This document shows positions 1 to 64,000 of a DNA stretch of 64,000 nt, one piece after another. The DNA lies in assembly GCF_036402275.1 (NCBI RefSeq), contig NZ_DASWTF010000027.1:86183-150182 (forward strand). Reading direction: 5' to 3'. Positions within the stretch are counted from its first letter, which is position 1. Every line of letters starts with the position of its first letter. The stretch is from Steroidobacter sp. (GTDB lineage Bacteria > Pseudomonadota > Gammaproteobacteria > Steroidobacterales > Steroidobacteraceae). A program made the position numbers and the translations under genes. The notes below the pieces were generated by a model. It was not told the origin of the DNA. It saw nothing but the letters and a program-made list of their open reading frames with translations, and did no database searches.

Positions 1-3000
1 CATGGCCGGCGCCGGAAAGCGGTCATGGCGCCGTGCGTGTCAGTGGTGCGCTCAAGGGCGCCGAGCTTCTGCAATTGTCCGCGGCGGTCGACGTGGGACA
101 GCTCACAACGGCGCTGCCAGTGTGGACCATTCCACTGCCGGTGGCGGCTCCGCTGGTGCCGCCAGTTTCAAACGATGAACCGCCGAAGCCTGCTCCGCAG
201 CCGCCGAAACATCCCATCGAGCCCGAGCCGGCGCCAGTGGTCGAAGAGCCACCGCCCACACCCGAAGTGTTGAGCTACACGCGCCTGGCCTTTGCACTGA
301 ACGCCCAGAAATCAAACGATCGATGGAGCGTGACGCTCTCGGACCTCGACGCGACTCGTTCCGACTCGTCCTGGAAGGCGAAGAAAATCGAGGCGCGGTG
401 GTCGCGCGGCGAACATGGCGCGCTCAAGGTCAGCGGTGAAGCGGATCGAGTGGCGTTGGACAACATCTGGCCCTGGCTCGCCTACTTGCCCGAAGGCGAA
501 GGTCTGGCGCGCGTGCGAGCCTCGCAAGCGAAAGGGGCGCTCAACGATGTGAAATTCTCCTTCGCGCGCACTGCGCCCGATGTTGCCGCCACCTACTCGG
601 TGCAGGCCAAGCTCGAAGGCATCGGGATGGCCCCGGTGTTGCGTACACCGGGCTTCAGTGGCATCAGCGGCAATCTCGACATCAACGATCAAGCGGGCCA
701 GCTGCAGCTGGCGTCGAAGCAGATCGAGTTCAATCTGCCGCGAATGTTCCGTGAAGTGTTGTTCGCCTCGTCCGCCGAGGGCGTGGTGTCCTGGCAGCGG
801 ACCGACGCCGGCTTGGTGGTGAGCACGGATCAGTTGCGAGTGCAGGGCGAGGATGGGCGCGCCGTGGCTCGCATGCATCTGACTTTGCCCAGCGACGGCG
901 GCTCGCCGGTGCTCGATCTGTTCGCGCAAGGCGAGGATCTGAAGGTGAGCTCGACGCGCAAATATCTGCCAGCGGACAAGCTCGGGCCCAAGACGTTGGA
1001 ATGGTTCGACGCCGCGCTGGTCGACGGCCGAATTTCCACGGCGGAGTTCCAGTACAAGGGACCGATGCGAGCGTTTCCGTTCCGCAAGAACGAAGGCACG
1101 TTCCTGGCGCGAGCTCAGGTGGAGAACGCGCTGTTCAACTATCAGGAAGGCTGGCAGCCGGCGCGCGAGCTGGCGGCGCAAGTGGAATTCCGAAATCAAG
1201 GCATGAGCGTGCGCGCCACCGCCGGCCTGGTCGGCAATGTTCGCGTGAATCAGGCCACCGCCGAGATTCCAGATCTGAAAGACAGCGAGCTGTCGATCAA
1301 GGCGAGCGCGGGCGGCGATCTCGATGCGGGGCTCGCGTTCCTGCGCGAGAGTCCGATCGGTCCGAAGCTCGGCGAGACTTTCGCGCGACTCGGCGGGCGC
1401 GGGCCGATGACCGCCGATGTGCGGCTTGGGCTGCCGTTGAAGCGTCCAACAGATAACAAGATCGATGTGACGGCGCATTTCGCCGACGCCACCGTGACGA
1501 TGCAAAAGGTCGTCGCTCCCGTGCAGGGACTGACGGGTGAGTTGACGGTCAAGAACTCGCTGATCGCCGCAGGGGACCTGAAGGGTCGATTTCTCGGCGG
1601 CCCGCTCGCCGTGAAGATCGAACAGCAGAGCGCGACCGCTGCGCAGCTCGAAGCTAACGGGCGGGCCGAGTCTGGCGAGCTGCGGGCTTTGTTTGCGTTG
1701 CCGGCGACAGTGAAATTGACCGGCGCCACCGACTGGCACATGAGCATGCCCATCGCCAGCGGCGATAGCGAGGTGGCGCGTCGTCGCAATATCAAGATCG
1801 ATTCGAATCTGAGCGGCCTGGGCGTCGGCTTGCCTGAGCCTCTGGGCAAGAGCGTATTCGACGAGCGGCCGTTGCAGGTGGCCTTGGAAATAGACGACGA
1901 ACAACTGCTGAGCCGCACCTCCTATGGCGACGTGCGGGCGCTGATTCGCCTGCGACAAGGCGACGATGGATGGATGCTCGACCGCGGCGGCGTGCGCGCG
2001 GATGCCATTGCGCCGGCACTGCCGAGCCATCGTGGATTGCGCATCGAAGGCAGCGTGCAACGTTTCGTGCTGGATGACTGGCTGGCGCTGCGGGGTACTC
2101 CTTCGAACAACAGTGCGATCCCATCCAGGGACGACGAAGACGCCAAGACGCTGTCGGACTATTTGCAGGCGGCCAACGTGCGCGTCGCCGACTTCCAATT
2201 GTTCGGTTATCGCTTCCCCGATCTGCGCGGGGTGTTGCAGTCGACGCAGAGCGGCTGGCGCATCGACGTCAGCGGCGAGAGCGCGGCGGGACAGGTGCTC
2301 ATCCCTGAATCGTTTACGGGCTCGCAACCGCTGCGCGCCACCATGGAACGTTTGGTCATCGACAAAGCGCCGCGCCCGGAAGGCGAAACGAAAAAAGATG
2401 AAGATGAGGACCTGGACCCGCGCAACCTGCCGAACATGCAGGTGTACGTGAGCAACATGCGCGTGGGCACGCGAGCGATCGGGGCGGTTGAGTTGAAAGC
2501 AACGCGAGTCCCGCAAGGCATTCGCTTCGACAACGCAACCATCCTGGCCGAATCGGTGCGCGCCGATGCGAAAGGCGAGTGGTTGAAGACGGTCGACGGC
2601 TTGCATTCGACTTTGAATGCAACTATCGAGAGCAAGGACGTCGCCGCCACGCTGCGCGCGCTGAATTACACGCCTTTCATCGAAGCAAAGCGTGGCGCGA
2701 TCAAAGCAGATCTGGCGTGGCAGGGTGGCTACGACGGCAACATTCTCGAACATGCTTCCGGCGCGATTCGCGTCGAAGCGGAAACGGGCCAACTCGTGAA
2801 TTTGCAGCCCGGCGCGGGCCGTGTGCTGGGCCTGTTCAGCGTTGGCGCGTTGCCGCGCCGGTTGGCGCTCGACTTCAGCGATCTCACCGAGAAAGGCCTG
2901 GCGTTCGACACCGTGCGTGGCGATTTCGAATTACGCGATGGCAATGCCTACACGAGCAATTTGCTGTTGCGAGGACCGGCGGCCGAGATCGGCATCGCTG

Positions 3001-3257
3001 GCCGCACTGGATTAGGCACGCGCGATTACGACCAGACTGCTGTCGTCACAGGGAATCTCGGCGCGTCGCTGCCGGTCGCTGGCGCATTGGCGGGCGGGCC
3101 CGTGGTGGGCGCGGCCATTCTGCTGTTCTCCCAGGTTTTCAAAGAACCCCTGAAAGGCATCACTCGCGGCTACTATCGCATCACCGGCCCTTGGGAGGAG
3201 CCAGTGGTCGAACGGGTGGATGCGGCGGACGCCAAAGCAGATGCATCGGGTGACTAA
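1..3257 (+). CDS. yhdP: YhdP/AsmA-like envelope lipid-transport protein, 5'-truncated by window edge
   Basis: Frame is open from the window start; C-terminal FDxxxGDFELRDGNAYTSNLLLRGPAAEIGIAGRTGL...DYDQ segment typical of YhdP; upstream of nitrilase and tldD as in other gammaproteobacteria. Confidence 0.85.
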   Translation, partial: WPAPESGHGAVRVSGALKGAELLQLSAAVDVGQLTTALPVWTIPLPVAAPLVPPVSNDEPPKPAPQPPKHPIEPEPAPVVEEPPPTPEVLSYTRLAFALNAQKSNDRWSVTLSDLDATRSDSSWKAKKIEARWSRGEHGALKVSGEADRVALDNIWPWLAYLPEGEGLARVRASQAKGALNDVKFSFARTAPDVAATYSVQAKLEGIGMAPVLRTPGFSGISGNLDINDQAGQLQLASKQIEFNLPRMFREVLFASSAEGVVSWQRTDAGLVVSTDQLRVQGEDGRAVARMHLTLPSDGGSPVLDLFAQGEDLKVSSTRKYLPADKLGPKTLEWFDAALVDGRISTAEFQYKGPMRAFPFRKNEGTFLARAQVENALFNYQEGWQPARELAAQVEFRNQGMSVRATAGLVGNVRVNQATAEIPDLKDSELSIKASAGGDLDAGLAFLRESPIGPKLGETFARLGGRGPMTADVRLGLPLKRPTDNKIDVTAHFADATVTMQKVVAPVQGLTGELTVKNSLIAAGDLKGRFLGGPLAVKIEQQSATAAQLEANGRAESGELRALFALPATVKLTGATDWHMSMPIASGDSEVARRRNIKIDSNLSGLGVGLPEPLGKSVFDERPLQVALEIDDEQLLSRTSYGDVRALIRLRQGDDGWMLDRGGVRADAIAPALPSHRGLRIEGSVQRFVLDDWLALRGTPSNNSAIPSRDDEDAKTLSDYLQAANVRVADFQLFGYRFPDLRGVLQSTQSGWRIDVSGESAAGQVLIPESFTGSQPLRATMERLVIDKAPRPEGETKKDEDEDLDPRNLPNMQVYVSNMRVGTRAIGAVELKATRVPQGIRFDNATILAESVRADAKGEWLKTVDGLHSTLNATIESKDVAATLRALNYTPFIEAKRGAIKADLAWQGGYDGNILEHASGAIRVEAETGQLVNLQPGAGRVLGLFSVGALPRRLALDFSDLTEKGLAFDTVRGDFELRDGNAYTSNLLLRGPAAEIGIAGRTGLGTRDYDQTAVVTGNLGASLPVAGALAGGPVVGAAILLFSQVFKEPLKGITRGYYRITGPWEEPVVERVDAADAKADASGD

Positions 3258-3260
3258 CGA

Positions 3261-4112
3261 GTGACTTCTAGAGTCGCTGTACTGCAAATGACCTCGGCTC
3301 CCGAGGTCGATGCCAATCTCACAACGGCGCGCGTCCTGTTGGAACGCGCTCGCGCCGAAGGCGCGACGCTGGCGGCGCTGCCTGAAAATTTTGCCATCAT
3401 GGGCCGCAAGGAGACCGATAAGGTCGCCGTCGCGGAAGCTCCTGGCGAAGGCCCCATACAAGCGTTCCTCGGGCACTGCGCGCGCGAGCTGGGTCTGTGG
3501 ATCATCGGCGGCACCATTCCGTTGCGGGTCGAGAACGAGCCCGAGCGTGTCGCGTCGGCGTCGCTGGTATTCGATGAGCGCGGTCGCTGCGTGGCTCGTT
3601 ACGACAAGATCCATCTGTTCGACGTCGCCATTCCCAATCGAGAAGCGCCCGACAGGAACGAGCGCTATCGGGAATCCGCCACTGTCGCTCCAGGCAGTCA
3701 GCTCACCGTGGCGCCTACACCGGCAGGTCGCGTCGGCATGGCCGTTTGCTACGACGTGCGCTTTCCGGAGCTGTTCCGGATGTTGCAGGAGCAGGGGGCG
3801 GAAATCCTTAGCCTGCCTTCAGCGTTTACCGCACCCACCGGCAAGGCGCATTGGGAATTGTTGGTGCGGGCCCGGGCGGTCGAGAATCTGTGCTACGTCC
3901 TGGCCCCAGCTCAGAGCGGTATTCATCCGAACGGACGGGAGACCTGGGGAGACTCGCTGATCGTGGATCCGTGGGGCCAGGTCGTTTCCCGAGTCGCCGA
4001 GGCCGGTCCCGGCCTTGCAGTTGCGGAAATCGACCGCACTGTGCAACAAGAACTGCGCGAACGATTCCCGGCGCTGTCGCATCGGCGTTTTTCGATCGCG
4101 CCGCCCGCCTGA
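3261..4112 (+). CDS. Carbon-nitrogen hydrolase (Nit1/deaminated glutathione amidase-like)
   Basis: [14 protein letters not shown] and VCYDVRFPE motifs (Glu-Lys-Cys triad); conserved yhdP-nit-tldD order. Confidence 0.9.
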
Positions 4113-4164
4113 CGGGCCCGATTGGCATAATGGCCCCCGGCCACTCCAGGAATACGCACGCCCT

Positions 4165-5673
4165 ATGAGCACCACGCCCGTTTCCGTCGTCCACGATCGT
4201 TTGCACCTCGAATTGCCCAACGCGTTCAACGCGTCGCAGCCGTTGGAAGTCGCGCGTCAGGCGATTCTCGCGCCCTCGGGGTTGGACGAGGATCGTATCG
4301 CCGGCGTGCTCGGCAGCGTCATGGGCTACAGCGTCGACTACGCGGATTTGTATTTCCAGCTGAGCCGCGAAGAGTCGTGGTCGCTGGAAGACGGCATCGT
4401 CAAAGACGGCTCGCACAGCATCGAACAAGGCGTGGGCGTGCGTGCGCTGGCTGGCGAGAAAACCGGTTTCGCCTATTCCGACGAGATCGTGCTGCCGGCG
4501 TTGACCGAAGCTTCCATGGCCGCTCGCGCGATCGCGCGCAGCGGAGCAAACAAATCCATGCAGGCCTGGCGTTCGACGGCCGGTCATCAGTTGTATCTGC
4601 CGATGGATCCGCTCGAAGGGTTGAGTGACACCGACAAGGTGCAACTGCTCGAACGTATCGATCGCGAAGCGCGCCGTTTGAATCCCTGCGTGACGCAGGT
4701 GATGGCGAGTCTGTCGGGCTCGCACGAGGTCGTGCTCGTGATGGCCAGCGACGGCACGGTCGCGGCGGATGTCCGTCCGTTGGTGCGAATGAATGTTTCT
4801 GTGATCGTCGAGAAGGACGGTCGGCGCGAGCAGGGTTATGCCGGCACCGGCGGCCGTTATGGCTTCGCCAAGTTCCTGGAGAAAGATCGGTGGAAGGAGC
4901 TGGTGCACGAAGCGGTGCGCGGCGCGCTGGTCAATCTGGATGCGGTGCCCGCGCCGGCTGGCACGATGACCGTGGTGCTCGGCCCGGGTTGGCCCGGCGT
5001 GTTGTTGCACGAAGCCGTGGGTCACGGACTCGAAGGCGACTTCAATCGCAAGGGCACTTCGGCGTTCTCCGGGCGCATCGGCGAACAGGTGGCGTCCGAG
5101 CTGTGCACCATCGTCGACGATGGCACGCTCGGCTCGCGTCGCGGTTCGCTGAACATAGACGATGAAGGTGTGCCGACTCAGTGCACGACTTTGATCGAGA
5201 ACGGCGTGCTCCGCGGATATATGCAGGACAAGCTGAACGCGCGTCTCATGGGCGTCGCTCCGACGGGCAACGGCCGGCGCGAATCGTTTGCTCACATGAC
5301 GATGCCGCGCATGACGAATACATACATGCTCGCGGGCAAGCACGATCCGCAGGAAATCATCGGGTCGGTGCAGAAGGGGCTGTACTGCCGCAACTTCGGC
5401 GGCGGCCAGGTGGATATCACTTCCGGCAAATTCGTGTTCTCGGCCAGCGAGGCGTATTTGATCGAGAACGGCAAGCTGGGTGCGCCGGTGCGCGGCGCCA
5501 CGCTGATCGGCAACGGGCCCGAAGTGATGCGCCGTGTGTCCATGGTCGGCAACGACCTGAAGCTGGACGAGGGCGTGGGTACCTGCGGCAAGGAAGGGCA
5601 GGACGTGCCCGTCGGCGTCGGCCAGCCGACGCTACGCGTCGACGGCCTCACCGTGGGCGGCACGGCGGCGTGA
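4165..5673 (+). CDS. tldD: Metalloprotease TldD
   Basis: [18 protein letters not shown] (HExxxH) and [17 protein letters not shown] motifs; start moved to ATG 4165, same frame as ORF 4015. Confidence 0.95.
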
Positions 5674-5774
5674 TGTAAAAAGTCGCCGCCCGCGGTGAGC
5701 CGGGACACATCCCGGTATCCGCAGCCCGCTTCGCGCTGCTACGATTGCGCGGTCGCGGGCTGTGATTCTTTCCT

Positions 5775-6002
5775 ATGTGGATTTCCCGTCCGATCTACGA
5801 GCTGCTGCCTTACCTGTACATGCTGATCGGCGTCAGCCTGCTGGCCGCGGCATGGCTGGTCGAGGCCCAGACCTGGCCCAGCATCTTCCTCACCGTGGGC
5901 GCACTGAGCCTGATGGGTGGTCTCGTGCTCTGGCTGCGTCGCAAGGACTACCGCACCAAACAAGCCGAATACGACAGCCGCTCCCTCGACGACAAGGTCT
6001 GA
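5775..6002 (+). CDS. Small two-TM membrane protein of unknown function
   Basis: 75 aa, two hydrophobic helices and a charged tail; fills the gap between tldD and the ATPase. Confidence 0.7.
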   Translation: MWISRPIYELLPYLYMLIGVSLLAAAWLVEAQTWPSIFLTVGALSLMGGLVLWLRRKDYRTKQAEYDSRSLDDKV

Positions 6003-6027
6003 ATAGCCGCTGCGCGGGCGAGCGCGG

Positions 6028-7422
6028 CTAGCGGCCCGATCCCAGTTCGTTCGCCTGCCGATCTTCTTCTTCGTGTTCTTCGTGCTCGTCCCGCTCTTCC
6101 AGCGGTTCGCCGTCGTCCTGGGCGAGGGTGGCGGCGTGGCCGCGGTCGGGGCCGTCGTGCATGAGTTGGACGGCGTCGTCGTCCACCTCGTGGAACGCCG
6201 TGCGGCTGCGGTTGGTGCGCTCGTCGAAATACATGATTTCGTGCTGGCCGATCTGCACCACGTCGCCGTCGTTCAGCATGCGGCGGCGGACGCGCTTGGA
6301 GCGCACGTAGATACCGTTGGTGCTGTTCAGATCTTCCAGCACCGACGTATGTATCGAAGTGATGATCTGCGCGTGATGACGGCTGATGTATTTGCTATCG
6401 ATCTGCAGATCGTTGTCCGGCGTGCGGCCGATGATGAAGCGGCCCGGCGTGAGCTCGCGTTCGGCGATGGTCTGGCCGTTGAAGCCGACCAGGATGCGCC
6501 CGAGCACGATGCGCCGTTCGTTGGAGGGTTCGCTGCCGTTGGCGCCCTGCATGCCGCCGTTCATGCCGCCGGGCGCGCCGTGCAGCGCCTGCAGCTTCAC
6601 CGAACGTTCGGCATATTCGACCCACTGCAATTCTTCGATCGCCGCTTTCACATCGTCCATGGTGACGCTCGGGCGATCCTGCGCGAACGCCGCCATCATC
6701 GCGGTGTCGGCCAGCGTGTTCACCAGGCGCGGAACGCCGCCGGTGTAGCGGTAAATCAAAGGAAATGTTTCCGGATCGAAAATCTCCCGGCCCTGCGAGC
6801 CGGCCACTTCCAGGCGGTGCTGGATATACGCCGACATGTCGGTCTTCGACAGCGCGGTGAGATGGAAACGCAGGCGGATACGTTGCGCCAGCTGCACCAG
6901 CCCCGGCGCATTGAGCTTGTCGTTCAGCTCCGGCTGGCCGGCCAGGATGATGCGCAGGACCTTTTCCTTGGTGGTCTCCACGCCCGACAGCAGCCGGATC
7001 TCTTCCAGCACCTTGTTTGACAGATTCTGGGCTTCGTCCACGATCAGCAGCACGCGCCGGCCGTTGGCGTATTGCTCCACCAGAAACTCGTTCAAGGTGG
7101 CCAGCAGCTCGGCCTTTTTCATCTTGAACGGCGAGAAACCGAACTGCACCAGCACGCTCTGCAGGAATTCGATGGCGGTGACCTGGGTCTGGTTGATCTG
7201 CGCCACCACCACGTCCTTCTCCAGTTCCTTCAGGAAGGTTTCGATCAGGGTGGTCTTGCCCGAGCCGATTTCTCCGGTGATCACGACGAAACCGTCGGTG
7301 AACCAGATGGTGGATTCCATGTACGCCTTGGCGCGCGCATGGTGCTTGGACAGGTACAGGAACTGCGGATCCGGCGTCAGCCGAAACGGCAATTCATGCA
7401 GCTTGAACAGTTCGAGATACAT
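6028..7422 (-). CDS. ExeA/GspA-type AAA ATPase with C-terminal FHA domain
   Basis: PFRLTPDPQFLY, Walker A GEIGSGKT, Walker B LLIVDEAQ, GQPEL; FHA motifs IIGR..DNDL, SRHHA, STNG. Confidence 0.85.
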   Translation of the reverse strand: MYLELFKLHELPFRLTPDPQFLYLSKHHARAKAYMESTIWFTDGFVVITGEIGSGKTTLIETFLKELEKDVVVAQINQTQVTAIEFLQSVLVQFGFSPFKMKKAELLATLNEFLVEQYANGRRVLLIVDEAQNLSNKVLEEIRLLSGVETTKEKVLRIILAGQPELNDKLNAPGLVQLAQRIRLRFHLTALSKTDMSAYIQHRLEVAGSQGREIFDPETFPLIYRYTGGVPRLVNTLADTAMMAAFAQDRPSVTMDDVKAAIEELQWVEYAERSVKLQALHGAPGGMNGGMQGANGSEPSNERRIVLGRILVGFNGQTIAERELTPGRFIIGRTPDNDLQIDSKYISRHHAQIITSIHTSVLEDLNSTNGIYVRSKRVRRRMLNDGDVVQIGQHEIMYFDERTNRSRTAFHEVDDDAVQLMHDGPDRGHAATLAQDDGEPLEERDEHEEHEEEDRQANELGSGR

Positions 7423-7556
7423 GCTGTGGTGATCTGTTCCTGTTGCGGCGGGCGGGTAGGCCCAGGCAGTTTACGAAAGAACCGTACCCCGACACAAAAA
7501 TCACGGTCAATTAACCAGAATACGGCCCGGCGTAATGAGGGCCGGACCCCGCTGGG

Positions 7557-8639
7557 TTACATCTTCAGCTTGAGCAACTGCTGCAATGCCCGATCCCGGG
7601 CCGCCGGCGATGGAGCGTTGATGGTGCAATGTCCGAGCTTGCGGTTGGGCCGCGGTTCTTTCCCGTAGCTGTGAAAGTGTACGCCCGACACGCGCAGAAT
7701 GTTCCCAAGCTCGGGAATGGTGCCAATGAAGTTCATCATTGCCGAGTGGCCATTCGCACGGGTGCTGCCCAGTGGCAGACCGAGGATGGCGCGCACGTGA
7801 TTCTCGAACTGGCTGGTCTGCGCGCCTTCGATGGTCCAATGGCCGGAATTGTGAACGCGCGGCGCCATCTCGTTGGCAATCAGCTTGCCGCCCTTCACGA
7901 AAAACTCGATGGTGAGCACGCCGGCGTAATCCAGATGTTTCAACAGGCGGCGCATGTATGTTTCCGCCTGCTTCTGTAACGAAGCGTTTCGATACGGCGC
8001 GATGGAGTAGCGCAGGATGCCCTGCGAATGGGTGTTCGCCGACAGCGGATAAAACAATGTTTCGCCGCTCGTGCTGCGCACGCCGATGATGGACACCTCG
8101 CGCGAGAAATCGACGAAACCTTCGTAAATCAGCGGCACCGTGCCGAGCGCCTGCCACGCGGCTTCGATATCGGCCGGCTTGCGCAAGTAGAACTGGCCGC
8201 GGCCGTCGTAGCCGAGGCGGCGCGTCTTGAGCACGCCCGGCAAACCGATCTTTTCCACCGCCGCGTGCAGATCCTCGATGGAGTCGACCGCGGCGAACGG
8301 CGGCGTCGGAATCTTCAGCTGCTGGAACAATGTTTTTTCGTGCAGCCGGTCCTGCGAGGCGCCGAGCGCTTTGACCGGCGGCAGGAATGTTTTCTTGCTC
8401 GCGATCGGCTCGACTGCCGCGACCGGCACGTTCTCGACGTCGAATGTCACGACGTCGACTTCGTCAGCCAGCTCGGCGAGCTTGGCTCCGTCGTCGAATG
8501 CGCCAGGAATGATGCGGCCCACCTGGCCGCCAGGCGCGTCGCTGCTCTGATCCAGGAACACAAAACGTAAACCCAGCGGATAACCCGCCAGGGCCAGCAT
8601 GCGTCCCAGCTGGCCCGCACCGATGATGCCGATTTTCAT
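7557..8639 (-). CDS. purK: N5-CAIR synthase
   Basis: [32 protein letters not shown]; overlaps purE stop. Confidence 0.97.
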
Positions 8640-9142
8640 GGACGGGGAACGGAAGTGATGGACGGGTCGGGATTGGCGAGCACGCTGGCGGTCTGGTCGG
8701 CCCGGAACTTATCGAGCGCGGCGCGCACCGGCTCGTACTTGTTGGCCAGGATCGAGGCGGCGAACAGCGCCGCGTTGGTGGCGCCGGCCTGGCCGATGGC
8801 CAGGGTACCGACCGGAATGCCGGCGGGCATCTGCACGATGGACAGTAGCGAGTCGATGCCACTGAGCATTTTCGACTGCACCGGCACGCCCAGCACCGGC
8901 AGGCTGGTTTTGGCGGCCGTCATGCCCGGCAGGTGGGCCGCGCCGCCCGCGCCAGCGATGATGACCTCGAGGCCGCGCTCGCGCGCCTTTTCGGCGTAGT
9001 CGAACAGCAGGTCCGGGGTGCGATGCGCCGACACCACGCGCGTCTCGAACGCGATGCCGAGCCGCTGCAGGGTGTCCGCGGCGGGCTGCAAAGTCTCCCA
9101 ATCGGACTTCGAGCCCATGATGATGCCAACTAACGGTTTCAT
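8636..9142 (-). CDS. purE: N5-CAIR mutase
   Basis: [34 protein letters not shown]. Confidence 0.98.
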
Positions 9143-9157
9143 AAGGGGCGGATTGTA

Positions 9158-9673
9158 TCAGGGGGCGCGTGACAGGGCGTCGCGCAGGAGTCGAAACAGC
9201 TCGCGGCCCGCCGGTGTGATTTTTTCCTTCGAGGTCTGCTGTTCCTTGCGGGCGCGCTCGGTCAGCTTGCTCACGGCATTGCTGTCGGCCTGCGGAAATT
9301 CCGCCTTGAACGAGGCTACGGCCTCGGCGCCTTCGCGCAGCAGCCGGTCCCGCCATTCCTCGATGCGATGGAAGCGGATGGCTTCGACCCGCTCGCGGTT
9401 GCGTTTGGCTTCGAGCGCCTCGCGGATGGGCTCGGCGTCGAGCTTGCGCATCAACTTGCCGATGTACTGTTTCTGCCGGTAGAGGCCCCCGTGCGCCGTG
9501 ATCCGACGCGCCAAGAGCACGGCATCGCGCAGCTGCTCCGGCAATGGCAGCGCGTCCAATTCGCTATCCGAAAGCTCGATCAGCGCTTCGCCCAACGCCT
9601 GCAGGTCGTCGCTGTGACGCTTGCGCGCGCTTTTACTGGGCCGGCTGTCGTCGTGGTCGGCGTCGTCGGTCAT
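9158..9673 (-). CDS. yjgA: Ribosome biogenesis factor YjgA/DarP (DUF615)
   Basis: PSKSARKR..LQALGEAL, RQKQYIGKLMR, FH..EEWRDRL; divergent from pmbA; start moved to ATG 9673. Confidence 0.9.
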   Translation of the reverse strand: MTDDADHDDSRPSKSARKRHSDDLQALGEALIELSDSELDALPLPEQLRDAVLLARRITAHGGLYRQKQYIGKLMRKLDAEPIREALEAKRNRERVEAIRFHRIEEWRDRLLREGAEAVASFKAEFPQADSNAVSKLTERARKEQQTSKEKITPAGRELFRLLRDALSRAP

Positions 9674-9757
9674 GTCAGGACAGGGCTGGTATGGGGGCGC
9701 AAGGATGCGTGCACGGCCGGCCGCATGCAAGGTCAGCCCGACTGATACAATTGGGCG

Positions 9758-11116
9758 ATGGCTCAAGTTCCCAGCACCGCCTCCAACCAGCTCAGCCACT
9801 CGCAACAGGACCTGCAGGACCTGGTTGCCCTCGCCATCGAGGAGGGCCGTCGCCTCGGCGCCACCGAATCCGAAGTCGGCATCAGCGTCGATACTGGCCT
9901 GTCGGTGACCGCGCGCTTGGGCGAAGTGGAAACACTCGAGTATCAGCGCGATCGCGGCATGGGCATCACCGTGTACCGCGGTAAGCGCAAGGGCACGGCG
10001 AGCACGGCCGATCTGCGGCCGCAGGCGATCCGCGAAACCGTCGCCAAGGCGTTCAGCATCGCCGGATTCACCGCCGAGGACGAATGCGCGGGCCTGCCCG
10101 ACCCAGAAGATCTGGCGAAAGAATTCCCCGATCTGCAGCTGTCACATCCCTGGGACATCGAGCCCGATGCGGCGCGTGATCTGGCGGTCGCTTGCGAAGC
10201 CGCGGCGCTCAATGCCGACAAGCGCATTGGCAATTCCGAGGGCGCCACGCTGTCGAGTCATCGAGGCTTGCGCGTGTTCGGTAATTCGGCCGGATTTCTC
10301 GGTGGCTTTCCGAGCACGATTCACAGCTTGAGCTGCGTGGTGGTGGCTCAAGACAACGGCGAGATGCAGCGGGACTACTGGTACAGCTCGGTGCGCGATT
10401 GGCGCGAGATGGAAGACGGAGAGTCCATCGGCAAGCAGGCCGCGGCGCGGGCATTGCGTCGTCTGGATGCAAAGAAGCTGCCGACCACGACTGCTCCGGT
10501 ATTGTTCGTTCCCGAGCTGGCGCGCGGTTTGATGGGACATTTCCTTGGCGCGATTCGCGGCGGTAGTCAGTATCGGCGTGCTTCGTTCCTGCTCGATGCG
10601 GCCGGCCAGCAGATCTTTCCGTCGTGGCTGCAAATTTCGGAGCGGCCGCATATTCCCAAAGCGCTCGCCAGCTCACCTTTCGACAGCGAAGGCGTGGTGA
10701 CGCGCGATCGCGAGTTGATCAAGGATGGCGTGCTCACGGGCTATGTGCTCAGCACGTATTCGGCGCGCAAACTCGGTTTGCGCACCACTGGTAACGCCGG
10801 CGGAGTGCACAACCTGATCGTTTCTTCCGGCGCGGATGACTTCAATGCGCTGCTCAAGAAGATGAATCGCGGCTTGCTGGTGACCGAGCTGATGGGGCAG
10901 GGCATCAACGGCGTGACCGGAGATTATTCACGCGGCGCAGCCGGCTTCTGGATCGAGAACGGCGAGATTCAGTATCCGGTCAACGAGATCACCATCGCCG
11001 GCAATCTGAAAGACATGTATCGCGAGATCGTCGCCGTCGGTAACGACGTCGATAAGCGCGGCGGCATTCGCACGGGCTCGGTGCTGCTCGAGAAGATGAC
11101 GATCGCCGGAGAGTGA
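9758..11116 (+). CDS. pmbA: TldE/PmbA metalloprotease subunit
   Basis: ETLEYQRDRGMGITVY, SPFDSEG, GDYSRGAAGFWIENGEI. Confidence 0.95.
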   Translation: MAQVPSTASNQLSHSQQDLQDLVALAIEEGRRLGATESEVGISVDTGLSVTARLGEVETLEYQRDRGMGITVYRGKRKGTASTADLRPQAIRETVAKAFSIAGFTAEDECAGLPDPEDLAKEFPDLQLSHPWDIEPDAARDLAVACEAAALNADKRIGNSEGATLSSHRGLRVFGNSAGFLGGFPSTIHSLSCVVVAQDNGEMQRDYWYSSVRDWREMEDGESIGKQAAARALRRLDAKKLPTTTAPVLFVPELARGLMGHFLGAIRGGSQYRRASFLLDAAGQQIFPSWLQISERPHIPKALASSPFDSEGVVTRDRELIKDGVLTGYVLSTYSARKLGLRTTGNAGGVHNLIVSSGADDFNALLKKMNRGLLVTELMGQGINGVTGDYSRGAAGFWIENGEIQYPVNEITIAGNLKDMYREIVAVGNDVDKRGGIRTGSVLLEKMTIAGE

Positions 11117-11127
11117 CGGCGATTCGA

Positions 11128-12453
11128 TCAGGGACGAGGAGCGGATTTGGCCTGTTCGACCAGTTCGGCCACGGTCTTCCCTTTCAAGCTGTCCAATAAC
11201 GCCTGCTCGGCGACGCGAGCCGCTTCGACCGCGGGCGCGATATCTCTGATGCGGCTGAGGCGCGGCCCCGCGGTCTCGTGCCGTACGGCGTCCAGCACAT
11301 CGTTCAGCTCGATTGCATGCGGGTCTCGCGCCGGCACCCAACTATCGTCTTCGGCGAGCAATAGCAGTTTGCGGTTCTCCAGCGCGTCCACGATGGGGGT
11401 GAGCGCCGCGCCCGGCAGTTCGAGATGGTCGGCGAGGCGGTTCACGGTCCAGCGATGCTGGGCCGTGCGATAGTCGTTCACGATGAGATACATGATGGAG
11501 AGCGCGACTCGCTCGCGCAGGCTCGAATTCAGGCTGATCAAGCCGCGGCCCGGTCGCAGGTATTGCGGATTCTGCACGTAGAAGGCCAGCTGCGCGCCGA
11601 GCAGCAGAATCAGCCAGGAAACATACAGCCACATCAACGCCACGATGACGATGGCGAAGCCGGCATAGATCAGCGTCGTCGTGGTGGTGCTGGAAACGAA
11701 GCGCGCGATCACCATGCCGCTGAAGGCCCACGCCGCGCCGGCGGACACGCCGCCAATCAGTGCGGCGCGCAGCTGTACCTTGGTATTCGGTATGAAACCG
11801 TACATGAACGTGAACACGCCCGAGACCAGGACGTACGGCGTGATCCTGCCCAGCACCAGCAGCAACGTATCGAACGGACGATAATGGGACAGGGTCTCCA
11901 CCACGCTCGTGCTGGCCAGAGTGGCGATCAATCCCAGCGCCGCGACGATGACGGCCGGGCCCACCACCATGACGCTCACATATTCGCTGAAGCGGCGGCC
12001 GAAGCTGCGCGGCTGCTCGACGCGCCACACGAAATTGAAACTTTCCTCGACCTTCTGCACGGTCGTGATCAGCGTGTACAGCAGGAACGTCAAACCGATG
12101 CCGCCCAGCACGCTGCCCTTCACGTTGTCGACGAAGCTCATCACCTGCGCGGTGATTTCATAGGCGCGGTCGCCGAGCGGCTCCAGGAAGCTGTACAGTA
12201 CCGGCTCGAGCTCGCGGTGGTACCCCAGGCCTTTGAGCACCGAGAACGACAGGGCGATGATGGGCACGATGGAAAGCAACGTCGTGAACACCAGGCTCAT
12301 GGCGCGCAAGGTGAGCTCGCCGCGAGTGATGTCGCGGATCAAGGCGTAGGGATAGCGCAGGATCCGTGTGAGTTTCCACAGCGGCCGGCCGATGATGGAT
12401 TCCGGCGGCTCGAACAGCCAACATTCGAGGCGTGTCAGCAAGGGTGCGATCAT
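11128..12453 (-). CDS. YihY/BrkB-family inner membrane protein with C-terminal winged-helix-like domain
   Basis: RAMSLVFTTLLSIVP, YGFIPNTKV, LMWLYVSWLILLLGA; soluble ~130-aa C-terminal domain. Confidence 0.85.
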   Translation of the reverse strand: MIAPLLTRLECWLFEPPESIIGRPLWKLTRILRYPYALIRDITRGELTLRAMSLVFTTLLSIVPIIALSFSVLKGLGYHRELEPVLYSFLEPLGDRAYEITAQVMSFVDNVKGSVLGGIGLTFLLYTLITTVQKVEESFNFVWRVEQPRSFGRRFSEYVSVMVVGPAVIVAALGLIATLASTSVVETLSHYRPFDTLLLVLGRITPYVLVSGVFTFMYGFIPNTKVQLRAALIGGVSAGAAWAFSGMVIARFVSSTTTTTLIYAGFAIVIVALMWLYVSWLILLLGAQLAFYVQNPQYLRPGRGLISLNSSLRERVALSIMYLIVNDYRTAQHRWTVNRLADHLELPGAALTPIVDALENRKLLLLAEDDSWVPARDPHAIELNDVLDAVRHETAGPRLSRIRDIAPAVEAARVAEQALLDSLKGKTVAELVEQAKSAPRP

Positions 12454-12508
12454 GCGTCAGCAGCGTGACACGCGCCTGCTGCGGCGGCAAGTTAGGCAAC
12501 CTCCAGTT

Positions 12509-13321
12509 ATGAATTACACCTCGGGCATTTTTCCGTCCCGCATTGTCTGCCTCACCGAGGAGACCACCGAAACGCTGTACCTGCTGGAAGAGGACTGGCG
12601 CATCGTCGGAATCTCCGGTTTCACGGTGCGGCCGCCGCGTGCCCGGCGCGAGAAACCGAAGGTTTCGGCGTTCACCAGCGCCAAGGTCGATCGCATTCGC
12701 GAGCTGGAGCCCGATCTAGTGCTGGGCTTCTCCGACCTGCAGGCCGACATCGCCTCGGACCTGGTGCGGCACGGGCTGAACGTGCACATTTTCAATCACC
12801 GCGACATCACCGGCATCTTCGGCATGATCAGCATCCTCGGCGGCATGATCGGCTGCGAGGCCAAGGCTGCGCAGCTCTGCGCCAGGCTGGCCGAGAACCT
12901 CGAAGGCATTCGCGCCTCGGCGGCGCAGTTCAGTGTGCGTCCACGCGTGTACTTCGAGGAATGGGACGAGCCGATGATCTCGGGAATCCGGTGGGTCTCG
13001 GAACTGATCGGCGTGGCCGGCGGCGACGATTGTTTCGACGACCACTCGCGTCAGTCGCTGGCGAAGAATCGCATCGTCGCCGATCCGCTGGAGGTGGTGC
13101 GTCGTGCGCCCGATATCATTCTCGGCTCGTGGTGCGGGAAGAAGTTTCGGCCGGCCAGTGTCGCGGCTCGCGCAGGTTGGGAACATGTGCCTGCGGTCGC
13201 CAATGCCCAGCTGCACGAAATCAAATCATCCATCATTTTGCAGCCCGGTCCGGCGGCGCTCACCGACGGCGTGACCGAGATTCACCAGATCTTCAAGGCG
13301 TGGCAGGCGAGCCGATCGTGA
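12509..13321 (+). CDS. BtuF-like cobalamin/Fe-siderophore binding-fold protein
   Basis: RIVCLTEETTETLYLL, PDLVLGFSDLQ, RVYFEEW, ILQPGPA; start moved to ATG 12509. Confidence 0.8.
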   Translation: MNYTSGIFPSRIVCLTEETTETLYLLEEDWRIVGISGFTVRPPRARREKPKVSAFTSAKVDRIRELEPDLVLGFSDLQADIASDLVRHGLNVHIFNHRDITGIFGMISILGGMIGCEAKAAQLCARLAENLEGIRASAAQFSVRPRVYFEEWDEPMISGIRWVSELIGVAGGDDCFDDHSRQSLAKNRIVADPLEVVRRAPDIILGSWCGKKFRPASVAARAGWEHVPAVANAQLHEIKSSIILQPGPAALTDGVTEIHQIFKAWQASRS

Positions 13322-14273
13322 AATAAAACGTCGCGCCCGCGTCGACCTGCGCTTCGGCCCAGATGCGGCCGTTGTGACGCGCGATCACGCGTTGCGCGGT
13401 GACGAGCCCGATGCCGCTACCCTGAAACTCCGCTTCGGGATGCAAGCGCTGAAACGGCACGAACAGCTTGTTCGCATACGCCATGTCGAAGCCGACGCCG
13501 TTGTCACGCACGAAATAAATCGGGCCGCCGGTGACGCCGGTCTGCACGCCGACGGACACCGCCGGTCGGGCGGCGCGAATGGTGTATTTCCAGGCGTTGC
13601 CGATCAAACAATCCATCGCCATGCGCAGCAGGCGTGCGTCGCCTTCGACGTGCATGTTCGGCGCGACGTCGAATTCAACGGTATGGCCGGGGAATTTTTC
13701 TTTCAAAGCCTCGCCGGCGTCGATGCAGATCTGCGTCAAATTCACGGGGCGAACGACCAGGTCCGCGGTGCTGATGCGCGATAAACTCAGCAGCGCCTCG
13801 ATGAGGCCGGACATCCGCTGACTGGCGTCATGAATGCGCCGTAGATAGTGCAGCTGTTTTTCGTCGAGCCGGTCGGTGGCGGTTTCCTGCAGGATCTGGC
13901 TGAAGCCAGACAGGCTGCGCAGCGGTGCGCGCAGATCGTGAGAGACGGCGTAAGCAAACGATTCGAGCTCGCGATTGGCGGCTTGCAGCTGACGCGTGCG
14001 CTCGGCGACACGCTTTTCCAACTCGGCGTTCATCTGCTGCACTTCGCGCTGTGATTCGAGCAGCGCGGAGACGGCGGCGTCGTCGCGTCGCTTATGTCGT
14101 CTCAGCAGGATGTACAGCAGAATGGCCGAGCCGAGAATCGCCAGCCAGCCCTTGCTGGTTTGCAGGACCTGCAGCGTGCGCGGGTCCAGGCCCAGCCATT
14201 CCAACCAGCGATCGGTGACGAAAATCCAGATCGCCCCGGCCGCCAGATAGATCAATGCGATCGTTCGTGGCAT
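13293..14273 (-). CDS. Orphan sensor histidine kinase with short 2-TM N-terminus
   Basis: H-box FAYAVSHDLRAPLR, N-box LIGNAWKY, DNGVGF, F-box LFVPFQRLH, GSGIGL. Confidence 0.92.
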   Translation of the reverse strand: MPRTIALIYLAAGAIWIFVTDRWLEWLGLDPRTLQVLQTSKGWLAILGSAILLYILLRRHKRRDDAAVSALLESQREVQQMNAELEKRVAERTRQLQAANRELESFAYAVSHDLRAPLRSLSGFSQILQETATDRLDEKQLHYLRRIHDASQRMSGLIEALLSLSRISTADLVVRPVNLTQICIDAGEALKEKFPGHTVEFDVAPNMHVEGDARLLRMAMDCLIGNAWKYTIRAARPAVSVGVQTGVTGGPIYFVRDNGVGFDMAYANKLFVPFQRLHPEAEFQGSGIGLVTAQRVIARHNGRIWAEAQVDAGATFYFTIGSPATP

Positions 14274-14303
14274 GCGTTTGTGCGTCGGCCGGGTTGCAGC
14301 GGC

Positions 14304-15197
14304 TCAGGTGGTGAGGCGGCGCTCCGCCTCGGCGTATTTTTCCGCGGTCTTCCGCACGACCTCGGCGGGCAACTTCGGCCCCGGCGCGCGCTTGTCCCAC
14401 GTCAATGTTTCCAGATAGTCGCGCACGAACTGCTTGTCGAAACTCGGCGGGCTGGTGCCAGGGCTATAGGTGTCGGTGGGCCAGAAGCGCGAGGAATCGG
14501 GCGTCAAGGCTTCGTCGATCAGCGTCAGATGCCCGGCGTCGTCGATGCCGAACTCGAACTTGGTGTCGGCGATGATGATGCCGCGAGTCAGCGCGTATTC
14601 GGCGGCGAAGCGATACAACGCGAGCGCGGTCGCGCGGACCTGCTCGGCAAGGCCGCGACCGATCAGTGACACGGTGCGGTCGTAGTCGATGTTCTCGTCG
14701 TGCTCGCCCAGTTCCGCTTTGGTGGCCGGTGTGAACAATGGCTCGCTGAGGCGATCGGCCTGGCGCAGCCCTTTTGGCAATTCGATACCGCACACCTTGC
14801 CGGTTTGCTGGTAATCCTTCCATCCCGAGCCGATCAGATAGCCGCGCACCACGGCTTCGATGGGCAGCGCCTTGAGGCGCCTCACGATCATGCTGCGATC
14901 GGCGATGGCCGCGCGCTCGGCGGGATCTTTGACCACGCTTTCCAGCGGCGTGTCCAGGATGTGATTCGGGATGATGTGCCTGGTCCGCTCGAACCAGAAG
15001 CGCGAGATTCGGGACAGCACCGCGCCCTTGCCGGGGATCGGGTCGGGCAGCACCACGTCGAAGGCGCTGAGCCGGTCGGTGGTCACGATCAGCATCTGCC
15101 GCTCGTCGATGGCGTAGACGTCGCGGACCTTGCCCTGATGAATGCGCTTCAAACTGCTGAGGCGCGACTCGAGCATGGGAGGGGAGGGCTGAGTCAC
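14304..15197 (-). CDS. purC: SAICAR synthetase
   Basis: [41 protein letters not shown]. Confidence 0.97.
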
Positions 15198-15342
15198 GAT
15201 GGGCTTACTCGATAAAAATTGAGAGGAAAAACACGGTTGACTGTCGGCCGATGGTGGCGGTGCACGAGGCTGCTACCATACCGGCTCAGTCAGTACTTGC
15301 TGACTAATTGTCGCAGTGGGTGACGAGGGCTTCAAGGCATCG

Positions 15343-16179
15343 ATGTATTGGCAAGGTAAAGCATTGGGCGCGCTGATCGGCGGGGTGACCGCGGGTCCCA
15401 TGGGCGCATTGTTCGGGACCTTCATCGGGCACCTGTTCGACGCTTCGGCGGAGAGCGGGCTCGCCGGTCGTCTGGGCAGTGGCAATGACGCCGATGAGGC
15501 TGACTCGGCAGCGGATGCCCAAGCGTCGACGATGGGCGTGCAGGAAGCGTTCTTCCGCGCGACCTTTCAGGTGATGGGCCACATCGCGAAGGCCGACGGG
15601 CGCGTCTCCGAAAATGATATTCGCGCCGCACGCGCCATCATGACCGAGTTCCAGCTGCGCGAGCGCGAGGTGCAGTTCGCCATCGATTTGTTCACTCAGG
15701 GCAAGGAACGCGAGTTTCCCCTGGAAGCCACGGTGCGCCGGCTGCGCAGGATGTTGAGCGACCGCCCCGAACTGCTGCGCATGTTCCTGCAGATTCAACT
15801 GCAGACGGCGTTGTGGAGTGGCAGTTTCAGTTCCGCCGCTCGCCAGGTGATGGCGCGAGTGGCCACGTCGTTGGGCGTCTCGCCCTACGAGTTGGTGCAA
15901 ATGGAGGCGCTGCTGCGAATGACGCAGTCGTCTCGTCAACCGCCCGAAGCGGCTCCCAAGGTCGATAAAGTCGCGCAGGCCTACGAAGTGCTGGGTATCC
16001 CGAGCTCGGCATCCGACGCGGAAGTCACCAAGGCGTATCGACGCCTGATGAATCAAAATCACCCCGACAAGCTGGTCGCGCGCGGCCTGCCCGAGTCGAT
16101 GATGAAAGTCGCCGAGGAAAAAACCCGGCAGGTCCGCGCGGCATACGAAGTGCTGCGTGAAGCGCGCGCGATGCGATAG
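15343..16179 (+). CDS. djlA: Co-chaperone DjlA
   Basis: N-terminal GALIG/GHLFD membrane anchor, MGHIAKADGRVSE, C-terminal J domain with HPD; start may be 15316. Confidence 0.93.
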   Translation: MYWQGKALGALIGGVTAGPMGALFGTFIGHLFDASAESGLAGRLGSGNDADEADSAADAQASTMGVQEAFFRATFQVMGHIAKADGRVSENDIRAARAIMTEFQLREREVQFAIDLFTQGKEREFPLEATVRRLRRMLSDRPELLRMFLQIQLQTALWSGSFSSAARQVMARVATSLGVSPYELVQMEALLRMTQSSRQPPEAAPKVDKVAQAYEVLGIPSSASDAEVTKAYRRLMNQNHPDKLVARGLPESMMKVAEEKTRQVRAAYEVLREARAMR

Positions 16180-16197
16180 ATAGCGAGGTTCCCTCCC

Positions 16198-16869
16198 ATG
16201 CAACCCTGGATTGCTCCTTCGATACTTTCCGCCGATTTCGCCCGTCTGGGTGAAGAAGTGAAAGCGGTGCTCGACGCCGGCGCCGACACGATTCATTTCG
16301 ACGTGATGGACAATCACTATGTGCCCAATCTCACGATCGGGCCGCTGGTATGCGAGGCGCTGCGCAAGCACGGCGTCACGGCGCCCATCGATGTGCATTT
16401 GATGGTGAAGCCGGTGGATCGCATCGTTCCGGATTTCGCCGCTGCCGGCGCGACCTGGATCAGCTTTCATCCCGAAGCGACCGAGCACGTCGATCGCACC
16501 ATAGGTTTGATCCGCGAACATGGCTGCCGTCCCGGCATCGTGCTCAATCCGGCGACGCCGCTGAACGTGCTCGATTACGTGCTCGACAAGGTCGACATGA
16601 TCCTGCTGATGTCGGTGAACCCGGGCTTCGGCGGTCAGAAGTTCATTCCCTCCGCGTTGGCCAAACTGAGAAAGACGCGAGAAATGATTGCGGCGAGCGG
16701 TCGTGACATTCGCCTGCAGATCGACGGGGGAGTGAAGGTCGATAACATCGGCGAGATCGCCGCGGCAGGCGCCGATACCTTCGTCGCGGGCTCGGCGATC
16801 TTCGGTTCGAAGGACTACAAGAAGACGATCGCCGATATGCGTTCCAAGATCGCGCAAGCGATCAAATAA
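16198..16869 (+). CDS. rpe: Ribulose-phosphate 3-epimerase
   Basis: [40 protein letters not shown]. Confidence 0.98.
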
Positions 16870-16908
16870 TTATGCTCGCCAAGGCGACCAAGTGAACCCC
16901 TGAAAACA

Positions 16909-16940
16909 CAGAGGCCGCTTGCGCGGCCTCTGGTTTATTT
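16909..16940. terminator. Intrinsic terminator between convergent rpe and crp, probably bidirectional
   Basis: Perfect 10-bp stem CAGAGGCCGC/GCGGCCTCTG, 4-nt loop, A-rich before and T-rich after. Confidence 0.8.
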
Positions 16941-17718
16941 ATTCCTCGTCCTCGTCGTCGAAGTCGTCGTCATCATCATCGTCGTCGTCATCATCGCGAC
17001 GATTGTTAGGTGACGACGCGGCGGTGGCGGCGCCAGCGCGCCCCGCGGCGGCAGCCAGCGGCGGCTTGGTCTTCATCTTCGGACGCGCGCCGAACACGAC
17101 GATGGTCTTGCCAGTGGCGCGCAGCAGGCCCTGGTCTTCCAGCACCTTCAACACGCGGCCCGCCATCTCACGCGAGCAGCCCACCAGACGCGACAGCTCC
17201 TGGCGGCTCACTTTGATCTGCATGCCTTCCGGATGAGTCATCGCATCCGGCTCGCTGCACAGGTCCATGATGGCGTGCGCGACGCGACCGGTCACATCGA
17301 CGAAGGCCAGGTCGCCGAGCTTGCGGTTGGTGCGATCCAGACGAGTCGCGAGCTGAGTGGCCAGCTCGAACACCAGGCCCGGGCTTTCGGCCGCGAGCTG
17401 GCGGAAGCGGGGATAAGTCATTTCAGCGAGCTCGCACTGCTGGCGCGTGCGCACCCAGGCGCTACGCGTGGGCTGTTCGTAGAACAGGCCCATCTCGCCG
17501 AAGAACTGACCTTTGTTGAGGTAGGCGAGCACCATCTCGTTGCCTTCCTCGTCCTCGATCATCACTTCGACCGAGCCGCTCACGATGTAATAAAGCACAT
17601 CGGGCAGGTCGCCGGCATGGATGACCACGGTCTTCGAGGGCACCGTGCGAATCCGGCAATAACTCAAAAACCGGTTGATCGCCGGAATGTCGCTCAATGG
17701 CCTTGCGCCCTCTTCCAT
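16939..17718 (-). CDS. crp: cAMP receptor protein (CRP/Vfr-like) with acidic C-terminal extension
   Basis: GSVEVMIEDEEGNEMVLAYLNKGQFFGEMGLF, RSAWVR, LAFVDVTGRV, HTH SRQELSRLVGCSREMAGRVLK. Confidence 0.93.
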   Translation of the reverse strand: MEEGARPLSDIPAINRFLSYCRIRTVPSKTVVIHAGDLPDVLYYIVSGSVEVMIEDEEGNEMVLAYLNKGQFFGEMGLFYEQPTRSAWVRTRQQCELAEMTYPRFRQLAAESPGLVFELATQLATRLDRTNRKLGDLAFVDVTGRVAHAIMDLCSEPDAMTHPEGMQIKVSRQELSRLVGCSREMAGRVLKVLEDQGLLRATGKTIVVFGARPKMKTKPPLAAAAGRAGAATAASSPNNRRDDDDDDDDDDDFDDEDEE

Positions 17719-17903
17719 ACCCGCCCCTATGCGCCTTGTGCTTGTAACTAAATGACTCTAGGTGGATGACTTGACGACAATATGTCTTGCCGCGCCTTTT
17801 AATACAGTATGACCCAACATCGCAAGCTTTTCCTTACACGGCAAAACTTTACGTCGACTATTTGACGGTGTACCCCATGCTCGTTCAGCACTGGGGACAC
17901 TAC

Positions 17904-18611
17904 TCACAGCCAATACGCAGTTCGCGTCATCACTTTGGCGGTGAGCTTCATCAAAGCTCGCACCGGTCTCGGTAACTCGCGCCCGCCTGCCTGAATGGCG
18001 TTGCGACCATGACGCTCTTCGTCGGCGCTCATCTGCTGGATGATCGCCCGTGTACGCTGGTCGTCCGCCGGCAGCCGTTGCAAGTGTCCGTCGAGATGCT
18101 CGACCACCTGGCGCTCGGTTTCGGCCACGAAGCCCAGACTGATGCGATCGCCTGCCAGGCCGGCGAGGGCGCCGATGCTGAAAGAACCGGCATACCACAG
18201 CGGATTGAGCACACTGGTCCGGCCTCCCAATTCATGGATACGGTCGGCACACCAGGCCAGATGGTCGGTCTCTTCGCGCGCCGCTTCCATCAGTGAAGCC
18301 CTGGTTGCAGCGGTTCGCGAAACGAACGCCTGGCCTTGGTAGAGCGCCTGAGCGGCGATTTCCCCGGAGTGATTGATCCGCATGAGCGCGGCGGCATGCT
18401 TGCGAGCGGCGGGGCTATCGGCGATTTCGGGCGTTTCGGGCAGGTTCTCGGCCGGGTTCGGCCGGGCCGCGACATGGCTCGCGAACAGGGTGCGCAGAGT
18501 CTGGTCGGCGGGCGTCAGCAGGCGGTCGAGGAGGGTGTAGCGGCGGCCGCCGCCTTCGTCCGGAACCGGGCCGGAAGGGGTCGAGGTATGGGTCGTCATG
18601 GCGGGATTCAT
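17904..18611 (-). CDS. coq7: Demethoxyubiquinone hydroxylase Coq7 (di-iron)
   Basis: [42 protein letters not shown]. Confidence 0.93.
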
Positions 18612-18763
18612 TATATATGTCGTGGGCGGCGGGACCGGCCCGGCGCCAACTCCCCCAAAATCCGACGCTTACTGCGTTTGCAATGGCTCGTCTCGTCCAT
18701 TAGACTTGCCGGCCTTTTCGCCCCCTGGCTGGCAGGGGCGCGCTAGTTTTCCCGGAGATTTCA

Positions 18764-19192
18764 ATGAGTACCGTCTTCGCCAATGCGCAAACGGTCCGTC
18801 GTGACTGGTACGTGATCGACGCGACGGGCAAGACCCTGGGCCGTCTGGCCTCGCAGGTCGCTTCGCGTCTGCGCGGCAAGCACAAGGCGGCTTACACCCC
18901 GAACTGCGACACGGGCGACCACATCGTGATCGTCAACGCGGGCAAGATCCGGGTCACGGGCCGCAAGCTGACGGACAAGTTCTACCATCACCACACCGGC
19001 TACATGGGTAACTTGAAGAGCACCAGCCTGGAAAAGCTGCTCGACAAGCACCCCGAGCGCGCCATCGAGTTCGCGGTCAAGGGCATGCTCCCGAAGAACC
19101 CGCTCGGTCGCAAGATGTTCAAGAAGCTGCATGTGTTCTCGGGCGACAAGCACCCGCACACGGCGCAGCAGCCCAAGGCGCTCGAGATCTAA
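18764..19192 (+). CDS. rplM: 50S ribosomal protein L13
   Basis: [39 protein letters not shown]. Confidence 0.99.
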
Positions 19193-19213
19193 TTCATAGG
19201 TACGTATTCAGAC

Positions 19214-19606
19214 ATGGCCATCTCGACCAACTACGGCACCGGCCGTCGCAAGACCTCCACCGCCCGGGTGTTCCTGCGCAAGGGCTCCGGCAACATCCGC
19301 GTCAACGACCGTACTCTCGACGAGTTCTTCGGCCGTAAGACCGCGCGCATGATCGTGCGTCAGCCGCTGGAAGCCGTGAACCTGGACAGCAGCTTCGACG
19401 TCGAAGTGACGGTCAAGGGCGGCGGCATCACCGGCCAGGCCGGCGCCATCCGCCACGGTCTGACCCGTGCGTTGATCGAGTACGACGAGACCTTGCGCAA
19501 GACGCTGCGCGACGCGGGCTACGTGACCCGTGACGCCCGCGAAGTCGAGCGTAAGAAGGTCGGCTTCCGGAAGGCGCGTCGCGGTACGCAGTTCTCGAAG
19601 CGCTAA
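19214..19606 (+). CDS. rpsI: 30S ribosomal protein S9
   Basis: [42 protein letters not shown]. Confidence 0.99.
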
Positions 19607-19615
19607 TCCTGCTTC

Positions 19616-19689
19616 TGGGGGATCGTCTAGCGGTAGGACTACGGACTCTGACTCCGTCAACCTAGGTTCGAATCCTAGTCCCCCAACCA
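19616..19689 (+). tRNA. tRNA-Gln(CTG)
   Basis: 74 nt TGGGGGA...TCCCCCAACCA; anticodon loop CTCTGAC, T arm CCTAG-GTTCGAAT-CCTAG region, encoded CCA. Confidence 0.97.
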
Positions 19690-19693
19690 ACCC

Positions 19694-19726
19694 ACAGGCC
19701 CGCCTTCGGCGGGCCTGTTTGTTTTT
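19694..19726 (+). terminator. Rho-independent terminator after rplM-rpsI-tRNA-Gln
   Basis: 11-bp stem ACAGGCCCGCC/GGCGGGCCTGT followed by TTGTTTTT. Confidence 0.9.
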
Positions 19727-19770
19727 GGCGGTCCGCTTTCACTGGTGTTTCGAAGAGGGCCTCGGTGGCT

Positions 19771-19925
19771 GGCAGCGCCTGGGGGAGGTATGTCCTCCCG
19801 GCACCGCTGCACCCGCCTCGCCACGCTGTCGCGTGTCGCCTGCTTGTACGTCCATGTAGCGCTATTGGGTCAACGTCCATGTTGATCCCAATTGCCGGGA
19901 GAACATACCTCCCCCAGGCGCTGCC
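19771..19925. repeat. Element bounded by 33-bp inverted repeats (32/33 identical)
   Basis: 19771-19803 GGCAGCGCCTGGGGGAGGTATGTCCTCCCGGCA versus 19893-19925. Confidence 0.85.
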
Positions 19926-20151
19926 TCCAGCTTTCGCTGTAGCAGCCGAGCTCTTCGGAGCGGTATGCCTCGGCGTCTAGTGGTTTACGCAGCTGCTGCC
20001 AAAAAAATTTAGTTCGCTGCTTGCTCGAAATGGAACCACCGACGCCTCTCTTCCAGACGAACCACCGCCGCCTCTTCTGCGGCGTCTTCGCCACGAAGCA
20101 GCGATAATCCCCTTCCCTGCAACGCGCGCACTTCGAAGAAGCGACTACGAC

Positions 20152-21210
20152 ATGATCGACTCCTTGTACCCGCTGATCCGTCCGCTGCTGTTTTCGATGG
20201 ATGGAGAGCGCGCGCATGCCGTGACATTCGACATGCTGGAGATGGCGCACTCGTTGGGCTTGCTCGGCAAGCACGAGTCACGACCGGAAGACGGTGTGAC
20301 GCTCATGGGTTTGCGATTTCCGAATCGCGTCGGGCTCGCGGCCGGGCTCGATAAAAACGCGAAGCACATCGACGCGCTCGGTGCATTGGGTTTTGGATTC
20401 ATCGAAGCGGGTACGGTGACGGCGCAGGCACAAACAGGTAACGCAATGCCTCGGCTGTTTCGACTTCCGGAAGCGAATGCGTTGATCAATCGCATGGGCT
20501 TTCCGAATGAAGGCGCCGAAGCGATTGCCGAGCGACTCGCGCGTCGCAAGTTCAAAGGTGTGTGTGGCATCAACATCGGCAAGAACGCCGTGACTCCGCT
20601 GGAAGATGCCGCGCGAAATTACGTCGAATGTTTTCGTGTGGTCGCGCCTCACGCCGACTATGTAGCGGTGAACGTATCGTCACCGAACACGGCCAACCTT
20701 CGTCAGCTGCAACAGGTCGATCAGCTGCGTCCCATTCTCGATGCGCTGCTCGAAGCTCGCGTGCAACTGATCTCAAGCTCGGGCAAGTCGCTGCCGATAC
20801 TGGTGAAGGTGTCGCCCGATCTGGCGAGCGAAGATCTCGCCGCCATCGCGCGACTGGTTCGCGAGTTGCGTATCGATGGAATGATCGCGACCAACACCAC
20901 CATCACGCGCGATGCGGTGAAGGGCGTGCGTAACAGCGAACAGCAGGGAGGATTGAGCGGCGCGCCGATTCGTTCGTTGGCGCTGAAGGCCATCCCCGTT
21001 CTGCGTGAGCATCTGGGGAGCGGGACGCCGCTGATCGCGGCGGGTGGAATCGATTCAGGTGAGGCGGCGGTTGCTGCCTTGCAGGCAGGTGCAGATCTGA
21101 TTCAGATCTACACCGGCCTCATCTATCGCGGTCCCCGACTGGTCACGGAGATCCGTGCCGCGGTGTCCGCATTCACAGCGTCTGCACGCCCGACGGCGAA
21201 CCCAGGATGA
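20152..21210 (+). CDS. pyrD: Quinone-dependent dihydroorotate dehydrogenase
   Basis: [55 protein letters not shown]. Confidence 0.97.
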
Positions 21211-21826
21211 GCAGATCGGCGGGTCGCCGTGCGAACAAGCCAACGGTGACCACGCCGGCGAGCTGATTGATGTCGCTCTCCATCTTCACCGGATCGACGA
21301 TGCTCAAGCCGTGCACGTCGAGGATTTGATTGCCGTTGTCGGTGACGAAGCCTTCGCGATAAACCGGTTGTCCCCCTAAAGCAACCAATTGTCGGGCGAC
21401 ATACGAGCGCGCCATCGGAATCACCTCCACTGGCAGCGGGAATTTGCCGAGCACGCTCACCAGCTTGGACTCGTCGGCGATGCAGATGAAGCGCCGCGAT
21501 GCGGCGGCGACGATCTTTTCGCGGGTCAGCGCACCCCCACCGCCCTTGATCAGGCGTCGGTGACGATCCGACTCGTCGGCGCCGTCTATGTACAGGTCCA
21601 GCTCGCCGGCGGTGTTGAGGTCGAGAACGTCGATGCCATGACGCTTCAGACGCGCCGTCGAGCGCTCCGAACTGGAGATCGCGCCTCGAATGCGCACCTT
21701 TTGCGCAGCCAACGCATCGATGAAGCGATCGACCGTGGACCCGGTTCCGATGCCGAGGATGGAGTCCTCCTCGACGTGGGCGAGGGCGGCGAGGGCGGCT
21801 TGCTGCTTCAGTTGATCGGCGTTCAT
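21173..21826 (-). CDS. rpiA: Ribose-5-phosphate isomerase A
   Basis: [35 protein letters not shown]; start moved to ATG 21826. Confidence 0.97.
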
Positions 21827-21936
21827 GGTGTGGGGCTCAGGCGTGTGATGCGAGAAAAGGGCTATTTTCCTAGCTCCGGAAACGACTGTGCCCGCTTTCG
21901 CGGGCACAGTCTTCATCATCATCTACTCAGAAGAAC

Positions 21937-22005
21937 TTACTTCTTCTTGGCAGCCTTCTTCTTGCCGCCTTTCTTCTTCGCAGACTTCTTTGCTTTCGTT
22001 GCCAT
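21937..22005 (-). CDS. Small Lys-rich basic peptide MATKAKKSAKKKGGKKKAAKKK (22 aa), not in ORF track
   Basis: ATG at 22005, TAA at 21937-21939, GGAG ribosome-binding site 10 nt upstream, Lys codons mostly AAG. Confidence 0.65.
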   Translation of the reverse strand: MATKAKKSAKKKGGKKKAAKKK

Positions 22006-22136
22006 GATACTAGATCTCCATGTCGAGTTAGTCCGGGCGCAGTATATACATAAATTAAAAATGGCAAGCAAGAGGTGCGTGCGATTTTGTTGTGCCGGTT
22101 CTCATCGCGAGCCCTCGTCGATGAGCACTGCGACGC

Positions 22137-22598
22137 TCATTCGAGCGACTCGATGAAGCTCCATTCGCTCTTCGTCACCGGTGTGATCGACAGTCGATTG
22201 CCGCGTTTGAGCACGATCATGTCCTTGAGCTTGCCGGCGGCGTGCTTACGCAACTCCTCGAGCGGGATCACCCTGTCGAACTTTCTGACGAGCTTCACAT
22301 CGACCATGTACCAACGCGGCTCGTCGGGATCGCTGTCCGCATCGTAGTGATCGTGCTTCTTGTCGAACTGCGTGGGGTCGGGATAGGCCTCGCGTTGTAC
22401 GGCGGCAACGCCGGCGATTCCAGGGATATCGCAGCTGGAGTGATAGAAGAACACCAGATCGCCCTGCTTCATCTCGCGCAGATAGTTGCGCGCCTGGAAA
22501 TTACGCACGCCGTCCCAGCTCGTGGTGCTGTTCTTGGCGCGCGCGAGGTCATCGATGCCGAACGTCGAAGGTTCGGACTTCATCAACCAATAGTTCAT
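22137..22598 (-). CDS. EVE-domain protein
   Basis: MNYWLMKSEP, WDGVRNFQARNY, FFYHSSC, PRWYMVDV, RLSITPV. Confidence 0.95.
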   Translation of the reverse strand: MNYWLMKSEPSTFGIDDLARAKNSTTSWDGVRNFQARNYLREMKQGDLVFFYHSSCDIPGIAGVAAVQREAYPDPTQFDKKHDHYDADSDPDEPRWYMVDVKLVRKFDRVIPLEELRKHAAGKLKDMIVLKRGNRLSITPVTKSEWSFIESLE

Positions 22599-23225
22599 GA
22601 CGACTCCGTAAAAGACAGTGCGACGGTCGAGTGTCGCGCGAAGTATCGCAGGCCGCGTTCAGTCAGCAGTCCGTCGAGCGGCACGTCCCAGCGATCGGGT
22701 TGCAGACGAGCGATGCGCTGGCAGTCGTAGCTCACGCCGATGAGCTTGGGTCGACGCCAGCGGCGTCCTTCGCGCAGGTGATGCAGGCTGCGATCGTAGA
22801 AACCGGCGCCGCTGCCGAGTCGCCAGCCGCGCTCGTCCACCGCCACCAACGGCAGCAACACCAGATCGAGACGGCGAACGGGGCTGACGTCGGCATGACG
22901 AGGATCAGGTTCGGCGATGCCGTACCGGTTTACGCGCATGACGCTATCGGCGCGATAGCGCACGAAGCGCATACGGCTGTGACGAAAGCTGGTGATGACG
23001 GGTAGGTAGAGCCGGCAGCGACGCCGAGCTGCGACCTCGATCACATCCCGCAGGTCGGCTTCGTGACCATAGGCGAAGTACACCGCGACGCGTCGCCCTG
23101 CTTGCAGCAGCGGAGTGCGGCCGAGGATGCGAGCGAATTGCCGATGAGCATCGGCGCGTGCAGTGGCGGAGAGCTGGCGGCGTTGCTGCCGCATCTGACG
23201 CCGCAGCTGCTGGCGATCCAGCAAC
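22595..23225 (-). CDS. ygfA: 5-formyltetrahydrofolate cyclo-ligase
   Basis: DLVLLPLVAVD..GWRLGSGAGFYDR, QPDRWDVPLD; start uncertain (TTG 23225 or ATG 23194; ATG 23266 lies inside the 6S RNA). Confidence 0.9.
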
Positions 23226-23242
23226 TGCGAGGAAGGAGAGGA

Positions 23243-23432
23243 GGCGCTACCCGCCTGTGCCGTCATGAGCCATTGCTCTCGACACGGAGCAATAGGTGGG
23301 ACGCAGCCGTAGCAGCTAAGGCTTTCCGTTCGAGACGGACTTGCACACCGCTGCTACTGAACCGAATCCCTGGGGTATTAACGTTAGGGTCGAGAGGTAA
23401 CCCGACACATGTCGAACACCGCAGGCAGCGCC
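23243..23432 (-). ncRNA. ssrS: 6S RNA
   Basis: Between zapA and ygfA, the canonical position; ends pair (GGCGCTGCCTG with CAGGCGGGTAGCGCC); contains GAAAGCCTTAG resembling the E. coli 6S GAAGCCTTAA; about 190 nt, boundaries approximate. Confidence 0.85.
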
Positions 23433-23535
23433 ATAACAAAACCAATTCTGAGTCTGCGTCGGTAACGCGCATCCGCAGTCCCAAGTTCACCCGATCTCTG
23501 GGTGAATTTCCCAGCTTCAATGCCCTGATGCAATC

Positions 23536-23847
23536 TCAGAGAGGCAATTGCTGGCCTCGGCTCAACGCCGATTCCACGCGCTCGCGCATCTGGCGTACGC
23601 GCTCGCTGACTTCGCTCTCGATGGCGTCGTTCCGATTGCGCTTCAACAGCTCGTGCGCCAGGTTGAGCGCCGCCATCACCGCGATCCGGTCCAGACCGAC
23701 GATATTGCCGGCGTCGCGGATGTCGCGCATCTTGCCGTTGAGAAATTCCGCCGAGTCGAGCAGCTCCGAGCGCTCTTCGGGCAGACAGGCGACCTGGTAC
23801 TCCTTTTCCAGGATGCGCACACTGACACGGACCAAGCGGTCGCTCAT
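23536..23847 (-). CDS. zapA: Cell division protein ZapA
   Basis: VRILEKEYQVACLPEE, DRIAVMAALNLAHELL. Confidence 0.95.
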   Translation of the reverse strand: MSDRLVRVSVRILEKEYQVACLPEERSELLDSAEFLNGKMRDIRDAGNIVGLDRIAVMAALNLAHELLKRNRNDAIESEVSERVRQMRERVESALSRGQQLPL

Positions 23848-24077
23848 GCGTTGTGCTCCATCGCCTTCAAACGGCCGATCATCGCTTCGACGCGCGCGCG
23901 GACCTGCTCATTCTTCTGCAGCAGGGTGGCGCGTTCCGTCATCATCGAATCCTGTCGCTGACGCAAGGCGCGGTTTTCTTCCTGAAGCTGCGTCGCCAGC
24001 GCCACCAGCTCTTCCACGCGTCGTTCGAGCTGCTTCAGCTCCTGATCGACACTCGCTCTGGAGGGGGTGGGATTCAT
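23844..24077 (-). CDS. TIGR02449-like coiled-coil protein (ZapB-like)
   Basis: LE.RVEELV...QLQEENRALR...ERATLLQKNEQVRARVEAMIGRLKAME; overlaps zapA start. Confidence 0.85.
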   Translation of the reverse strand: MNPTPSRASVDQELKQLERRVEELVALATQLQEENRALRQRQDSMMTERATLLQKNEQVRARVEAMIGRLKAMEHNA

Positions 24078-24272
24078 GCGGGCGATTATGCGTCCGCACC
24101 CCCACCTGGTCAAACCACCAAGTCGCGAATGAGAGTACCGCCCCGGGTACATGGATGTACCCCGCCGCCGCAGGCGGCGGCGAGCGACAAAAGTCACGCC
24201 TTTTGTCGTCTCGCACGAGGGTCGTGGCAGGATGCCCGATCCCGAGTTTTAAGCAGTGCTAAGATATTGGCG

Positions 24273-24890
24273 ATGCTGCAAGTCACATTCGCAGAAGTCG
24301 TGCGTGTCCTGGAAGGGCTCGGATCGTCGGTGCCGGCGGCGGAAGCCCACGGTTGTCTGGTCGGCGCGCTGTGCACCTCGCCCCATTATTCGATGGACCG
24401 CTGGCTGGAAGAAATCATTCCCGACGAAGATCGTCGCAACGACGACGACAGCCAGCAGGCGCTGCGTCTGTTGTATGCCGACACGCTCAACTCGTTGCGC
24501 GGCGAAGACATGGAATTCGAGGTGCTGCTGCCGGACGACGATATTTCGCTGGCCACGCGCGCCGGCGGTCTGTCGCAGTGGTGCCAGGGCTTTTTGTATG
24601 GCTTCGGCACCGGCCAGCCGCCCAAGGAGCAGGAGCTGCCCGGCAACGTGAACGAAATTCTCAACGACCTGACCCACATCGGCCGCGCCAGCGTCGAGCT
24701 CGAAGGCGACGGTAACGAGAGCGAAGAAGAAGCCTATGCCGAAGTGGTCGAATACGTGCGCGTGGGCGTGCAGCTCATTCACGACGAGCTGATCCCGGCT
24801 GCTGCCCACCGCATCGAGACGGGAGAGGAATCCGCTTCCGCCGCCGATCTCGACGACGACCAGGATCTCGATCCCACTACCCTGCATTGA
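24273..24890 (+). CDS. ygfB: UPF0149 protein (YgfB/YecA family)
   Basis: AEAHGCLVGALC, WCQGFLYGFG, EEAYAEVVEYVRVG; upstream of pepP. Confidence 0.9.
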   Translation: MLQVTFAEVVRVLEGLGSSVPAAEAHGCLVGALCTSPHYSMDRWLEEIIPDEDRRNDDDSQQALRLLYADTLNSLRGEDMEFEVLLPDDDISLATRAGGLSQWCQGFLYGFGTGQPPKEQELPGNVNEILNDLTHIGRASVELEGDGNESEEEAYAEVVEYVRVGVQLIHDELIPAAAHRIETGEESASAADLDDDQDLDPTTLH

Positions 24891-26218
24891 TACTCGAGCG
24901 ATCAGCGTCACCAATGCGCAAAGACGAATTTGCCCGCCGGCGCCGGCAACTCATGAAAATGATGGGCCGCGGCGCCATCGCCATCCTGCCCGCCGTTCCG
25001 GAAAAGACGCGCAACAGCGACGTCAGCTATCACTATCGGCCCGATAGCGATTTTTTCTATCTCACCGGCTTCGCCGAGCCTGAATCGGTCGCCGTGCTGA
25101 TACCGGGACGCGCCGCCGCCGAGTATGTGCTGTTCACGCGCGAGCGCGATCCGGCGCGCGAAACTTGGGATGGCCATCGCGCCGGGCCGGAAGGCGCGGT
25201 ACGCGATTACGGCGCCGACGATGCGTTTCCTATCAACGACATCGACGACATCCTTCCGGGACTGATGGAACACTGCTCACGCGTGTATTACACGATGGGC
25301 TTGCATCAGGAATTCGATCAGCGCGTGATCGGCTGGGTCAACTCGCTCAAGACTCAGGCGCGCACCGGTATTCATCCGCCGCAGGAGTTCGTCGCGCTCG
25401 ATCATCTCCTGCACGACATGCGGCTGTTCAAAACGCGTCCGGAGCTCGAAGCGATGCGCGAGTCGGCGCGGATCGCGGTGTCGGCTCACAAGCGAGCCAT
25501 GCAGTTCACCAAGCCGGGCCGCAAGGAATACCAGGTGATGGCCGAGCTGCTGCACGAGTTCCGCATGAACGATGCAGATATCTCCTACCACCCCATCGTC
25601 GGTAGCGGCCCCAACACCTGCATCCTGCACTATCACGAGAACTCCGAAGAGCTGCGCGACGGCGATCTGCTGCTGATCGACGCCGGTTGCGAATATGAGT
25701 TGTACGCATCGGACATCACCCGCACTTTCCCGGTCGGCGGCCGTTTCTCCCCCGAGCAGCGCGCCGTGTATGAGGTCGTATTGGAGGCTCAGCATGCGGC
25801 CATCGAAAAGACCAAGCCGGGCAATCACTGGAACGATCCTCACGAAGCGGCCGTGAAGGTGATCACCCAGGGCCTGGTCAAGCTCGGCCTGCTCAAGGGC
25901 AAGGTCGCCAATCTGATCAAGGATGGAGAATATCGTCGCTTCTACATGCACCGGACCGGCCACTGGCTGGGCATGGATGTGCACGATGTCGGCGACTACA
26001 AGATCGGCGACCAATGGCGCGTGCTCGAGCCGGGCATGGCCATGACGGTGGAGCCCGGTATATATATTCCCGCGGGCAGCAAGGGCGTGCCCAAGCGCTG
26101 GTGGAACATCGGCGTGCGCATCGAAGACGACGTGGTCGTCACCAAGGACGGCAACGAAGTGCTCACCGCGGCGCTGGTGAAGGATGCCGACGGCATCGAA
26201 AAACTGATGAACTCATGA
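24887..26218 (+). CDS. pepP: Xaa-Pro aminopeptidase
   Basis: YRPDSDFFYLTGFAEP, LLIDAGCE..YASDITRTFP, HRTGHWLGMDVHDVG, TVEPGIY, GVRIEDD; start may be 24914. Confidence 0.96.
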   Translation: MILERSASPMRKDEFARRRRQLMKMMGRGAIAILPAVPEKTRNSDVSYHYRPDSDFFYLTGFAEPESVAVLIPGRAAAEYVLFTRERDPARETWDGHRAGPEGAVRDYGADDAFPINDIDDILPGLMEHCSRVYYTMGLHQEFDQRVIGWVNSLKTQARTGIHPPQEFVALDHLLHDMRLFKTRPELEAMRESARIAVSAHKRAMQFTKPGRKEYQVMAELLHEFRMNDADISYHPIVGSGPNTCILHYHENSEELRDGDLLLIDAGCEYELYASDITRTFPVGGRFSPEQRAVYEVVLEAQHAAIEKTKPGNHWNDPHEAAVKVITQGLVKLGLLKGKVANLIKDGEYRRFYMHRTGHWLGMDVHDVGDYKIGDQWRVLEPGMAMTVEPGIYIPAGSKGVPKRWWNIGVRIEDDVVVTKDGNEVLTAALVKDADGIEKLMNS

Positions 26219-27483
26219 GCGATCCGGACCCCACTTCGAGCGCGGAACCTCTCGTAGTCGATGTCGCTATCGCGGGTGGCGGACTGGTGGGCGCGAGCCT
26301 GGCGCTGGCGCTCGCTCAACTGCGCCTGCGGATTGCATTGATCGAAGCGGCTCCCTTCGGCGCCGCCGACCAGCCGAGTTTCGACGATCGGAGCACGGCG
26401 CTGTCGAATGGCAGCCGGCGCGTTTTCGAAGGTCTGGGCGTGTGGCCGCTGATCGAGCGCGAGGCCACCGCGATCCGCCGCATTCACGTCTCCGATCAAG
26501 GCCGCTTCGGCTTTACTCGCATCGACGCCAAGGAGCAGGGGCTGAACGAGCTCGGCTTCGTGGTCGTCAATCGAGCGATGGGCGCGGCTCTGTGGCGAAG
26601 ACTGAGCGCCGAGCCGTCAATCGCCGTGATTGCACCCGCCAAGGTGCAATCGATGCAATTACAACAGCATGAGCAGCGCGTGGAATGCGTCCTCGGCGAC
26701 GGTACGACGCGCGTCGTGCAGGCGAAGCTTGCGGTCGCGGCCGACGGTGCTCGTTCCACCTTGCGGCAATCGGCGGGCATCGGCGCGAGCACGTGGGATT
26801 ACGAGCAGGTCGCGCTGGTCAGCAACGTCCTCTCGCAACACTTTCACAATCACGTTGCTTATGAGCGGTTCACGCCGTCGGGCCCGTTGGCGCTGCTGCC
26901 GCTGACGGAAGGTCGGATGGGCCTGATCTGGACCTTTCGCCCTGACACCGCCAAAGAAATGACGGATCTGAGCGATGCCGACTTCCTGGCGCGTCTGCAA
27001 AGCGAGTTCGGCTTCCGCCTCGGACGTTTCACTCGCGTGGGCAGCCGGCAGTTGTATCCGCTGTCGTTGACGCGTTCGGACGAATATGTGGCCGAGCGTC
27101 TGGCGATCGTCGGCAACGCTGCTCAGACGTTGCATCCGATCGCCGGGCAGGGATTCAATCTCGGTCTGCGCGATGCTGTGAGCCTCGCGGAAGTGCTTGC
27201 GGACGGTCGCGCTTCAGGTGGTGCGGACTTTGATGCCGGCGACGGCATGTGGCTGCAGCGGTATCGCGAATGGCGGGCCGCCGATAGAAGCAACATCGTT
27301 CGCTTCACCGACGGGCTGGTGCGGGTGTTCTCGCAACGGCTCGGTCCCATCAAGCTGCTACGTGATGTGGGCATGTTGGCGTTCGATCTCATGCCGGGGG
27401 CCAAGGACGCGTTGGCGCAGTTGTCGTTAGGCGCGGCAGGTCGAGTGCCACGCCTGGCTCGCGGTGCGTCGTTAATCACATGA
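26215..27483 (+). CDS. ubiH: 2-octaprenyl-6-methoxyphenol hydroxylase
   Basis: IAGGGLVG, FDDRSTALS, AYERFTPSGPLALLP, GNAAQTLHPIAGQGFNLGLRD; follows pepP. Confidence 0.9.
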   Translation: MSDPDPTSSAEPLVVDVAIAGGGLVGASLALALAQLRLRIALIEAAPFGAADQPSFDDRSTALSNGSRRVFEGLGVWPLIEREATAIRRIHVSDQGRFGFTRIDAKEQGLNELGFVVVNRAMGAALWRRLSAEPSIAVIAPAKVQSMQLQQHEQRVECVLGDGTTRVVQAKLAVAADGARSTLRQSAGIGASTWDYEQVALVSNVLSQHFHNHVAYERFTPSGPLALLPLTEGRMGLIWTFRPDTAKEMTDLSDADFLARLQSEFGFRLGRFTRVGSRQLYPLSLTRSDEYVAERLAIVGNAAQTLHPIAGQGFNLGLRDAVSLAEVLADGRASGGADFDAGDGMWLQRYREWRAADRSNIVRFTDGLVRVFSQRLGPIKLLRDVGMLAFDLMPGAKDALAQLSLGAAGRVPRLARGASLIT

Positions 27484-28730
27484 AGACAGGCTTTCACATC
27501 CTGGTCATCGGTGGCGGCATGGTCGGCGCCTGTTTCGCCGCCCTGGCCGCCAGCAATCGTCACTTCGCCGATCTGCGCATCGCCGTGCTCGAAGCGCAGC
27601 CGCCGACGATGCCGCCGCCCGAGTCGGGCGACGAAGTCGACTTGCGTGTGTCCGCGATCTCGCGCGCCTCCGAGCGCGTGTTGAGAGAGATCGGCGCCTG
27701 GCAACTGCTGCCGGGTCGGCATGTCAGTGCGTATGACGACATGATCGTGTGGGACGCCGAAGGCAAACCTCGCGGCTCCGGCTCCATTCATTTTTCGGCC
27801 AGCGAGTCGGGCGAGCCCAACCTGGGATATATCGTCGAGAACCGTCGGGTGCTCTGGTCGATCTACGACAGCCCCGCTTTTCGCAATCGTGTGACGCTGT
27901 TGCGAGGTGAGTTGGCCGGGCTCGAATTCGAAGACGATCACGCCACGGCGGTGCTGAGCGACGGCCGCCGCATCGAGGCGGCGTTGATCGTTGGATCGGA
28001 TGGATCGAGCTCCTTGAGCCGCAAGCTCGCCGGCATCGAGACCACCGGTTGGGATTACGAGCAGCGCGCCTTCGTCACTCACGTTCGCACCCAGCACCCC
28101 CATGAGCGGACCGCGTGGCAGAGATTCCTTCCCGATGGGCCGATCGCCTATCTGCCGCTCGCGGACGGACGCAGCTCCATCGTTTGGACGACCACGCCGG
28201 AGCATGCCGAGCGTCTCGTCGCCGATGCCCCCGAGCAGGTTGCGAAGGAATTGACGCTCGCCCTCGACTGCACGTTGGGTTTGGTCGAGCTGGCCGGGCC
28301 CCGCGGGCAGTTTCCATTACGGCTGACGCACGCCAAAGATTATTGCCGCGAGCGTTTCGTCCTGGTGGGCGATGCTGCTCACGCCATCCATCCGTTGGCA
28401 GGGCAGGGAGTGAATCTCGGATTCCTGGACAGCGCGGCGTTGGTGGAAGTGCTGGCCGAGGAGTTGGATGCTGGTTTGTCACCCACGGCGCTGGGCGAAC
28501 GGCGTGTCCTGCGTCGCTATGAGCGTTGGCGCAAGAGTGAGAATGCCGTGGCGTTGGGACTGGTCGATGGCTTGAACAAGCTGTTCGGCAGCCGCGCCAT
28601 TACACTCGGCTGGGCGCGCCGGACCGGACTGAACATCATGGACGGCAGTATGCTCGCCAAGCGTTTCCTGATGGGACGCGCACTGGGGATCGGCGGCGAC
28701 GCCCCATCGTTAGTGCGAACACATCGCTGA
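27480..28730 (+). CDS. ubiI: UbiI/VisC-like FAD-dependent ubiquinone hydroxylase
   Basis: GGGMVG, DLRVSAIS, AWQRFLPDGPIAYLPL, GDAAHAIHPLAGQGVNLG; second hydroxylase after ubiH. Confidence 0.75.
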   Translation: MKTGFHILVIGGGMVGACFAALAASNRHFADLRIAVLEAQPPTMPPPESGDEVDLRVSAISRASERVLREIGAWQLLPGRHVSAYDDMIVWDAEGKPRGSGSIHFSASESGEPNLGYIVENRRVLWSIYDSPAFRNRVTLLRGELAGLEFEDDHATAVLSDGRRIEAALIVGSDGSSSLSRKLAGIETTGWDYEQRAFVTHVRTQHPHERTAWQRFLPDGPIAYLPLADGRSSIVWTTTPEHAERLVADAPEQVAKELTLALDCTLGLVELAGPRGQFPLRLTHAKDYCRERFVLVGDAAHAIHPLAGQGVNLGFLDSAALVEVLAEELDAGLSPTALGERRVLRRYERWRKSENAVALGLVDGLNKLFGSRAITLGWARRTGLNIMDGSMLAKRFLMGRALGIGGDAPSLVRTHR

Positions 28731-28770
28731 GCTGTCGGACACATCATCGTAAAGGCAGGGTGGCTCGGGG

Positions 28771-30432
28771 ATGCACAGCACACTCTTCATCCAAGCCCCG
28801 CCGGTGCTGGGCAACCAGTATGGCGACGATCCCTTTTTGCGCAGCTATTTGCAGCGGCGCCTGCCGGCCGAGGTCCTGGCCGAGATCGAACCCTCGCTCG
28901 CCGAGCTCGGAGCGCTGGCAGGCGGCGAGTTATATCGACTGCAACTCGAGGACCGGCTCAACGAGCCCACGCTGACGCAATGGGATGCGTGGGGCAATCG
29001 CGTCGATCGCATTGAAGTGTCACCGCTATGGCGTCGCGCGGCGGAGATCGCGGCGAGCCAGGGTCTGATCGCCATTCCGTACGAGCGACGACACGGCCGC
29101 TACTCCCGAATCCATCAGTTCGCGGCGGTGTATTTGTTCCACCCGTCGTCGGATGTTTACACCTGCCCGTTGGCTATGACGGATGGCGCCGCGCGCACGC
29201 TGTCTGTTTCAGGGAATCAGCCGCTGATCGATCGTGCGGTCACTCGATTGACCAGTCGCGATCCCGCGCAGGCATGGACCAGCGGCCAATGGATGACCGA
29301 GTCCACCGGCGGCTCGGACGTGGGTGCGTCGCTCACGCGCGCTGTGCGTGACGAATCGGGGCAATGGCGGTTGTATGGCAAGAAGTGGTTCACGTCCGCC
29401 ATCACGTCACAAATGGCGCTGACTCTGGCGCGTCCGGACGGCAACGGACCCGGCGGCAGCGGACTGGCGATGTTCTACGTCGAGACCCACAATGCCGACG
29501 GCAGCTTGAACGGCATTCGCGTCGAGCGTCTGAAAGACAAGTTGGGCACTCGCAAGGTCCCGACCGCCGAGCTGACATTGGACGGTGCACGCGCCGAGCT
29601 GGTCGGTGACACCCGGCACGGCACTCGAAACATCGAGCCGATGCTGGTCGTGACGCGCGCCTGGAACAGCGTGACTTCGGTGAGCTTTATGCGCCGGGCA
29701 CTGATGCTGGCACGTTCGTACGCTGGTCAACGCAGCGCGTTCGGCGCCAAGCTCGAAGCGCTGCCGCTGCACGTGGACACCCTCGCAGGTCTGGAAGCGG
29801 AAACGCGCGGCGCTTTCCTGCTCGCGTTCGAGCTGGTCGAGCTCATGGGGCGCCAGGAGGCGGGAGACATCACCGATTCGCAGCGAGCCCTGCTGCGAGT
29901 CATTACGCCCATCGCCAAGCTGCTGACCGCCAAGCAGGCTGTCGCAGTTGTGAGCGAATGCATAGAAGCGTTCGGCGGCGCCGGTTATGTAGAAGATACC
30001 GGCCTGCCGGTCTTGTTACGTGACACTCAAGTGTTGCCGATCTGGGAAGGAACCACGAACGTGCTGGCATTGGATGCCCTGCTCCGCGGCGAGCTCGCCG
30101 TCGGATTGCCGGCATTGCGGACACGAATGGAGCAAGGTATTTCCGCTCATCATGGAGATGCGCGCCTGGGCGCTGCCGGTCAGCTGGCCCTGACTGCGGT
30201 CGAGCACGTCGGCCAGTGGCTGAGTCACAATGACGACCCGCGACGCCTGCAGGCGAATGCCCGCAGAATCGCCATGACCCTGGGACGCGCGTTGGAGCTG
30301 GCTTTGCTCGTCGAGCACGCCGGCGTCAGCAAGTCGGTGGCCGATGTGGCCGCGGCCTGCCGTTTTGCCGCCGCGCCCCTGGATTTGCTTGTCGATATCA
30401 ACAGCGAAGATTCGGCCCGCCTGATCGAATGA
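28771..30432 (+). CDS. AidB-like acyl-CoA dehydrogenase
   Basis: YTCPLAMTDGA, SGQWMTESTGGSDV, RLKDKLGTRKVPTAEL, EAFGGAGYVED, IWEGTTNV. Confidence 0.88.
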   Translation: MHSTLFIQAPPVLGNQYGDDPFLRSYLQRRLPAEVLAEIEPSLAELGALAGGELYRLQLEDRLNEPTLTQWDAWGNRVDRIEVSPLWRRAAEIAASQGLIAIPYERRHGRYSRIHQFAAVYLFHPSSDVYTCPLAMTDGAARTLSVSGNQPLIDRAVTRLTSRDPAQAWTSGQWMTESTGGSDVGASLTRAVRDESGQWRLYGKKWFTSAITSQMALTLARPDGNGPGGSGLAMFYVETHNADGSLNGIRVERLKDKLGTRKVPTAELTLDGARAELVGDTRHGTRNIEPMLVVTRAWNSVTSVSFMRRALMLARSYAGQRSAFGAKLEALPLHVDTLAGLEAETRGAFLLAFELVELMGRQEAGDITDSQRALLRVITPIAKLLTAKQAVAVVSECIEAFGGAGYVEDTGLPVLLRDTQVLPIWEGTTNVLALDALLRGELAVGLPALRTRMEQGISAHHGDARLGAAGQLALTAVEHVGQWLSHNDDPRRLQANARRIAMTLGRALELALLVEHAGVSKSVADVAAACRFAAAPLDLLVDINSEDSARLIE

Positions 30433-31961
30433 ACAATCGTCACATCTATGTGCTGTCAGCGGTGCTGGCGCTGATGGGCTTGGCGCTGTTCGCGTACAAG
30501 TCGCAAGTGCTGGGCTTTCCGTTGCAGCCGCAGGAACAGACGCGCGTCTGGACCATCGAGGCCGCGGTGCGGTTCGATCCCGGCCCGGCGGCGGTCAAGG
30601 CGACTTTGCGCATTCCCAGTCTCACGCCGGGTTTTTCCATCCTGGACGAGAATTTCATCTCGCGCGGCTTCGGGCATGCGATCCGCAACGTGGAGGCCGG
30701 GCGCGAGTCGCAATGGACGCTGCGGGAGGCGAGCGGGCCACAGACGTTGTATTACCGTGCGCAGGTATATCGCGACGTTACCCGGCTGGCCGAGGACACG
30801 ACGCCGCCGTTTCCCGAGCAGCCGGTGCTGGACGAGCCGTCGCGCATCGCCATGGAAGGACTGATCGCCGAAGTGCGGCGTCAGTCGGCCGACGTGGCGA
30901 GCTTCACGACCGAGCTGCTTCGTCACATCAATCACGCCGAGCGCGACCCCTACGTCAGCTTGTTCATGAGCCGGGGCAGTGCATCTTCGGACCAGGCCAA
31001 GCTCGCCACCATCTTTCTCGCCGGCGCGCAGATTCCGGCACGCATCGCGCATGGCATCCAGCTGCGTAATCTGACGGGTCCGGTGCAATCCCAGCAACTG
31101 CTGGAAGTGCACGACGGCGTGCAGTGGCTGTACTTCGATCCCAAGACTTTGGAGCAGGGATTACCGCCGGATTTCTTGATCTGGTGGCGCGGCGACGAGC
31201 CTATCGCGAGTCTCGAGGGCGGCGGCAATCTGGATGTGACGCTGGCGGTTCAGCAGAACCTGCTGGACTCGATGGTGGTGGCGGAGCGCCGCGCCGAGCT
31301 GACCGGCTCGCACGCCATGGATTTTTCGCTGTTCGCGCTGCCGATCGCGACGCAGGCTGTGTATGCCGTGCTGATGATGATTCCGATCGGCGCGCTCGTG
31401 ATCATGCTGCTGCGTAACTTCATCGGCGTGAAAACGTTCGGTACGTTCATGCCGGTGCTGGTGGCGCTGGCGTTTCGCGAGACGCAGCTGCTGTGGGGCA
31501 TCGTGTTGTTCGCGGTCATCGTGTCGTTGGGTCTGTTGATCCGGTTTTATCTGGAGAAGCTGCGACTGCTGCTGGTGCCGCGTTTGACCACCGTGCTCAC
31601 GGTGGTGGTGATTCTGATGGCGGGTATCAGCGTGCTCAGCCAGAAGCTGGAGATCCAGCCGGGCCTGTCCATCGCGCTGTTCCCGATGGTGATTCTGTCG
31701 ATGACCATCGAGCGCATGTCTATCGTGTGGGAAGAGCGCGGCGCCTCCGAGGCTTTGCAGGAAGGCATCGGTAGCTTGGTCGTCGCGGCGGTGGCCTACA
31801 TGGTCATGGGCATCGTGTGGCTCGAGCACCTGATCTTCGTGTTCCCCGAGTTGCTGCTGCTGGTCATCGCGTTGTCGCTGTTGGCCGGTCGTTACACTGG
31901 CTATCGATTGCTCGAACTGCGGCGCTTCAAGGCGCTGCTGCCGTCGCGGAGTGCGTCGTGA
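30429..31961 (+). CDS. Inactive transglutaminase fused to a 7-TM domain
   Basis: N-terminal TM, LEVHDGVQWLYFDP, FLIWWRG, GVKTFGTFMPVLVALAF, LFPMVILSMTIERMSIVWEE. Confidence 0.88.
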   Translation: MNNRHIYVLSAVLALMGLALFAYKSQVLGFPLQPQEQTRVWTIEAAVRFDPGPAAVKATLRIPSLTPGFSILDENFISRGFGHAIRNVEAGRESQWTLREASGPQTLYYRAQVYRDVTRLAEDTTPPFPEQPVLDEPSRIAMEGLIAEVRRQSADVASFTTELLRHINHAERDPYVSLFMSRGSASSDQAKLATIFLAGAQIPARIAHGIQLRNLTGPVQSQQLLEVHDGVQWLYFDPKTLEQGLPPDFLIWWRGDEPIASLEGGGNLDVTLAVQQNLLDSMVVAERRAELTGSHAMDFSLFALPIATQAVYAVLMMIPIGALVIMLLRNFIGVKTFGTFMPVLVALAFRETQLLWGIVLFAVIVSLGLLIRFYLEKLRLLLVPRLTTVLTVVVILMAGISVLSQKLEIQPGLSIALFPMVILSMTIERMSIVWEERGASEALQEGIGSLVVAAVAYMVMGIVWLEHLIFVFPELLLLVIALSLLAGRYTGYRLLELRRFKALLPSRSAS

Positions 31962-32947
31962 TGTTCGGCCGGTATCGCGGGCTGGCCGAGGAAGGCGTGC
32001 TTGGGCTCAATAAGCGCAACGGCGATTACATCCTGCGATTCAATCCCCGGCGGCTGTATCCGCTGGTCGACGACAAGCTGAAAACCAAGCGTCTGGCGCT
32101 GGCGGCGGGGATCGCGGTTCCGCAGCTCTATGGAGTGATCGAGACTCAGCATGACATCCGGCGGCTGCCTGAGATCGTGCGCGATCATCCGGAGTTCGCG
32201 TTGAAGCCGGCGCATGGGAGTGCGGGCGACGGCATCGTCGTCATTTCAGGTCGCAGCTCGTCGCGCTATCGGACCATCAGCGGGACGCTGCTCGACGATG
32301 ACTTTTTGAATCACCATCTTTCCAACGCTATCAACGGTCAGTTCAGCCTGGGCGGCGTGCAGGACGTCGTCATCGTCGAATACATGGTGCGATTCTCGCC
32401 GCTGTTCGAGCGGATCAGTTATCTGGGCGTGCCTGATATTCGGGTCATCGTGTATCGAGGCTATCCCATCATGTCCATGGTTCGCCTGCCGACGCGCGCA
32501 TCGCACGGCAAGGCGAATTTGCATCAGGGCGCGGTGGGGGCGGGGATCGATCTCGCGACGGGTGTGACGTTGGATGGTGTCGTCGGCACGCAGGTGGTCA
32601 CCCATCATCCCGATACGACGCACGCCATTTCAGGACTGAAGATTCCGGACTGGGATGTGATCCTGGATATTTCGGCGCGCTGTTACGAGCTGACCGGCAT
32701 GGGATACATCGGCGTCGACATCGTCCTCGACCGCGACCTCGGCCCGCTGGTCCTGGAGTTGAACGCCCGCCCCGGCCTCGCGATTCAGATCGCCAACCGT
32801 CAGGGCCTGCTGCGCCGTCTGAAAATCTGCGACGAAAAAGCCAACTTCACCGCTCCCGCCCCCGAGCGCATCGCCTTCGCCCAACAAGAGTTCCGTCATC
32901 CCGTCGGACCTGTTCTCGCCACCGACGCGATTCCCGTCGTCGCCTAA
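31961..32947 (+). CDS. Alpha-L-glutamate ligase-related ATP-grasp protein
   Basis: GVLGLNKRN, YPLVDDKLKTK, GVPDIRVIV, MVRLPT.AS.GKANLHQGA, LELNARPGLAIQIAN; TGATG overlap with upstream gene. Confidence 0.9.
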   Translation: MFGRYRGLAEEGVLGLNKRNGDYILRFNPRRLYPLVDDKLKTKRLALAAGIAVPQLYGVIETQHDIRRLPEIVRDHPEFALKPAHGSAGDGIVVISGRSSSRYRTISGTLLDDDFLNHHLSNAINGQFSLGGVQDVVIVEYMVRFSPLFERISYLGVPDIRVIVYRGYPIMSMVRLPTRASHGKANLHQGAVGAGIDLATGVTLDGVVGTQVVTHHPDTTHAISGLKIPDWDVILDISARCYELTGMGYIGVDIVLDRDLGPLVLELNARPGLAIQIANRQGLLRRLKICDEKANFTAPAPERIAFAQQEFRHPVGPVLATDAIPVVA

Positions 32948-33063
32948 GTTCGTTTCGCCTGCGCTCATTGTTTGTTGTCGCTGACGCAGGGTGCTTCGCG
33001 TGGCGCTGGCGCTCATTGCCGCTGATGCGGTTGCGCTTCGCGTTCGCGCGCAGCCTGGCGGCA

Positions 33064-33319
33064 GAGCTGGGGCGAGGTGGGGGTCTCGTGAAACTCGCCT
33101 GGCGTCTTCGGCGGCATCTCAACGTCGTCGATGGCTGCCGCACGATTTGCTCAGTGGCTCCTTTGACGCTCAGTATCGCTTGCTCGCGCTCACGCGCTGC
33201 AAGCTGCCACGCGCCGCCTCGGCGGTGAGATCACCGTGCAACGGCTTGCTCGAATGACGAGCGGTTCACCGTGATCGCGGCTTGGCGAACTTCACGAGAC
33301 CCCCACCTCACCCCAGCTC
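33064..33319. repeat. Element bounded by 36-bp inverted repeats (33/36 identical)
   Basis: 33064-33099 GAGCTGGGGCGAGGTGGGGGTCTCGTGAAACTCGCC versus 33284-33319. Confidence 0.8.
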
Positions 33320-33512
33320 GCAGATGCGCGCCCCGATGCCTCACTCTCTGCCGAACTCACGCGCCGGCCTTCGGCCGCCCGTGTTAGCCCCGAGCCGGCG
33401 GGTGCGATTTGTGCCGCACGTTTCCGCGGCAACGTCGAGTGTTAAATTGAGCCCGCAGCATTTCAGCTGACGCGGCTCGGTTTTTCTTCCCGTGCCAAAC
33501 CTCTTTTCCGAA

Positions 33513-33932
33513 TCACGGAGCGTTGCGAGCTTCCGAGAGGGGGGATTGTTTCTTCGGGGGCGGAGGAACATCGACGGAGGCGAAGAAGCCCGCGGAGGTT
33601 CTGATCGTCACCTTGGACGGCCGGCAGGTGAAGCTCGTCAGGTCCACCTTCACCTGTTTTGTGAAATTCTGTCGGGCGAGGTCGTTGGGGGCGCTGTCGA
33701 CGAGCAGGCCGAGGATTTGGGAGCGGGCGTCGTCGAGGCGCTTGCATTCGGTCCATTGCACCGTGAAATCGTGGTTCTCGTGCGTGCCGCGGTAGGCGAT
33801 GGTCATCACGAGTTGGTCTTCCGTCGCGTCGTAGGCGAGCGCGGTGACGGTGACGGCCGAGGCGGGTAGGGAGTGGAGCAGGCCGAGCAGGAAACACGCG
33901 GCCCAGATACGAAGTGACGTAGCTCGGCGCAT
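33513..33932 (-). CDS. Hypothetical exported protein
   Basis: Signal-peptide-like MRRATSLRIWAACFLLGLLHSLPASA; two Cys in the mature part; start moved to ATG 33932. Confidence 0.65.
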   Translation of the reverse strand: MRRATSLRIWAACFLLGLLHSLPASAVTVTALAYDATEDQLVMTIAYRGTHENHDFTVQWTECKRLDDARSQILGLLVDSAPNDLARQNFTKQVKVDLTSFTCRPSKVTIRTSAGFFASVDVPPPPKKQSPLSEARNAP

Positions 33933-33945
33933 GACAGATCTCCTT

Positions 33946-34283
33946 CTAGCTGCGAGGAAGGGCGTCCACTTTGGCGGCGCAGATGAAATCGTTCTGCGAC
34001 AGGCCGCCGATCGCATGAGTATTGTAGGTCATGCGGCAATAGCCATAGCCGACCTCGAGATCCGGGTGGTGATCTTCGGTGTTGGCGATGTGTGCAACCG
34101 CGTTCACGAAGCTCATCGCGTGATAGAAGTTACGAAACTTCCATTCGCCGCGAATGCTGCGGCCGTCGTCTGCAAGCTTCCAACTATCGCTCAGCTGCTT
34201 CATCAGCGACTGCGCTTCGTTCAGCGACAAGGGTGCGACGCCGCCCTCGCAGGGTTTGCAGCGTTGTTCGGTAAGTGGAGTAC

Positions 34284-34287
<4 letters not shown>
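33946..34287 (-). CDS. phhB: Pterin-4a-carbinolamine dehydratase
   Basis: [42 protein letters not shown]. Confidence 0.93.
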
Positions 34288-35510
<1,223 letters not shown>

Positions 35511-35595
35511 AGAGGCGTGCATTGTAACCCGTTGCGCCCCTGTCCATGAGCAATGGCCATCGGGTTCGGCTACCATACGCGCACCCATCGCAAGG

Positions 35596-35825
35596 CACGG
35601 CCGGAGAGAGCGGGAACCACCCCGCCGCCGAAGGCGCAACCGCCCGGAAACGCTCAGGCAAATGAACGGCGTGCACTGTGGATCGGGCGGAGCCGCCTCC
35701 GCCCCACCACTCGGCGGGCTCTGGAGAGTAGCTGCCAAACCTCGAGCAGGTCGGCGGTTCACCGAAGGGGAGAGGCTCCAGCTGCAAGCTGGCGCCGGAT
35801 CTCTCAGGTCGCAGGACAGAGGGGG
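35596..35825 (+). promoter_or_regulatory. Tandem glycine riboswitch
   Basis: Aptamer 1 GGAGAGA...CGCCGAAGGCGCAA...CTCAGGCAAA (about 35596-35674); aptamer 2 CTCTGGAGAG...CACCGAAGGGG...CTCTCAGGT...GGACAGAGGG (about 35716-35825); upstream of gcvT. Confidence 0.92.
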
Positions 35826-35894
35826 CGTCGAACGCACGGGCGTTCCGCGCTTTGCTTTTGACCCGATCCACAACGGCTGACTCCGGAGCATTCG

Positions 35895-36977
35895 ATGGGC
35901 CTCAAGACTCCTCTATACGACACCCATGTCGCCGCGGGCGCACGCCTGGTCGATTTCGGCGGCTGGGACATGCCGGTCAATTACGGCTCGCAGATCGAAG
36001 AGCATCACGCCGTGCGCCGCGACGCCGGAATGTTCGACGTTTCCCACATGCTCATCGCCGATGTCACGGGAGCGCGCGTTCGTGACTACCTGCGATATCT
36101 GCTCGCCAACGATGTCGCCAAGCTGAAAGAGCCGGGCAAGGCTCTGTACAGCTGCATGCTCAACGAGCGTGGCGGCGTGGTGGACGATCTCATTGTTTAT
36201 TTCATCAACGAATCCTGGTTCCGCGTGGTCGTGAACGCAGGCACACGCGACAAAGACATCGCGTGGCTGAAGCGCTTTTCCGATCAGTTCCAGGTCGACG
36301 TGAAGCCGCGCACCGATCTGGCCATGATCGCCGTGCAAGGGCCGAACGCGCGCACCAAGGCCGCGACGCTGATCGGCAAATATGCGGACGAAGCTTTACA
36401 GCTGAAAACTTTTGTCGGCCGGGAGTTCGGGCCGTACTTCATCGCTCGCACGGGTTACACGGGCGAAGACGGCTGGGAAATCATGTTGCCGGTGGCTGAT
36501 GCGCCGAAGTTCTGGAGCGACCTGAAGGCCGCTGGTGTCGCGCAGTGCGGACTCGGTGCGCGCGACACGTTGCGACTCGAAGCCGGCATGAATCTGTATG
36601 GCAACGACATGGACGAGAACCTGTCGCCGCTCGAATCCGGTCTCACCTGGACAGTCGCATTCGATCCGCCAGAACGCGATTTCGTGGGGCGCGCTGCGCT
36701 CGAAGCGCAACGCGCCCCGGGCGTGCCGCGCAAGCTGGTCGGTCTGATTCTCGACGATCGCGGAGTGCTGCGCGGTCATCAGCGAGTCGTCACTTCTGCT
36801 GGCGACGGCGAGATCACCAGCGGCACATTCTCGCCCACGATGGAAAAGTCCATCGCTTTCGCGCGCGTGCCCGCGGCGACCGGCGATCGCGTCGAGGTCG
36901 ATATTCGCGGCAAATTGCTCGCGGCCCGCGTCGTGAAATATCCGTTCGTGCGCAACGGCAAGCCGCTGGTTTCCTGA
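35895..36977 (+). CDS. gcvT: Glycine cleavage aminomethyltransferase
   Basis: [43 protein letters not shown]. Confidence 0.98.
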
Positions 36978-37054
36978 TCGCGACGTGCGCCCCTGATTTC
37001 GAGTATTCAAAGTTTTCTGATTTCATTTTCCGCATTGTTATCGAGGACACACCC

Positions 37055-37447
37055 ATGTCGAACATTCCTGCCGATCTGAAATATCTGGATTCCCACGAGT
37101 GGGCACGTGTGGAAAGTGACGGAACGGTCACCATCGGCATCTCCGACCACGCGCAGGGCGCGCTCGGCGATCTGGTGTTCGTCGAAGTCCCGGAAGTGGG
37201 CAAGTCGCTGACCAAGGGCGGCGCCGCCGCGGTGGTCGAGTCGGTCAAGGCCGCCTCTGACGTGTACAGCCCGGTCTCGGGCGAAGTGGTCGCCGCCAAC
37301 GACGCGCTGAGCGGCTCGCCCGAGCTGGTCAACAGCGATCCGTACGGCCAGGGCTGGTTGTTCAAGATCAAGCCCAGCAACACCGGCGAGCTGCAGCAGC
37401 TGCTCGACGCCAAGGCTTACGAGAAAGTCGTCGCCGACGCCCACTGA
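37055..37447 (+). CDS. gcvH: Glycine cleavage H protein
   Basis: SHEW, GISDHAQ..LGD, lipoyl site [18 protein letters not shown]. Confidence 0.98.
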
Positions 37448-37455
37448 GTGCCGCC

Positions 37456-38823
37456 ATGCCGTTCATTCCTCACACCGAAACAGAGATCAGCGAAATGCTG
37501 GCCGCCATCGGCGCGCCGAGCATCGATGCTCTCTTCGACGAAATCCCGGCGGCGCTGCGTATCAAATCGCTCGCGGGCATACCCGACGCACTGAGCGAGA
37601 TGGAAGTAGGCCGCCTCATGCAGGCGCGCGCGCAACAGGACGGTCGCCCGCTGAACTTTCTGGGCGCTGGCGCCTACGAACATCACATTCCCGCAGCTGT
37701 CTGGGCCATCGTGACGCGCGGCGAGTTCTACAGCGCGTACACGCCGTATCAGGCGGAGGCGAGCCAGGGCACGCTGCAGCTGCTGTACGAATATCAGACC
37801 ATGATGAGCAGCCTGACGGGCATGGAAGTCTCGAATGCGTCGCTCTACGACGGCGCGTCCGCGCTGGCGGAAGCCTGTTTGATGGCGGTGCGCGCGCATC
37901 GCAAGTCGAAGTCGGCTCGCATCGTCGTGCCGTCGTCGTTGAATCCGACTTATCTGTCCGTGTCCCGCGCGGTCGTCGAGGGTCAGAACCTCAGCTTCAC
38001 GGTGTTGCCGTATGAGTCGGGCAAGGGCACGCTGCAGTTCTCGAAGCTCGAAGCCCTCAAGGGCGAGGACATCACCGCCGTCGTGATCCAGCAGCCGAAT
38101 TTCTTCGGCCAGATGGAAGACGTCGATGCGATCACCGAGTGGGCGCATGCCAATAACGCGCTGGTGATCGCCGTGGTGAATCCGCTGTCGCTGGCGTTGT
38201 TCAAGCCGCCGGGCGAGTGGGGCACTAAAGGTGTCGACATCGTCGTCGGTGACGGTCAGCCGTTGGGCGTGCCGCTGTCCTCGGGCGGTCCGTACTTCGG
38301 TTTCATGACCACGCGCATGGAACACGTGCGCCAGATGCCGGGCCGGATCATCGGCCGCACGGTCGATCTCGACGGCAAGCAGGGCTTCACGCTGACATTG
38401 CAGGCCCGCGAGCAGCACATTCGTCGTAGCAAAGCGACGTCCAACATCTGCACCAACCAGGGTCTGCTGGTGACGGCGGCGACGATTCATATGTCGTTGC
38501 TGGGAGCGGCGGGTCTGGAGGCGGTCGCGGCGACTTCGCAACAGCAGGCCGCCAAGCTGGTCGACAAGCTGGCGCGCATTCCCGGCGTGAAAGTCGTGTT
38601 CGACGGTTACCGTTTTCATGAAGCTGTGCTACAGCTGCCGGCCCGGGTGAGCGACGTGCTCGACGCCCTGGCCAAACGCAACATCGTCGGTGGATTGGAT
38701 TTGTCGAAACTCTATCCCGAGCTGGGCAATGCGCTGCTCGTGTGCGCCACGGAGATGCGCACCGACGCGGATCTGGACACCTATGCCTCAGCTTTGGCCG
38801 ACGTCTTGGAGCGCAAGCCGTGA
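37456..38823 (+). CDS. gcvPA: Glycine dehydrogenase subunit 1
   Basis: [52 protein letters not shown]. Confidence 0.96.
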
Positions 38824-40289
38824 GCAACATCACTGAACCGTTGATCTTCAAACATTCGCGCACCGGGCGTAGCGCCGCTGGCCAGTATCCGCAAGGCGCG
38901 ACCGCCGAAGTGCCGGAGAAATTCCGTCGTCGCAAACGGGCGGCGCTGCCGGAAGTTTCCGAGCTGCAGGCCGTGCGGCACTTCACTCGTCTGTCGCAGT
39001 TGAACTTCTCGATCGACACGCATTTCTATCCGCTCGGGTCGTGCACGATGAAGTACAACCCGCGCGCGTGTAATGCGTTCGCGATGCTGCCCGAGTTCCT
39101 CGGTCGTCATCCTCTGGCGCCGAGCGCGGTGAGCCAGGGCTTCCTTTCCTGTCTGTATGAATTGCAGGAGATGTTGAAGGAAGTCACCGGCATGAAAGGC
39201 GTGTCGCTCACTCCGATGGCCGGTGCGCAGGGTGAATTTGCGGGTGTCGCGATGATTCGTGCGTATCACCGCGCGCGTAACGATTTGCAGCGTACCGAGA
39301 TCATCGTCCCCGATGCCGCCCACGGCACCAACCCCGCGACTGCCACCATGTGTGGCTGCACGGTGGTGGAGATTCCGTCGCTGGCGAATGGCGACATCGA
39401 CATCGAGGCGCTGAAGGGCGCGCTCGGCCCGAAGACGGCCGGCATCATGCTCACCAATCCCTCGACGCTGGGCGTGTTCGAGCGACGCATTCAAGAAGTC
39501 GCGAAGCTGGTGCACGAGGCGGGCGGCCTGCTGTATTACGACGGAGCCAACCTCAACGCCATTCTCGGCAAGGTGCGTCCGGGCGACATGGGCTTCGACG
39601 TCATCCACATGAACCTGCACAAGACCTTCTCGACCCCGCACGGCGGCGGCGGGCCGGGCTCGGGTGCGGTCGGCGTGGGCCAGCGACTGCTGCCTTTCCT
39701 GCCCATTCCCACGGTGGGCAAGGACGGCGACAAATATCGTTGGCTCGACGAGAACGACCTGCCGCAGACCATCGGCCGCCTGTCGGCCTTCATGGGCAAT
39801 GCAGGCGTGCTGCTGCGTGCGTATGTTTATATGCGCATGCTGGGTCGCGAAGGCATGCATCGGGTCGCGGAGTTCTCGGCGCTCAACGCCAACTATCTGC
39901 TGGCCCGTTTGAAGAAGGCAGGGTTCGAGGCCGCTTATCCGGAACGCCGAGCCAGCCATGAGTTCATCATCACCATGAAGCGGCAGGCCAAGGAGCTGGG
40001 CGTGAACGCGATGGACTTCGCCAAGCGCCTGCTCGACTACGGCTTCCACGCACCGACCACTTACTTCCCGTTGCTGGTGCCGGAGTGCCTGCTGATCGAG
40101 CCCACGGAGACCGAGGCCAAGGAGGAACTGGATGCCTTCGTCGATGCACTGATTGCTATTCAGGCCGAGGCCGAGCAGGACGCCGCCAAGGTCAAGGGCG
40201 CTCCCTATACATTGCCGGTCCGCCGTCTGGACGACGTGCGCGCCGCCAAGCAACTCGACCTGACCTACGGCATGAGAAGCACTGAATGA
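38820..40289 (+). CDS. gcvPB: Glycine dehydrogenase subunit 2
   Basis: [22 protein letters not shown]-Lys motif [26 protein letters not shown]; GTG 38820 overlaps the gcvPA stop. Confidence 0.96.
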
Positions 40290-40660
40290 ATGCAATCACG
40301 GACCGCCCGAAGCTGGCCGGCCTGCGCCGGTTGATGCTGGCTTTTGTCAATTCATGGAAAGGGTTCCAGGGCGCGTTCCGCAGCGAAGCGGCGTTCAGGC
40401 AGGAGGTGGCGCTGGCGGTGGTGATGCTGCCGCTCGGCGCCTACCTCGGTAAAACGCCGGTGGAAAAGGCCTTATTGATCAGCTCGGTGCTGCTGGTGCT
40501 GATCGTGGAGCTGCTGAACACGGGCATCGAAACCGTGGTGGACCGCATCGGGCTGGAGCGCCACGAGCTGTCCGGGCTGGCCAAGGACGTCGGCTCGACC
40601 GCCGTACTGCTATCCTTCGGCGTCCTGGTCGTGATCTGGGGGTTCCTGCTGCTGGGCTGA
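40286..40660 (+). CDS. dgkA: Diacylglycerol kinase
   Basis: [37 protein letters not shown]. Confidence 0.95.
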
Positions 40661-40748
40661 ACGGCCCAGCCTGCCGACAACGGCGGGCGTCTGGCATGGG
40701 TTAACCCGGTTCGCGGCTCCTTACAGCTTGCTCGAACGCGGTTCACTC

Positions 40749-43604
40749 ATGCATAGAACTTTCGCCGTTGCCGGACTGCTGCTGCTCGCCTGCCTGCCTT
40801 CGTATTCCCAGGAGCCTCCCGGTTCACCCCCCGCGGGCGCCGTGCCCCAGACGGCGCTGCCGGTGGCCGATGTGGAGGACTCGCGCTGGACTCGCACGCT
40901 GGAGCGCGTCGCCAGCGGCGTCGTCACCATTCAGGTCGATCTGGCGCGCGCCTTCGATACCGAATGGAACATGTCCAGTCAGGCGACGGGCTTCGTCGTC
41001 GACGCCCAGCGCGGCCTGATTCTCACCAATCGTCACGTCGTGACGCCGGGCCCGGTCACGGCTACCGCGGTGTTTCTGAATCGCGAGGAAGTCACGTTGT
41101 ATCCGGTGTATCGCGACCCGGTGCACGATTTCGGTTTCTATCGTTACGACCCCTCCAAGCTGCGTTTCATCAAGCCCACCGAGCTGAAGCTGCATCCGCA
41201 AGGCGCCCAGGTCGGAAGAGAAATCCGGGTGATCGGCAACGACGCTGGCGAGCAACTCTCCATCCTCGCCGGCACGCTGGCGCGGCTGGATCGTGAAGCG
41301 CCGAACTACGGCCTCGGCAAGTACAACGACTTCAACACGTTCTATTACCAGGCGGCGTCGAGCACGTCGGGCGGTTCGTCCGGTTCGCCGGTGATCGATA
41401 TCGACGGTCGCGTGCTGGCGCTCAATGCCGGCGGCAGCTCGGCCGCTGCATCGAGCTTCTATTTGCCGCTGGATCGCGTGACGCGCGCGCTCGATGCGAT
41501 TCAGAAGAACAAGCAGGTCAGTCGCGGCACGCTGCAGACCGTGTTCATGTACACGCCGTTCGACGAAGTGCGCCGTCTCGGCCTGCGCAACGAGTCCGAG
41601 ATCGAAGTGCGCAAGAAGTTTCCAAACACCACGGGCATGCTGGTGGTGTCCGAAGTGCAGCGTGGCTCGGCGGCGGAGAACGTGCTCGAGCCGGGCGACG
41701 TTCTGGTGCGCATCAACGGTCAGCTCACTGCTGATTTCTCCCTGCTCGCGAGCACGCTGGACGACGGCGTCGGCAAGACGGTGAAGGTCTCCGTGGAGCG
41801 GGGCGGGCAGGTGCTGGAGCACGAACTGCCCATCCAGAACATGTATGAAGTGATGCCGGACGAGTTCCTGGAAGTCGGCGACGCAGTGGTTCACAACCTG
41901 TCGTGGCAGCAGGCGCGGCACATCAATGTTCCTATCAAAGGCGTGTATGTCGCCAATCCAGGTTACATCCTGGGCGCGGCCGGCATGCCGCGCGGTGCGG
42001 TGATCAGCGAAGCGGGCGGCAAGGAAATAGGCGGCCTGGGCGATCTGGAGCAGGCGCTGTCGGAACTGAAAGACGGTCAGCGCATCACGCTACGTTATTT
42101 CACCATCGACGATCCGAAGACCGCGCAGTGGCGCAGCGTCCGGATGGATCGTCGCTGGTTCCCGGCTCGCATCTGCAAACGTGACGACAAGCTCGGCACG
42201 TGGCCGTGCACGCCCTGGGGCCAGAATGGCGAAACCAAGGCGCCGGAGCCGGCGACCACCACGTTTGCCAAGACCTCCGATCCGCTGATCAACAAGCTGG
42301 CGCCGTCGCTGGTGCTGGTGAATTTCGACATGCCGTATTCCGTCTCGGGGATCACCGAGCGTAGTTATTACGGCACCGGTCTGATCGTCGACGCCGAGCG
42401 CGGCCTGGTGATCGTCGATCGCAATACCGTGCCGGGGCCGTTGGGCGATGTGCGGCTGACGTTCGCGGGCTCGATCGAAGTGCCGGGTCGCGTGGAATAT
42501 ATTCATCCGCTGCACAACCTGGCCGCGATTTCTTATGACCCGAAATTGATCGGCGCGACGCCGGCCAAGGCGGCGACGCTCAAAGCGGTCGATGTGCAGT
42601 CCGGTCAGGAAGTATGGGCGGTCGGCATGCGCGTCGACGGCAAGGTGCAATCGCGTTCGGCGACGGTTGCTTCGGTGGACCCTGTGGGATACCCGCTGTC
42701 GCGCACGCTGCAGTTCCGCGATTCGAACCTCGAAACCATTTCTCTCGTGAATGGCCCGTCCGATTACGACGGCGTGCTGGTCGACAAGAGCGGCGCGGTG
42801 ATCGCGACGTGGGCGAGCTTCGCTTATGAGGCTGGTCGCGATGTCGCGCAGGAAAATCGCGGCATTTCGGCCGAGCTCGTGCAGGAAATGTTGCCGTTGT
42901 TACGTGAGGGGCGGGACCTGCATTCGCTCGAAGCCGAGCTGCAGCCGGTGCCTCTCGCGGTCGCGCGCAAGCAGGACTTGCCAGACACCTGGATCCGCCG
43001 TTTGGAACAACACAGCCCCGACCGCCGTCAGGTGCTGAGCGTAGTGCGCACGGTAGGCGGCTCGCCGGCGGACGGTTTGCTGCGCTCGGGCGATCTCATT
43101 CTGGATATCGACGGCGCCATCGTGAATCGCTTCCGTGAAGTGGAGCGAAGCGTGCAGAAGCCGTCGGTGCGAGTCACCGTCTGGCGCGATAAGGCAGAAC
43201 AGGTCATCGAGGTGCCCACGGTGGCGCTCGGTGGCCGCGATCTCGATCGCATCGTCGTGTGGGCTGGCGCGGTGTTGCAAAAGCCGCACCGCGCGCTGGC
43301 TGCTCAACGTGGTATCGAGCCGGACGGCGTGTTCGTCGCGTATTTCTCTTATGGTTCACCGGCCACGCGTTATCAGTTGTGGGCTGGCCGGCGCATCGTC
43401 GAAGTCGACGGCAAGCCGGTGGCGGACTTGGACGCCTTCATCCAGGCGGTCAGCGGCCGGGAGGATCGCAGCTCGCTGAGATTGCGGACTGTGACCTGGA
43501 ACGGCTCGGTCGAAGTCATGACACTGAAGCTCGACAAACGCTACTGGCCCACTTACGAGCTGCGCCGGACGGCGCAAGGTTGGGCCAGGACGGCGTTGGA
43601 ATGA
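40749..43604 (+). CDS. Exported HtrA-superfamily serine protease with duplicated protease and multiple PDZ domains (Nma111/Deg7-like)
   Basis: Signal peptide; triad TNRHVV, VHDFG, GGSSGSP; second protease-like domain with degenerate triad; PDZ-like segments. Confidence 0.85.
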   Translation: MHRTFAVAGLLLLACLPSYSQEPPGSPPAGAVPQTALPVADVEDSRWTRTLERVASGVVTIQVDLARAFDTEWNMSSQATGFVVDAQRGLILTNRHVVTPGPVTATAVFLNREEVTLYPVYRDPVHDFGFYRYDPSKLRFIKPTELKLHPQGAQVGREIRVIGNDAGEQLSILAGTLARLDREAPNYGLGKYNDFNTFYYQAASSTSGGSSGSPVIDIDGRVLALNAGGSSAAASSFYLPLDRVTRALDAIQKNKQVSRGTLQTVFMYTPFDEVRRLGLRNESEIEVRKKFPNTTGMLVVSEVQRGSAAENVLEPGDVLVRINGQLTADFSLLASTLDDGVGKTVKVSVERGGQVLEHELPIQNMYEVMPDEFLEVGDAVVHNLSWQQARHINVPIKGVYVANPGYILGAAGMPRGAVISEAGGKEIGGLGDLEQALSELKDGQRITLRYFTIDDPKTAQWRSVRMDRRWFPARICKRDDKLGTWPCTPWGQNGETKAPEPATTTFAKTSDPLINKLAPSLVLVNFDMPYSVSGITERSYYGTGLIVDAERGLVIVDRNTVPGPLGDVRLTFAGSIEVPGRVEYIHPLHNLAAISYDPKLIGATPAKAATLKAVDVQSGQEVWAVGMRVDGKVQSRSATVASVDPVGYPLSRTLQFRDSNLETISLVNGPSDYDGVLVDKSGAVIATWASFAYEAGRDVAQENRGISAELVQEMLPLLREGRDLHSLEAELQPVPLAVARKQDLPDTWIRRLEQHSPDRRQVLSVVRTVGGSPADGLLRSGDLILDIDGAIVNRFREVERSVQKPSVRVTVWRDKAEQVIEVPTVALGGRDLDRIVVWAGAVLQKPHRALAAQRGIEPDGVFVAYFSYGSPATRYQLWAGRRIVEVDGKPVADLDAFIQAVSGREDRSSLRLRTVTWNGSVEVMTLKLDKRYWPTYELRRTAQGWARTALE

Positions 43605-43663
43605 TTTTTCAATAATGGCCCGACCGAGCTCGGGCCAGACGGGTACTTGGTATCATTGCTCCC

Positions 43664-44710
43664 ATGGCTATAGGACGAGTTCTACAACAGGAAATCCAGG
43701 AGGCCGTCGAAGCGCTGCGCGCCGGCGAGCTCGTGGCGTTTCCTACCGAGACGGTGTACGGCCTGGGTGCGAACGCCAACAATCCCGATGCGGTGCGTAA
43801 AATTTTCCGCGTCAAAGGTCGGCCGTCGACGCACCCGGTGATCGTCCACATCGATCATCCGCGTTATCTGCAGCGCTGGGTGCGCGAGATGACGCCGGAG
43901 GCGAAGAAGCTCGCCGATGCTTTTTGGCCGGGGCCGCTGACGCTGGTGGCGAAGCGTGCGCCGGCAGTCAACGACGTCATTACCGGCGGGCAAGATACGG
44001 TCGCGATTCGCGTGCCGAATCATCCTGTCGCTCAACAGCTGCTGAATGCATTTGGCGGCGGCATCGCTGCGCCGTCGGCGAACAAATATGGCCACGTGAG
44101 CCCGACGCGAGCGGAGCACGTGCGCGACGAGTTCGGTGACGATGTGAAGTGGGTGCTCGATGGCGGCGACTGCAAGGTCGGGTTGGAGTCCACCATCATC
44201 AGCTGTCTCGCTGATGGGCCTCGTGTGTTGCGGCCGGGAAGCATCAGCTTCTCGCAGCTCAAGGCTGTAGTGCCGACGATTCAGATGGGACCGAATCCCA
44301 GCGCGCCTCGCGTGCCGGGCTCGACGTCACGTCACTACTCGCCGGCGACGCCCGTGAACGTGGTGCCGAGCCGTCGGCTCGAAACCGTCATGAACGAGTT
44401 CACCGCCAATCACGAGAAAGTGGCCGTGCTCGCGCAGCGGCCGCCGGGAACGGCGAATCCTTTCATGACGTGGATCAACGCCGGCATCCGCCCCGATATC
44501 TACGCGCGCAATCTCTACGCGAATCTGCGCACCCTGGATAAGGCGAGCGCCAAGATCATCCTGGTCGAGGAAGTCCCCGAAGGCGAAAAATGGGACGCCG
44601 TCCGCGACCGCCTCCGTCGCTCCGCCAGCGCCGAAAACATCGTCACCTACGACCAGGACATCGCCGCCTGGGTCGCCGACTTCGGCGAAGAGGGTGGCCC
44701 TCCGGGCTGA
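43664..44710 (+). CDS. sua5: L-threonylcarbamoyladenylate synthase (Sua5 type with C-terminal domain)
   Basis: AFPTETVYGLGA, KGRP, AAPSANKYG, GLESTII, PG..SRHYSP. Confidence 0.93.
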   Translation: MAIGRVLQQEIQEAVEALRAGELVAFPTETVYGLGANANNPDAVRKIFRVKGRPSTHPVIVHIDHPRYLQRWVREMTPEAKKLADAFWPGPLTLVAKRAPAVNDVITGGQDTVAIRVPNHPVAQQLLNAFGGGIAAPSANKYGHVSPTRAEHVRDEFGDDVKWVLDGGDCKVGLESTIISCLADGPRVLRPGSISFSQLKAVVPTIQMGPNPSAPRVPGSTSRHYSPATPVNVVPSRRLETVMNEFTANHEKVAVLAQRPPGTANPFMTWINAGIRPDIYARNLYANLRTLDKASAKIILVEEVPEGEKWDAVRDRLRRSASAENIVTYDQDIAAWVADFGEEGGPPG

Positions 44711-44720
44711 ATAAGCAACC

Positions 44721-46223
44721 TTAGTCGGCCGGTACTGTCCGTTCAGCCGCCCACGAGCGGAGCTCGGAAATACGTTCCTCCATCGTCACGGAGAGCGGGC
44801 GCGTGGCGCGAATCTCCTGAAGGATGTGCTGGGCGCCCGCGGGTGCGCCGGAGGAGTGGGCGGCGTAGACGGCGGACACGACGGCTTGTTCGATCTCCGC
44901 GCCCGAGAAACCTTCGCAGGCGGTGGCCAGTTGTCGCACGTGGTTATCCGCAAGCGTGAGGTTGCGCTTCTTGGCATGGATTCGGAGCACGTCTTCGCGG
45001 ACCGCCGAGCCGGGCAGGTCGACGAAGAAGATCTCGTCCAGGCGGCCCTTGCGCACCAGTTCGGGCGGTAGCGAGGAGATGTCGTTGGCCGTGGCCACCA
45101 CGAACACGCGCGTTTTCTTTTCGGCGAGCCACGTCAGGAAGGTGCCGAGCAATCGCCGTGACGTGCCGTTGTCGCCGTCGCCGACGGACACGCCTTTTTC
45201 GATTTCGTCGATCCACAGCACGCAAGGCGCCATCGTCTCAGCTGTCGAAAGCGACTCGCGCAAGTTGCGCTCCGACTCGCCGATGAACTTGTTGTGGATG
45301 GTTGCGAAGTCCAGGCGGAGCAGCGGCACGCCGTAGATGCCCGCCGCAGCTTTCGCCGCCACGCTCTTCCCGCAACCCTGAACGCCCAGTAGCAGCACGC
45401 CCTTGGGCGCTTCCAGGTGAGGCGCGCTGCCGTCGAACGCCGGCTTGCGTACGCGCAGCCATTCCTTCAGTCGCGTCATGCCGCCGAGATCGGCGAACTG
45501 CGCGGTGTCGTACTCGAACGCGAGCACGCCGCCGCGATTCAACAATTCATATTTCGCCTGCATCACCGCCGGCAGATCGGCGGGCAGCAGCGCGCCGTCG
45601 TCGAAAATCACTTTGCGCGCCAGTCGCTCGGTGTCGCTGGTGGAGAGACCGCCGAGATTTTCTACGAGCAACTCCAATGATTTGCGATCTGTTCTTACAC
45701 GCTTACCGTAAGCGCGAGTCCAGTCGGCGGCGACGCGCTCGACGATCGCGTGACGCTCGGCGCGGTCGGGGAACGCGAGCTTGAGTCGCACGCAGAGATG
45801 TTCGAGCTCGCGCGGCAGCTGAATCTCGTGGCTGATCAGCACCACCGTGCGCGCGACGCGGTCATAGTCCTGACAAATGTCTTTCAGCAGCCGCACGTTC
45901 ACCGGATCGGCGAGGAACGGGTGGAAGTCGAGCAAGACGTACACGCCCGCGGTCGGCGTGGCGCGCATCGATTTCAGCACTGCATCCGGCTCGGCATTGT
46001 GTTGCTGAGCGCCGCCCAAATTAACGTCGAGCCGGCGCAAACCTTCCGTGACAGTCCACTGAAACACGGGCATGTACGAGGCGGAGTCCGCCAGCTTGAT
46101 CGCCAGCCCGGCGAGCAGGGCGAGCGCGCGCGGCTCGTCGCGAGTCTCGATGACGATCAGCGGCACGCGGCTCTTCAGGAGCGCTTCCACCTCGCGGCGA
46201 GTGTCTGTCGTGGCTGTTGTCAT
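44721..46223 (-). CDS. Ycf46-like AAA+ ATPase
   Basis: [53 protein letters not shown]; start moved to ATG 46223. Confidence 0.88.
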
Positions 46224-46516
46224 AAATTTGAATCCAGCGAGTCCTTTCGGGCGTAAGAGAACAGCGTTGCGCGCTCTCGCGCGTGGCGTGGTTCGCGCGT
46301 CCGAAATTTTTTTCGCCGAGGAGGATAAATTCTGTGACGTGCTTCTTGCATCGCCGGACATTTTTGCTAAATTTCGCGCCGGCCTGTGTAAGAGAGCACC
46401 ACGCGTAAGCTGCAGTGCCGCTCGACCAGAACTTGTGAGAGCTTCAGACGTTCAAGAAATCTGTCGCTCTTGTTGGTTGGTTAAGTGTTCGCAGCTTTTT
46501 GAGAGGTGCCCACCAG

Positions 46517-47758
46517 GTGTTGCCCCGCGCAGCCAAGCAGTCACTCGCCGTTTCTCCGGCCCACTCCTTCGATTCCACCACGCTCACGGAAGCTGAAATC
46601 CGTGCGCTGGTCGCCCGTTTTGGTTCGCCGCTGCTGGTGGTGGACTGCGAACAGGTGCGTCGCCAGTACCGCGCGCTGAAGGCAGCGCTGCCCGGCGTCG
46701 ACCTCCACTACGCGCTCAAGCCGCTGCCGCACGCCGCGGTGGTGTCGTGCTTGCGCGACGAAGGTGCTTATTTCGACCTCGCGACCACGGGCGAAGTGGA
46801 GCTGGTGAAGCAGCAGGGCATCGCCCCGAGCCGCTGCATCCACACGCATCCGATCAAGCGCGACAGCGACATTCGCGACGCGCTCCGTTACGGCGTTACG
46901 ACCTTCGTGGCCGACAACCCGGACGAGCTGAAGAAGTTCGTGCGCTATCGCAAGCGTGCGGAAGTGCTGCTGCGTGTGTCGTTCCGTAGCCCGAACGCCG
47001 TCGTCGATCTGTCGAAGAAGTTCGGCTGCGCCCCTGGCGACGTGCTCGGCCTGATCGAGCAGGCGCGCCGTCTCGGCGTGCGCGTGCGCGGTTTGTCTTT
47101 CCACGTCGGCTCGCAGGCGACCGATCCGTCCAAGTACGTCGAAGCCGTACAGGCGTGCACCAACCTCATCGCGGAAGCGGTGCTGGCCGGTCTGCCGTCG
47201 CTCGACGTGCTCGACATCGGTGGCGGTTTCCCGGTGGCTTACAACGAGAGCGTCACGCCGATCGACGAGTTCTGCCGTCCGATTCGCGCCGCGCTCGCCA
47301 AGCTGCCGCCGCACGTCCGTGTCATCGCCGAGCCGGGCCGTTTCATCGCGGCGCCTGCCGCCATCGCCGTGTCGTCGGTGATGGGCAAGGCCAAGCGTGA
47401 CGGTCGCTGGTGGTATTACCTGGACGACGGTCTGTACGGCTCGTACAGCGGTCAGATGTTCGACCACGCCAAGTATCCGGTGTCGGTGCTGCGCGAGGGC
47501 GGCGAGTTGCACGAGAGCGTGCTGTCGGGCCCGACCTGCGACTCCATCGACGTGATCGACGAGTGCATCATGCTGCCGGAGTTGGAAGTGGGCGATCTGG
47601 TCGTGGGCCGCATGATGGGCGCCTATACCTGGGCCAGCGCCACCGACTTCAACTTCTTCAAGCGCGCCAAGGTCGTCGTGATGAACGAGACGGCCGATGC
47701 GCGCCGTGTGGTTCGCCTGCAGCGCAAGGCTGCCGGCGGTCGAGGCCGGGCCGCCTGA
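46517..47758 (+). CDS. Fold-type III PLP ornithine (or Lys/Orn) decarboxylase
   Basis: HYALK, SFHVGSQ, DIGGG, EPGR, GPTCDSID, MGAY; GTG 46517 with GAGAGG RBS. Confidence 0.9.
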   Translation: MLPRAAKQSLAVSPAHSFDSTTLTEAEIRALVARFGSPLLVVDCEQVRRQYRALKAALPGVDLHYALKPLPHAAVVSCLRDEGAYFDLATTGEVELVKQQGIAPSRCIHTHPIKRDSDIRDALRYGVTTFVADNPDELKKFVRYRKRAEVLLRVSFRSPNAVVDLSKKFGCAPGDVLGLIEQARRLGVRVRGLSFHVGSQATDPSKYVEAVQACTNLIAEAVLAGLPSLDVLDIGGGFPVAYNESVTPIDEFCRPIRAALAKLPPHVRVIAEPGRFIAAPAAIAVSSVMGKAKRDGRWWYYLDDGLYGSYSGQMFDHAKYPVSVLREGGELHESVLSGPTCDSIDVIDECIMLPELEVGDLVVGRMMGAYTWASATDFNFFKRAKVVVMNETADARRVVRLQRKAAGGRGRAA

Positions 47759-47779
47759 ACGTGGCGGCCTGCACGACGC

Positions 47780-48481
47780 TTGCAGGTTAACGTCGTCGAT
47801 CACGTTGCCGGCGCGCAATCGGCGCGCGGCATCGCCGTCGTCATCGATGTGTTCCGAGCGTTTTCGGTCGCCGCGTACGCGTTCTCGCGCGGCGTGGCGA
47901 CCGTCATTCCTGTCGCTGCTGTCGATGACGCTCGCGAGCTGAAGCGTCGCAATCCCGATTGGTTGTTGATTGGCGAGCGCCATGCGCGGCCGCTGCCAGG
48001 TTTCGACTGCGGCAACTCGCCGGCCGATCTCGAAAAGATCGAGGTCGCCGGGCGCACGATCATTCACACCACGCACGCCGGCACGCAGGGGCTCACCAAT
48101 GCCTTGCACGCGGACGAAGTGATCACCGGCGCGCTCGTGAATGCCGGGGCTATCGTGCGTTACATCCAGTCGCGTCAACCTTCGGTTGTGACGATCGTGC
48201 GCATGGGCCACGAAGCGCGCGAGAACTCCGACGAAGATGATCTCTGCGCGGAGCTGTTGCGCTCCCGGCTGATGGGCGAACCCATGCCCGTCGCCGGAAT
48301 TCGCGAGCGACTGCGCGGCGCCAGCAGTGCGCAGAAATTTTTCGATCCGGCCTGCGACTGGGCGCCCGAGCGCGACTTCGAGCTGTGCACGCGGGTCGAC
48401 GAGTTCGATTTCGTGTTGCGGCTGGAAACAGGCGAATCGCCGCCGCGCCTGCGCCGGATCGACGTACCGGTCATCGCATGA
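47780..48481 (+). CDS. ComB-family 2-phosphosulfolactate phosphatase-like protein
   Basis: VVIDVFRAFS, GER...GFDCGNSP, HTT.AGTQG, EDDLCA. Confidence 0.88.
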   Translation: MQVNVVDHVAGAQSARGIAVVIDVFRAFSVAAYAFSRGVATVIPVAAVDDARELKRRNPDWLLIGERHARPLPGFDCGNSPADLEKIEVAGRTIIHTTHAGTQGLTNALHADEVITGALVNAGAIVRYIQSRQPSVVTIVRMGHEARENSDEDDLCAELLRSRLMGEPMPVAGIRERLRGASSAQKFFDPACDWAPERDFELCTRVDEFDFVLRLETGESPPRLRRIDVPVIA

Positions 48482-48488
48482 ACCCCCC

Positions 48489-48830
48489 ATGAACCCTATT
48501 GCCCGCACTATCGTGTTACTCACCTTGTCGAACGTATTCATGACGTTCGCCTGGTACGCGCATCTGAAGGAGCTCAATCAGAAGCCGTGGATCGTCGCGG
48601 CGCTGATCAGCTGGGGCATCGCACTGTTCGAGTACTTATTGCAGGTGCCTGCCAATCGCATCGGTTACACGGCGTTGAGCCTGCCGCAGTTGAAGATCCT
48701 GCAGGAAGTGATCACGCTGACCGTGTTCGTCCCGTTTGTCACGCTCTACATGCGCCAGCCGCTCAAGCTCGATTACCTGTGGGCGGCGCTGTGCATGATG
48801 GGCGCCGTGTATTTCGTGTTTCGCAAATGA
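48489..48830 (+). CDS. DMT-family small membrane protein (DUF486-like)
   Basis: LLTLSNVFMTFAWYAHLK, SWGIALFEY.LQVPANRIG, QLKILQEVITL. Confidence 0.9.
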   Translation: MNPIARTIVLLTLSNVFMTFAWYAHLKELNQKPWIVAALISWGIALFEYLLQVPANRIGYTALSLPQLKILQEVITLTVFVPFVTLYMRQPLKLDYLWAALCMMGAVYFVFRK

Positions 48831-49267
48831 GCACCGCCATTCATCGCCTGGTCGAAAGCTGCCGTCGCGGAGACGATCCCACCGTGGTGGCGCGCATGCG
48901 TTCGGGATGGGCGGTGATGGGCCAGCGGCAGGTGCTGGCCGGTTATTGCCTGTTACTGCCGGATCCGGTGGTGCCGCATTTGAACGCTCTCGAGCGTAGC
49001 CAGAGGGATCTGTTCCTGTCCGAGCTGGGCCTGCTGGGCGATGCGGTACTGACTGCTACCGGCGCGTTGCGGATCAATTACGCCATTTTCGGCAACGTGG
49101 AGCCGGCGCTGCATGCTCACGTGCACCCGCGCTATACCGACGAGCCCGAAGCCATGCGCAAGAACAATCCCTGGGGGTACGACTGGCAGCAGGCGCCTGT
49201 CTTCGACGCGCAGGCGCATGGGGCGCTGCGTGACTTAATCCGGCAGCGGCTGGTCGCGACCCTATAA
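48827..49267 (+). CDS. HIT-family hydrolase
   Basis: RINYAIFGN..PALHAHVHPRY (HxHxH); ATGA overlap with the DMT gene. Confidence 0.85.
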   Translation: MSTAIHRLVESCRRGDDPTVVARMRSGWAVMGQRQVLAGYCLLLPDPVVPHLNALERSQRDLFLSELGLLGDAVLTATGALRINYAIFGNVEPALHAHVHPRYTDEPEAMRKNNPWGYDWQQAPVFDAQAHGALRDLIRQRLVATL

Positions 49268-49513
49268 ATTTTCCTAAGCGTTTTCTCGGGATTTCTCGCG
49301 CGAGCGCGTGTCGACTGGCGCACAGTGTCGCCACTTGATGACGTCCGCAGGTTTACAGTGGGAGGTTGCGAGGTAAACTCCCGCCCCTGGGGAGGAGCCG
49401 CAGCGACGCAGCAAGCATGCCGCCTGCGTCCTCGCGCCAGTTTCAGCGACGCCCACTTCATCCACGAAAGGGTGCGCTGCTCGGAAGCATTCAGGAAGAG
49501 TGAGTAGCTCGAT

Positions 49514-49918
49514 ATGCGGGTCAAGTCGAGCCTGGCCAGTTACGTCGCAGAACAACTCGCGCCGCTCGGGCGCATTTCCAGTCGTGCGATTTTCGGCGGC
49601 GTCGGTGTATTCATCGACGAGCGCCTGCTCGCCATCGTCATGGGCGACAAGCTGTACCTGCACACCGACAAGAGCAACCTCGATGATTATGTCGCGCGGG
49701 GCATGCCGCAGTTCAAGCCGTATCCGAACGCGTTCGACCTCACCACCGATCATCACGAAGTGCCGCCGGAAGTCGTTCAGGACGCCGAGCAGTTGAAGAT
49801 CTGGGGCGAACGCGCGCTCAACGCGGCTATCGAGTCGGCGCGCGCCAAACAAATGGCGGGCATCGAGCGCTCGCGCCACATGAAGCAGGCCAAGCGGCGC
49901 GAGAAAGAGAAGAAATAG
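49514..49918 (+). CDS. TfoX/Sxy N-terminal domain protein
   Basis: SRAIFGGVGVF, DKLYLHTD, VPPEVVQD.EQL..W...AL. Confidence 0.8.
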   Translation: MRVKSSLASYVAEQLAPLGRISSRAIFGGVGVFIDERLLAIVMGDKLYLHTDKSNLDDYVARGMPQFKPYPNAFDLTTDHHEVPPEVVQDAEQLKIWGERALNAAIESARAKQMAGIERSRHMKQAKRREKEKK

Positions 49919-49923
49919 CGGCT

Positions 49924-51996
49924 TCAGCCGCGCGTGAGCGCCACTAGTCCAGACAGCGAGCGCACCGGCGCCGAGCACGTCATCCCGCGGCAAACATAGG
50001 CTGCGGTTTCCTCCAGGGGCTTCTTGTCGGCGATGGCGGCGGGCAGCTCTGGTGCGTCGGCCGGAATCGCAAACACCAGCCGCCGCGGCGCATAGACCTT
50101 CGCCAACTCATCGCGCCAGCTTTCGGTGTCCTTGGCTTCGCCGCGCACGATGACAACTTCGGGCGGCTCCAGATGTTCTTCCAGCGCCACGAGCAGGGCC
50201 GTGTGCGCATGAGGATAGTGCTGCAAGGCAGGCCACGCCCCGCGCAACGTTTTCGCCGCGGAATCCAGATAGCGCGTCTCGCCGAGCAACAATCCGAGTC
50301 GCGCGAGCGCCTGCGCGGCAATGGCGTTGCCGGCGGGGACGGCCTCGTCGCTGAATGAGCGGGATCGGTGCATGAGCTGTTCGTGATCGTCCGCGGTAAA
50401 AAAGAAACCGCCGGACTCGCGATCCTCGAAATGGGCCAGCAGCGCTTCGGCCAGCTCGGTCGCGAATTGCAGGTCGGCGCTGCGCCAGCGGGTCTGCAGC
50501 AGCTCGAGCAGCCCGTCGAGCAGGAACGCATGATCGTCGAGATAAGCCGGAAAGCGCGCACGGCCATCTTTATAGGCCGCTAACAACCGACCGTCGCGCC
50601 AGCATTCCCTGCGAATGAAATCGACGGCGCGAGTCGCGGCATCCGCCAGATCTGGTCGTCGCAGAGCGCGAGCCGCGACCGCCAGTCCGCTGATCGCAAG
50701 GCCGTTCCATGACGTGAGCACTTTCTCGTCACGCCCCGGCCACACACGACGATGGCGCGCTTCCAGGAGAACCTTGCGCGCGCGGGCGAGGCGCTTGTCG
50801 ACTTCGGCCACGTCGATCTGCAGTTCGCCGGCGATATCTTCTTCGGAACGGAACACATGCAGATGCCAGGCTTCGCCTTCGAAGTTGGCGGATCGGTCGA
50901 GCCCGAAGCGACGCGAGACCACCACGTAATCGTCGGCATCGAGCAGCCCGGACACTTCGTCAGGCTGCCAGACGTAAAACTTGCCTTCGTGTCCCTCGGA
51001 GTCGGCGTCGAGCGCGGACCAGAAGCCACCTTCGCTCGACTGCATCTCGCGAATCATCCAGTCGGCCGTTTCGCCAGCGATGCGGCCGAAGAGGGGCTCG
51101 CCCGTCGCCAGCGCCGCGTGCGCGTACATCCGCAGTAGTTGGCCGTTGTCATACAGCATCTTTTCGAAGTGCGGGATCATCCAGTACGCATCGACGCTAT
51201 AGCGCGCGAAACCACCGCCCAACTGATCGTAAATGCCGCCGTCGGCCATGCGCTTGAGCGTCAGCGTCGCCATATAGAGCGAATGCAGATCCGGCTCATC
51301 GGCGCCGGCCGTCGCGCGCCATTGGCGCAACAGGAACTCGATGTTGGCGGGGTGAGGAAACTTCGGTGCGCCTCCGAAACCGCCGAATTGCGGGTCGAAG
51401 GCCGCGGCCAACTGCTCGCGCGCGGCGCGAATCGCGGCTGTCGTTAGCGCCGTGTCGCCCGAAGCGGGCGGCGTGTGCAGTTGATCGAAGGCCTGCTGCA
51501 AAGCTTCGCTCTGCTGAGCGATGTCATCGGCGCGTTCGCGATAGAACTGAGCCACCCGCTGCAGCAGGTCGGTAAACGCGGGGAGCCCGTGGCGCGGCTC
51601 CTTCGGAAAATAAGTGCCGCCGAAAAAGGGTCGCTGATCCCGGGGCGATAGAAACATCGTGAGCGGCCAGCCGCCGCCGCGCTGAGTGAGCATCTGCTGC
51701 GCAATCTGGTAAATGCGGTCCAGGTCGGGCCGCTCCTCGCGGTCCACCTTGATGTTCACGAACAGCTCGTTCATCACCGCCGCGCTGGCCGGATCCTCGA
51801 AGGACTCATGCGCCATGACGTGGCACCAGTGACAGGCCGAGTAGCCGATGGACAGCAGAATGGGCTTGTTTTCGCGTCGCGCGCGCTCCAGAGCCTCTTC
51901 GCCCCAGGGATACCAATCCACGGGGTTGGCCGCGTGTTGGAGCAGATAAGGGCTGGTTTCGTCCGCGAGACGGTTGCGGTGTGATGATTCGTGCAT
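49924..51996 (-). CDS. YyaL/DUF255 thioredoxin-domain protein
   Basis: [51 protein letters not shown]; start moved to ATG 51996. Confidence 0.93.
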
Positions 51997-52014
51997 AGAA
52001 TGCGCCCACTCTAA

Positions 52015-53244
52015 ATGAACACCGCCTCCGACACACCGACTCCCCACACTACGCCCACCGACCTGCCGGAGTTGCGCTTGAAGCGCGGCGAGGATCGTCG
52101 TCTGGCCGCTGGCCATCTGTGGGTGTTTTCCAACGAAGTGGACACCGCCCGCACTCCGCTCACGGCCTTCAAGCCGGGCGCGTTGTGCCGTGTCGTGTCC
52201 GATCGCGACAAGTTCCTGGGCTATGCCTATGTGAATCCGCATTCGCTGATCAGCGCGCGCATTCTCGGGCGCAGTCCCGCTTATCCACCGGATAAATCGC
52301 TGCTCGTGCATCGCCTGCAAGTGGCGCAGTCGCTGCGTCGCTCGCTTTACGAGAAGCCCTTTTATCGGCTGGTGTACGGCGAGTCCGATGGCCTGCCGGG
52401 CCTGGTGCTGGATCGATTCGGCGACGTGGTGGTCGGACAGATCGCCACCGCCGGCATGGAAGCCCTGCGTCCGCAGATCGAGACTGCGGTGAAAAAAGTC
52501 ATCAATCCAGCCGCGCTGGTCTGGAAGAACGACGCTGGCGTGCGCGACCTGGAAGGGCTGCCGCATTACGTCGAGACGGTGTTTGGGGACGCGCCCGAGT
52601 CGGTGCTGGTGGAAGAGGGCGGCGTGGGATTCCAGGTGCCGCTGGGCAGCGGGCAGAAAACCGGCTGGTTCTTCGATCAGGCGTCCAATCGTCTGGCGTT
52701 ACGCAAATATGTCGGCGGCGCGCGCGTGCTCGACGTTTTCAGCTATCTCGGCGCCTGGGGACTGGGCGCGCTCAAGGCGGGCGCCACCGAAGTCACGTGC
52801 GTGGATTCCTCGGCGTCGGCGCTGGAGCTGTTACAGGCGAGCGCCGCGGCCAACGGGCTGAAGCCCGCCGTGCTCAAGGGCGACGCGTTCGACGTCATGG
52901 AGTCGCTGCACGGGGAAGGGCGGCGCTTCGACGTGGTGGTCATCGATCCGCCGGCGTTCATCAAACGTAAAAAAGATGTGCCCAAGGGTGAGGCGGCCTA
53001 CAAACGGCTCAACCAGCTCGCCATGCAGTTGCTGGACAGAGACGGCATCCTGGTGTCGTGTTCCTGCTCGTATCATCTGGAACCGGATCACCTGCTCACC
53101 GCCATTCAGCGCGGCGCGCGCCACCTCGGCCGGTTTGCGCAAGTCGTGGAAGTCGGGGGCCAGGCGCCCGATCATCCGATTCATCCGGCGATCCCGGAAA
53201 CGCGCTACCTGAAGGCCTATTTCTGCCGGGTCGTCACGGAATAA
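52015..53244 (+). CDS. rlmI: RlmI-like 23S rRNA m5C methyltransferase
   Basis: [44 protein letters not shown]. Confidence 0.85.
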
Positions 53245-53297
53245 CGGCCCGATCGACGGGCGGGTGAAACGATGGCATTGGTATACTCGCGCCGACA

Positions 53298-54185
53298 ATG
53301 ATTCCCTACCCCGCGATCGACCCGATCATCTTTTCGGTGGGCCCGCTGGCTGTGCGCTGGTACGGGCTCATGTATGTCATCGGTTTCGCCGCCGCATGGT
53401 GGCTGGCGCGACGCCGGGCGGCGCGGCCGGATTCGACCTGGCAGCCCATCGAAGTCGACGACGTGATTTTCTTTGCCGCCATCGGCGTGATCCTCGGCGG
53501 CCGCCTGGGCTGGATTGCCTTCTACGGCGGCGAGCAGGTGATGGAGGATCCAGTCACCGTCATCCGCATCTGGGAAGGCGGCATGTCGTTCCACGGCGGC
53601 CTGATCGGCGCGATCCTGGCGGTGCTGATTTTCGCCCGTCAGCGGCGGCGCCGCTTCGCGGACGTGCTCGATTTCATGGCGCCCCTGCCAGGTCTGGGCA
53701 TTTTCGCCGGGCGCATCGGCAACTTCATCAACGGTGAGTTGTGGGGCAAGCCCACCGACGCGCCCTGGGGCTTCATCGTCGATCCGGCGCCGCTCTACGA
53801 GGTGCAGGCCAACGAGGTGAGGCGCCTGTGCGAGCGCTTCGCCGTCGACCCCTGCGTGTTACATGTGCATGCCTCGCAGCTCTATGAAGGTTTGCTGGAA
53901 GGCTTGCTGTTGTTCATCGTGCTTTGGCTGTTCACGCGCAAGCCGCGGCCGAGACTGGCGCCGTCGGGCCTGTTCCTGATCTTGTACGGCGTGTGCCGTT
54001 TCCTCGTGGAGTTCGTGCGGGTGCCGGACGAGAATCGCGGCTATCTGCTGTTCGACTGGGTGACCATGGGCCAACTGCTGTCGCTGCCGATGATCGTCCT
54101 CGGCGTCACTCTCCTGGCCTGGGCCTATCGTCGGCAGGAGGCCAGCGGCAACTACGGCGCCAAGCAACTCGCGACCGCGTCATGA
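53298..54185 (+). CDS. lgt: Prolipoprotein diacylglyceryl transferase
   Basis: [42 protein letters not shown]. Confidence 0.97.
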
Positions 54186-54976
54186 TTCAGTACCTGCAGC
54201 TGCTGCGGCACATCCGCGAGCACGGTTTGCGCAAGACCGACCGCACCGGCACGGGCACGCTGTCCGTGTTCGGCTATCAGGCGCGCTTCGATCTGTCACA
54301 AGGCTTTCCGCTGGTGACCACCAAGAAGCTGCACCTGAAGTCCATCGTCTACGAGCTGCTGTGGTTCCTGAAGGGCGACACCAACATCCGATATCTCAAG
54401 GATCACGGCGTGTCGATCTGGGACGAGTGGGCCGACGAGCACGGCGAGCTCGGCCCGATCTACGGCAAGCAGTGGCGCTCCTGGCCGGGGCCGGACGGCA
54501 AGACCATCGATCAGATCAGCCGCACGCTCGACCTGATCCGCCGCAATCCCGATTCCCGCCGCATCATCGTCAATGCCTGGAACGTGGGCGAGCTGGAGCA
54601 GATGTCGCTCACGCCGTGTCATGCGCTGTTTCAGTTCTGGGTGGGCGACGGCAAGCTGTCGTGCCAGTTGTATCAGCGCAGCGCCGACGTGTTCCTGGGC
54701 GTGCCTTTCAATATCGCCTCGTATGCGCTGCTGACGCACATGTTCGCTCAGCAGTGCGACCTGGAGCCCGGCGAGTTCATCTGGACGGGCGGCGATTGTC
54801 ATCTGTATCTGAATCATCTGGACCAGGCCGACGAGCAGCTGAAGCGCCAGCCGTTTCCGATGCCGCGATTGGTCATCAAGCGCAAGCCGCCCTCGATATT
54901 CGAGTACGAGTACGAGGATTTCCAGATCGTCGATTACCAGGCTCATCCTTCCATCAAAGCGCCCATCGCTGTCTAA
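54182..54976 (+). CDS. thyA: Thymidylate synthase
   Basis: [46 protein letters not shown]. Confidence 0.98.
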
Positions 54977-54991
54977 CCCATAGCTGTCTCA

Positions 54992-55627
54992 ATGGCCAAG
55001 CAGAACCGTCGCACTCAGTCGCGTGACAAAACGCGCGCGTCCAAGTCCACTCGCAGTTCGCAGAAGAAGTCGGTGCGCAAAGCCCGCCGGCCGTTGCGCA
55101 AAAAACCTGCCGTGTCCTTGGCAACCTCGCCGCTGGTCGAGGCGCGTAATTCGACGATCCACGGTCGCGGCGTGTACGCCGTTGCGCCGATCAAGAAGGG
55201 CACGCGGATTCTCGAATATCTCGGCGAACGCATCTCGCACGGCGAAGCGGACGCGCGCTATGAGGAAAAGGGCGACGACGACGGCCACACGTTCCTGTTC
55301 ATCGCCAGCAATCGCACCGTGATCGACGCCGGCGTGAACGGCAACGACGCGCGCTTCATCAATCACAGCTGCAATCCGAATTGCGAGACGGTGATCGAGA
55401 ACAGCCGCGTGTTCATCGACGCCATCCGTAACATCAAACCGGGCGAGGAGCTGGGCTACGACTATCAGCTCACCTGGGAAAGCACCGACGATCCGGCGGA
55501 GCTGGCGTTGTACGCCTGCCGCTGCGGCGCCAAGAAATGTCGCGGCACCATGCTCGACAAGGAGCCGACCGACAAGCGCGAGGCGGATAAGAAAAAGGCC
55601 AAAGCCAAGAAGAAGGCTCGCAAGTAG
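54992..55627 (+). CDS. SET-domain lysine methyltransferase with post-SET motif and basic tails
   Basis: IHGRGVYA, RFINHSCNPNC, GEELGYDY, CRCGAKKCRG. Confidence 0.93.
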   Translation: MAKQNRRTQSRDKTRASKSTRSSQKKSVRKARRPLRKKPAVSLATSPLVEARNSTIHGRGVYAVAPIKKGTRILEYLGERISHGEADARYEEKGDDDGHTFLFIASNRTVIDAGVNGNDARFINHSCNPNCETVIENSRVFIDAIRNIKPGEELGYDYQLTWESTDDPAELALYACRCGAKKCRGTMLDKEPTDKREADKKKAKAKKKARK

Positions 55628-55642
55628 GTCCCCGCGTTTCTC

Positions 55643-56131
55643 ATGCTCTCGATCATCGTCGCCGTCGCGGACAATGGAGTCATGGGCAGCAACAATCAGC
55701 TGCCCTGGCGGCTGCCCGATGACTTGAAACATTTCAAGGCGCTCAGCCTCGGCAAGCCCCTCGTGATGGGCCGCAAAACCTTCGATTCGATCGGGCGGCC
55801 GCTGCCGGGACGATTGAATATCGTCATTTCACGACAACCGGGGTTGGATATTCCAGGCTGTCGGGTCGTGACTTCGATCGACGATGCCCTGGCGGCGGCG
55901 CAGCCCGCGCCTGAAGTCGTCATCGTCGGCGGCGCCGAGATCTATCGGCAGGTGCTGCCGCGGGTGCAGGTCATTCATCTCACGCGGGTGCACGCGAATG
56001 TCGAGGGTGACGTGTTGTTCCCGGAGTTGCAGGAACACGAGTGGCGCGAGGTGGCGAAGGAGTATCATCCCGCCGACGAACGTCACGCCCACGCATTCAC
56101 CTTCAGCACGCTGGAGAGAGTCGGCCCATGA
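55643..56131 (+). CDS. folA: Dihydrofolate reductase
   Basis: LPWRLPDDLKHFK, VMGRKTFDSIGRPLPGR.NIV, IVGGAEIY, EGDVLFP. Confidence 0.97.
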   Translation: MLSIIVAVADNGVMGSNNQLPWRLPDDLKHFKALSLGKPLVMGRKTFDSIGRPLPGRLNIVISRQPGLDIPGCRVVTSIDDALAAAQPAPEVVIVGGAEIYRQVLPRVQVIHLTRVHANVEGDVLFPELQEHEWREVAKEYHPADERHAHAFTFSTLERVGP

Positions 56132-56511
56132 GCACGCAGCCCGTGAAGATGCGTTACAACTGTGCGACCTGTCCCGGCTATTGTTGCAGCCACTCTCGCA
56201 TTGCCGTCAGCGAATACGACATTGCGCGGCTGGCCAAGCATTTCGGGCTGTCGCCGGGCGAGGCCAAGAAGAAGTTCACCTACAACTACAAGACCAAGGA
56301 AGTGGACGAGCAGATCCTGCGGCATCAGAAGGATCACATCTACAAGACCATCTGCCGTTTCTTCGATACGGACGAGCGCCGCTGCACGGTCTATGAAGCT
56401 CGCCCCAACGTCTGTCGCAAGTACCCGTACGGCAATCGCTGTGGGTACCACGAGTTCCTGAAGTTCGAGCGCGAGCACCAGGGCGACGACGAGTTCATAC
56501 CTTCGGCTTGA
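56128..56511 (+). CDS. YkgJ-family cysteine cluster protein
   Basis: CATCPGYCC, CRFFD, CTVYEARPNVCRKYP. Confidence 0.88.
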   Translation: MSTQPVKMRYNCATCPGYCCSHSRIAVSEYDIARLAKHFGLSPGEAKKKFTYNYKTKEVDEQILRHQKDHIYKTICRFFDTDERRCTVYEARPNVCRKYPYGNRCGYHEFLKFEREHQGDDEFIPSA

Positions 56512-56512
56512 C

Positions 56513-57214
56513 GTGCGGCTGAACAAGTACATCAGCGAGACCGGGTTGTGCTCGCGACGTGAGGCCGATGCGCGGATCGAAGCGGGGCGCGTGACCATCA
56601 ACGGCGTGGTCGCGACGCTCGGCACGCAGGTCAAGGAAGGCGACGTAGTCTGCGTCGACGGTCAGCCCGTCGGCGGCGAGCAGAAACATGTTTACATCGC
56701 TCTCAACAAGCCGGTCGGCGTGATCTGCACCACCGACCGCGAAATCCCCGGCAACATCACCGATTTCGTCGGCTACCGCGAGCGCATCTTTCCCATCGGG
56801 CGCCTGGACAAGGAGTCCGAGGGTCTGATCCTGCTGACCAATAACGGTGACATCGTCAACGAGATTCTGCGGGTGGAGAATGCCCACGAGAAGGAATATG
56901 TCGTAACGGTGGACCGGCCGGTCACCGAGATTTTCCTTAACGGCATGGCGAGCGGGGTGCGCATCCTCGGCACGGTCACCCGGCCGTGCAAGGTGACCCG
57001 CGTCGGTCCCGCCACTTTTAAAATCATTCTGACCCAGGGATTGAACCGCCAGATCCGGCGCATGTGCTCGTTCTTCGGTTATAAAGTGTTGCGCCTACAA
57101 CGCGTGCGGATCATCAATTTGACATTGGGCGGCCTCAAAGTAGGGCAATGGCGCGAGCTCGAGGACCGCGAAGTGCGCGGTTTGCTGCCCCATAAGCCTG
57201 GATTCAACTTTTAG
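56513..57214 (+). CDS. rluF: rRNA pseudouridine synthase (RluF-like)
   Basis: S4 domain RLNKYISETGLCSRREAD; RIFPIGRLDKESEGL, HEKEYVV, QGLNRQIRRMC. Confidence 0.85.
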   Translation: MRLNKYISETGLCSRREADARIEAGRVTINGVVATLGTQVKEGDVVCVDGQPVGGEQKHVYIALNKPVGVICTTDREIPGNITDFVGYRERIFPIGRLDKESEGLILLTNNGDIVNEILRVENAHEKEYVVTVDRPVTEIFLNGMASGVRILGTVTRPCKVTRVGPATFKIILTQGLNRQIRRMCSFFGYKVLRLQRVRIINLTLGGLKVGQWRELEDREVRGLLPHKPGFNF

Positions 57215-57276
57215 CGGACCGTCGGTCGGGACGCCTGGCGCCGTCGCTGGACGGTGCTGCTAGGGCCACAGTACGC

Positions 57277-58179
57277 TTGTTAGCTGTGGACTCCGACTAC
57301 GAAGTACAAACCCGGGTGACCGGGCTCGACGAGCTGCGAGTCAGGCGCCCGGGTCAGGCCTGCCTGGTCGTCATCCATGCGCCCGTGCAAGCCGATCTGG
57401 GCCGACGTTATGTCCTGGACAAGACGGCCACCTCGGTCGGTCGCGGCCGCGATAACGACATCGTCCTGCCCAGCGACTGCGTCTCCCGCCGGCACGCGCG
57501 GCTCGAGCAGCGCGGCGGCCATCTGTTCGTCGTCGACCTGGCGTCCACCAACGGCACGTTCATCAACGACGACGAGCATTCGGTGCGCGAGCGTCAGCTG
57601 CAGCGGGGCGACCGCCTGAAAATTGGCGATACGATTTTCAAATATCTGTCCGGCTCGGACATCGAGCTGCAGTACCACGAGATCATCCATCGCATGACGG
57701 TGACCGACGGCCTGACCGATCTGGCCAACCGCAAGCTGCTCGACTCGGTGCTGGAAGAGGAGATCCCGCGAGCGCGGCGTCACGGTCGCGACCTGTCGCT
57801 GCTGATGCTGGACATCGATCACTTCAAGAGCATCAACGACACCCACGGTCATCTCACTGGCGACTCGGTGCTTCGCGGCCTCGCCGGCATCCTGCAGCGC
57901 CGCCTGCGCCCCGGCGATCGCCTGGGCCGCTACGGCGGCGAAGAGTTCTGCGTCATCCTGCCCGAAACCTCACTGCGCAACGCCGCCAAGATCGGCGAGG
58001 ACCTGCGTTCCCTGGTCGAGGCGCACGCCTTCGTCGCCGAGGATAAAAACATTCGCGTCACCATCTCCGTCGGCGCCGGAACGTTACAGGAAGGCATGAC
58101 TCTGGCCGATCTGTATCGAACGGCGGATGAGATGCTCTACAAAGCCAAGCGCGCCGGAAGAAACAAAGTCTGCTGCTGA
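57277..58179 (+). CDS. FHA-domain diguanylate cyclase (FHA-GGDEF)
   Basis: FHA: VGRGRDNDI, VSRRHA, STNGT; GGDEF: DGLT.L.NR, DIDHFKSINDTHGH, RYGGEEF with RPGD I-site; start could be GTG 57286. Confidence 0.92.
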   Translation: MLAVDSDYEVQTRVTGLDELRVRRPGQACLVVIHAPVQADLGRRYVLDKTATSVGRGRDNDIVLPSDCVSRRHARLEQRGGHLFVVDLASTNGTFINDDEHSVRERQLQRGDRLKIGDTIFKYLSGSDIELQYHEIIHRMTVTDGLTDLANRKLLDSVLEEEIPRARRHGRDLSLLMLDIDHFKSINDTHGHLTGDSVLRGLAGILQRRLRPGDRLGRYGGEEFCVILPETSLRNAAKIGEDLRSLVEAHAFVAEDKNIRVTISVGAGTLQEGMTLADLYRTADEMLYKAKRAGRNKVCC

Positions 58180-58207
58180 GTCCTTTTTGAGGTCGCAAAT
58201 TGCGACC

Positions 58208-60028
58208 TCATTCCACCGTCACCGACTTCGCCAGGTTTCGCGGCTGATCGATGTTCCGGTCTTTCGCCAGGGCCACGTGATAGGCGAGCAGCTGCAATGG
58301 AATGTTCATGAGCAGCGGATCCAGCTCGGGCTCGGATTTTGGCACTTCGATGATGCCGTTGACGGGGACGGGCAAGGGATCGCCCCGGTGGGTGATGGCG
58401 TAGAGCGGGCCGCTGCGCGCGCGAATTTCTTCCAGGGTCGAGACGTTCTTGGCGAACAGATCGTCGCGGGGAATGACGACGACGGTGGGCGTTTCCGGGC
58501 TGATGAGCGCCAGCGGGCCGTGTTTCAGCTCGGAGGCGGGGTAGGCTTCGGCGTGGATGTAGCTGATCTCTTTCAGCTTCAGCGCGCCTTCCATCGCGAC
58601 CGGATAGCCGGCGGCGCGGCCGACGAAATAAGCGCTCTCGTGCGGGGCGAGCTCTTTGGCCAGCTTGGCGATATGCGGCTCCGTCGCGAGGATCTCGTCC
58701 ACCTGGGCGGGCAAGGCTTCGAGCGCTTTCAAAAGACGTGCGCCGTGGGCCGTCGACATGTCTCTGATGCGGCCGAGATGAATCGCAAGCAGAGCAAACG
58801 CCACCGCGGTCGACGTGAAGGTTTTGGTGGAGACGACGGCGATCTCGGGGCCGGCGTGCAAATAGATGCCGCGTCCGCATTCGCGCGCGATGGTGCTGCC
58901 GACGGCGTTGACGATGCCCAGCACGCGACCGCCCTTGCGCTTTACTTCCTGCACCGCCGCGAGCGTGTCGAAGGTTTCGCCGGATTGGCTGACGGCGATA
59001 TAGAGCGTGTCCTGCTCGATCACGGGATTGCGATAACGAAACTCCGACGCGGGCTCCGCATGCGCGGGCACGCGAGCCAGCTGCTCTATCAAGTGCGCGC
59101 CGAAACAGCCGGCGATATAGGCCGATCCGCAACCAAGAATCTTCACGCGGCGGATTTCCAGCAGCTCGCGCGCCGCCATTTCCAGTCCGCCGATGTGCGT
59201 CGTTTGGAAACGGGGCTCCAGACGGCCGCTGAGCGTGCGGCGAATGGATTCGGCCTGTTCGGCGATCTCCTTGCGCATGAAATGCGAGTAGCCTTCCTTG
59301 TCGAAAGACTCATCGGTCCACGGAATGGTCGACGGCGTCTTGGCAGTGGCCCCGCCATCGAGAGTCGACGTCTCGAATCCGTCCGCGCGAACTACGGCGA
59401 TCTCGCCGTCGTCCAGATGCACGACGCTTTGCGTATGCCGAACGAGCGCCACGGCATCGGAGGCAACAAACATTTCCCGCTCGCCGATGCCGAGCACGAC
59501 AGGGCTGCCGTTGCGCGCGACCACGATGCTGTCGGGCCGCTCGGCATCCAGTACTGCGAGCCCGTAAGTTCCCTTGATGTGTCGCAGAGCCTCGCGAACT
59601 TTGTCTTCAAGACTGTCCGCATCTACGGCTGCGATCAGATGGGCCAGCACTTCGGAATCGGTTTCGGAGCGAAACGTCACGCCACTGGCTTGCAGTTTGG
59701 AACGCAGCTGAGCGGCGTTCTCCACGATGCCGTTATGAACGATGGCGAAGCGTTCACCACTGTCGGTGTGCGGATGAGCGTTCCGGTCGCTGGGCTCGCC
59801 GTGCGTCGCCCAGCGGGTGTGCGCGATGCCGGTGGTGCCCTTCAAGCGTTCCGGCAGGGAACGTTCCAGATCGCGCACCTTGCCCTTGCTCTTGAAGATG
59901 CTGAGTTTCTCGTTGCGCGCGCAGGCGATGCCCGCCGAGTCATAGCCGCGATACTCGAGTCGCCGCAGGCCGTCCACGAGGATGGGCGCCGCTTCTCGCT
60001 TGCCGATGTAACCGACGATGCCGCACAT
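58208..60028 (-). CDS. glmS: Glutamine--fructose-6-phosphate aminotransferase
   Basis: MCGIVG, LEYRGYDSAG, HTRWATHG, SQSGET, STKTF, ELKHGPLAL, PRNLAKSVTVE. Confidence 0.97.
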   Translation of the reverse strand: MCGIVGYIGKREAAPILVDGLRRLEYRGYDSAGIACARNEKLSIFKSKGKVRDLERSLPERLKGTTGIAHTRWATHGEPSDRNAHPHTDSGERFAIVHNGIVENAAQLRSKLQASGVTFRSETDSEVLAHLIAAVDADSLEDKVREALRHIKGTYGLAVLDAERPDSIVVARNGSPVVLGIGEREMFVASDAVALVRHTQSVVHLDDGEIAVVRADGFETSTLDGGATAKTPSTIPWTDESFDKEGYSHFMRKEIAEQAESIRRTLSGRLEPRFQTTHIGGLEMAARELLEIRRVKILGCGSAYIAGCFGAHLIEQLARVPAHAEPASEFRYRNPVIEQDTLYIAVSQSGETFDTLAAVQEVKRKGGRVLGIVNAVGSTIARECGRGIYLHAGPEIAVVSTKTFTSTAVAFALLAIHLGRIRDMSTAHGARLLKALEALPAQVDEILATEPHIAKLAKELAPHESAYFVGRAAGYPVAMEGALKLKEISYIHAEAYPASELKHGPLALISPETPTVVVIPRDDLFAKNVSTLEEIRARSGPLYAITHRGDPLPVPVNGIIEVPKSEPELDPLLMNIPLQLLAYHVALAKDRNIDQPRNLAKSVTVE

Positions 60029-60046
60029 GATGAAACATTCCCGAGA

Positions 60047-60301
60047 TCAGCCGTAGATGATTCTGCGGATCTGGCGCTCGCTGTACTCGGGCGCGCGAAA
60101 GCGGCGGCTCGCCAGCTCTTCGCTGATCTGCAGATAGATCGCGCGGTTCGAAAGGCCCTGCGCCTGCAGGGCGAGGTGGCGGCGGCGGACGAAGTCCTCG
60201 GGCATTTCGCTCATGAATGCCAGCACCTCGTTCACCAGCCGCGCGGCCTCCTGAGGAGTGAGGCGGCTGGAGCGGGCCAGAAACTCGACCAGCTCTCCCA
60301 T
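60047..60301 (-). CDS. Small helical protein of unknown function upstream of glmS (84 aa)
   Basis: C-terminal part of the 380-aa ORF: MGELVEFLARSS...RQIRRIIYG; RBS-like GGAGG/AGGA upstream of ATG 60301; ends 18 nt before glmS. Confidence 0.8.
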   Translation of the reverse strand: MGELVEFLARSSRLTPQEAARLVNEVLAFMSEMPEDFVRRRHLALQAQGLSNRAIYLQISEELASRRFRAPEYSERQIRRIIYG

Positions 60302-60501
60302 CTCGTCCTGCCCCTCCATTCGATCCGATGCGGAGGGGAAGTCTGCCGATTCGTCGGTCATTTCCCAACAATCCTGCCCGATTTCGGGCAAGGATACAGT
60401 GATTTGGAGGAGCAAGGCCATTGCAGGATTGTCCATGGGCCGCGCCGAAGGCGCGGCCCATAACCCATTCCCGATGGCGGCATCCCGCCAGGGATGCAAG
60501 C

Positions 60502-61197
60502 CTATTTCTGGAACAGCACCAGATGCTGCAAGGGCAGGGTGTGGACCGTCTTCTGGTGACGGAAGCCGGCCGCCGTGAGCTCGCGGATGATCTGCCGCTC
60601 CGACATTTTGTGGACCGCCTTGATCATCACCGCCGGGTCCTCCGCCCGATATTCGATCAGCGCGAGCCGGCCGCCCGGTTTCAACGCTTCGCGCACCTTG
60701 GTGAGCATCTCGAAGGGAAATTCCAGCTCGTGATACACGTCGACCATGAACAACAGGTCGACGCTGTTCGGTTCGAGGTTGGGATCGCTGGGTGTACTCA
60801 GCACGGTCGTAACATTCGCAACGCCCGCACGCTTCGCGCGGTCGGAAATGATCCGAAGCATGCGCGGCTCCACGTCGATCGCGAGCACGCGGCCTTGCTC
60901 CCCAACCAATGGAGCAATTCGAAACGTGTAGTAACCGGAGCCGGCCCCGAGATCGGCGATCGTCTGGCCAGGTTTGATTTCCAACGCGTCGATGACGAGT
61001 TGCGGACGTTCCTCCGTCTCGCGCTCTGGCCGTTCGAGCCACGGCGCGCCACCAGGTCCCATGACGTGTGCGATCTCGCGGCCAAGATAGAATTTCCCGA
61101 TGCCGTCGGGATCGTGCTCGGCGCGTGTTTCGTAAGGCGGTGGGCCTGCAAACGCGCTGCTCGCGGACAGCAGCAGCGCGAAGAGCCACGCGCGCAT
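60502..61197 (-). CDS. Class I SAM-dependent methyltransferase with signal peptide
   Basis: MRAWLFALLLSASSAFAG, IADLGAGSGYY, VLAIDV, MVDVYHE; start moved to ATG 61197. Confidence 0.88.
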   Translation of the reverse strand: MRAWLFALLLSASSAFAGPPPYETRAEHDPDGIGKFYLGREIAHVMGPGGAPWLERPERETEERPQLVIDALEIKPGQTIADLGAGSGYYTFRIAPLVGEQGRVLAIDVEPRMLRIISDRAKRAGVANVTTVLSTPSDPNLEPNSVDLLFMVDVYHELEFPFEMLTKVREALKPGGRLALIEYRAEDPAVMIKAVHKMSERQIIRELTAAGFRHQKTVHTLPLQHLVLFQK

Positions 61198-61541
61198 CAC
61201 GCGTCGTTGCGGCTCAAATAGAAATAAATGTAGCTGGTGATGAACAGCACGCAGACGCTGCAAGCGAAGATGATGCCCCAGCCGGCGGCAATGATGGCGA
61301 ACACGTCCACCGAGCCCGTCGAGCTGGCCGCCTGCGCGGTCGACAACGAACCGAAGCCCGAGGCGATGGCGAATGCGGTGACGCAACTGAACATCCATTT
61401 CATGAGATAGCCGGGCAGGTAGATTCGCATACTGCGGTTGTGCCGGTAAGCGGCGGCCCGCGCCACCCGATCGCCGCGGCTGGCGTCCTTGAACAGCCAG
61501 AACGGCCACAGATAGCGAAACAACACCAGCGACAGCGGCAT
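61197..61541 (-). CDS. Hypothetical membrane protein
   Basis: FRYLWPFWLFKDA..G....RAAAYRHN followed by two TM helices; stop overlaps the methyltransferase start. Confidence 0.65.
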   Translation of the reverse strand: MPLSLVLFRYLWPFWLFKDASRGDRVARAAAYRHNRSMRIYLPGYLMKWMFSCVTAFAIASGFGSLSTAQAASSTGSVDVFAIIAAGWGIIFACSVCVLFITSYIYFYLSRNDA

Positions 61542-61836
61542 GTCGTCGTAGTGCGAGGCGACGGCTGCACCAGAAGAGCGCGGCATCGGCAGTTACCCGG
61601 TCATAGTTGTGGTCACGAGCCACCGCGTGGCTCGACTCAAGAATAGATGTCCCGCGGCCGGCGATGGTTCCGTGTTCAGCCGGGAGACGGGCAGGCGCGA
61701 TTGCCGCCGCCGCGGCAGGCGGTTCCGCGCGGCTGTGAAAATCACGCCCGCTGTGGAAACACGCGCTGCCCCGGGACGGCGCGCGTGGCTATTCTGCCGG
61801 CCGCCAACGGAATTTCCCTGGCGGACCGGAACGTCA

Positions 61837-64000
61837 GTGCTCAACCCGAACGACACCATTCAGGTCTCCCGTTTTCATCCGCGCACGCCGCCGGGGCGAC
61901 CGCTGGAAGTCGGCTGGGGACAGGCGTTCGGGCGTTGGCTGTGGCATCTCGTCGTGCTGCCGGCGGAACAGGCTCAGCCGTGGCCGCAGTGGGTTATTCG
62001 TTACATCAAGCCGGCCGTATTCGCGCTGGCCAAGCAATTGCGCGTCACCAATCCGAGCAGCATGCGCTCCTGGCTATGGAGTCTGCTGCTGGTCGATCCG
62101 CCGCGCGCTTACTGGTCCAGCCCTGAAACTTACGCCACCGATGCGCGGCGCGGCCGCCCGCCTTCCATCCGTACTCTGCTGCATCAAGCGATCTATCCGT
62201 ATGCGATGCCAGTGGCCTGGTCGAGCGCGCAAAAGTTGGAAAGCGCGTCGCTGGCCGTCAGTCGAGCGTTCTCGCGCCTTCATGTTTCGGTGCGCTACAC
62301 GCTGACCGGTGCAGCTGTGGTGGTGTTCGTGATGGCAGCGACCACGCCGTTGAACCTCGGTCAGCAATCGGTGGTGCTGGTGGGGATGTGGGTGCTCACA
62401 TTGTTGACGCGGCAGCTGACGGGCTATGGGCCCGCCATCATTTTGATGGGCGTGTCAATGCTGGCGTCGTCGCGTTATATCTGGTGGCGTTTGACCCAGA
62501 CCACGGATCTGGATTCCAACCTGGAGGCGTTTCTCGGCCTCGGACTGCTGGCGGCAGAGTGTTACACCTGGGTCGTGCTGGTGCTCGGTTATATTCAGAA
62601 CGCACGTCCGTTGAGGCGAAGGCCGGCGCCGCTGCCCGCGGATCGCGGCAGCTGGCCGACGGTCGATGTTTTCATTCCCACTTACAACGAGCCGTTGAGA
62701 GTGGTGAAGCTCACGGTGCTCGCCGCTCTGAACCTGGACTGGCCGCCAGACAAGCTGCGCGTGTATCTGCTGGATGACGGTCGTCGCGCCGAATTCAAAG
62801 AGTTCGCGAAAGCATGCGGCGCGGAGTACATCGTTCGCCCCAATAACGATCACGCCAAGGCCGGCAATCTGAATCACGCCTTGCAGCTCACCCAAGGTGA
62901 GTTCGTCGCCATCTTCGATTGCGATCACATTCCCGTGCGTACGTTTCTCACCACCACCCTGGGCTGGTTTCTGCGAGACCGGAAGTGCGCGATGTTGCAG
63001 ACACCGCATCACTTTTTCTCGCCCGATCCGTTCGAGCGCAATCTTGGCACGTTCCGGCGCGTGCCCAACGAGGGCAACCTGTTCTACGGACTGATCCAGG
63101 ACGGCAACGACTTGTGGAACGCGACGTTCTTTTGCGGCTCGTGTGCCGTGTTGCGTCGAGGGCCGTTGCAGGAAGTGGGCGGCATCGCGGTCGAGACGGT
63201 CACGGAAGATGCGCACACTGCGCTCAAGTTGCATCGGCGCGGCTATACGACGGCCTATCTGCGCATGGTCCTTGCGGGCGGACTGGCCACCGAGAGTCTG
63301 TCTGGTCACATCGGTCAACGCATTCGCTGGGCGCGCGGCATGGCGCAGATCTTCCGCCTGGACAATCCATTCCTCGGTCGCGGGCTGAGCTTTTTTCAAC
63401 GCCTGTGTTACTCCAACTCGATGCTGCATTTCTTTTCCGGCATCCCACGCTTGATCTTCCTGACCTCGCCGCTGACTTACTTGTTCTTCGAGCTGCACAT
63501 CATCGATGCCACCGCGGTGACGCTCGGAGCGTATGCCTTGCCGCACCTGGTGCAATCGAGCATCGCGAACGCGCATTTGCAAGGCCGCTTCCGGCATTCG
63601 TTCTGGAACGAAGCTTATGAGGCGGTGCTGTCGTGGTACATCGCCCTGCCCACCACGGTGGCGCTGATCAATCCGCGGCTGGGCAAGTTCAACGTCACCG
63701 CCAAGGGCGGGCTCATCGAGCACGATTTTTTCGACTGGCGCATTTCCGCGCCGTACCTAGTGCTGGTGTTGTTGAACATCGCCGGCGCGCTGATCGCCAT
63801 CCCGCGGCTGTTGTTCTGGAACTCCTTCGAGGCGGCCACGGTGGCGGTCAATCTGATCTGGACGTTGTTCAATCTGACGTTGCTCGGCGCCGTGCTGGGA
63901 GTCGCGGCGGAAACGCGGCAAGTGCGCAGCGCTCATCGCGTCGTCAGATCCATGCCGGCGATGCTCATCGCGGCCGACGGTCGCCGAGTCGGCTGCGAGA
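61837..64000 (+). CDS. bcsA: Cellulose synthase catalytic subunit, 3'-truncated by window edge (absent from ORF track)
   Basis: Frame +1 hand translation: DVFIPTYNE, LLDDG, HAKAGN, FDCDH, QTPH, FFCGS, TED, QRIRW, and PilZ-linker RSAHR near 63925; GTG start at 61837 is tentative (frame open from 61516). Confidence 0.93.
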   Translation, partial: MLNPNDTIQVSRFHPRTPPGRPLEVGWGQAFGRWLWHLVVLPAEQAQPWPQWVIRYIKPAVFALAKQLRVTNPSSMRSWLWSLLLVDPPRAYWSSPETYATDARRGRPPSIRTLLHQAIYPYAMPVAWSSAQKLESASLAVSRAFSRLHVSVRYTLTGAAVVVFVMAATTPLNLGQQSVVLVGMWVLTLLTRQLTGYGPAIILMGVSMLASSRYIWWRLTQTTDLDSNLEAFLGLGLLAAECYTWVVLVLGYIQNARPLRRRPAPLPADRGSWPTVDVFIPTYNEPLRVVKLTVLAALNLDWPPDKLRVYLLDDGRRAEFKEFAKACGAEYIVRPNNDHAKAGNLNHALQLTQGEFVAIFDCDHIPVRTFLTTTLGWFLRDRKCAMLQTPHHFFSPDPFERNLGTFRRVPNEGNLFYGLIQDGNDLWNATFFCGSCAVLRRGPLQEVGGIAVETVTEDAHTALKLHRRGYTTAYLRMVLAGGLATESLSGHIGQRIRWARGMAQIFRLDNPFLGRGLSFFQRLCYSNSMLHFFSGIPRLIFLTSPLTYLFFELHIIDATAVTLGAYALPHLVQSSIANAHLQGRFRHSFWNEAYEAVLSWYIALPTTVALINPRLGKFNVTAKGGLIEHDFFDWRISAPYLVLVLLNIAGALIAIPRLLFWNSFEAATVAVNLIWTLFNLTLLGAVLGVAAETRQVRSAHRVVRSMPAMLIAADGRRVGCE

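Follow-up and report, generated by a model that had tools for sequence, protein, structure and literature searches.

The gap between an EVE-domain gene and rpiA in a contig of Steroidobacter sp. holds a very short open reading frame rich in lysine codons. Is this frame a gene, and if so, what would its product do? We addressed the question within a window of 64,000 nucleotides, that is, the whole stretch of DNA analysed here. Read directly on the minus strand, the frame starts with an ATG at 22005..22003, continues for 21 codons and ends with a TAA at 21939..21937. The product, MATKAKKSAKKKGGKKKAAKKK, has 12 Lys among its 22 residues (55%), neither Asp nor Glu, and A, G, S or T as its non-Lys residues. 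A GGAG sequence stands at 22019..22016 on the same strand, leaving a gap of 10 nt to the ATG. The preliminary description of this DNA had given the frame, its composition and its GGAG in the same terms, and all of them were recovered on re-reading. Its placement of the frame between EVE and rpiA was borne out by profile matches to both neighbours (EVE, 22598..22137, Pfam; rpiA, 21826..21173, NCBIfam). The features of the locus are as follows.

22137..22598, minus strand: EVE-domain gene, the conserved upstream neighbour (Pfam EVE, E=2.7e-56)
22041..22071, minus strand: putative promoter with TTGCTT (22071..22066), an AT-rich spacer and TnTATATACT (-10 TATACT at 22046..22041), from the alignment of 20 loci
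22006..22040, minus strand: GC-rich discriminator GCGCCC (22040..22035) and predicted 5′UTR of about 30 nt, from conserved columns of the DNA alignment
22034..22027, minus strand: 5′UTR motif GGACTAAC, from conserved columns
22019..22016, minus strand: Shine-Dalgarno (SD) sequence GGAG, from conserved columns
21937..22005, minus strand: 22-codon ORF MATKAKKSAKKKGGKKKAAKKK with a TAA stop, from the frame as read, the syntenic ORFs and the codon-position signature
21878..21911, minus strand: hairpin GACTGTGCCCGC-GAAA-GCGGGCACAGTC (stem-loop 21911..21884; -25.6 kcal/mol) followed by GTTTCC
21173..21826, minus strand: rpiA, ribose-5-phosphate isomerase A, the predicted downstream cistron (NCBIfam NF001924 (RpiA), E=1.1e-88)

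Upstream of the frame, TATACT had been reported together with TTGCCA or TTGCTT at spacings of 15 or 19 nt, a combination regarded as imperfect. The coordinates agree: TTGCCA is separated from TATACT by 15 nt, while TTGCTT lies 19 nt from TATACT and 17 nt from TATATA. A scanner for consensus promoters and terminators called neither the promoter nor the hairpin at this locus. The promoter site is nonetheless the sole one of its kind within the window, as is the 12-bp GC-rich hairpin, which was absent from the preliminary description. Hints of regulation may be read in the TATACT -10 box, the weak -35 box and the discriminator, whose mean G+C content is 86% over the 120 metagenome matches listed (see below). 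The transcription start would lie about 30 nt 5′ of the ATG. The EVE gene is treated here as context, and no functional link between it and the micro-gene is claimed; its protein is 89% identical to the EVE protein of S. agaridevorans. The wider gene order of the window (zapA, 6S RNA, 5-formyl-THF cyclo-ligase, EVE) is the usual arrangement.

That the micro-ORF is more than a chance frame follows from its conservation across relatives, and not from the single sequence. We compared 80 loci around EVE homologues, taken from species genomes, and found a K-rich ORF of 14 to 36 codons (the value of 36 belonging to a frameshifted variant) at the same place in 26 of them. Twenty-three carry the ORF after EVE on the same strand; the other three are L017, the frameshifted copy, L038, whose copy is truncated at the contig end, and L019, where the contig end leaves the promoter alone. 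Variants of the peptide include MATKKKSSKKKGGKKKAAKKK, MAAKAKKAKKKVAKKKAAKKK, MATKKKAKKKASKKK and MAKKRKVKRKVAKKRGKKKTAKTKTRRKKR. In the EVE tree, the loci with a short ORF fall into approximately one clade (29 rows, support 97/74); only one rearranged locus and truncations at contig ends depart from this. Across 20 aligned loci, TnTATATACT is invariant and TTGCTTG nearly so. The DNA alignment further shows conservation of the GC-rich discriminator, of the series GGACTAAC..CGACA..GGAG in the 5′UTR, of ATGGC and of the hairpin core.

The conserved segment has sharp limits. A unit of 196 nt, which begins with the -35 box and ends with the T-run, is 99-100% identical to its counterparts in three further genomes of Steroidobacter, L001 (S. 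agaridevorans SA29-B), L002 and L018, where the flanking EVE and rpiA DNA reaches 88-91%. With L003, L007 and L010 the unit still shares 89-91% identity, compared with 72-82% for the flanking genes. The intergenic DNA on both sides of the unit is just 43-82% identical. Within the micro-ORF itself all indels are in frame, and the ATG, the SD sequence and the position of the stop are kept. The codon alignment of the genome loci shows 7, 5 and 16 variable columns of 21 at the first, second and third codon positions, with entropies of 5.7, 4.1 and 16.0. In the same alignment the alternative reading frames gain stops in the relatives.

Metagenomes were then scanned with a motif placed wholly upstream of the ATG (TGTATATACT-N5-9-GGAYTAAC-N6-16-GGAG), which returned at least 120 loci. 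An ATG lies 2-15 nt past the GGAG in all 120 matches listed. K-rich peptides of 14-33 aa account for 106 of the 107 complete ORFs among these matches, the remaining one being frameshifted. The matches listed contain 45 distinct peptide strings, some of them cut by contig ends, the commonest being MAKAKKKAKKKAAKKK (33 loci), MAAKAKKAKKKVAKKKAAKKK (20 loci) and MAKAKKKAKKKASKKK (13 loci). A single ORF among them carries an acidic residue, one Asp. The 16-aa class, represented by 33 distinct DNA sequences among the matches listed, has 3, 4 and 14 variable columns of 15 at the three codon positions, and its pairwise codon differences comprise 2211 synonymous against 467 non-synonymous changes. The 21-aa class gave similar figures in the same set (5, 4 and 17 of 20). 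Stop codons interchange between TAA, TAG and TGA. Lysine is encoded by AAG 923 times and by AAA 241 times in the matches listed, its third base being A or G only.

The substitution pattern is thus what purifying selection on a translated frame would leave, and not that of a conserved RNA motif. Given this codon-position signature, and a reading frame whose ATG, GGAG, promoter and hairpin are preserved across 26 genome loci and at least 120 metagenome loci, the 22-codon frame is very probably a real gene that annotation has missed, as the preliminary description had proposed. That description had made the proposal depend on conservation of the frame and of its ribosome binding site in relatives; when this was checked, both turned out to be kept. 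The Lys/Ala-type composition is shared by more than 130 relatives, with a single Asp overall and no aromatic or bulky residues. The exclusion of acidic, aromatic and bulky residues, together with a length that is free to vary, speaks for charge density as the trait under selection.

The conservation of the whole unit might instead reflect a non-coding or dual-function small RNA of about 150 nt, for example a sponge for Hfq or CsrA acting through (AAG)n and GGA, the ORF being incidental or secondary. The unit is indeed better conserved than the neighbouring genes, its synonymous sites are almost unchanged in the closest relatives, and both the GGACTAAC motif of the 5′UTR and the hairpin core are invariant in sequence. 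Two GGA motifs lie 15 nt apart, and the fold has a z-score of -6.4. This fold energy comes, however, mainly from the terminator and from a low-complexity AAG/CUU pairing that is not conserved. The three-base periodicity of substitutions, the in-frame indels and the conserved ATG, SD sequence and stop speak against an incidental ORF, and the restriction of the third base of AAR to A or G is that of Lys codons, unlike ARN motifs. A search of Rfam 15 gave no family; the best candidate, STnc350, reached 24.4 bits (E=0.34), the gathering score being 60. We therefore regard a function as small RNA as very improbable.

Signs of transcription were sought in RNA-run indexes. A 181-nt stretch of the locus was complete in 4 RNA or metatranscriptome runs and covered to at least 57% in 18, and the 6S RNA of the window, used as a control, showed similar coverage. 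The EVE gene next door reached at most 16% in any RNA run, a comparison confounded by the higher conservation of the unit than of its neighbours, so that relatives may supply index words. To judge from these indexes, the micro-gene looks transcribed and its transcript appears to be highly abundant.

How the transcript would end, and what lies beyond, was examined at the hairpin. Its core, GTGCCCGC/GCGGGCAC, is kept wherever the downstream sequence suffices, with one mismatch in L148. The outer stem varies in a compensatory manner (CTGT/ACAG, CAGT/ACTG, AGAT/ATCT, CCGA/TCGG, ATAT/ATAT and AGAA/TTCT), and the loops measure 4-8 nt and are mostly of the GNRA type. At least 5 T among the 8 nucleotides after the hairpin were counted in 50 of 82 loci; the window, with 4 T, belongs to the remaining 32, whose T-run is weaker. 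Downstream, rpiA was present in all 92 metagenome matches listed with enough room, including three that lack EVE, and 80 loci among the matches listed have both EVE upstream and rpiA downstream. In many loci the ATG of rpiA, followed by a plausible RpiA N-terminus, lies 18-26 nt past the hairpin, and its SD sequence directly follows the T-run (for example ttttttCCGGAGGtcgcacATG in L152). In the window this spacer is 57 nt long and poorly conserved. Since a gap of 18-26 nt leaves no space for a promoter, rpiA would be transcribed by read-through of the hairpin, and on this layout it must be the downstream cistron of the transcription unit of the micro-gene. For the hairpin, placed between the micro-ORF and rpiA, the simplest reading is that of a leaky intrinsic terminator, or of a 3′ structure that stabilises the RNA.

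Several other candidate elements around the hairpin were considered and rejected. A sigma-54 site in its 3′ half (GGGCAC-N5-TTTC) lacks the -12 GC, and its 'GGCAC' changes with the compensatory stem. For a second small ORF running through the hairpin, the hairpin loop turns into a stop in relatives, and the ATG is not conserved; nor is the start ATG of a long rpiA ORF beginning at 21922. Pairing of CCGGA at the 5′ end of the mRNA with UCCGG or UCUGG past the T-run is possible in many loci, but its two sides, although conserved, show no true covariation; the 3′ partner is in many loci simply the SD sequence of rpiA. The GGCGGC/GCUGCC and AAGAAG/CUUCUU pairings of the minimum free energy fold are not conserved.

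The same layout recalls the his, thr, pheA and leu leaders, the amino-acid leader-peptide attenuators. As in these systems, a short ORF built on one type of codon, a terminator hairpin and a structural gene would share one transcript. Translation of such an upstream ORF through its Lys codons might adjust the stability of the mRNA or the share of transcripts that stop at the hairpin, and thereby the level of RpiA, the peptide itself having no function. The succession of promoter, one-codon-type ORF, hairpin with T-run (50 of 82 loci having 5 T or more among 8) and rpiA initiation region 18-26 nt further on in many loci agrees with this idea, as does the constant presence of rpiA (92 of 92 matches listed with room), even where EVE is missing. 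However, neither inspection of the aligned sequences nor folding revealed an anti-terminator pairing. Stop and hairpin are separated by about 18 to 79 nt, depending on the locus, and certain clades contain additional inserted hairpins. To our knowledge, no metabolic link connects lysine with rpiA or ribose-5-phosphate isomerase. The long orthologues described below do not adjoin rpiA and possess their own strong terminators. These four points make a classical attenuator improbable. Moreover, the non-Lys positions are free of acidic, aromatic and bulky residues in more than 130 sequences (one Asp), which indicates selection on the chemistry of the peptide. We consider regulation by a functionless leader peptide unlikely.

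Operons such as rpsU-dnaG-rpoD and rplKAJL-rpoBC of E. coli, in which an internal partial terminator or protective hairpin follows a highly expressed first cistron, offer a parallel for the arrangement with rpiA. They have in common with the present locus a strong promoter, a small first gene that is, or here appears to be, highly expressed, a stable hairpin and a housekeeping gene reached by read-through. They differ in that the first cistron comprises just 22 codons here, and the likeness is one of sequence layout.

The nature of the product was approached through the other EVE loci. The 80 loci were scanned for larger K-rich ORFs, and seven were found to encode, after EVE and on the same strand, a Lys-repeat protein of 105-149 aa: L030 (Chromatiales), L048, L055 and L069 (Ectothiorhodospiraceae-like), and L053, L072 and L073 (Thiohalophilus). 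More copies are cut at contig ends; L077 is a gene of the long type truncated in this way, and L028 shows its promoter followed by Ns. The long proteins begin with MATKKKAKKK, MAAKKKAKKK or MAVKKK, are of the repeat type MATKKKAKKKVAKKK..., and are built of units such as KKKAKKKVA and KRKKAAP. Inside the clade of short ORFs, L080 carries a long form (MATRKTGARKK...), whose initiation region, GGAGATC-N7-ATGGCAAC, resembles that of the window. The promoters of the two kinds of gene can be aligned (TTGCTTGCCATTTTTAATTTATGTATATACT for the short, TTACTAGCATTTTTATTTTAGTTGGCTATACT for the long), sharing the TATACT -10 box and the AT-rich spacer; in both, a 5′UTR of about 30-45 nt precedes GGAG and ATGGC, and the similarity spans the SD sequence as far as ATGGC(A)AC. 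The hairpin core recurs at the end of the long gene of L030, as GGCCCGC-GCAA-GCGGGCC. Finally, the forms of 29-30 aa (L015, L020) resemble the N-terminus and the C-terminus of a long form (..KKKTA..RRKKR) without the internal repeats. The micro-ORF is probably a repeat-collapsed positional orthologue of these H1-like Lys-repeat proteins; the long forms could equally be expansions of the micro-ORF. The homology is based on synteny, on the termini and on promoter similarity, the low-complexity sequences being beyond ordinary alignment statistics.

These relatives bear on the resemblance to histone H1-like tails, which had been noted from the 22 residues. The comparison drew indirect support from the Lys-repeat proteins of 105-149 aa that other lineages of Gammaproteobacteria encode at this position, which start alike and whose promoters can be aligned with that of the micro-gene; it did not extend to a match with any H1-like model. 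Like the Pseudomonas proteins AlgP and PhaF (KPAA), chlamydial Hc2 (PF07382) and the Burkholderia/Bordetella proteins of NF038053, the micro-peptide combines Lys with Ala, Ser, Thr, Val or Pro and lacks acidic residues, and it has in common with them short periodic units of the KKKxx or KPAA type and likely disorder. The long syntenic forms look like members of this class. The window product differs in having 22 aa, about three KKKxx units, no folded domain and a transcript shared with rpiA. A long array, with tens of units and a length of about 100 aa or more, is absent from the window, whose clade has 14-33 aa, and was found only in the seven loci named above. Neither the window product nor the long forms matched curated H1-like models significantly. 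Against Pfam and NCBIfam, the short forms (22 and 30 aa) gave no match at E≤1, and the best hit of the long forms was NF038053 at E=1.3, in a test weakened by the composition filters of HMMER. A homologue search with a 120-aa long form returned six weak and unrelated matches. The exact sequence MATKAKKSAKKKGGKKKAAKKK did not occur among the 15 billion proteins of a large collection, and exact look-ups, made for six sequences of each length class, were all negative, a result that may, for the long forms, reflect different start calls. A literature search on lysine-rich bacterial microproteins found nothing relevant.

Two systems from other bacteria help to place such a peptide. AlgP requires its C-terminal KPAA domain for the spacing of polyphosphate granules, and KPAA peptides or a domain fragment bind DNA (PMC9239181). 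The micro-peptide may also be likened, by description, to the small basic proteins ScvA and Hq1 of Coxiella burnetii, which are likewise very small, highly basic and gammaproteobacterial. ScvA has about 30 aa and is rich in Arg and Gln, not in Lys and Ala. Both proteins bind DNA (PMC4766238) and are more abundant in the small cell variant. ScvA differs from the present case also in being developmentally regulated in an intracellular pathogen.

The size and charge of the micro-peptide also resemble those of ribosomal microproteins. GC-rich discriminators are known from the stringently controlled promoters of rRNA and ribosomal proteins in E. coli, and the discriminator of the micro-gene (86% G+C) is of this type. 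The transcript looks highly abundant in the RNA-run indexes, and an invariant MA start with a strong SD sequence is typical of highly expressed genes. The product could then be a polybasic microprotein bound in an rRNA pocket, comparable to bS22, eL41, bL37 or bTHX, and so an unseen ribosomal protein of the Steroidobacterales. Proteins of this kind (bS22, eL41, mS38, bL37, bTHX) have 24-35 aa, more than 50% basic residues and high expression, and are missed by gene callers; bS22, with about 30 aa and 61% K/R, is unannotated in Borrelia, and its discoverers predict a wider occurrence (PMC10618245). The micro-peptide lies within the same bounds of size (up to about 35 aa) and of Lys+Arg content (above 50%). 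However, it has no sequence match to known members: Pfam and NCBIfam gave none, and phmmer against all PDB chains, ribosome structures included, returned 0 hits at E≤10 for the 22-aa and 30-aa forms. Members of the bS22/eL41 type have a fixed length and sequence and place a helix containing hydrophobic residues in an rRNA pocket, and bS22 is nearly invariant within a genus, with hydrophobic residues in that helix. In contrast, the peptides of this single clade range from 14 to 33 aa, have orthologues of 105-149 aa and are composed of K with A, S, G, T and V alone, which is ill-suited to a fixed pocket. A ribosomal protein is, in our judgement, an improbable identity for the product.

The explanation that we prefer over the small RNA, the leader peptide and the ribosomal protein is a coding micro-gene in an operon with rpiA, whose product is a free H1-like polycation; we hold it with somewhat better than even confidence. 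According to this proposal, the conserved promoter of the micro-gene would give rise to a short transcript of about 150 nt, with a strong SD sequence and the 22-codon ORF, that ends at, or is stabilised by, the very stable GC hairpin. Part of the transcription would pass the hairpin into rpiA, producing an operon with its first cistron in large excess. Removal of the initiator Met is expected when Ala occupies position 2, by the specificity of methionine aminopeptidase, and the product would probably be ATKAKKSAKKKGGKKKAAKKK (des-Met) with a net charge of about +12. Such a peptide would most likely bind polyanions electrostatically and without sequence specificity, be it nucleoid DNA, RNA and ribosomes, or polyphosphate, in the manner of the Lys-rich tails of AlgP, PhaF, Hc2 and histone H1. 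Its long counterparts, with 'histone H1-like' Lys/Ala/Val repeats, would be those of the Thiohalophilaceae, Ectothiorhodospiraceae and Chromatiales. The ORF with its conservation and codon signature, the limits of the unit, the synteny with the long forms and the need for read-through into rpiA are observed; translation in vivo, abundance, binding partners and mode of action we infer. A function as a free polycation resembling an H1 tail is the best-supported inference and is held with moderate confidence; with 14-22 aa, the peptide may have too little affinity for polyanions, or too short a lifetime, to be of consequence.

A more far-reaching version joins both cistrons. The peptide would be a free 'histone-H1 tail' of 14-33 residues, made at a very high level by the Steroidobacterales, which are abundant in soil and on roots, from a growth-coupled operon with rpiA, and would neutralise newly made nucleic acid or rRNA; RpiA would then provide the ribose-5-phosphate for the nucleic acid that the peptide neutralises. 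We rate this joint reading as a long shot. In an extension of it, the peptide might bind the GC hairpin of its own transcript and tune read-through, a feedback reminiscent of lambda N/boxB. The preliminary description had further proposed the micro-peptide as a possible substrate for a SET enzyme. The protein encoded at 54992-55627 is a SET-domain protein with a K-rich C-terminal tail, and the chlamydial SET enzyme cpnSET methylates the H1-like protein Hc1 (PMC3980110). Because of this domain and this precedent, it is reasonable to keep the micro-peptide as a candidate substrate.

If the peptide is made, a highly expressed gene has been overlooked by every annotation pipeline. The micro-gene occurs throughout a clade, at the level of an order, of bacteria common in soil and the rhizosphere, and metatranscriptomes contain its sequence. 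It connects the bacterial H1-like Lys-repeat proteins with the tiny polybasic microproteins that are emerging from ribosome structures. The comparison of short and long forms suggests that the number of repeats can fall from more than 20 units to about three under continued purifying selection; such a collapse would imply that charge, and not length or fold, is the selected trait. In Steroidobacter-like bacteria, rpiA would be expressed through an internal hairpin, and cultured Steroidobacter would provide a testable system for the in vivo targets of free oligo-lysine peptides. If the joint reading is true, the product would be the shortest genome-encoded polycation linked by orthology to H1-like proteins, and would represent an overlooked class of bacterial microproteins.

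The 5′ untranslated region of the unannotated micro-ORF, a lysine-rich frame of 22 codons lying between the EVE-domain gene and rpiA (22005 to 21937, minus strand), carries a pair of short motifs:

22016-22034, two GGA motifs, GGACUAAC and ACAUGGAG, 15 nucleotides apart.

Both motifs are kept throughout the clade, and the one in ACAUGGAG overlaps the Shine-Dalgarno sequence of the micro-ORF. The same layout is typical of leaders controlled by CsrA/RsmA. The frame itself was found shifted in two of the loci compared, L017 (positions 3145-3255) and L128 (MAKKRKVKRKVGKKKAAKKSRRRRPAAKRSNSFEPNS and MAAKAKKAKKKVAKKRPLRKSKPSKVINCARVSGHSCF), reflecting either assembly errors in this homopolymer-rich stretch or genuine decay. 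Two contigs carry labels from other groups: L051 (CALQLF020000143.1) is labelled 'Candidatus Planktophila lacus' (Actinomycetota) and L079 (CAMDWI010000007.1) 'Klebsiella pneumoniae'. The EVE genes of both fall, in the tree, among EVE genes of Steroidobacterales-like and Arenicellales-like type. L051 additionally contains rpiA and the micro-gene. These are probably mis-binned MAG contigs.

A scan of the 64-kb window for short frames rich in lysine and arginine returned only the micro-ORF, a frame of 12 amino acids at 49880-49918 that includes acidic residues, and frames within the tail of the following protein:

54992-55627, SET-domain protein (Pfam SET, E=5.4e-25), which ends at its C terminus in a lysine-rich tail, ...DKKKAKAKKKARK.

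Other gammaproteobacterial lineages have, downstream of the EVE gene, long genes encoding lysine-repeat proteins. Between the EVE gene and the promoter of these genes lies 0.5-0.8 kb of AT-rich DNA (L053:2965-3760, and also in L072, L073, L048, L055 and L069) with many tracts of the aaaatttt type. The ORF listing gave no convincing ORF in this stretch, only short overlapping frames of at most 66 amino acids; the stretch possibly represents an extended regulatory segment or one of curved DNA. At L028 (around position 3490) the promoter and Shine-Dalgarno sequence of the repeat gene are followed immediately by a run of N; the gene is masked or unassembled there.

Two RNA genes were also located in the window, and there is nothing out of the ordinary in either of them:

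19616-19686, tRNA gene directly after rpsI (Rfam, 62.7 bits).
23244-23430, canonical 6S RNA flanked by zapA and the gene for 5-formyl-THF cyclo-ligase (83.5 bits).

Between the micro-ORF and rpiA stands a hairpin with a GC stem of 12 bp (21911 to 21884, minus strand). A mechanical listing of ORFs carries rpiA upstream across this hairpin, to ATGATGATG at 21922 (21173-21922, minus strand). Comparison with relatives led us to reject this start: rpiA really begins with the ATG at 21826, and annotating it by its longest ORF would therefore be a mistake. Within the hairpin, no compensatory change occurs in the inner 8 bp (GTGCCCGC/GCGGGCAC) at any of more than 140 loci compared, the window included, whereas the loop and the outer 4 bp are free to vary. 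Such a pattern is unusual for a plain terminator. The hairpin core could possibly be a sequence-specific recognition site, with the predicted peptide itself as a candidate binder.

Follow-up and report, generated by a model that had tools for sequence, protein, structure and literature searches.

Gene organization of the glmS locus

In the 64-kb stretch of Steroidobacter sp. DNA analysed here (hereafter the window), a glmS gene is preceded on the same strand by an 84-codon open reading frame (ORF), the stop codon of which (60047) lies 18 nt before the glmS ATG. The ORF begins with an ATG at 60301, and its product is exactly the protein quoted in the initial annotation, which had described glmS as standing apart from glmU and the atp operon; neither was found in the window. 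One flank of the gene pair carries lgt, thyA, a SET-domain gene, folA, rluF and an FHA-GGDEF gene, and the other carries a methyltransferase gene, a gene for a small membrane protein and a BcsA-like GT2 gene. The suggestion that the pair serves a bcs locus was not borne out: the BcsA-like gene is only 1.6 kb away, but it was adjacent in only two related loci and the neighbouring genes varied by lineage. GC content gave no sign of a recent transfer. The features of the locus are collected in Table 1.

Table 1. Features of the glmS locus, in window coordinates
Feature	Position	Strand	Remarks
GC-rich hairpin GAGGTCGC-AAATT-GCGACCTC	58189..58209		Read from the sequence; between the convergent glmS and FHA-GGDEF genes
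glmS, 606 aa	58208..60028	minus	Glutamine--fructose-6-phosphate aminotransferase of the module-linked clade
Small protein gene, 84 aa	60047..60301	minus	Coding signature; module member
Predicted 5' UTR, ~31-33 nt	60302..60334	minus	Inferred from promoter geometry
-10-like CAGACT	60340..60345	minus	17 nt after the -35-like hexamer; consensus match
-35-like TTGGGA	60363..60368	minus	Starts 14 nt downstream of the palindrome centre; consensus match only
Palindromic operator candidate TGCCCGAnnTCGGGCA	60371..60395		Core TGCCCGATTTCGGGCA at 60375-60390
GC-rich hairpin GGGCCGCGCC-GAA-GGCGCGGCCC	60437..60459		Read from the sequence; 42 nt past the methyltransferase stop

The two GC-rich hairpins probably delimit the transcription unit, the upstream one as its limit and the downstream one, which shares 2 nt with the glmS stop codon, as the operon end. 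The latter was missed by a simple terminator scan because no T-run follows it. As the initial annotation had noted, the known RNA controls of glmS are absent: no match to the glmS ribozyme, GlmY/GlmZ or another relevant Rfam family was obtained at E <= 10 in positions 59900-60700, nor any match to the relevant families at the gathering score across the whole window.

A distinct clade of GlmS

GlmS makes the first amino sugar of the cell wall and catalyses the committed step to UDP-GlcNAc, from which peptidoglycan, lipopolysaccharide, teichoic acids and exopolysaccharides are made. The window GlmS is a full-length member of TIGR01135 (750 bits, cut-off 418) with an MCGIVG start that supplies the N-terminal Cys nucleophile, followed by a class-II glutamine amidotransferase domain (GATase_6) and two SIS domains; it also matched NF001484 with 770 bits, and its top PDB match was E. 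coli GlmS (512 bits, full length). The identity to E. coli GlmS was only 44%, with 43-45% to the Aeromonas, Pseudomonas and Marinobacter enzymes and 57-63% to actinobacterial GlmS proteins encoded next to relatives of the small gene. The motifs highlighted previously (ARNGSPVVLGIGEREMFVASD, RVKILGCG and EPASEFRYRNP) were all present. In neighbour-joining trees, GlmS proteins linked to the small gene formed one clade across phyla in 100 of 100 bootstraps, and the window GlmS fell outside the proteobacterial clade in all 100, and so outside the canonical E. coli-type, glmU-linked lineage. The earlier proposal that this subtype is separate from gammaproteobacterial GlmS was thus supported by the tree, which groups it with the module-linked GlmS of other phyla. 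Two of 325 glmS records in PLSDB were more than 48% identical to the window GlmS, and exactly these two carried the small gene; a canonical actinobacterial GlmS1 was looked for in PLSDB and not found. In Nonomuraea, the module-linked gene is the sole glmS of the genome.

The small protein family and its coding extent

Most databases call the small gene as a 104-aa product starting at 60361. We compared the two starts by codon position in 11 close relatives from the Steroidobacter group. Codons 21-104 had accumulated 254, 147 and 1318 substitutions at the three codon positions, with 1170 synonymous and 369 non-synonymous changes, and the 20 extra N-terminal codons had accumulated 228, 204 and 268 with a ratio of 91:445, so that they do not behave as coding sequence. 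These codons also hold the conserved -10-like bases: GGCAGACT, inside the supposed 104-aa ORF, was almost invariant in the 11 sequences (one substitution at a single position). We therefore rejected the 104-aa call. The odd N-termini of many database entries (LPEsGQ, LPDFGQ, CPISGRK) are the upstream palindrome translated in different frames.

The 84-aa ORF is not a chance ORF: purifying selection on it is strong, and its relatives at the cluster level number in the hundreds. In profile searches, the actinobacterial branch alone gave at least 6,651 clusters at 90% identity and the whole family at least 395 clusters at 50% identity. The family is present in soil Proteobacteria and in Actinomycetota including Streptomyces. 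No Pfam or NCBIfam model covers the family, the members of which are named "hypothetical" in the databases, with some UniRef entries labelled 'HU family DNA-binding protein'. Residues 1-36 form an acidic N-terminal helix pair and residues 37-84 are Arg-rich, ending in an invariant RQ.RR..YG. Fourteen residues, mostly Arg, are invariant across phyla (R39, R40, R41, H42, G49, N52, I55, R66, P71, R76, Q77, R79, R80 and Y83), and all lie in the C-terminal half. AlphaFold2 predicted five helices and no strands (pLDDT 84.6).

A two-gene module across phyla

The small gene was found directly upstream of glmS in all 80 GTDB genomes and in 75 of 80 soil metagenome contigs, the other five of which end within 155 nt. 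Linkage was judged only at loci with enough sequence, and both genes were on the same strand in every one. The same order occurs in Nocardioides, Streptomyces, Nonomuraea and Tsukamurella, and also in three highly divergent contigs, one of them Spirochaete-like. These results agree with the cross-phylum two-gene module that had been postulated, with the small gene directly 5' of glmS at every readable locus. The parallel drawn with Streptomyces also proved right: the family is widespread there, has the motifs FVRRRHRELQ..G and RQLRR.VYG, and precedes glmS2, the glmS of the S. coelicolor SCO2776-2789 neighbourhood. SCO2788 is a probable member of the family by its position, length and synteny. 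The gap between the two genes ranged from 9 to ~360 nt among loci, so tight translational coupling is not conserved, and no fusion of the small protein with GlmS was seen.

A conserved palindrome upstream of the predicted promoter

A palindrome stands upstream of the small gene and has a single exact match in the window, its core being flanked by the imperfect arms ATCC and AGGAT. Across 152 unique upstream sequences, drawn from several phyla, conservation of its 12 specified bases was ~100%, and 149 exact copies, one per locus, were counted in 1.26 Mb of related loci, where 0.57 would be expected by chance; a low-GC member of the family has no palindrome. The consensus across loci is tTYYTGCCCGAwwTCGGGCARRAa, in which the left flank varies among pyrimidines and the right flank among purines, independently of each other. 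The palindrome stays with the two genes from phylum to phylum, and the genes around them differ, as would be expected if the protein that binds the palindrome is encoded in the module. Mutual information between the operator flanks and the protein columns reflected phylogeny only and was uninformative.

Downstream of the palindrome, a promoter-like geometry recurred across loci: the palindrome centre is followed after 13-14 nt by TTG, after a further 17-18 nt by CAnnnT and after 6-8 nt by an in-frame GTG or ATG. The 13-14 nt distance from the centre held in 111 of the 131 loci with a -35-like TTG found by scan, CAnnnT occupied the -10 position in proteobacterial and actinobacterial loci alike, and 66 of 80 actinobacterial loci had their start codon 49 nt from the centre. 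With the start codon 6-8 nt past the -10 element, the mRNA of most other lineages is predicted to be leaderless. The window and its close relatives have a conserved ATG ~39 nt past the -10 element, which would give a 5' UTR of ~31-33 nt, with the putative transcription start site (TSS) of the window at ~60332-60334. The predicted 5' UTR contains a purine-rich, Shine-Dalgarno-like stretch (GGAGGGG...AGGA) at 60306-60317, and its predicted fold was no stabler than that of shuffled sequences (z = -0.22). An ECF-type promoter, suggested by GGAAC in the right arm, was judged less parsimonious than a housekeeping-type one because the sequence is mirrored in the left arm (TTCC) and the start codon lies exactly 6-7 nt past the -10 element. 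Among sequencing runs, the window sequence occurred in DNA metagenomes only.

The primary TSS mapped for SCO2788 in S. coelicolor coincides with the start of the coding sequence, at its first base; SCO2788 and glmS2 are listed as a leaderless operon, and their mRNAs drop in parallel during growth (PMC4895711). This transcript starts downstream of the position that the palindrome occupies in related Streptomyces loci. Because transcription begins on the start codon there, the palindrome should act as DNA and not as RNA.

We considered whether the upstream ORF might instead act as an attenuator or encode a leader peptide, or whether the palindrome might form the hairpin of a structured, riboswitch-like RNA leader. 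The position immediately 5' of a metabolic gene and the perfect GC-rich inverted repeat would suit such a leader, but the excess of synonymous over non-synonymous changes (1170:369) with a strong third-position bias, the 14 residues invariant across phyla and the confident AlphaFold2 five-helix fold are those of a protein, and SCO2788, with its TSS on the start codon, appears in ribosome-profiling tables (PMC4895711). At the palindrome flanks, T.G combinations (22-32) were about as common as C.A (25), so sense-strand G.U wobble pairs are not favoured. With the site lying 5' of the -35 element, the S. coelicolor TSS downstream of it and no Rfam match, a hairpin or riboswitch role for the palindrome was rejected, and we regard the leader-peptide or RNA-leader explanation as largely refuted and extremely improbable.

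An RNA-binding role of the protein itself, as a regulator of glmS translation or mRNA stability and thus a protein counterpart of the ribozyme or GlmZ, is improbable to a lesser degree. The protein is small, Arg-rich and helical, and its gene lies in cis to the target, which would fit such a role. Against it, no conserved RNA element was found, and the spacer between the small gene and glmS varies in length and sequence. The only non-coding element that is conserved is located 5' of the TSS, whether mapped or predicted, and its flanks lack RNA-type covariation; the window 5' UTR folds like shuffled sequence.

Weak resemblance of the small protein to HU/IHF

Fold and sequence searches of PDB, PHROGs and NCBIfam with the small protein returned nothing significant. 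Four signals, each weak, may nevertheless point to an HU/IHF-like pair of N-terminal helices. First, 23 of 49 family members matched PF00216 (HU/IHF), all below threshold (13-16.5 bits, cut-off 22.4) and over profile positions 3-35 only; the small protein of the window matched neither PF00216 nor any other Pfam or NCBIfam family. Second, HU proteins came out on top, without significance, in a PDB profile search with the family. Third, ~31 residues of the model superposed on HU at 0.6-0.7 A in Foldseek, where all matches had E > 1. Fourth, hhalign against an HU/IHF profile from E. coli genes gave a probability of 72% over residues 1-36 only. No HU/IHF genes were present among the related loci analysed.

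The small protein resembles HU/IHF in size (~90 aa) and in that its residues 1-36 align, weakly, with the alpha1-alpha2 dimerisation helices. It differs in that the beta-ribbon arms with their R-x-G-R-N-P motif are absent, the AlphaFold2 model being all-helical and hhalign stopping at residue 36, and in that residues 37-84 are unaligned and predicted to be helical. HU moreover has little sequence preference, whereas the candidate site here is highly specific. A full HU/IHF fold, considered from the C-terminal 'IYG' shared with IHF-beta and from an RxxRxP likeness, was rejected, and these similarities were treated as coincidence because hhalign aligns only residues 1-36.

A LuxR/GerE- or Mor-like helix-turn-helix, which had also been considered, was reproduced by no profile or fold search. 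Among the classical helix-turn-helix families (LuxR/GerE, sigma-70 region 4, Mor/C and Xre), none recurred as a Pfam match at E <= 10 in the 49 members, and the Foldseek matches of this type (CENP-B, Mu C, Zeste and MuA) all had E > 1. The long loop modelled before the last helix would also be a misfit to a classical helix-turn-helix.

A candidate autoregulatory circuit for glmS

We propose, as the fairly probable interpretation of the locus, that the palindromic operator, a small dimeric DNA-binding autoregulator and glmS form a self-contained transcription unit. The 84-aa protein would dimerise through its acidic, HU/IHF-like N-terminal helix pair, and the dimer would use its Arg-rich C-terminal halves to bind the palindrome at both half-sites. 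The bound site would abut the -35 element of the protein's own promoter, centred ~49-50 bp upstream of the transcription start, and the protein would thereby regulate its own gene together with glmS on the same transcript, setting the supply of glucosamine-6-phosphate (GlcN6P) for the cell envelope. As in the class of autoregulated operons, a conserved symmetric cis-element lies at a fixed distance from the promoter, and the encoded protein would presumably be what binds it.

The initial annotation had left it between control of GlmS expression and control of GlmS activity, and the conserved palindrome would favour expression. The site just upstream of the -35 element, the conserved C in place of T at the first position of the -10 element and a -35 element reduced to TTG point weakly to activation rather than repression; a centre at about -49.5 is no textbook activator position, and the sign of regulation suggested by this layout would be tentative. 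The unit may respond to GlcN6P, to UDP-GlcNAc or to GlmS itself. At 84 aa, the sequence would seem to leave little room for a ligand pocket and suggests no evident sensing mechanism.

Alternatively, the small protein could be a protein-level partner that stimulates, inhibits or stabilises GlmS, as GlmR/YvcK or EIIA-Ntr do elsewhere, with the palindrome read by an unlinked factor. Its perfect co-occurrence with one clade of GlmS and with no other type of the enzyme, an operon layout that holds both proteins in a fixed ratio and the lack of a significant DNA-binding domain are all compatible with such a partner. We nevertheless consider it unlikely, given that the palindrome travels with the pair, so that an unlinked factor would need to be co-transferred, that a nucleic-acid target is suggested by the weak likeness to HU and the abundance of Arg in the C-terminal half, and that neither fusion nor conserved tight translational coupling (gap of 9 to ~360 nt) was seen. 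A GlmS partner would also be compatible with a dual role.

Returning to the autoregulator, a bolder form of it, about which we are doubtful, would make the small protein both sensor and effector of a third general glmS feedback besides the ribozyme and GlmY/GlmZ-RapZ. It would be a minimal dimer with a new combination of folds, an HU-like dimerisation pair joined to a new Arg-rich DNA-reading domain, and its occupancy of the site would be set by GlcN6P or UDP-GlcNAc bound directly to the Arg cluster or, in a 'trigger enzyme' loop, by reversible capture by its GlmS partner. With operator, regulator and enzyme co-evolving as a portable cassette, the circuit could be transferred between phyla and function at once.

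Comparison with known systems of glmS control

The module links a large family of "hypothetical" proteins to a single clade of GlmS and a single, nearly invariant site on the DNA. Amino-sugar status feeds development and secondary metabolism in antibiotic-producing actinomycetes, and if the small protein is the regulator, it would explain what drives glmS2 in these organisms. It would also found a new transcription-factor family, provide a compact, portable promoter-regulator pair and correct the common gene calls that extend across the promoter.

The control of glmS is a textbook case of regulatory diversity, with a ribozyme, decoy small RNAs and GlmR. The glmS ribozyme of Firmicutes and GlmY/GlmZ-RapZ of Enterobacteria are, like the circuit proposed here, dedicated to glmS and presumably serve hexosamine homeostasis, but they act post-transcriptionally through RNA and sense GlcN6P directly or via RapZ; here, RNAs of this kind are absent and the conserved element is located 5' of the transcription start. 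The GlmR (YvcK/CuvA) of Bacillus, Listeria and Mycobacterium is likewise a protein dedicated to tuning GlmS output, but it binds UDP-GlcNAc and acts on the enzyme (PMC6171935). This GlmR is larger (~320 aa) and is not known to be encoded beside glmS or to have an associated operator.

Parallels are also found among transcriptional regulators. In one P. aeruginosa record, the gene for the DeoR-family GlmR of Pseudomonas likewise stands immediately 5' of glmS and has the same orientation; NagC, DasR and NagR act on glmS or glmUS. As proposed here, control is exerted through a palindromic DNA site near the promoter. These regulators differ in being proteins of 250-400 aa from the DeoR, ROK and GntR families with known sugar-phosphate-binding domains, while the small protein has 84 aa, no recognised family and no visible ligand domain. 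The candidate operator is presumably also unlike the consensus of the dre site of DasR. Streptomyces glmS2 is in addition part of the DasR regulon (PMC4398421). When the literature was searched for the small protein family, its palindrome and SCO2788, expression tables were all that was returned. The palindrome is the new element here, and the unit of operator, small gene and glmS looks like an undescribed, self-contained amino-sugar switch.

The glmS locus and the start codon of its upstream gene

In the window, glmS is preceded by a small gene and, further upstream, by a palindrome (TGCCCG-N4-CGGGCA), which together form the module analyzed here. The sequence originates from a soil metagenome, with Steroidobacter species as nearest relatives. 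The 84-residue protein of the initial annotation is encoded exactly by the small ORF, and the best relative of the window GlmS among solved structures was E. coli GlmS. The flanking genes are of housekeeping type or unrelated (lgt, thyA, a SET-domain gene, folA and a pseudouridine synthase gene), with an FHA-GGDEF cyclase gene convergent with glmS and genes for a methyltransferase and a small membrane protein upstream. As initially described, neither glmU nor atp genes were among the neighbors and no known RNA control was visible: the glmS ribozyme, GlmY/GlmZ and every other Rfam family gave no match around the locus, even with permissive settings.

Features of the window (module, flanking genes and other elements)
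Feature	Position	Strand	Description
glmS	58208-60028	minus	ORF of 606 aa; TIGR01135 750 bits (cut-off 418); GATase_6 and double SIS
small ORF	ATG 60301, stop ending 60047	minus	84 aa; 18 nt upstream of glmS, same strand
-10-like CAGACT	60340-60345	minus	promoter geometry match
-35-like TTGGGA	60363-60368	minus	promoter geometry match
palindrome core	60375-60390		sole exact occurrence in the 64-kb window; candidate operator
GC-rich hairpin	60437-60459		brackets unit, upstream side; read from sequence
GC-rich hairpin	58189-58209		brackets unit, glmS end; read from sequence
membrane protein	61197-61586	minus	129 aa; C-terminus ...YIYFYLSRNDA
BcsA-like GT2	61900-64000, runs off window end	plus	processive glycosyltransferase, cellulose-synthase-like domain; divergent from module
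FHA-GGDEF diguanylate cyclase	57277-58179	plus	
FHA protein fused to AAA ATPase	6028-7422	minus	
tandem glycine riboswitch	35591-35829	plus	two aptamers, 56 and 39 bits; upstream of ORF 35895-36977
6S RNA gene	23244-23430	minus	83.5 bits
tRNA gene	19616-19686	plus	

The 129-aa membrane protein gene directly precedes the module in many Steroidobacteraceae loci, while a SAM-dependent methyltransferase gene separates the two in the window and about 20 loci. The two FHA-domain proteins suggest signaling linked to Ser/Thr phosphorylation in this genome. The BcsA-like GT2 and the FHA-GGDEF cyclase suggest a c-di-GMP-controlled exopolysaccharide locus; the GT2 is not conserved as a neighbor of the module. 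The earlier proposal that the module feeds a GlcNAc polymer made at this bcs-like locus found no support, the GT2 being adjacent in only two related loci.

The small gene is usually called in databases as a 104-aa product starting at ATG 60361. In a comparison of the window with ten equally long, closely related loci of the Steroidobacter group, codons 21-104 showed 254/147/1318 substitutions at codon positions 1/2/3, and codon differences were synonymous in 1170 cases and non-synonymous in 369. For the 20 additional codons the figures were 228/204/268 substitutions and a synonymous:non-synonymous count of 91:445; they evolve like non-coding DNA, except for GGCAGACT within them, which was almost invariant (one position carried one substitution). 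This makes ATG 60301, the start originally chosen, the conserved one. Another ATG at 60319 was present in the window only, among the loci compared. Beside the coding pattern of codons 21-104, a non-protein leader element in place of the small gene is largely refuted and highly improbable. The odd N-terminal extensions of many database members (LPEsGQ, LPDFGQ and CPISGRK) are one DNA sequence, the palindrome region, read in different frames. Public gene calls of the family are often over-extended upstream through promoter and palindrome (window 60302-60361; database entries P0001-P0120 and P0121-P0269), with spurious N-termini and lengths of 100-160 aa.

Linkage of the small gene to a distinct GlmS clade

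The small protein matched no Pfam or NCBIfam family. A word-indexed search returned 314 relatives, every one named 'hypothetical', and a 23-sequence profile searched exhaustively with HMMER returned 395 representatives of 50%-identity clusters, all 70-160 aa long, of which 294 reached E <= 1e-10. With a profile built from actinobacterial-looking members, at least 6651 clusters at 90% identity were retrieved, many Nocardioides among them, and a Streptomyces query added 785 more.

Immediately downstream and on the same strand, glmS was found in 80/80 loci kept from 185 579 GTDB species genomes, which span Steroidobacteraceae, Povalibacter, Granulosicoccaceae, Reyranella and other Alphaproteobacteria and one Thermodesulfobacteriota MAG. 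The same held directly downstream for 75 of 80 actinobacterial-branch metagenome loci, the other five contigs ending within 155 nt of the small gene. This order was also found in Nocardioides genomes, five Streptomyces loci, Nonomuraea and Tsukamurella, and in three strongly diverged members (one Spirochaete-like groundwater contig, one 2.2-Mb contig with 43% GC and one 33%-GC MAG). No member separated from glmS was found among the loci read across these searches, and the cross-phylum pairing and gene order proposed from the window were thus confirmed.

In three loci (L014, L060 and L073), glmS after the small gene matched in fragments or shifted frames only; the MAGs of L014 and L073 also carry an intact second module copy (L013 and L069). 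Pseudogenisation of duplicates, frameshift errors in long reads or redundant bins could explain the fragmented genes. The most divergent member (L182, on the contig of the 33%-GC MAG) still precedes glmS, encoding a GlmS of 654 aa; the palindrome was absent upstream of its small gene, where the operator may have diverged or control been lost.

The window GlmS was 44% identical to E. coli GlmS versus 57-63% to module-linked GlmS of Actinomycetota. Among 325 glmS-carrying PLSDB records, identity exceeded 47.5% only in Nonomuraea (63.8%) and Tsukamurella (59.6%), exactly the records that carry the small gene, while all GlmS of Gamma-, Beta- and Alphaproteobacteria, Bacteroides, Paenibacillus and archaea were 43-47% identical. 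In a neighbor-joining tree built without canonical actinobacterial GlmS1, module-linked GlmS of all phyla formed one clade in 100/100 bootstraps, apart from the canonical proteobacterial clade; the window protein does not branch with gammaproteobacterial orthologs, in line with the distinct subtype initially suspected. GC content at the locus was ordinary and the neighborhood was syntenic across Steroidobacteraceae, and therefore any transfer was old. The Nonomuraea record (NZ_LT559118.1, 11.85 Mb, N. gerenzanensis 'plasmid I') is an entire chromosome that PLSDB lists as a plasmid. Its single glmS is module-linked, and thus the module can hold the only, housekeeping copy.

The Streptomyces pair lies beside a divergent GH20 hexosaminidase gene and downstream of a gene cluster for carboxyltransferase, biotin carboxylase, HMG-CoA lyase and acyl-CoA dehydrogenase, a neighborhood that we take to be the S. 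coelicolor SCO2776-SCO2789 region. SCO2789 is GlmS2 (PMC13170358) and SCO2788 is an unstudied 'hypothetical protein' (PMC5826349), which by position, length (85 aa) and synteny probably belongs to the small-protein family. Family searches, neighborhood and the identity of SCO2789 agree with the initially noted resemblance to a second Streptomyces GlmS with a small upstream protein and its motifs. The spacer between small gene and glmS2 is 315-360 nt in some Streptomyces (L167:8280-8638 and L168:8280-8593), where it holds tandem CACCGGAA(A/C)-like repeats, and about 70 nt in others. Apart from expression tables, the literature yielded no paper addressing the protein family, SCO2788 or the palindrome.

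A conserved palindrome in a rigid promoter geometry

The palindrome was found upstream of the small gene in almost every locus, its twelve specified bases about 100% conserved (152 unique sequences), with 149 exact occurrences in 1.26 Mb of related loci, one per locus, where 0.57 were expected. The two positions outside each arm, pyrimidines on the left and purines on the right, vary independently (C.G 56-66, T.A 31-34, T.G 22-32 and C.A 25). An RNA stem in the sense transcript tolerates T.G but not C.A; the two were equal in number, which indicates two degenerate DNA half-sites, tTYYTGCCCGA, instead of base pairing.

Downstream, the arrangement is rigid: palindrome centre, 13-14 nt, TTG, 17-18 nt, CAnnnT, 6-8 nt and an in-frame GTG/ATG. 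For 66 of the 80 actinobacterial loci the centre lies 49 nt from the start codon; in most proteobacterial loci this distance is 47-53 nt, and in related Streptomyces loci the palindrome ends 42 nt upstream of the start codon. Judged from sequence, this is the probable signature of a leaderless mRNA from a housekeeping-type promoter, the palindrome abutting the -35 with its centre near -49.5. The S. coelicolor dRNA-seq data agree: the supplements of PMC4895711 place the primary TSS of SCO2788 (3043459) at the first base of its coding sequence and list it among leaderless transcripts, in an operon with glmS2, the two mRNAs declining in parallel through growth (0.57/0.56, 0.28/0.22 and 0.14/0.16). 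In nearly all loci, Actinomycetota and Proteobacteria alike, the -10-like hexamer begins with a conserved C (CACGAT, CAGGAT, CAGACT or CAGAGT), not the consensus T. The Steroidobacter group has lost the old start codon position, so that the 5' UTR is predicted to be about 31-33 nt long; in the window this holds a purine-rich ribosome-binding stretch, and no special RNA structure was found in it. That the small protein is an RNA-binding regulator seems distinctly unlikely.

The small protein as candidate operator-binding regulator

AlphaFold2 predicted five helices (pLDDT 81-85). The first 36 residues form an acidic stretch (net charge about -4) and resemble the α1-α2 dimerisation helices of HU/IHF by four independent, individually weak signals: sub-threshold PF00216 matches in 23 of 49 members (13-16.5 bits versus 22.4), HU proteins as top matches in a PDB profile search (E 0.1-1.4), about 31 residues superposed on HU by Foldseek at 0.6-0.7 Å (E > 1) and an hhalign probability of 72% against E. 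coli HU/IHF, for these residues only. The basic remainder (residues 37-84) has ten Arg and a net charge of about +6; every one of the 14 invariant positions falls here, in RRRH, G..N..I, R....P and RQ.RR..Y, and this part matched nothing known in sequence, profile and fold searches. Lacking beta arms, the protein falls outside the HU family, and it belongs to no recognised HTH family either.

Across phyla and changing neighborhoods, only the small gene and this GlmS clade stay with the palindrome. This co-inheritance is our main argument for proposing the small protein as the palindrome reader, and a sequence-specific DNA-binding regulator of this operon is the reading we moderately favor. A GlmS-binding partner, which is compatible with a dual role, is less probable. 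Since the site is symmetric, a dimer is called for. In the most economical reading, the regulator would dimerise through its HU-like helices and place one basic half on each half-site; from there the dimer would act on the promoter of its bicistronic operon and so control the synthesis of GlmS. The site just upstream of the -35 and the -10 conservatively starting with C lean toward activation, with repression also conceivable.

Comparison with known glmS control

We rate the module as a putative autoregulated operator-regulator-target operon with an undescribed protein family at its core. It differs from the glmS ribozyme, GlmY/GlmZ-RapZ and GlmR in that it would act at transcription initiation. 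Closest in logic are the dedicated regulator genes adjoining glmS in other bacteria, such as the DeoR-family gene directly upstream of glmS in Pseudomonas; control of glmS by NagC and DasR is a further example, but the module protein differs from all of these in size, family and operator.
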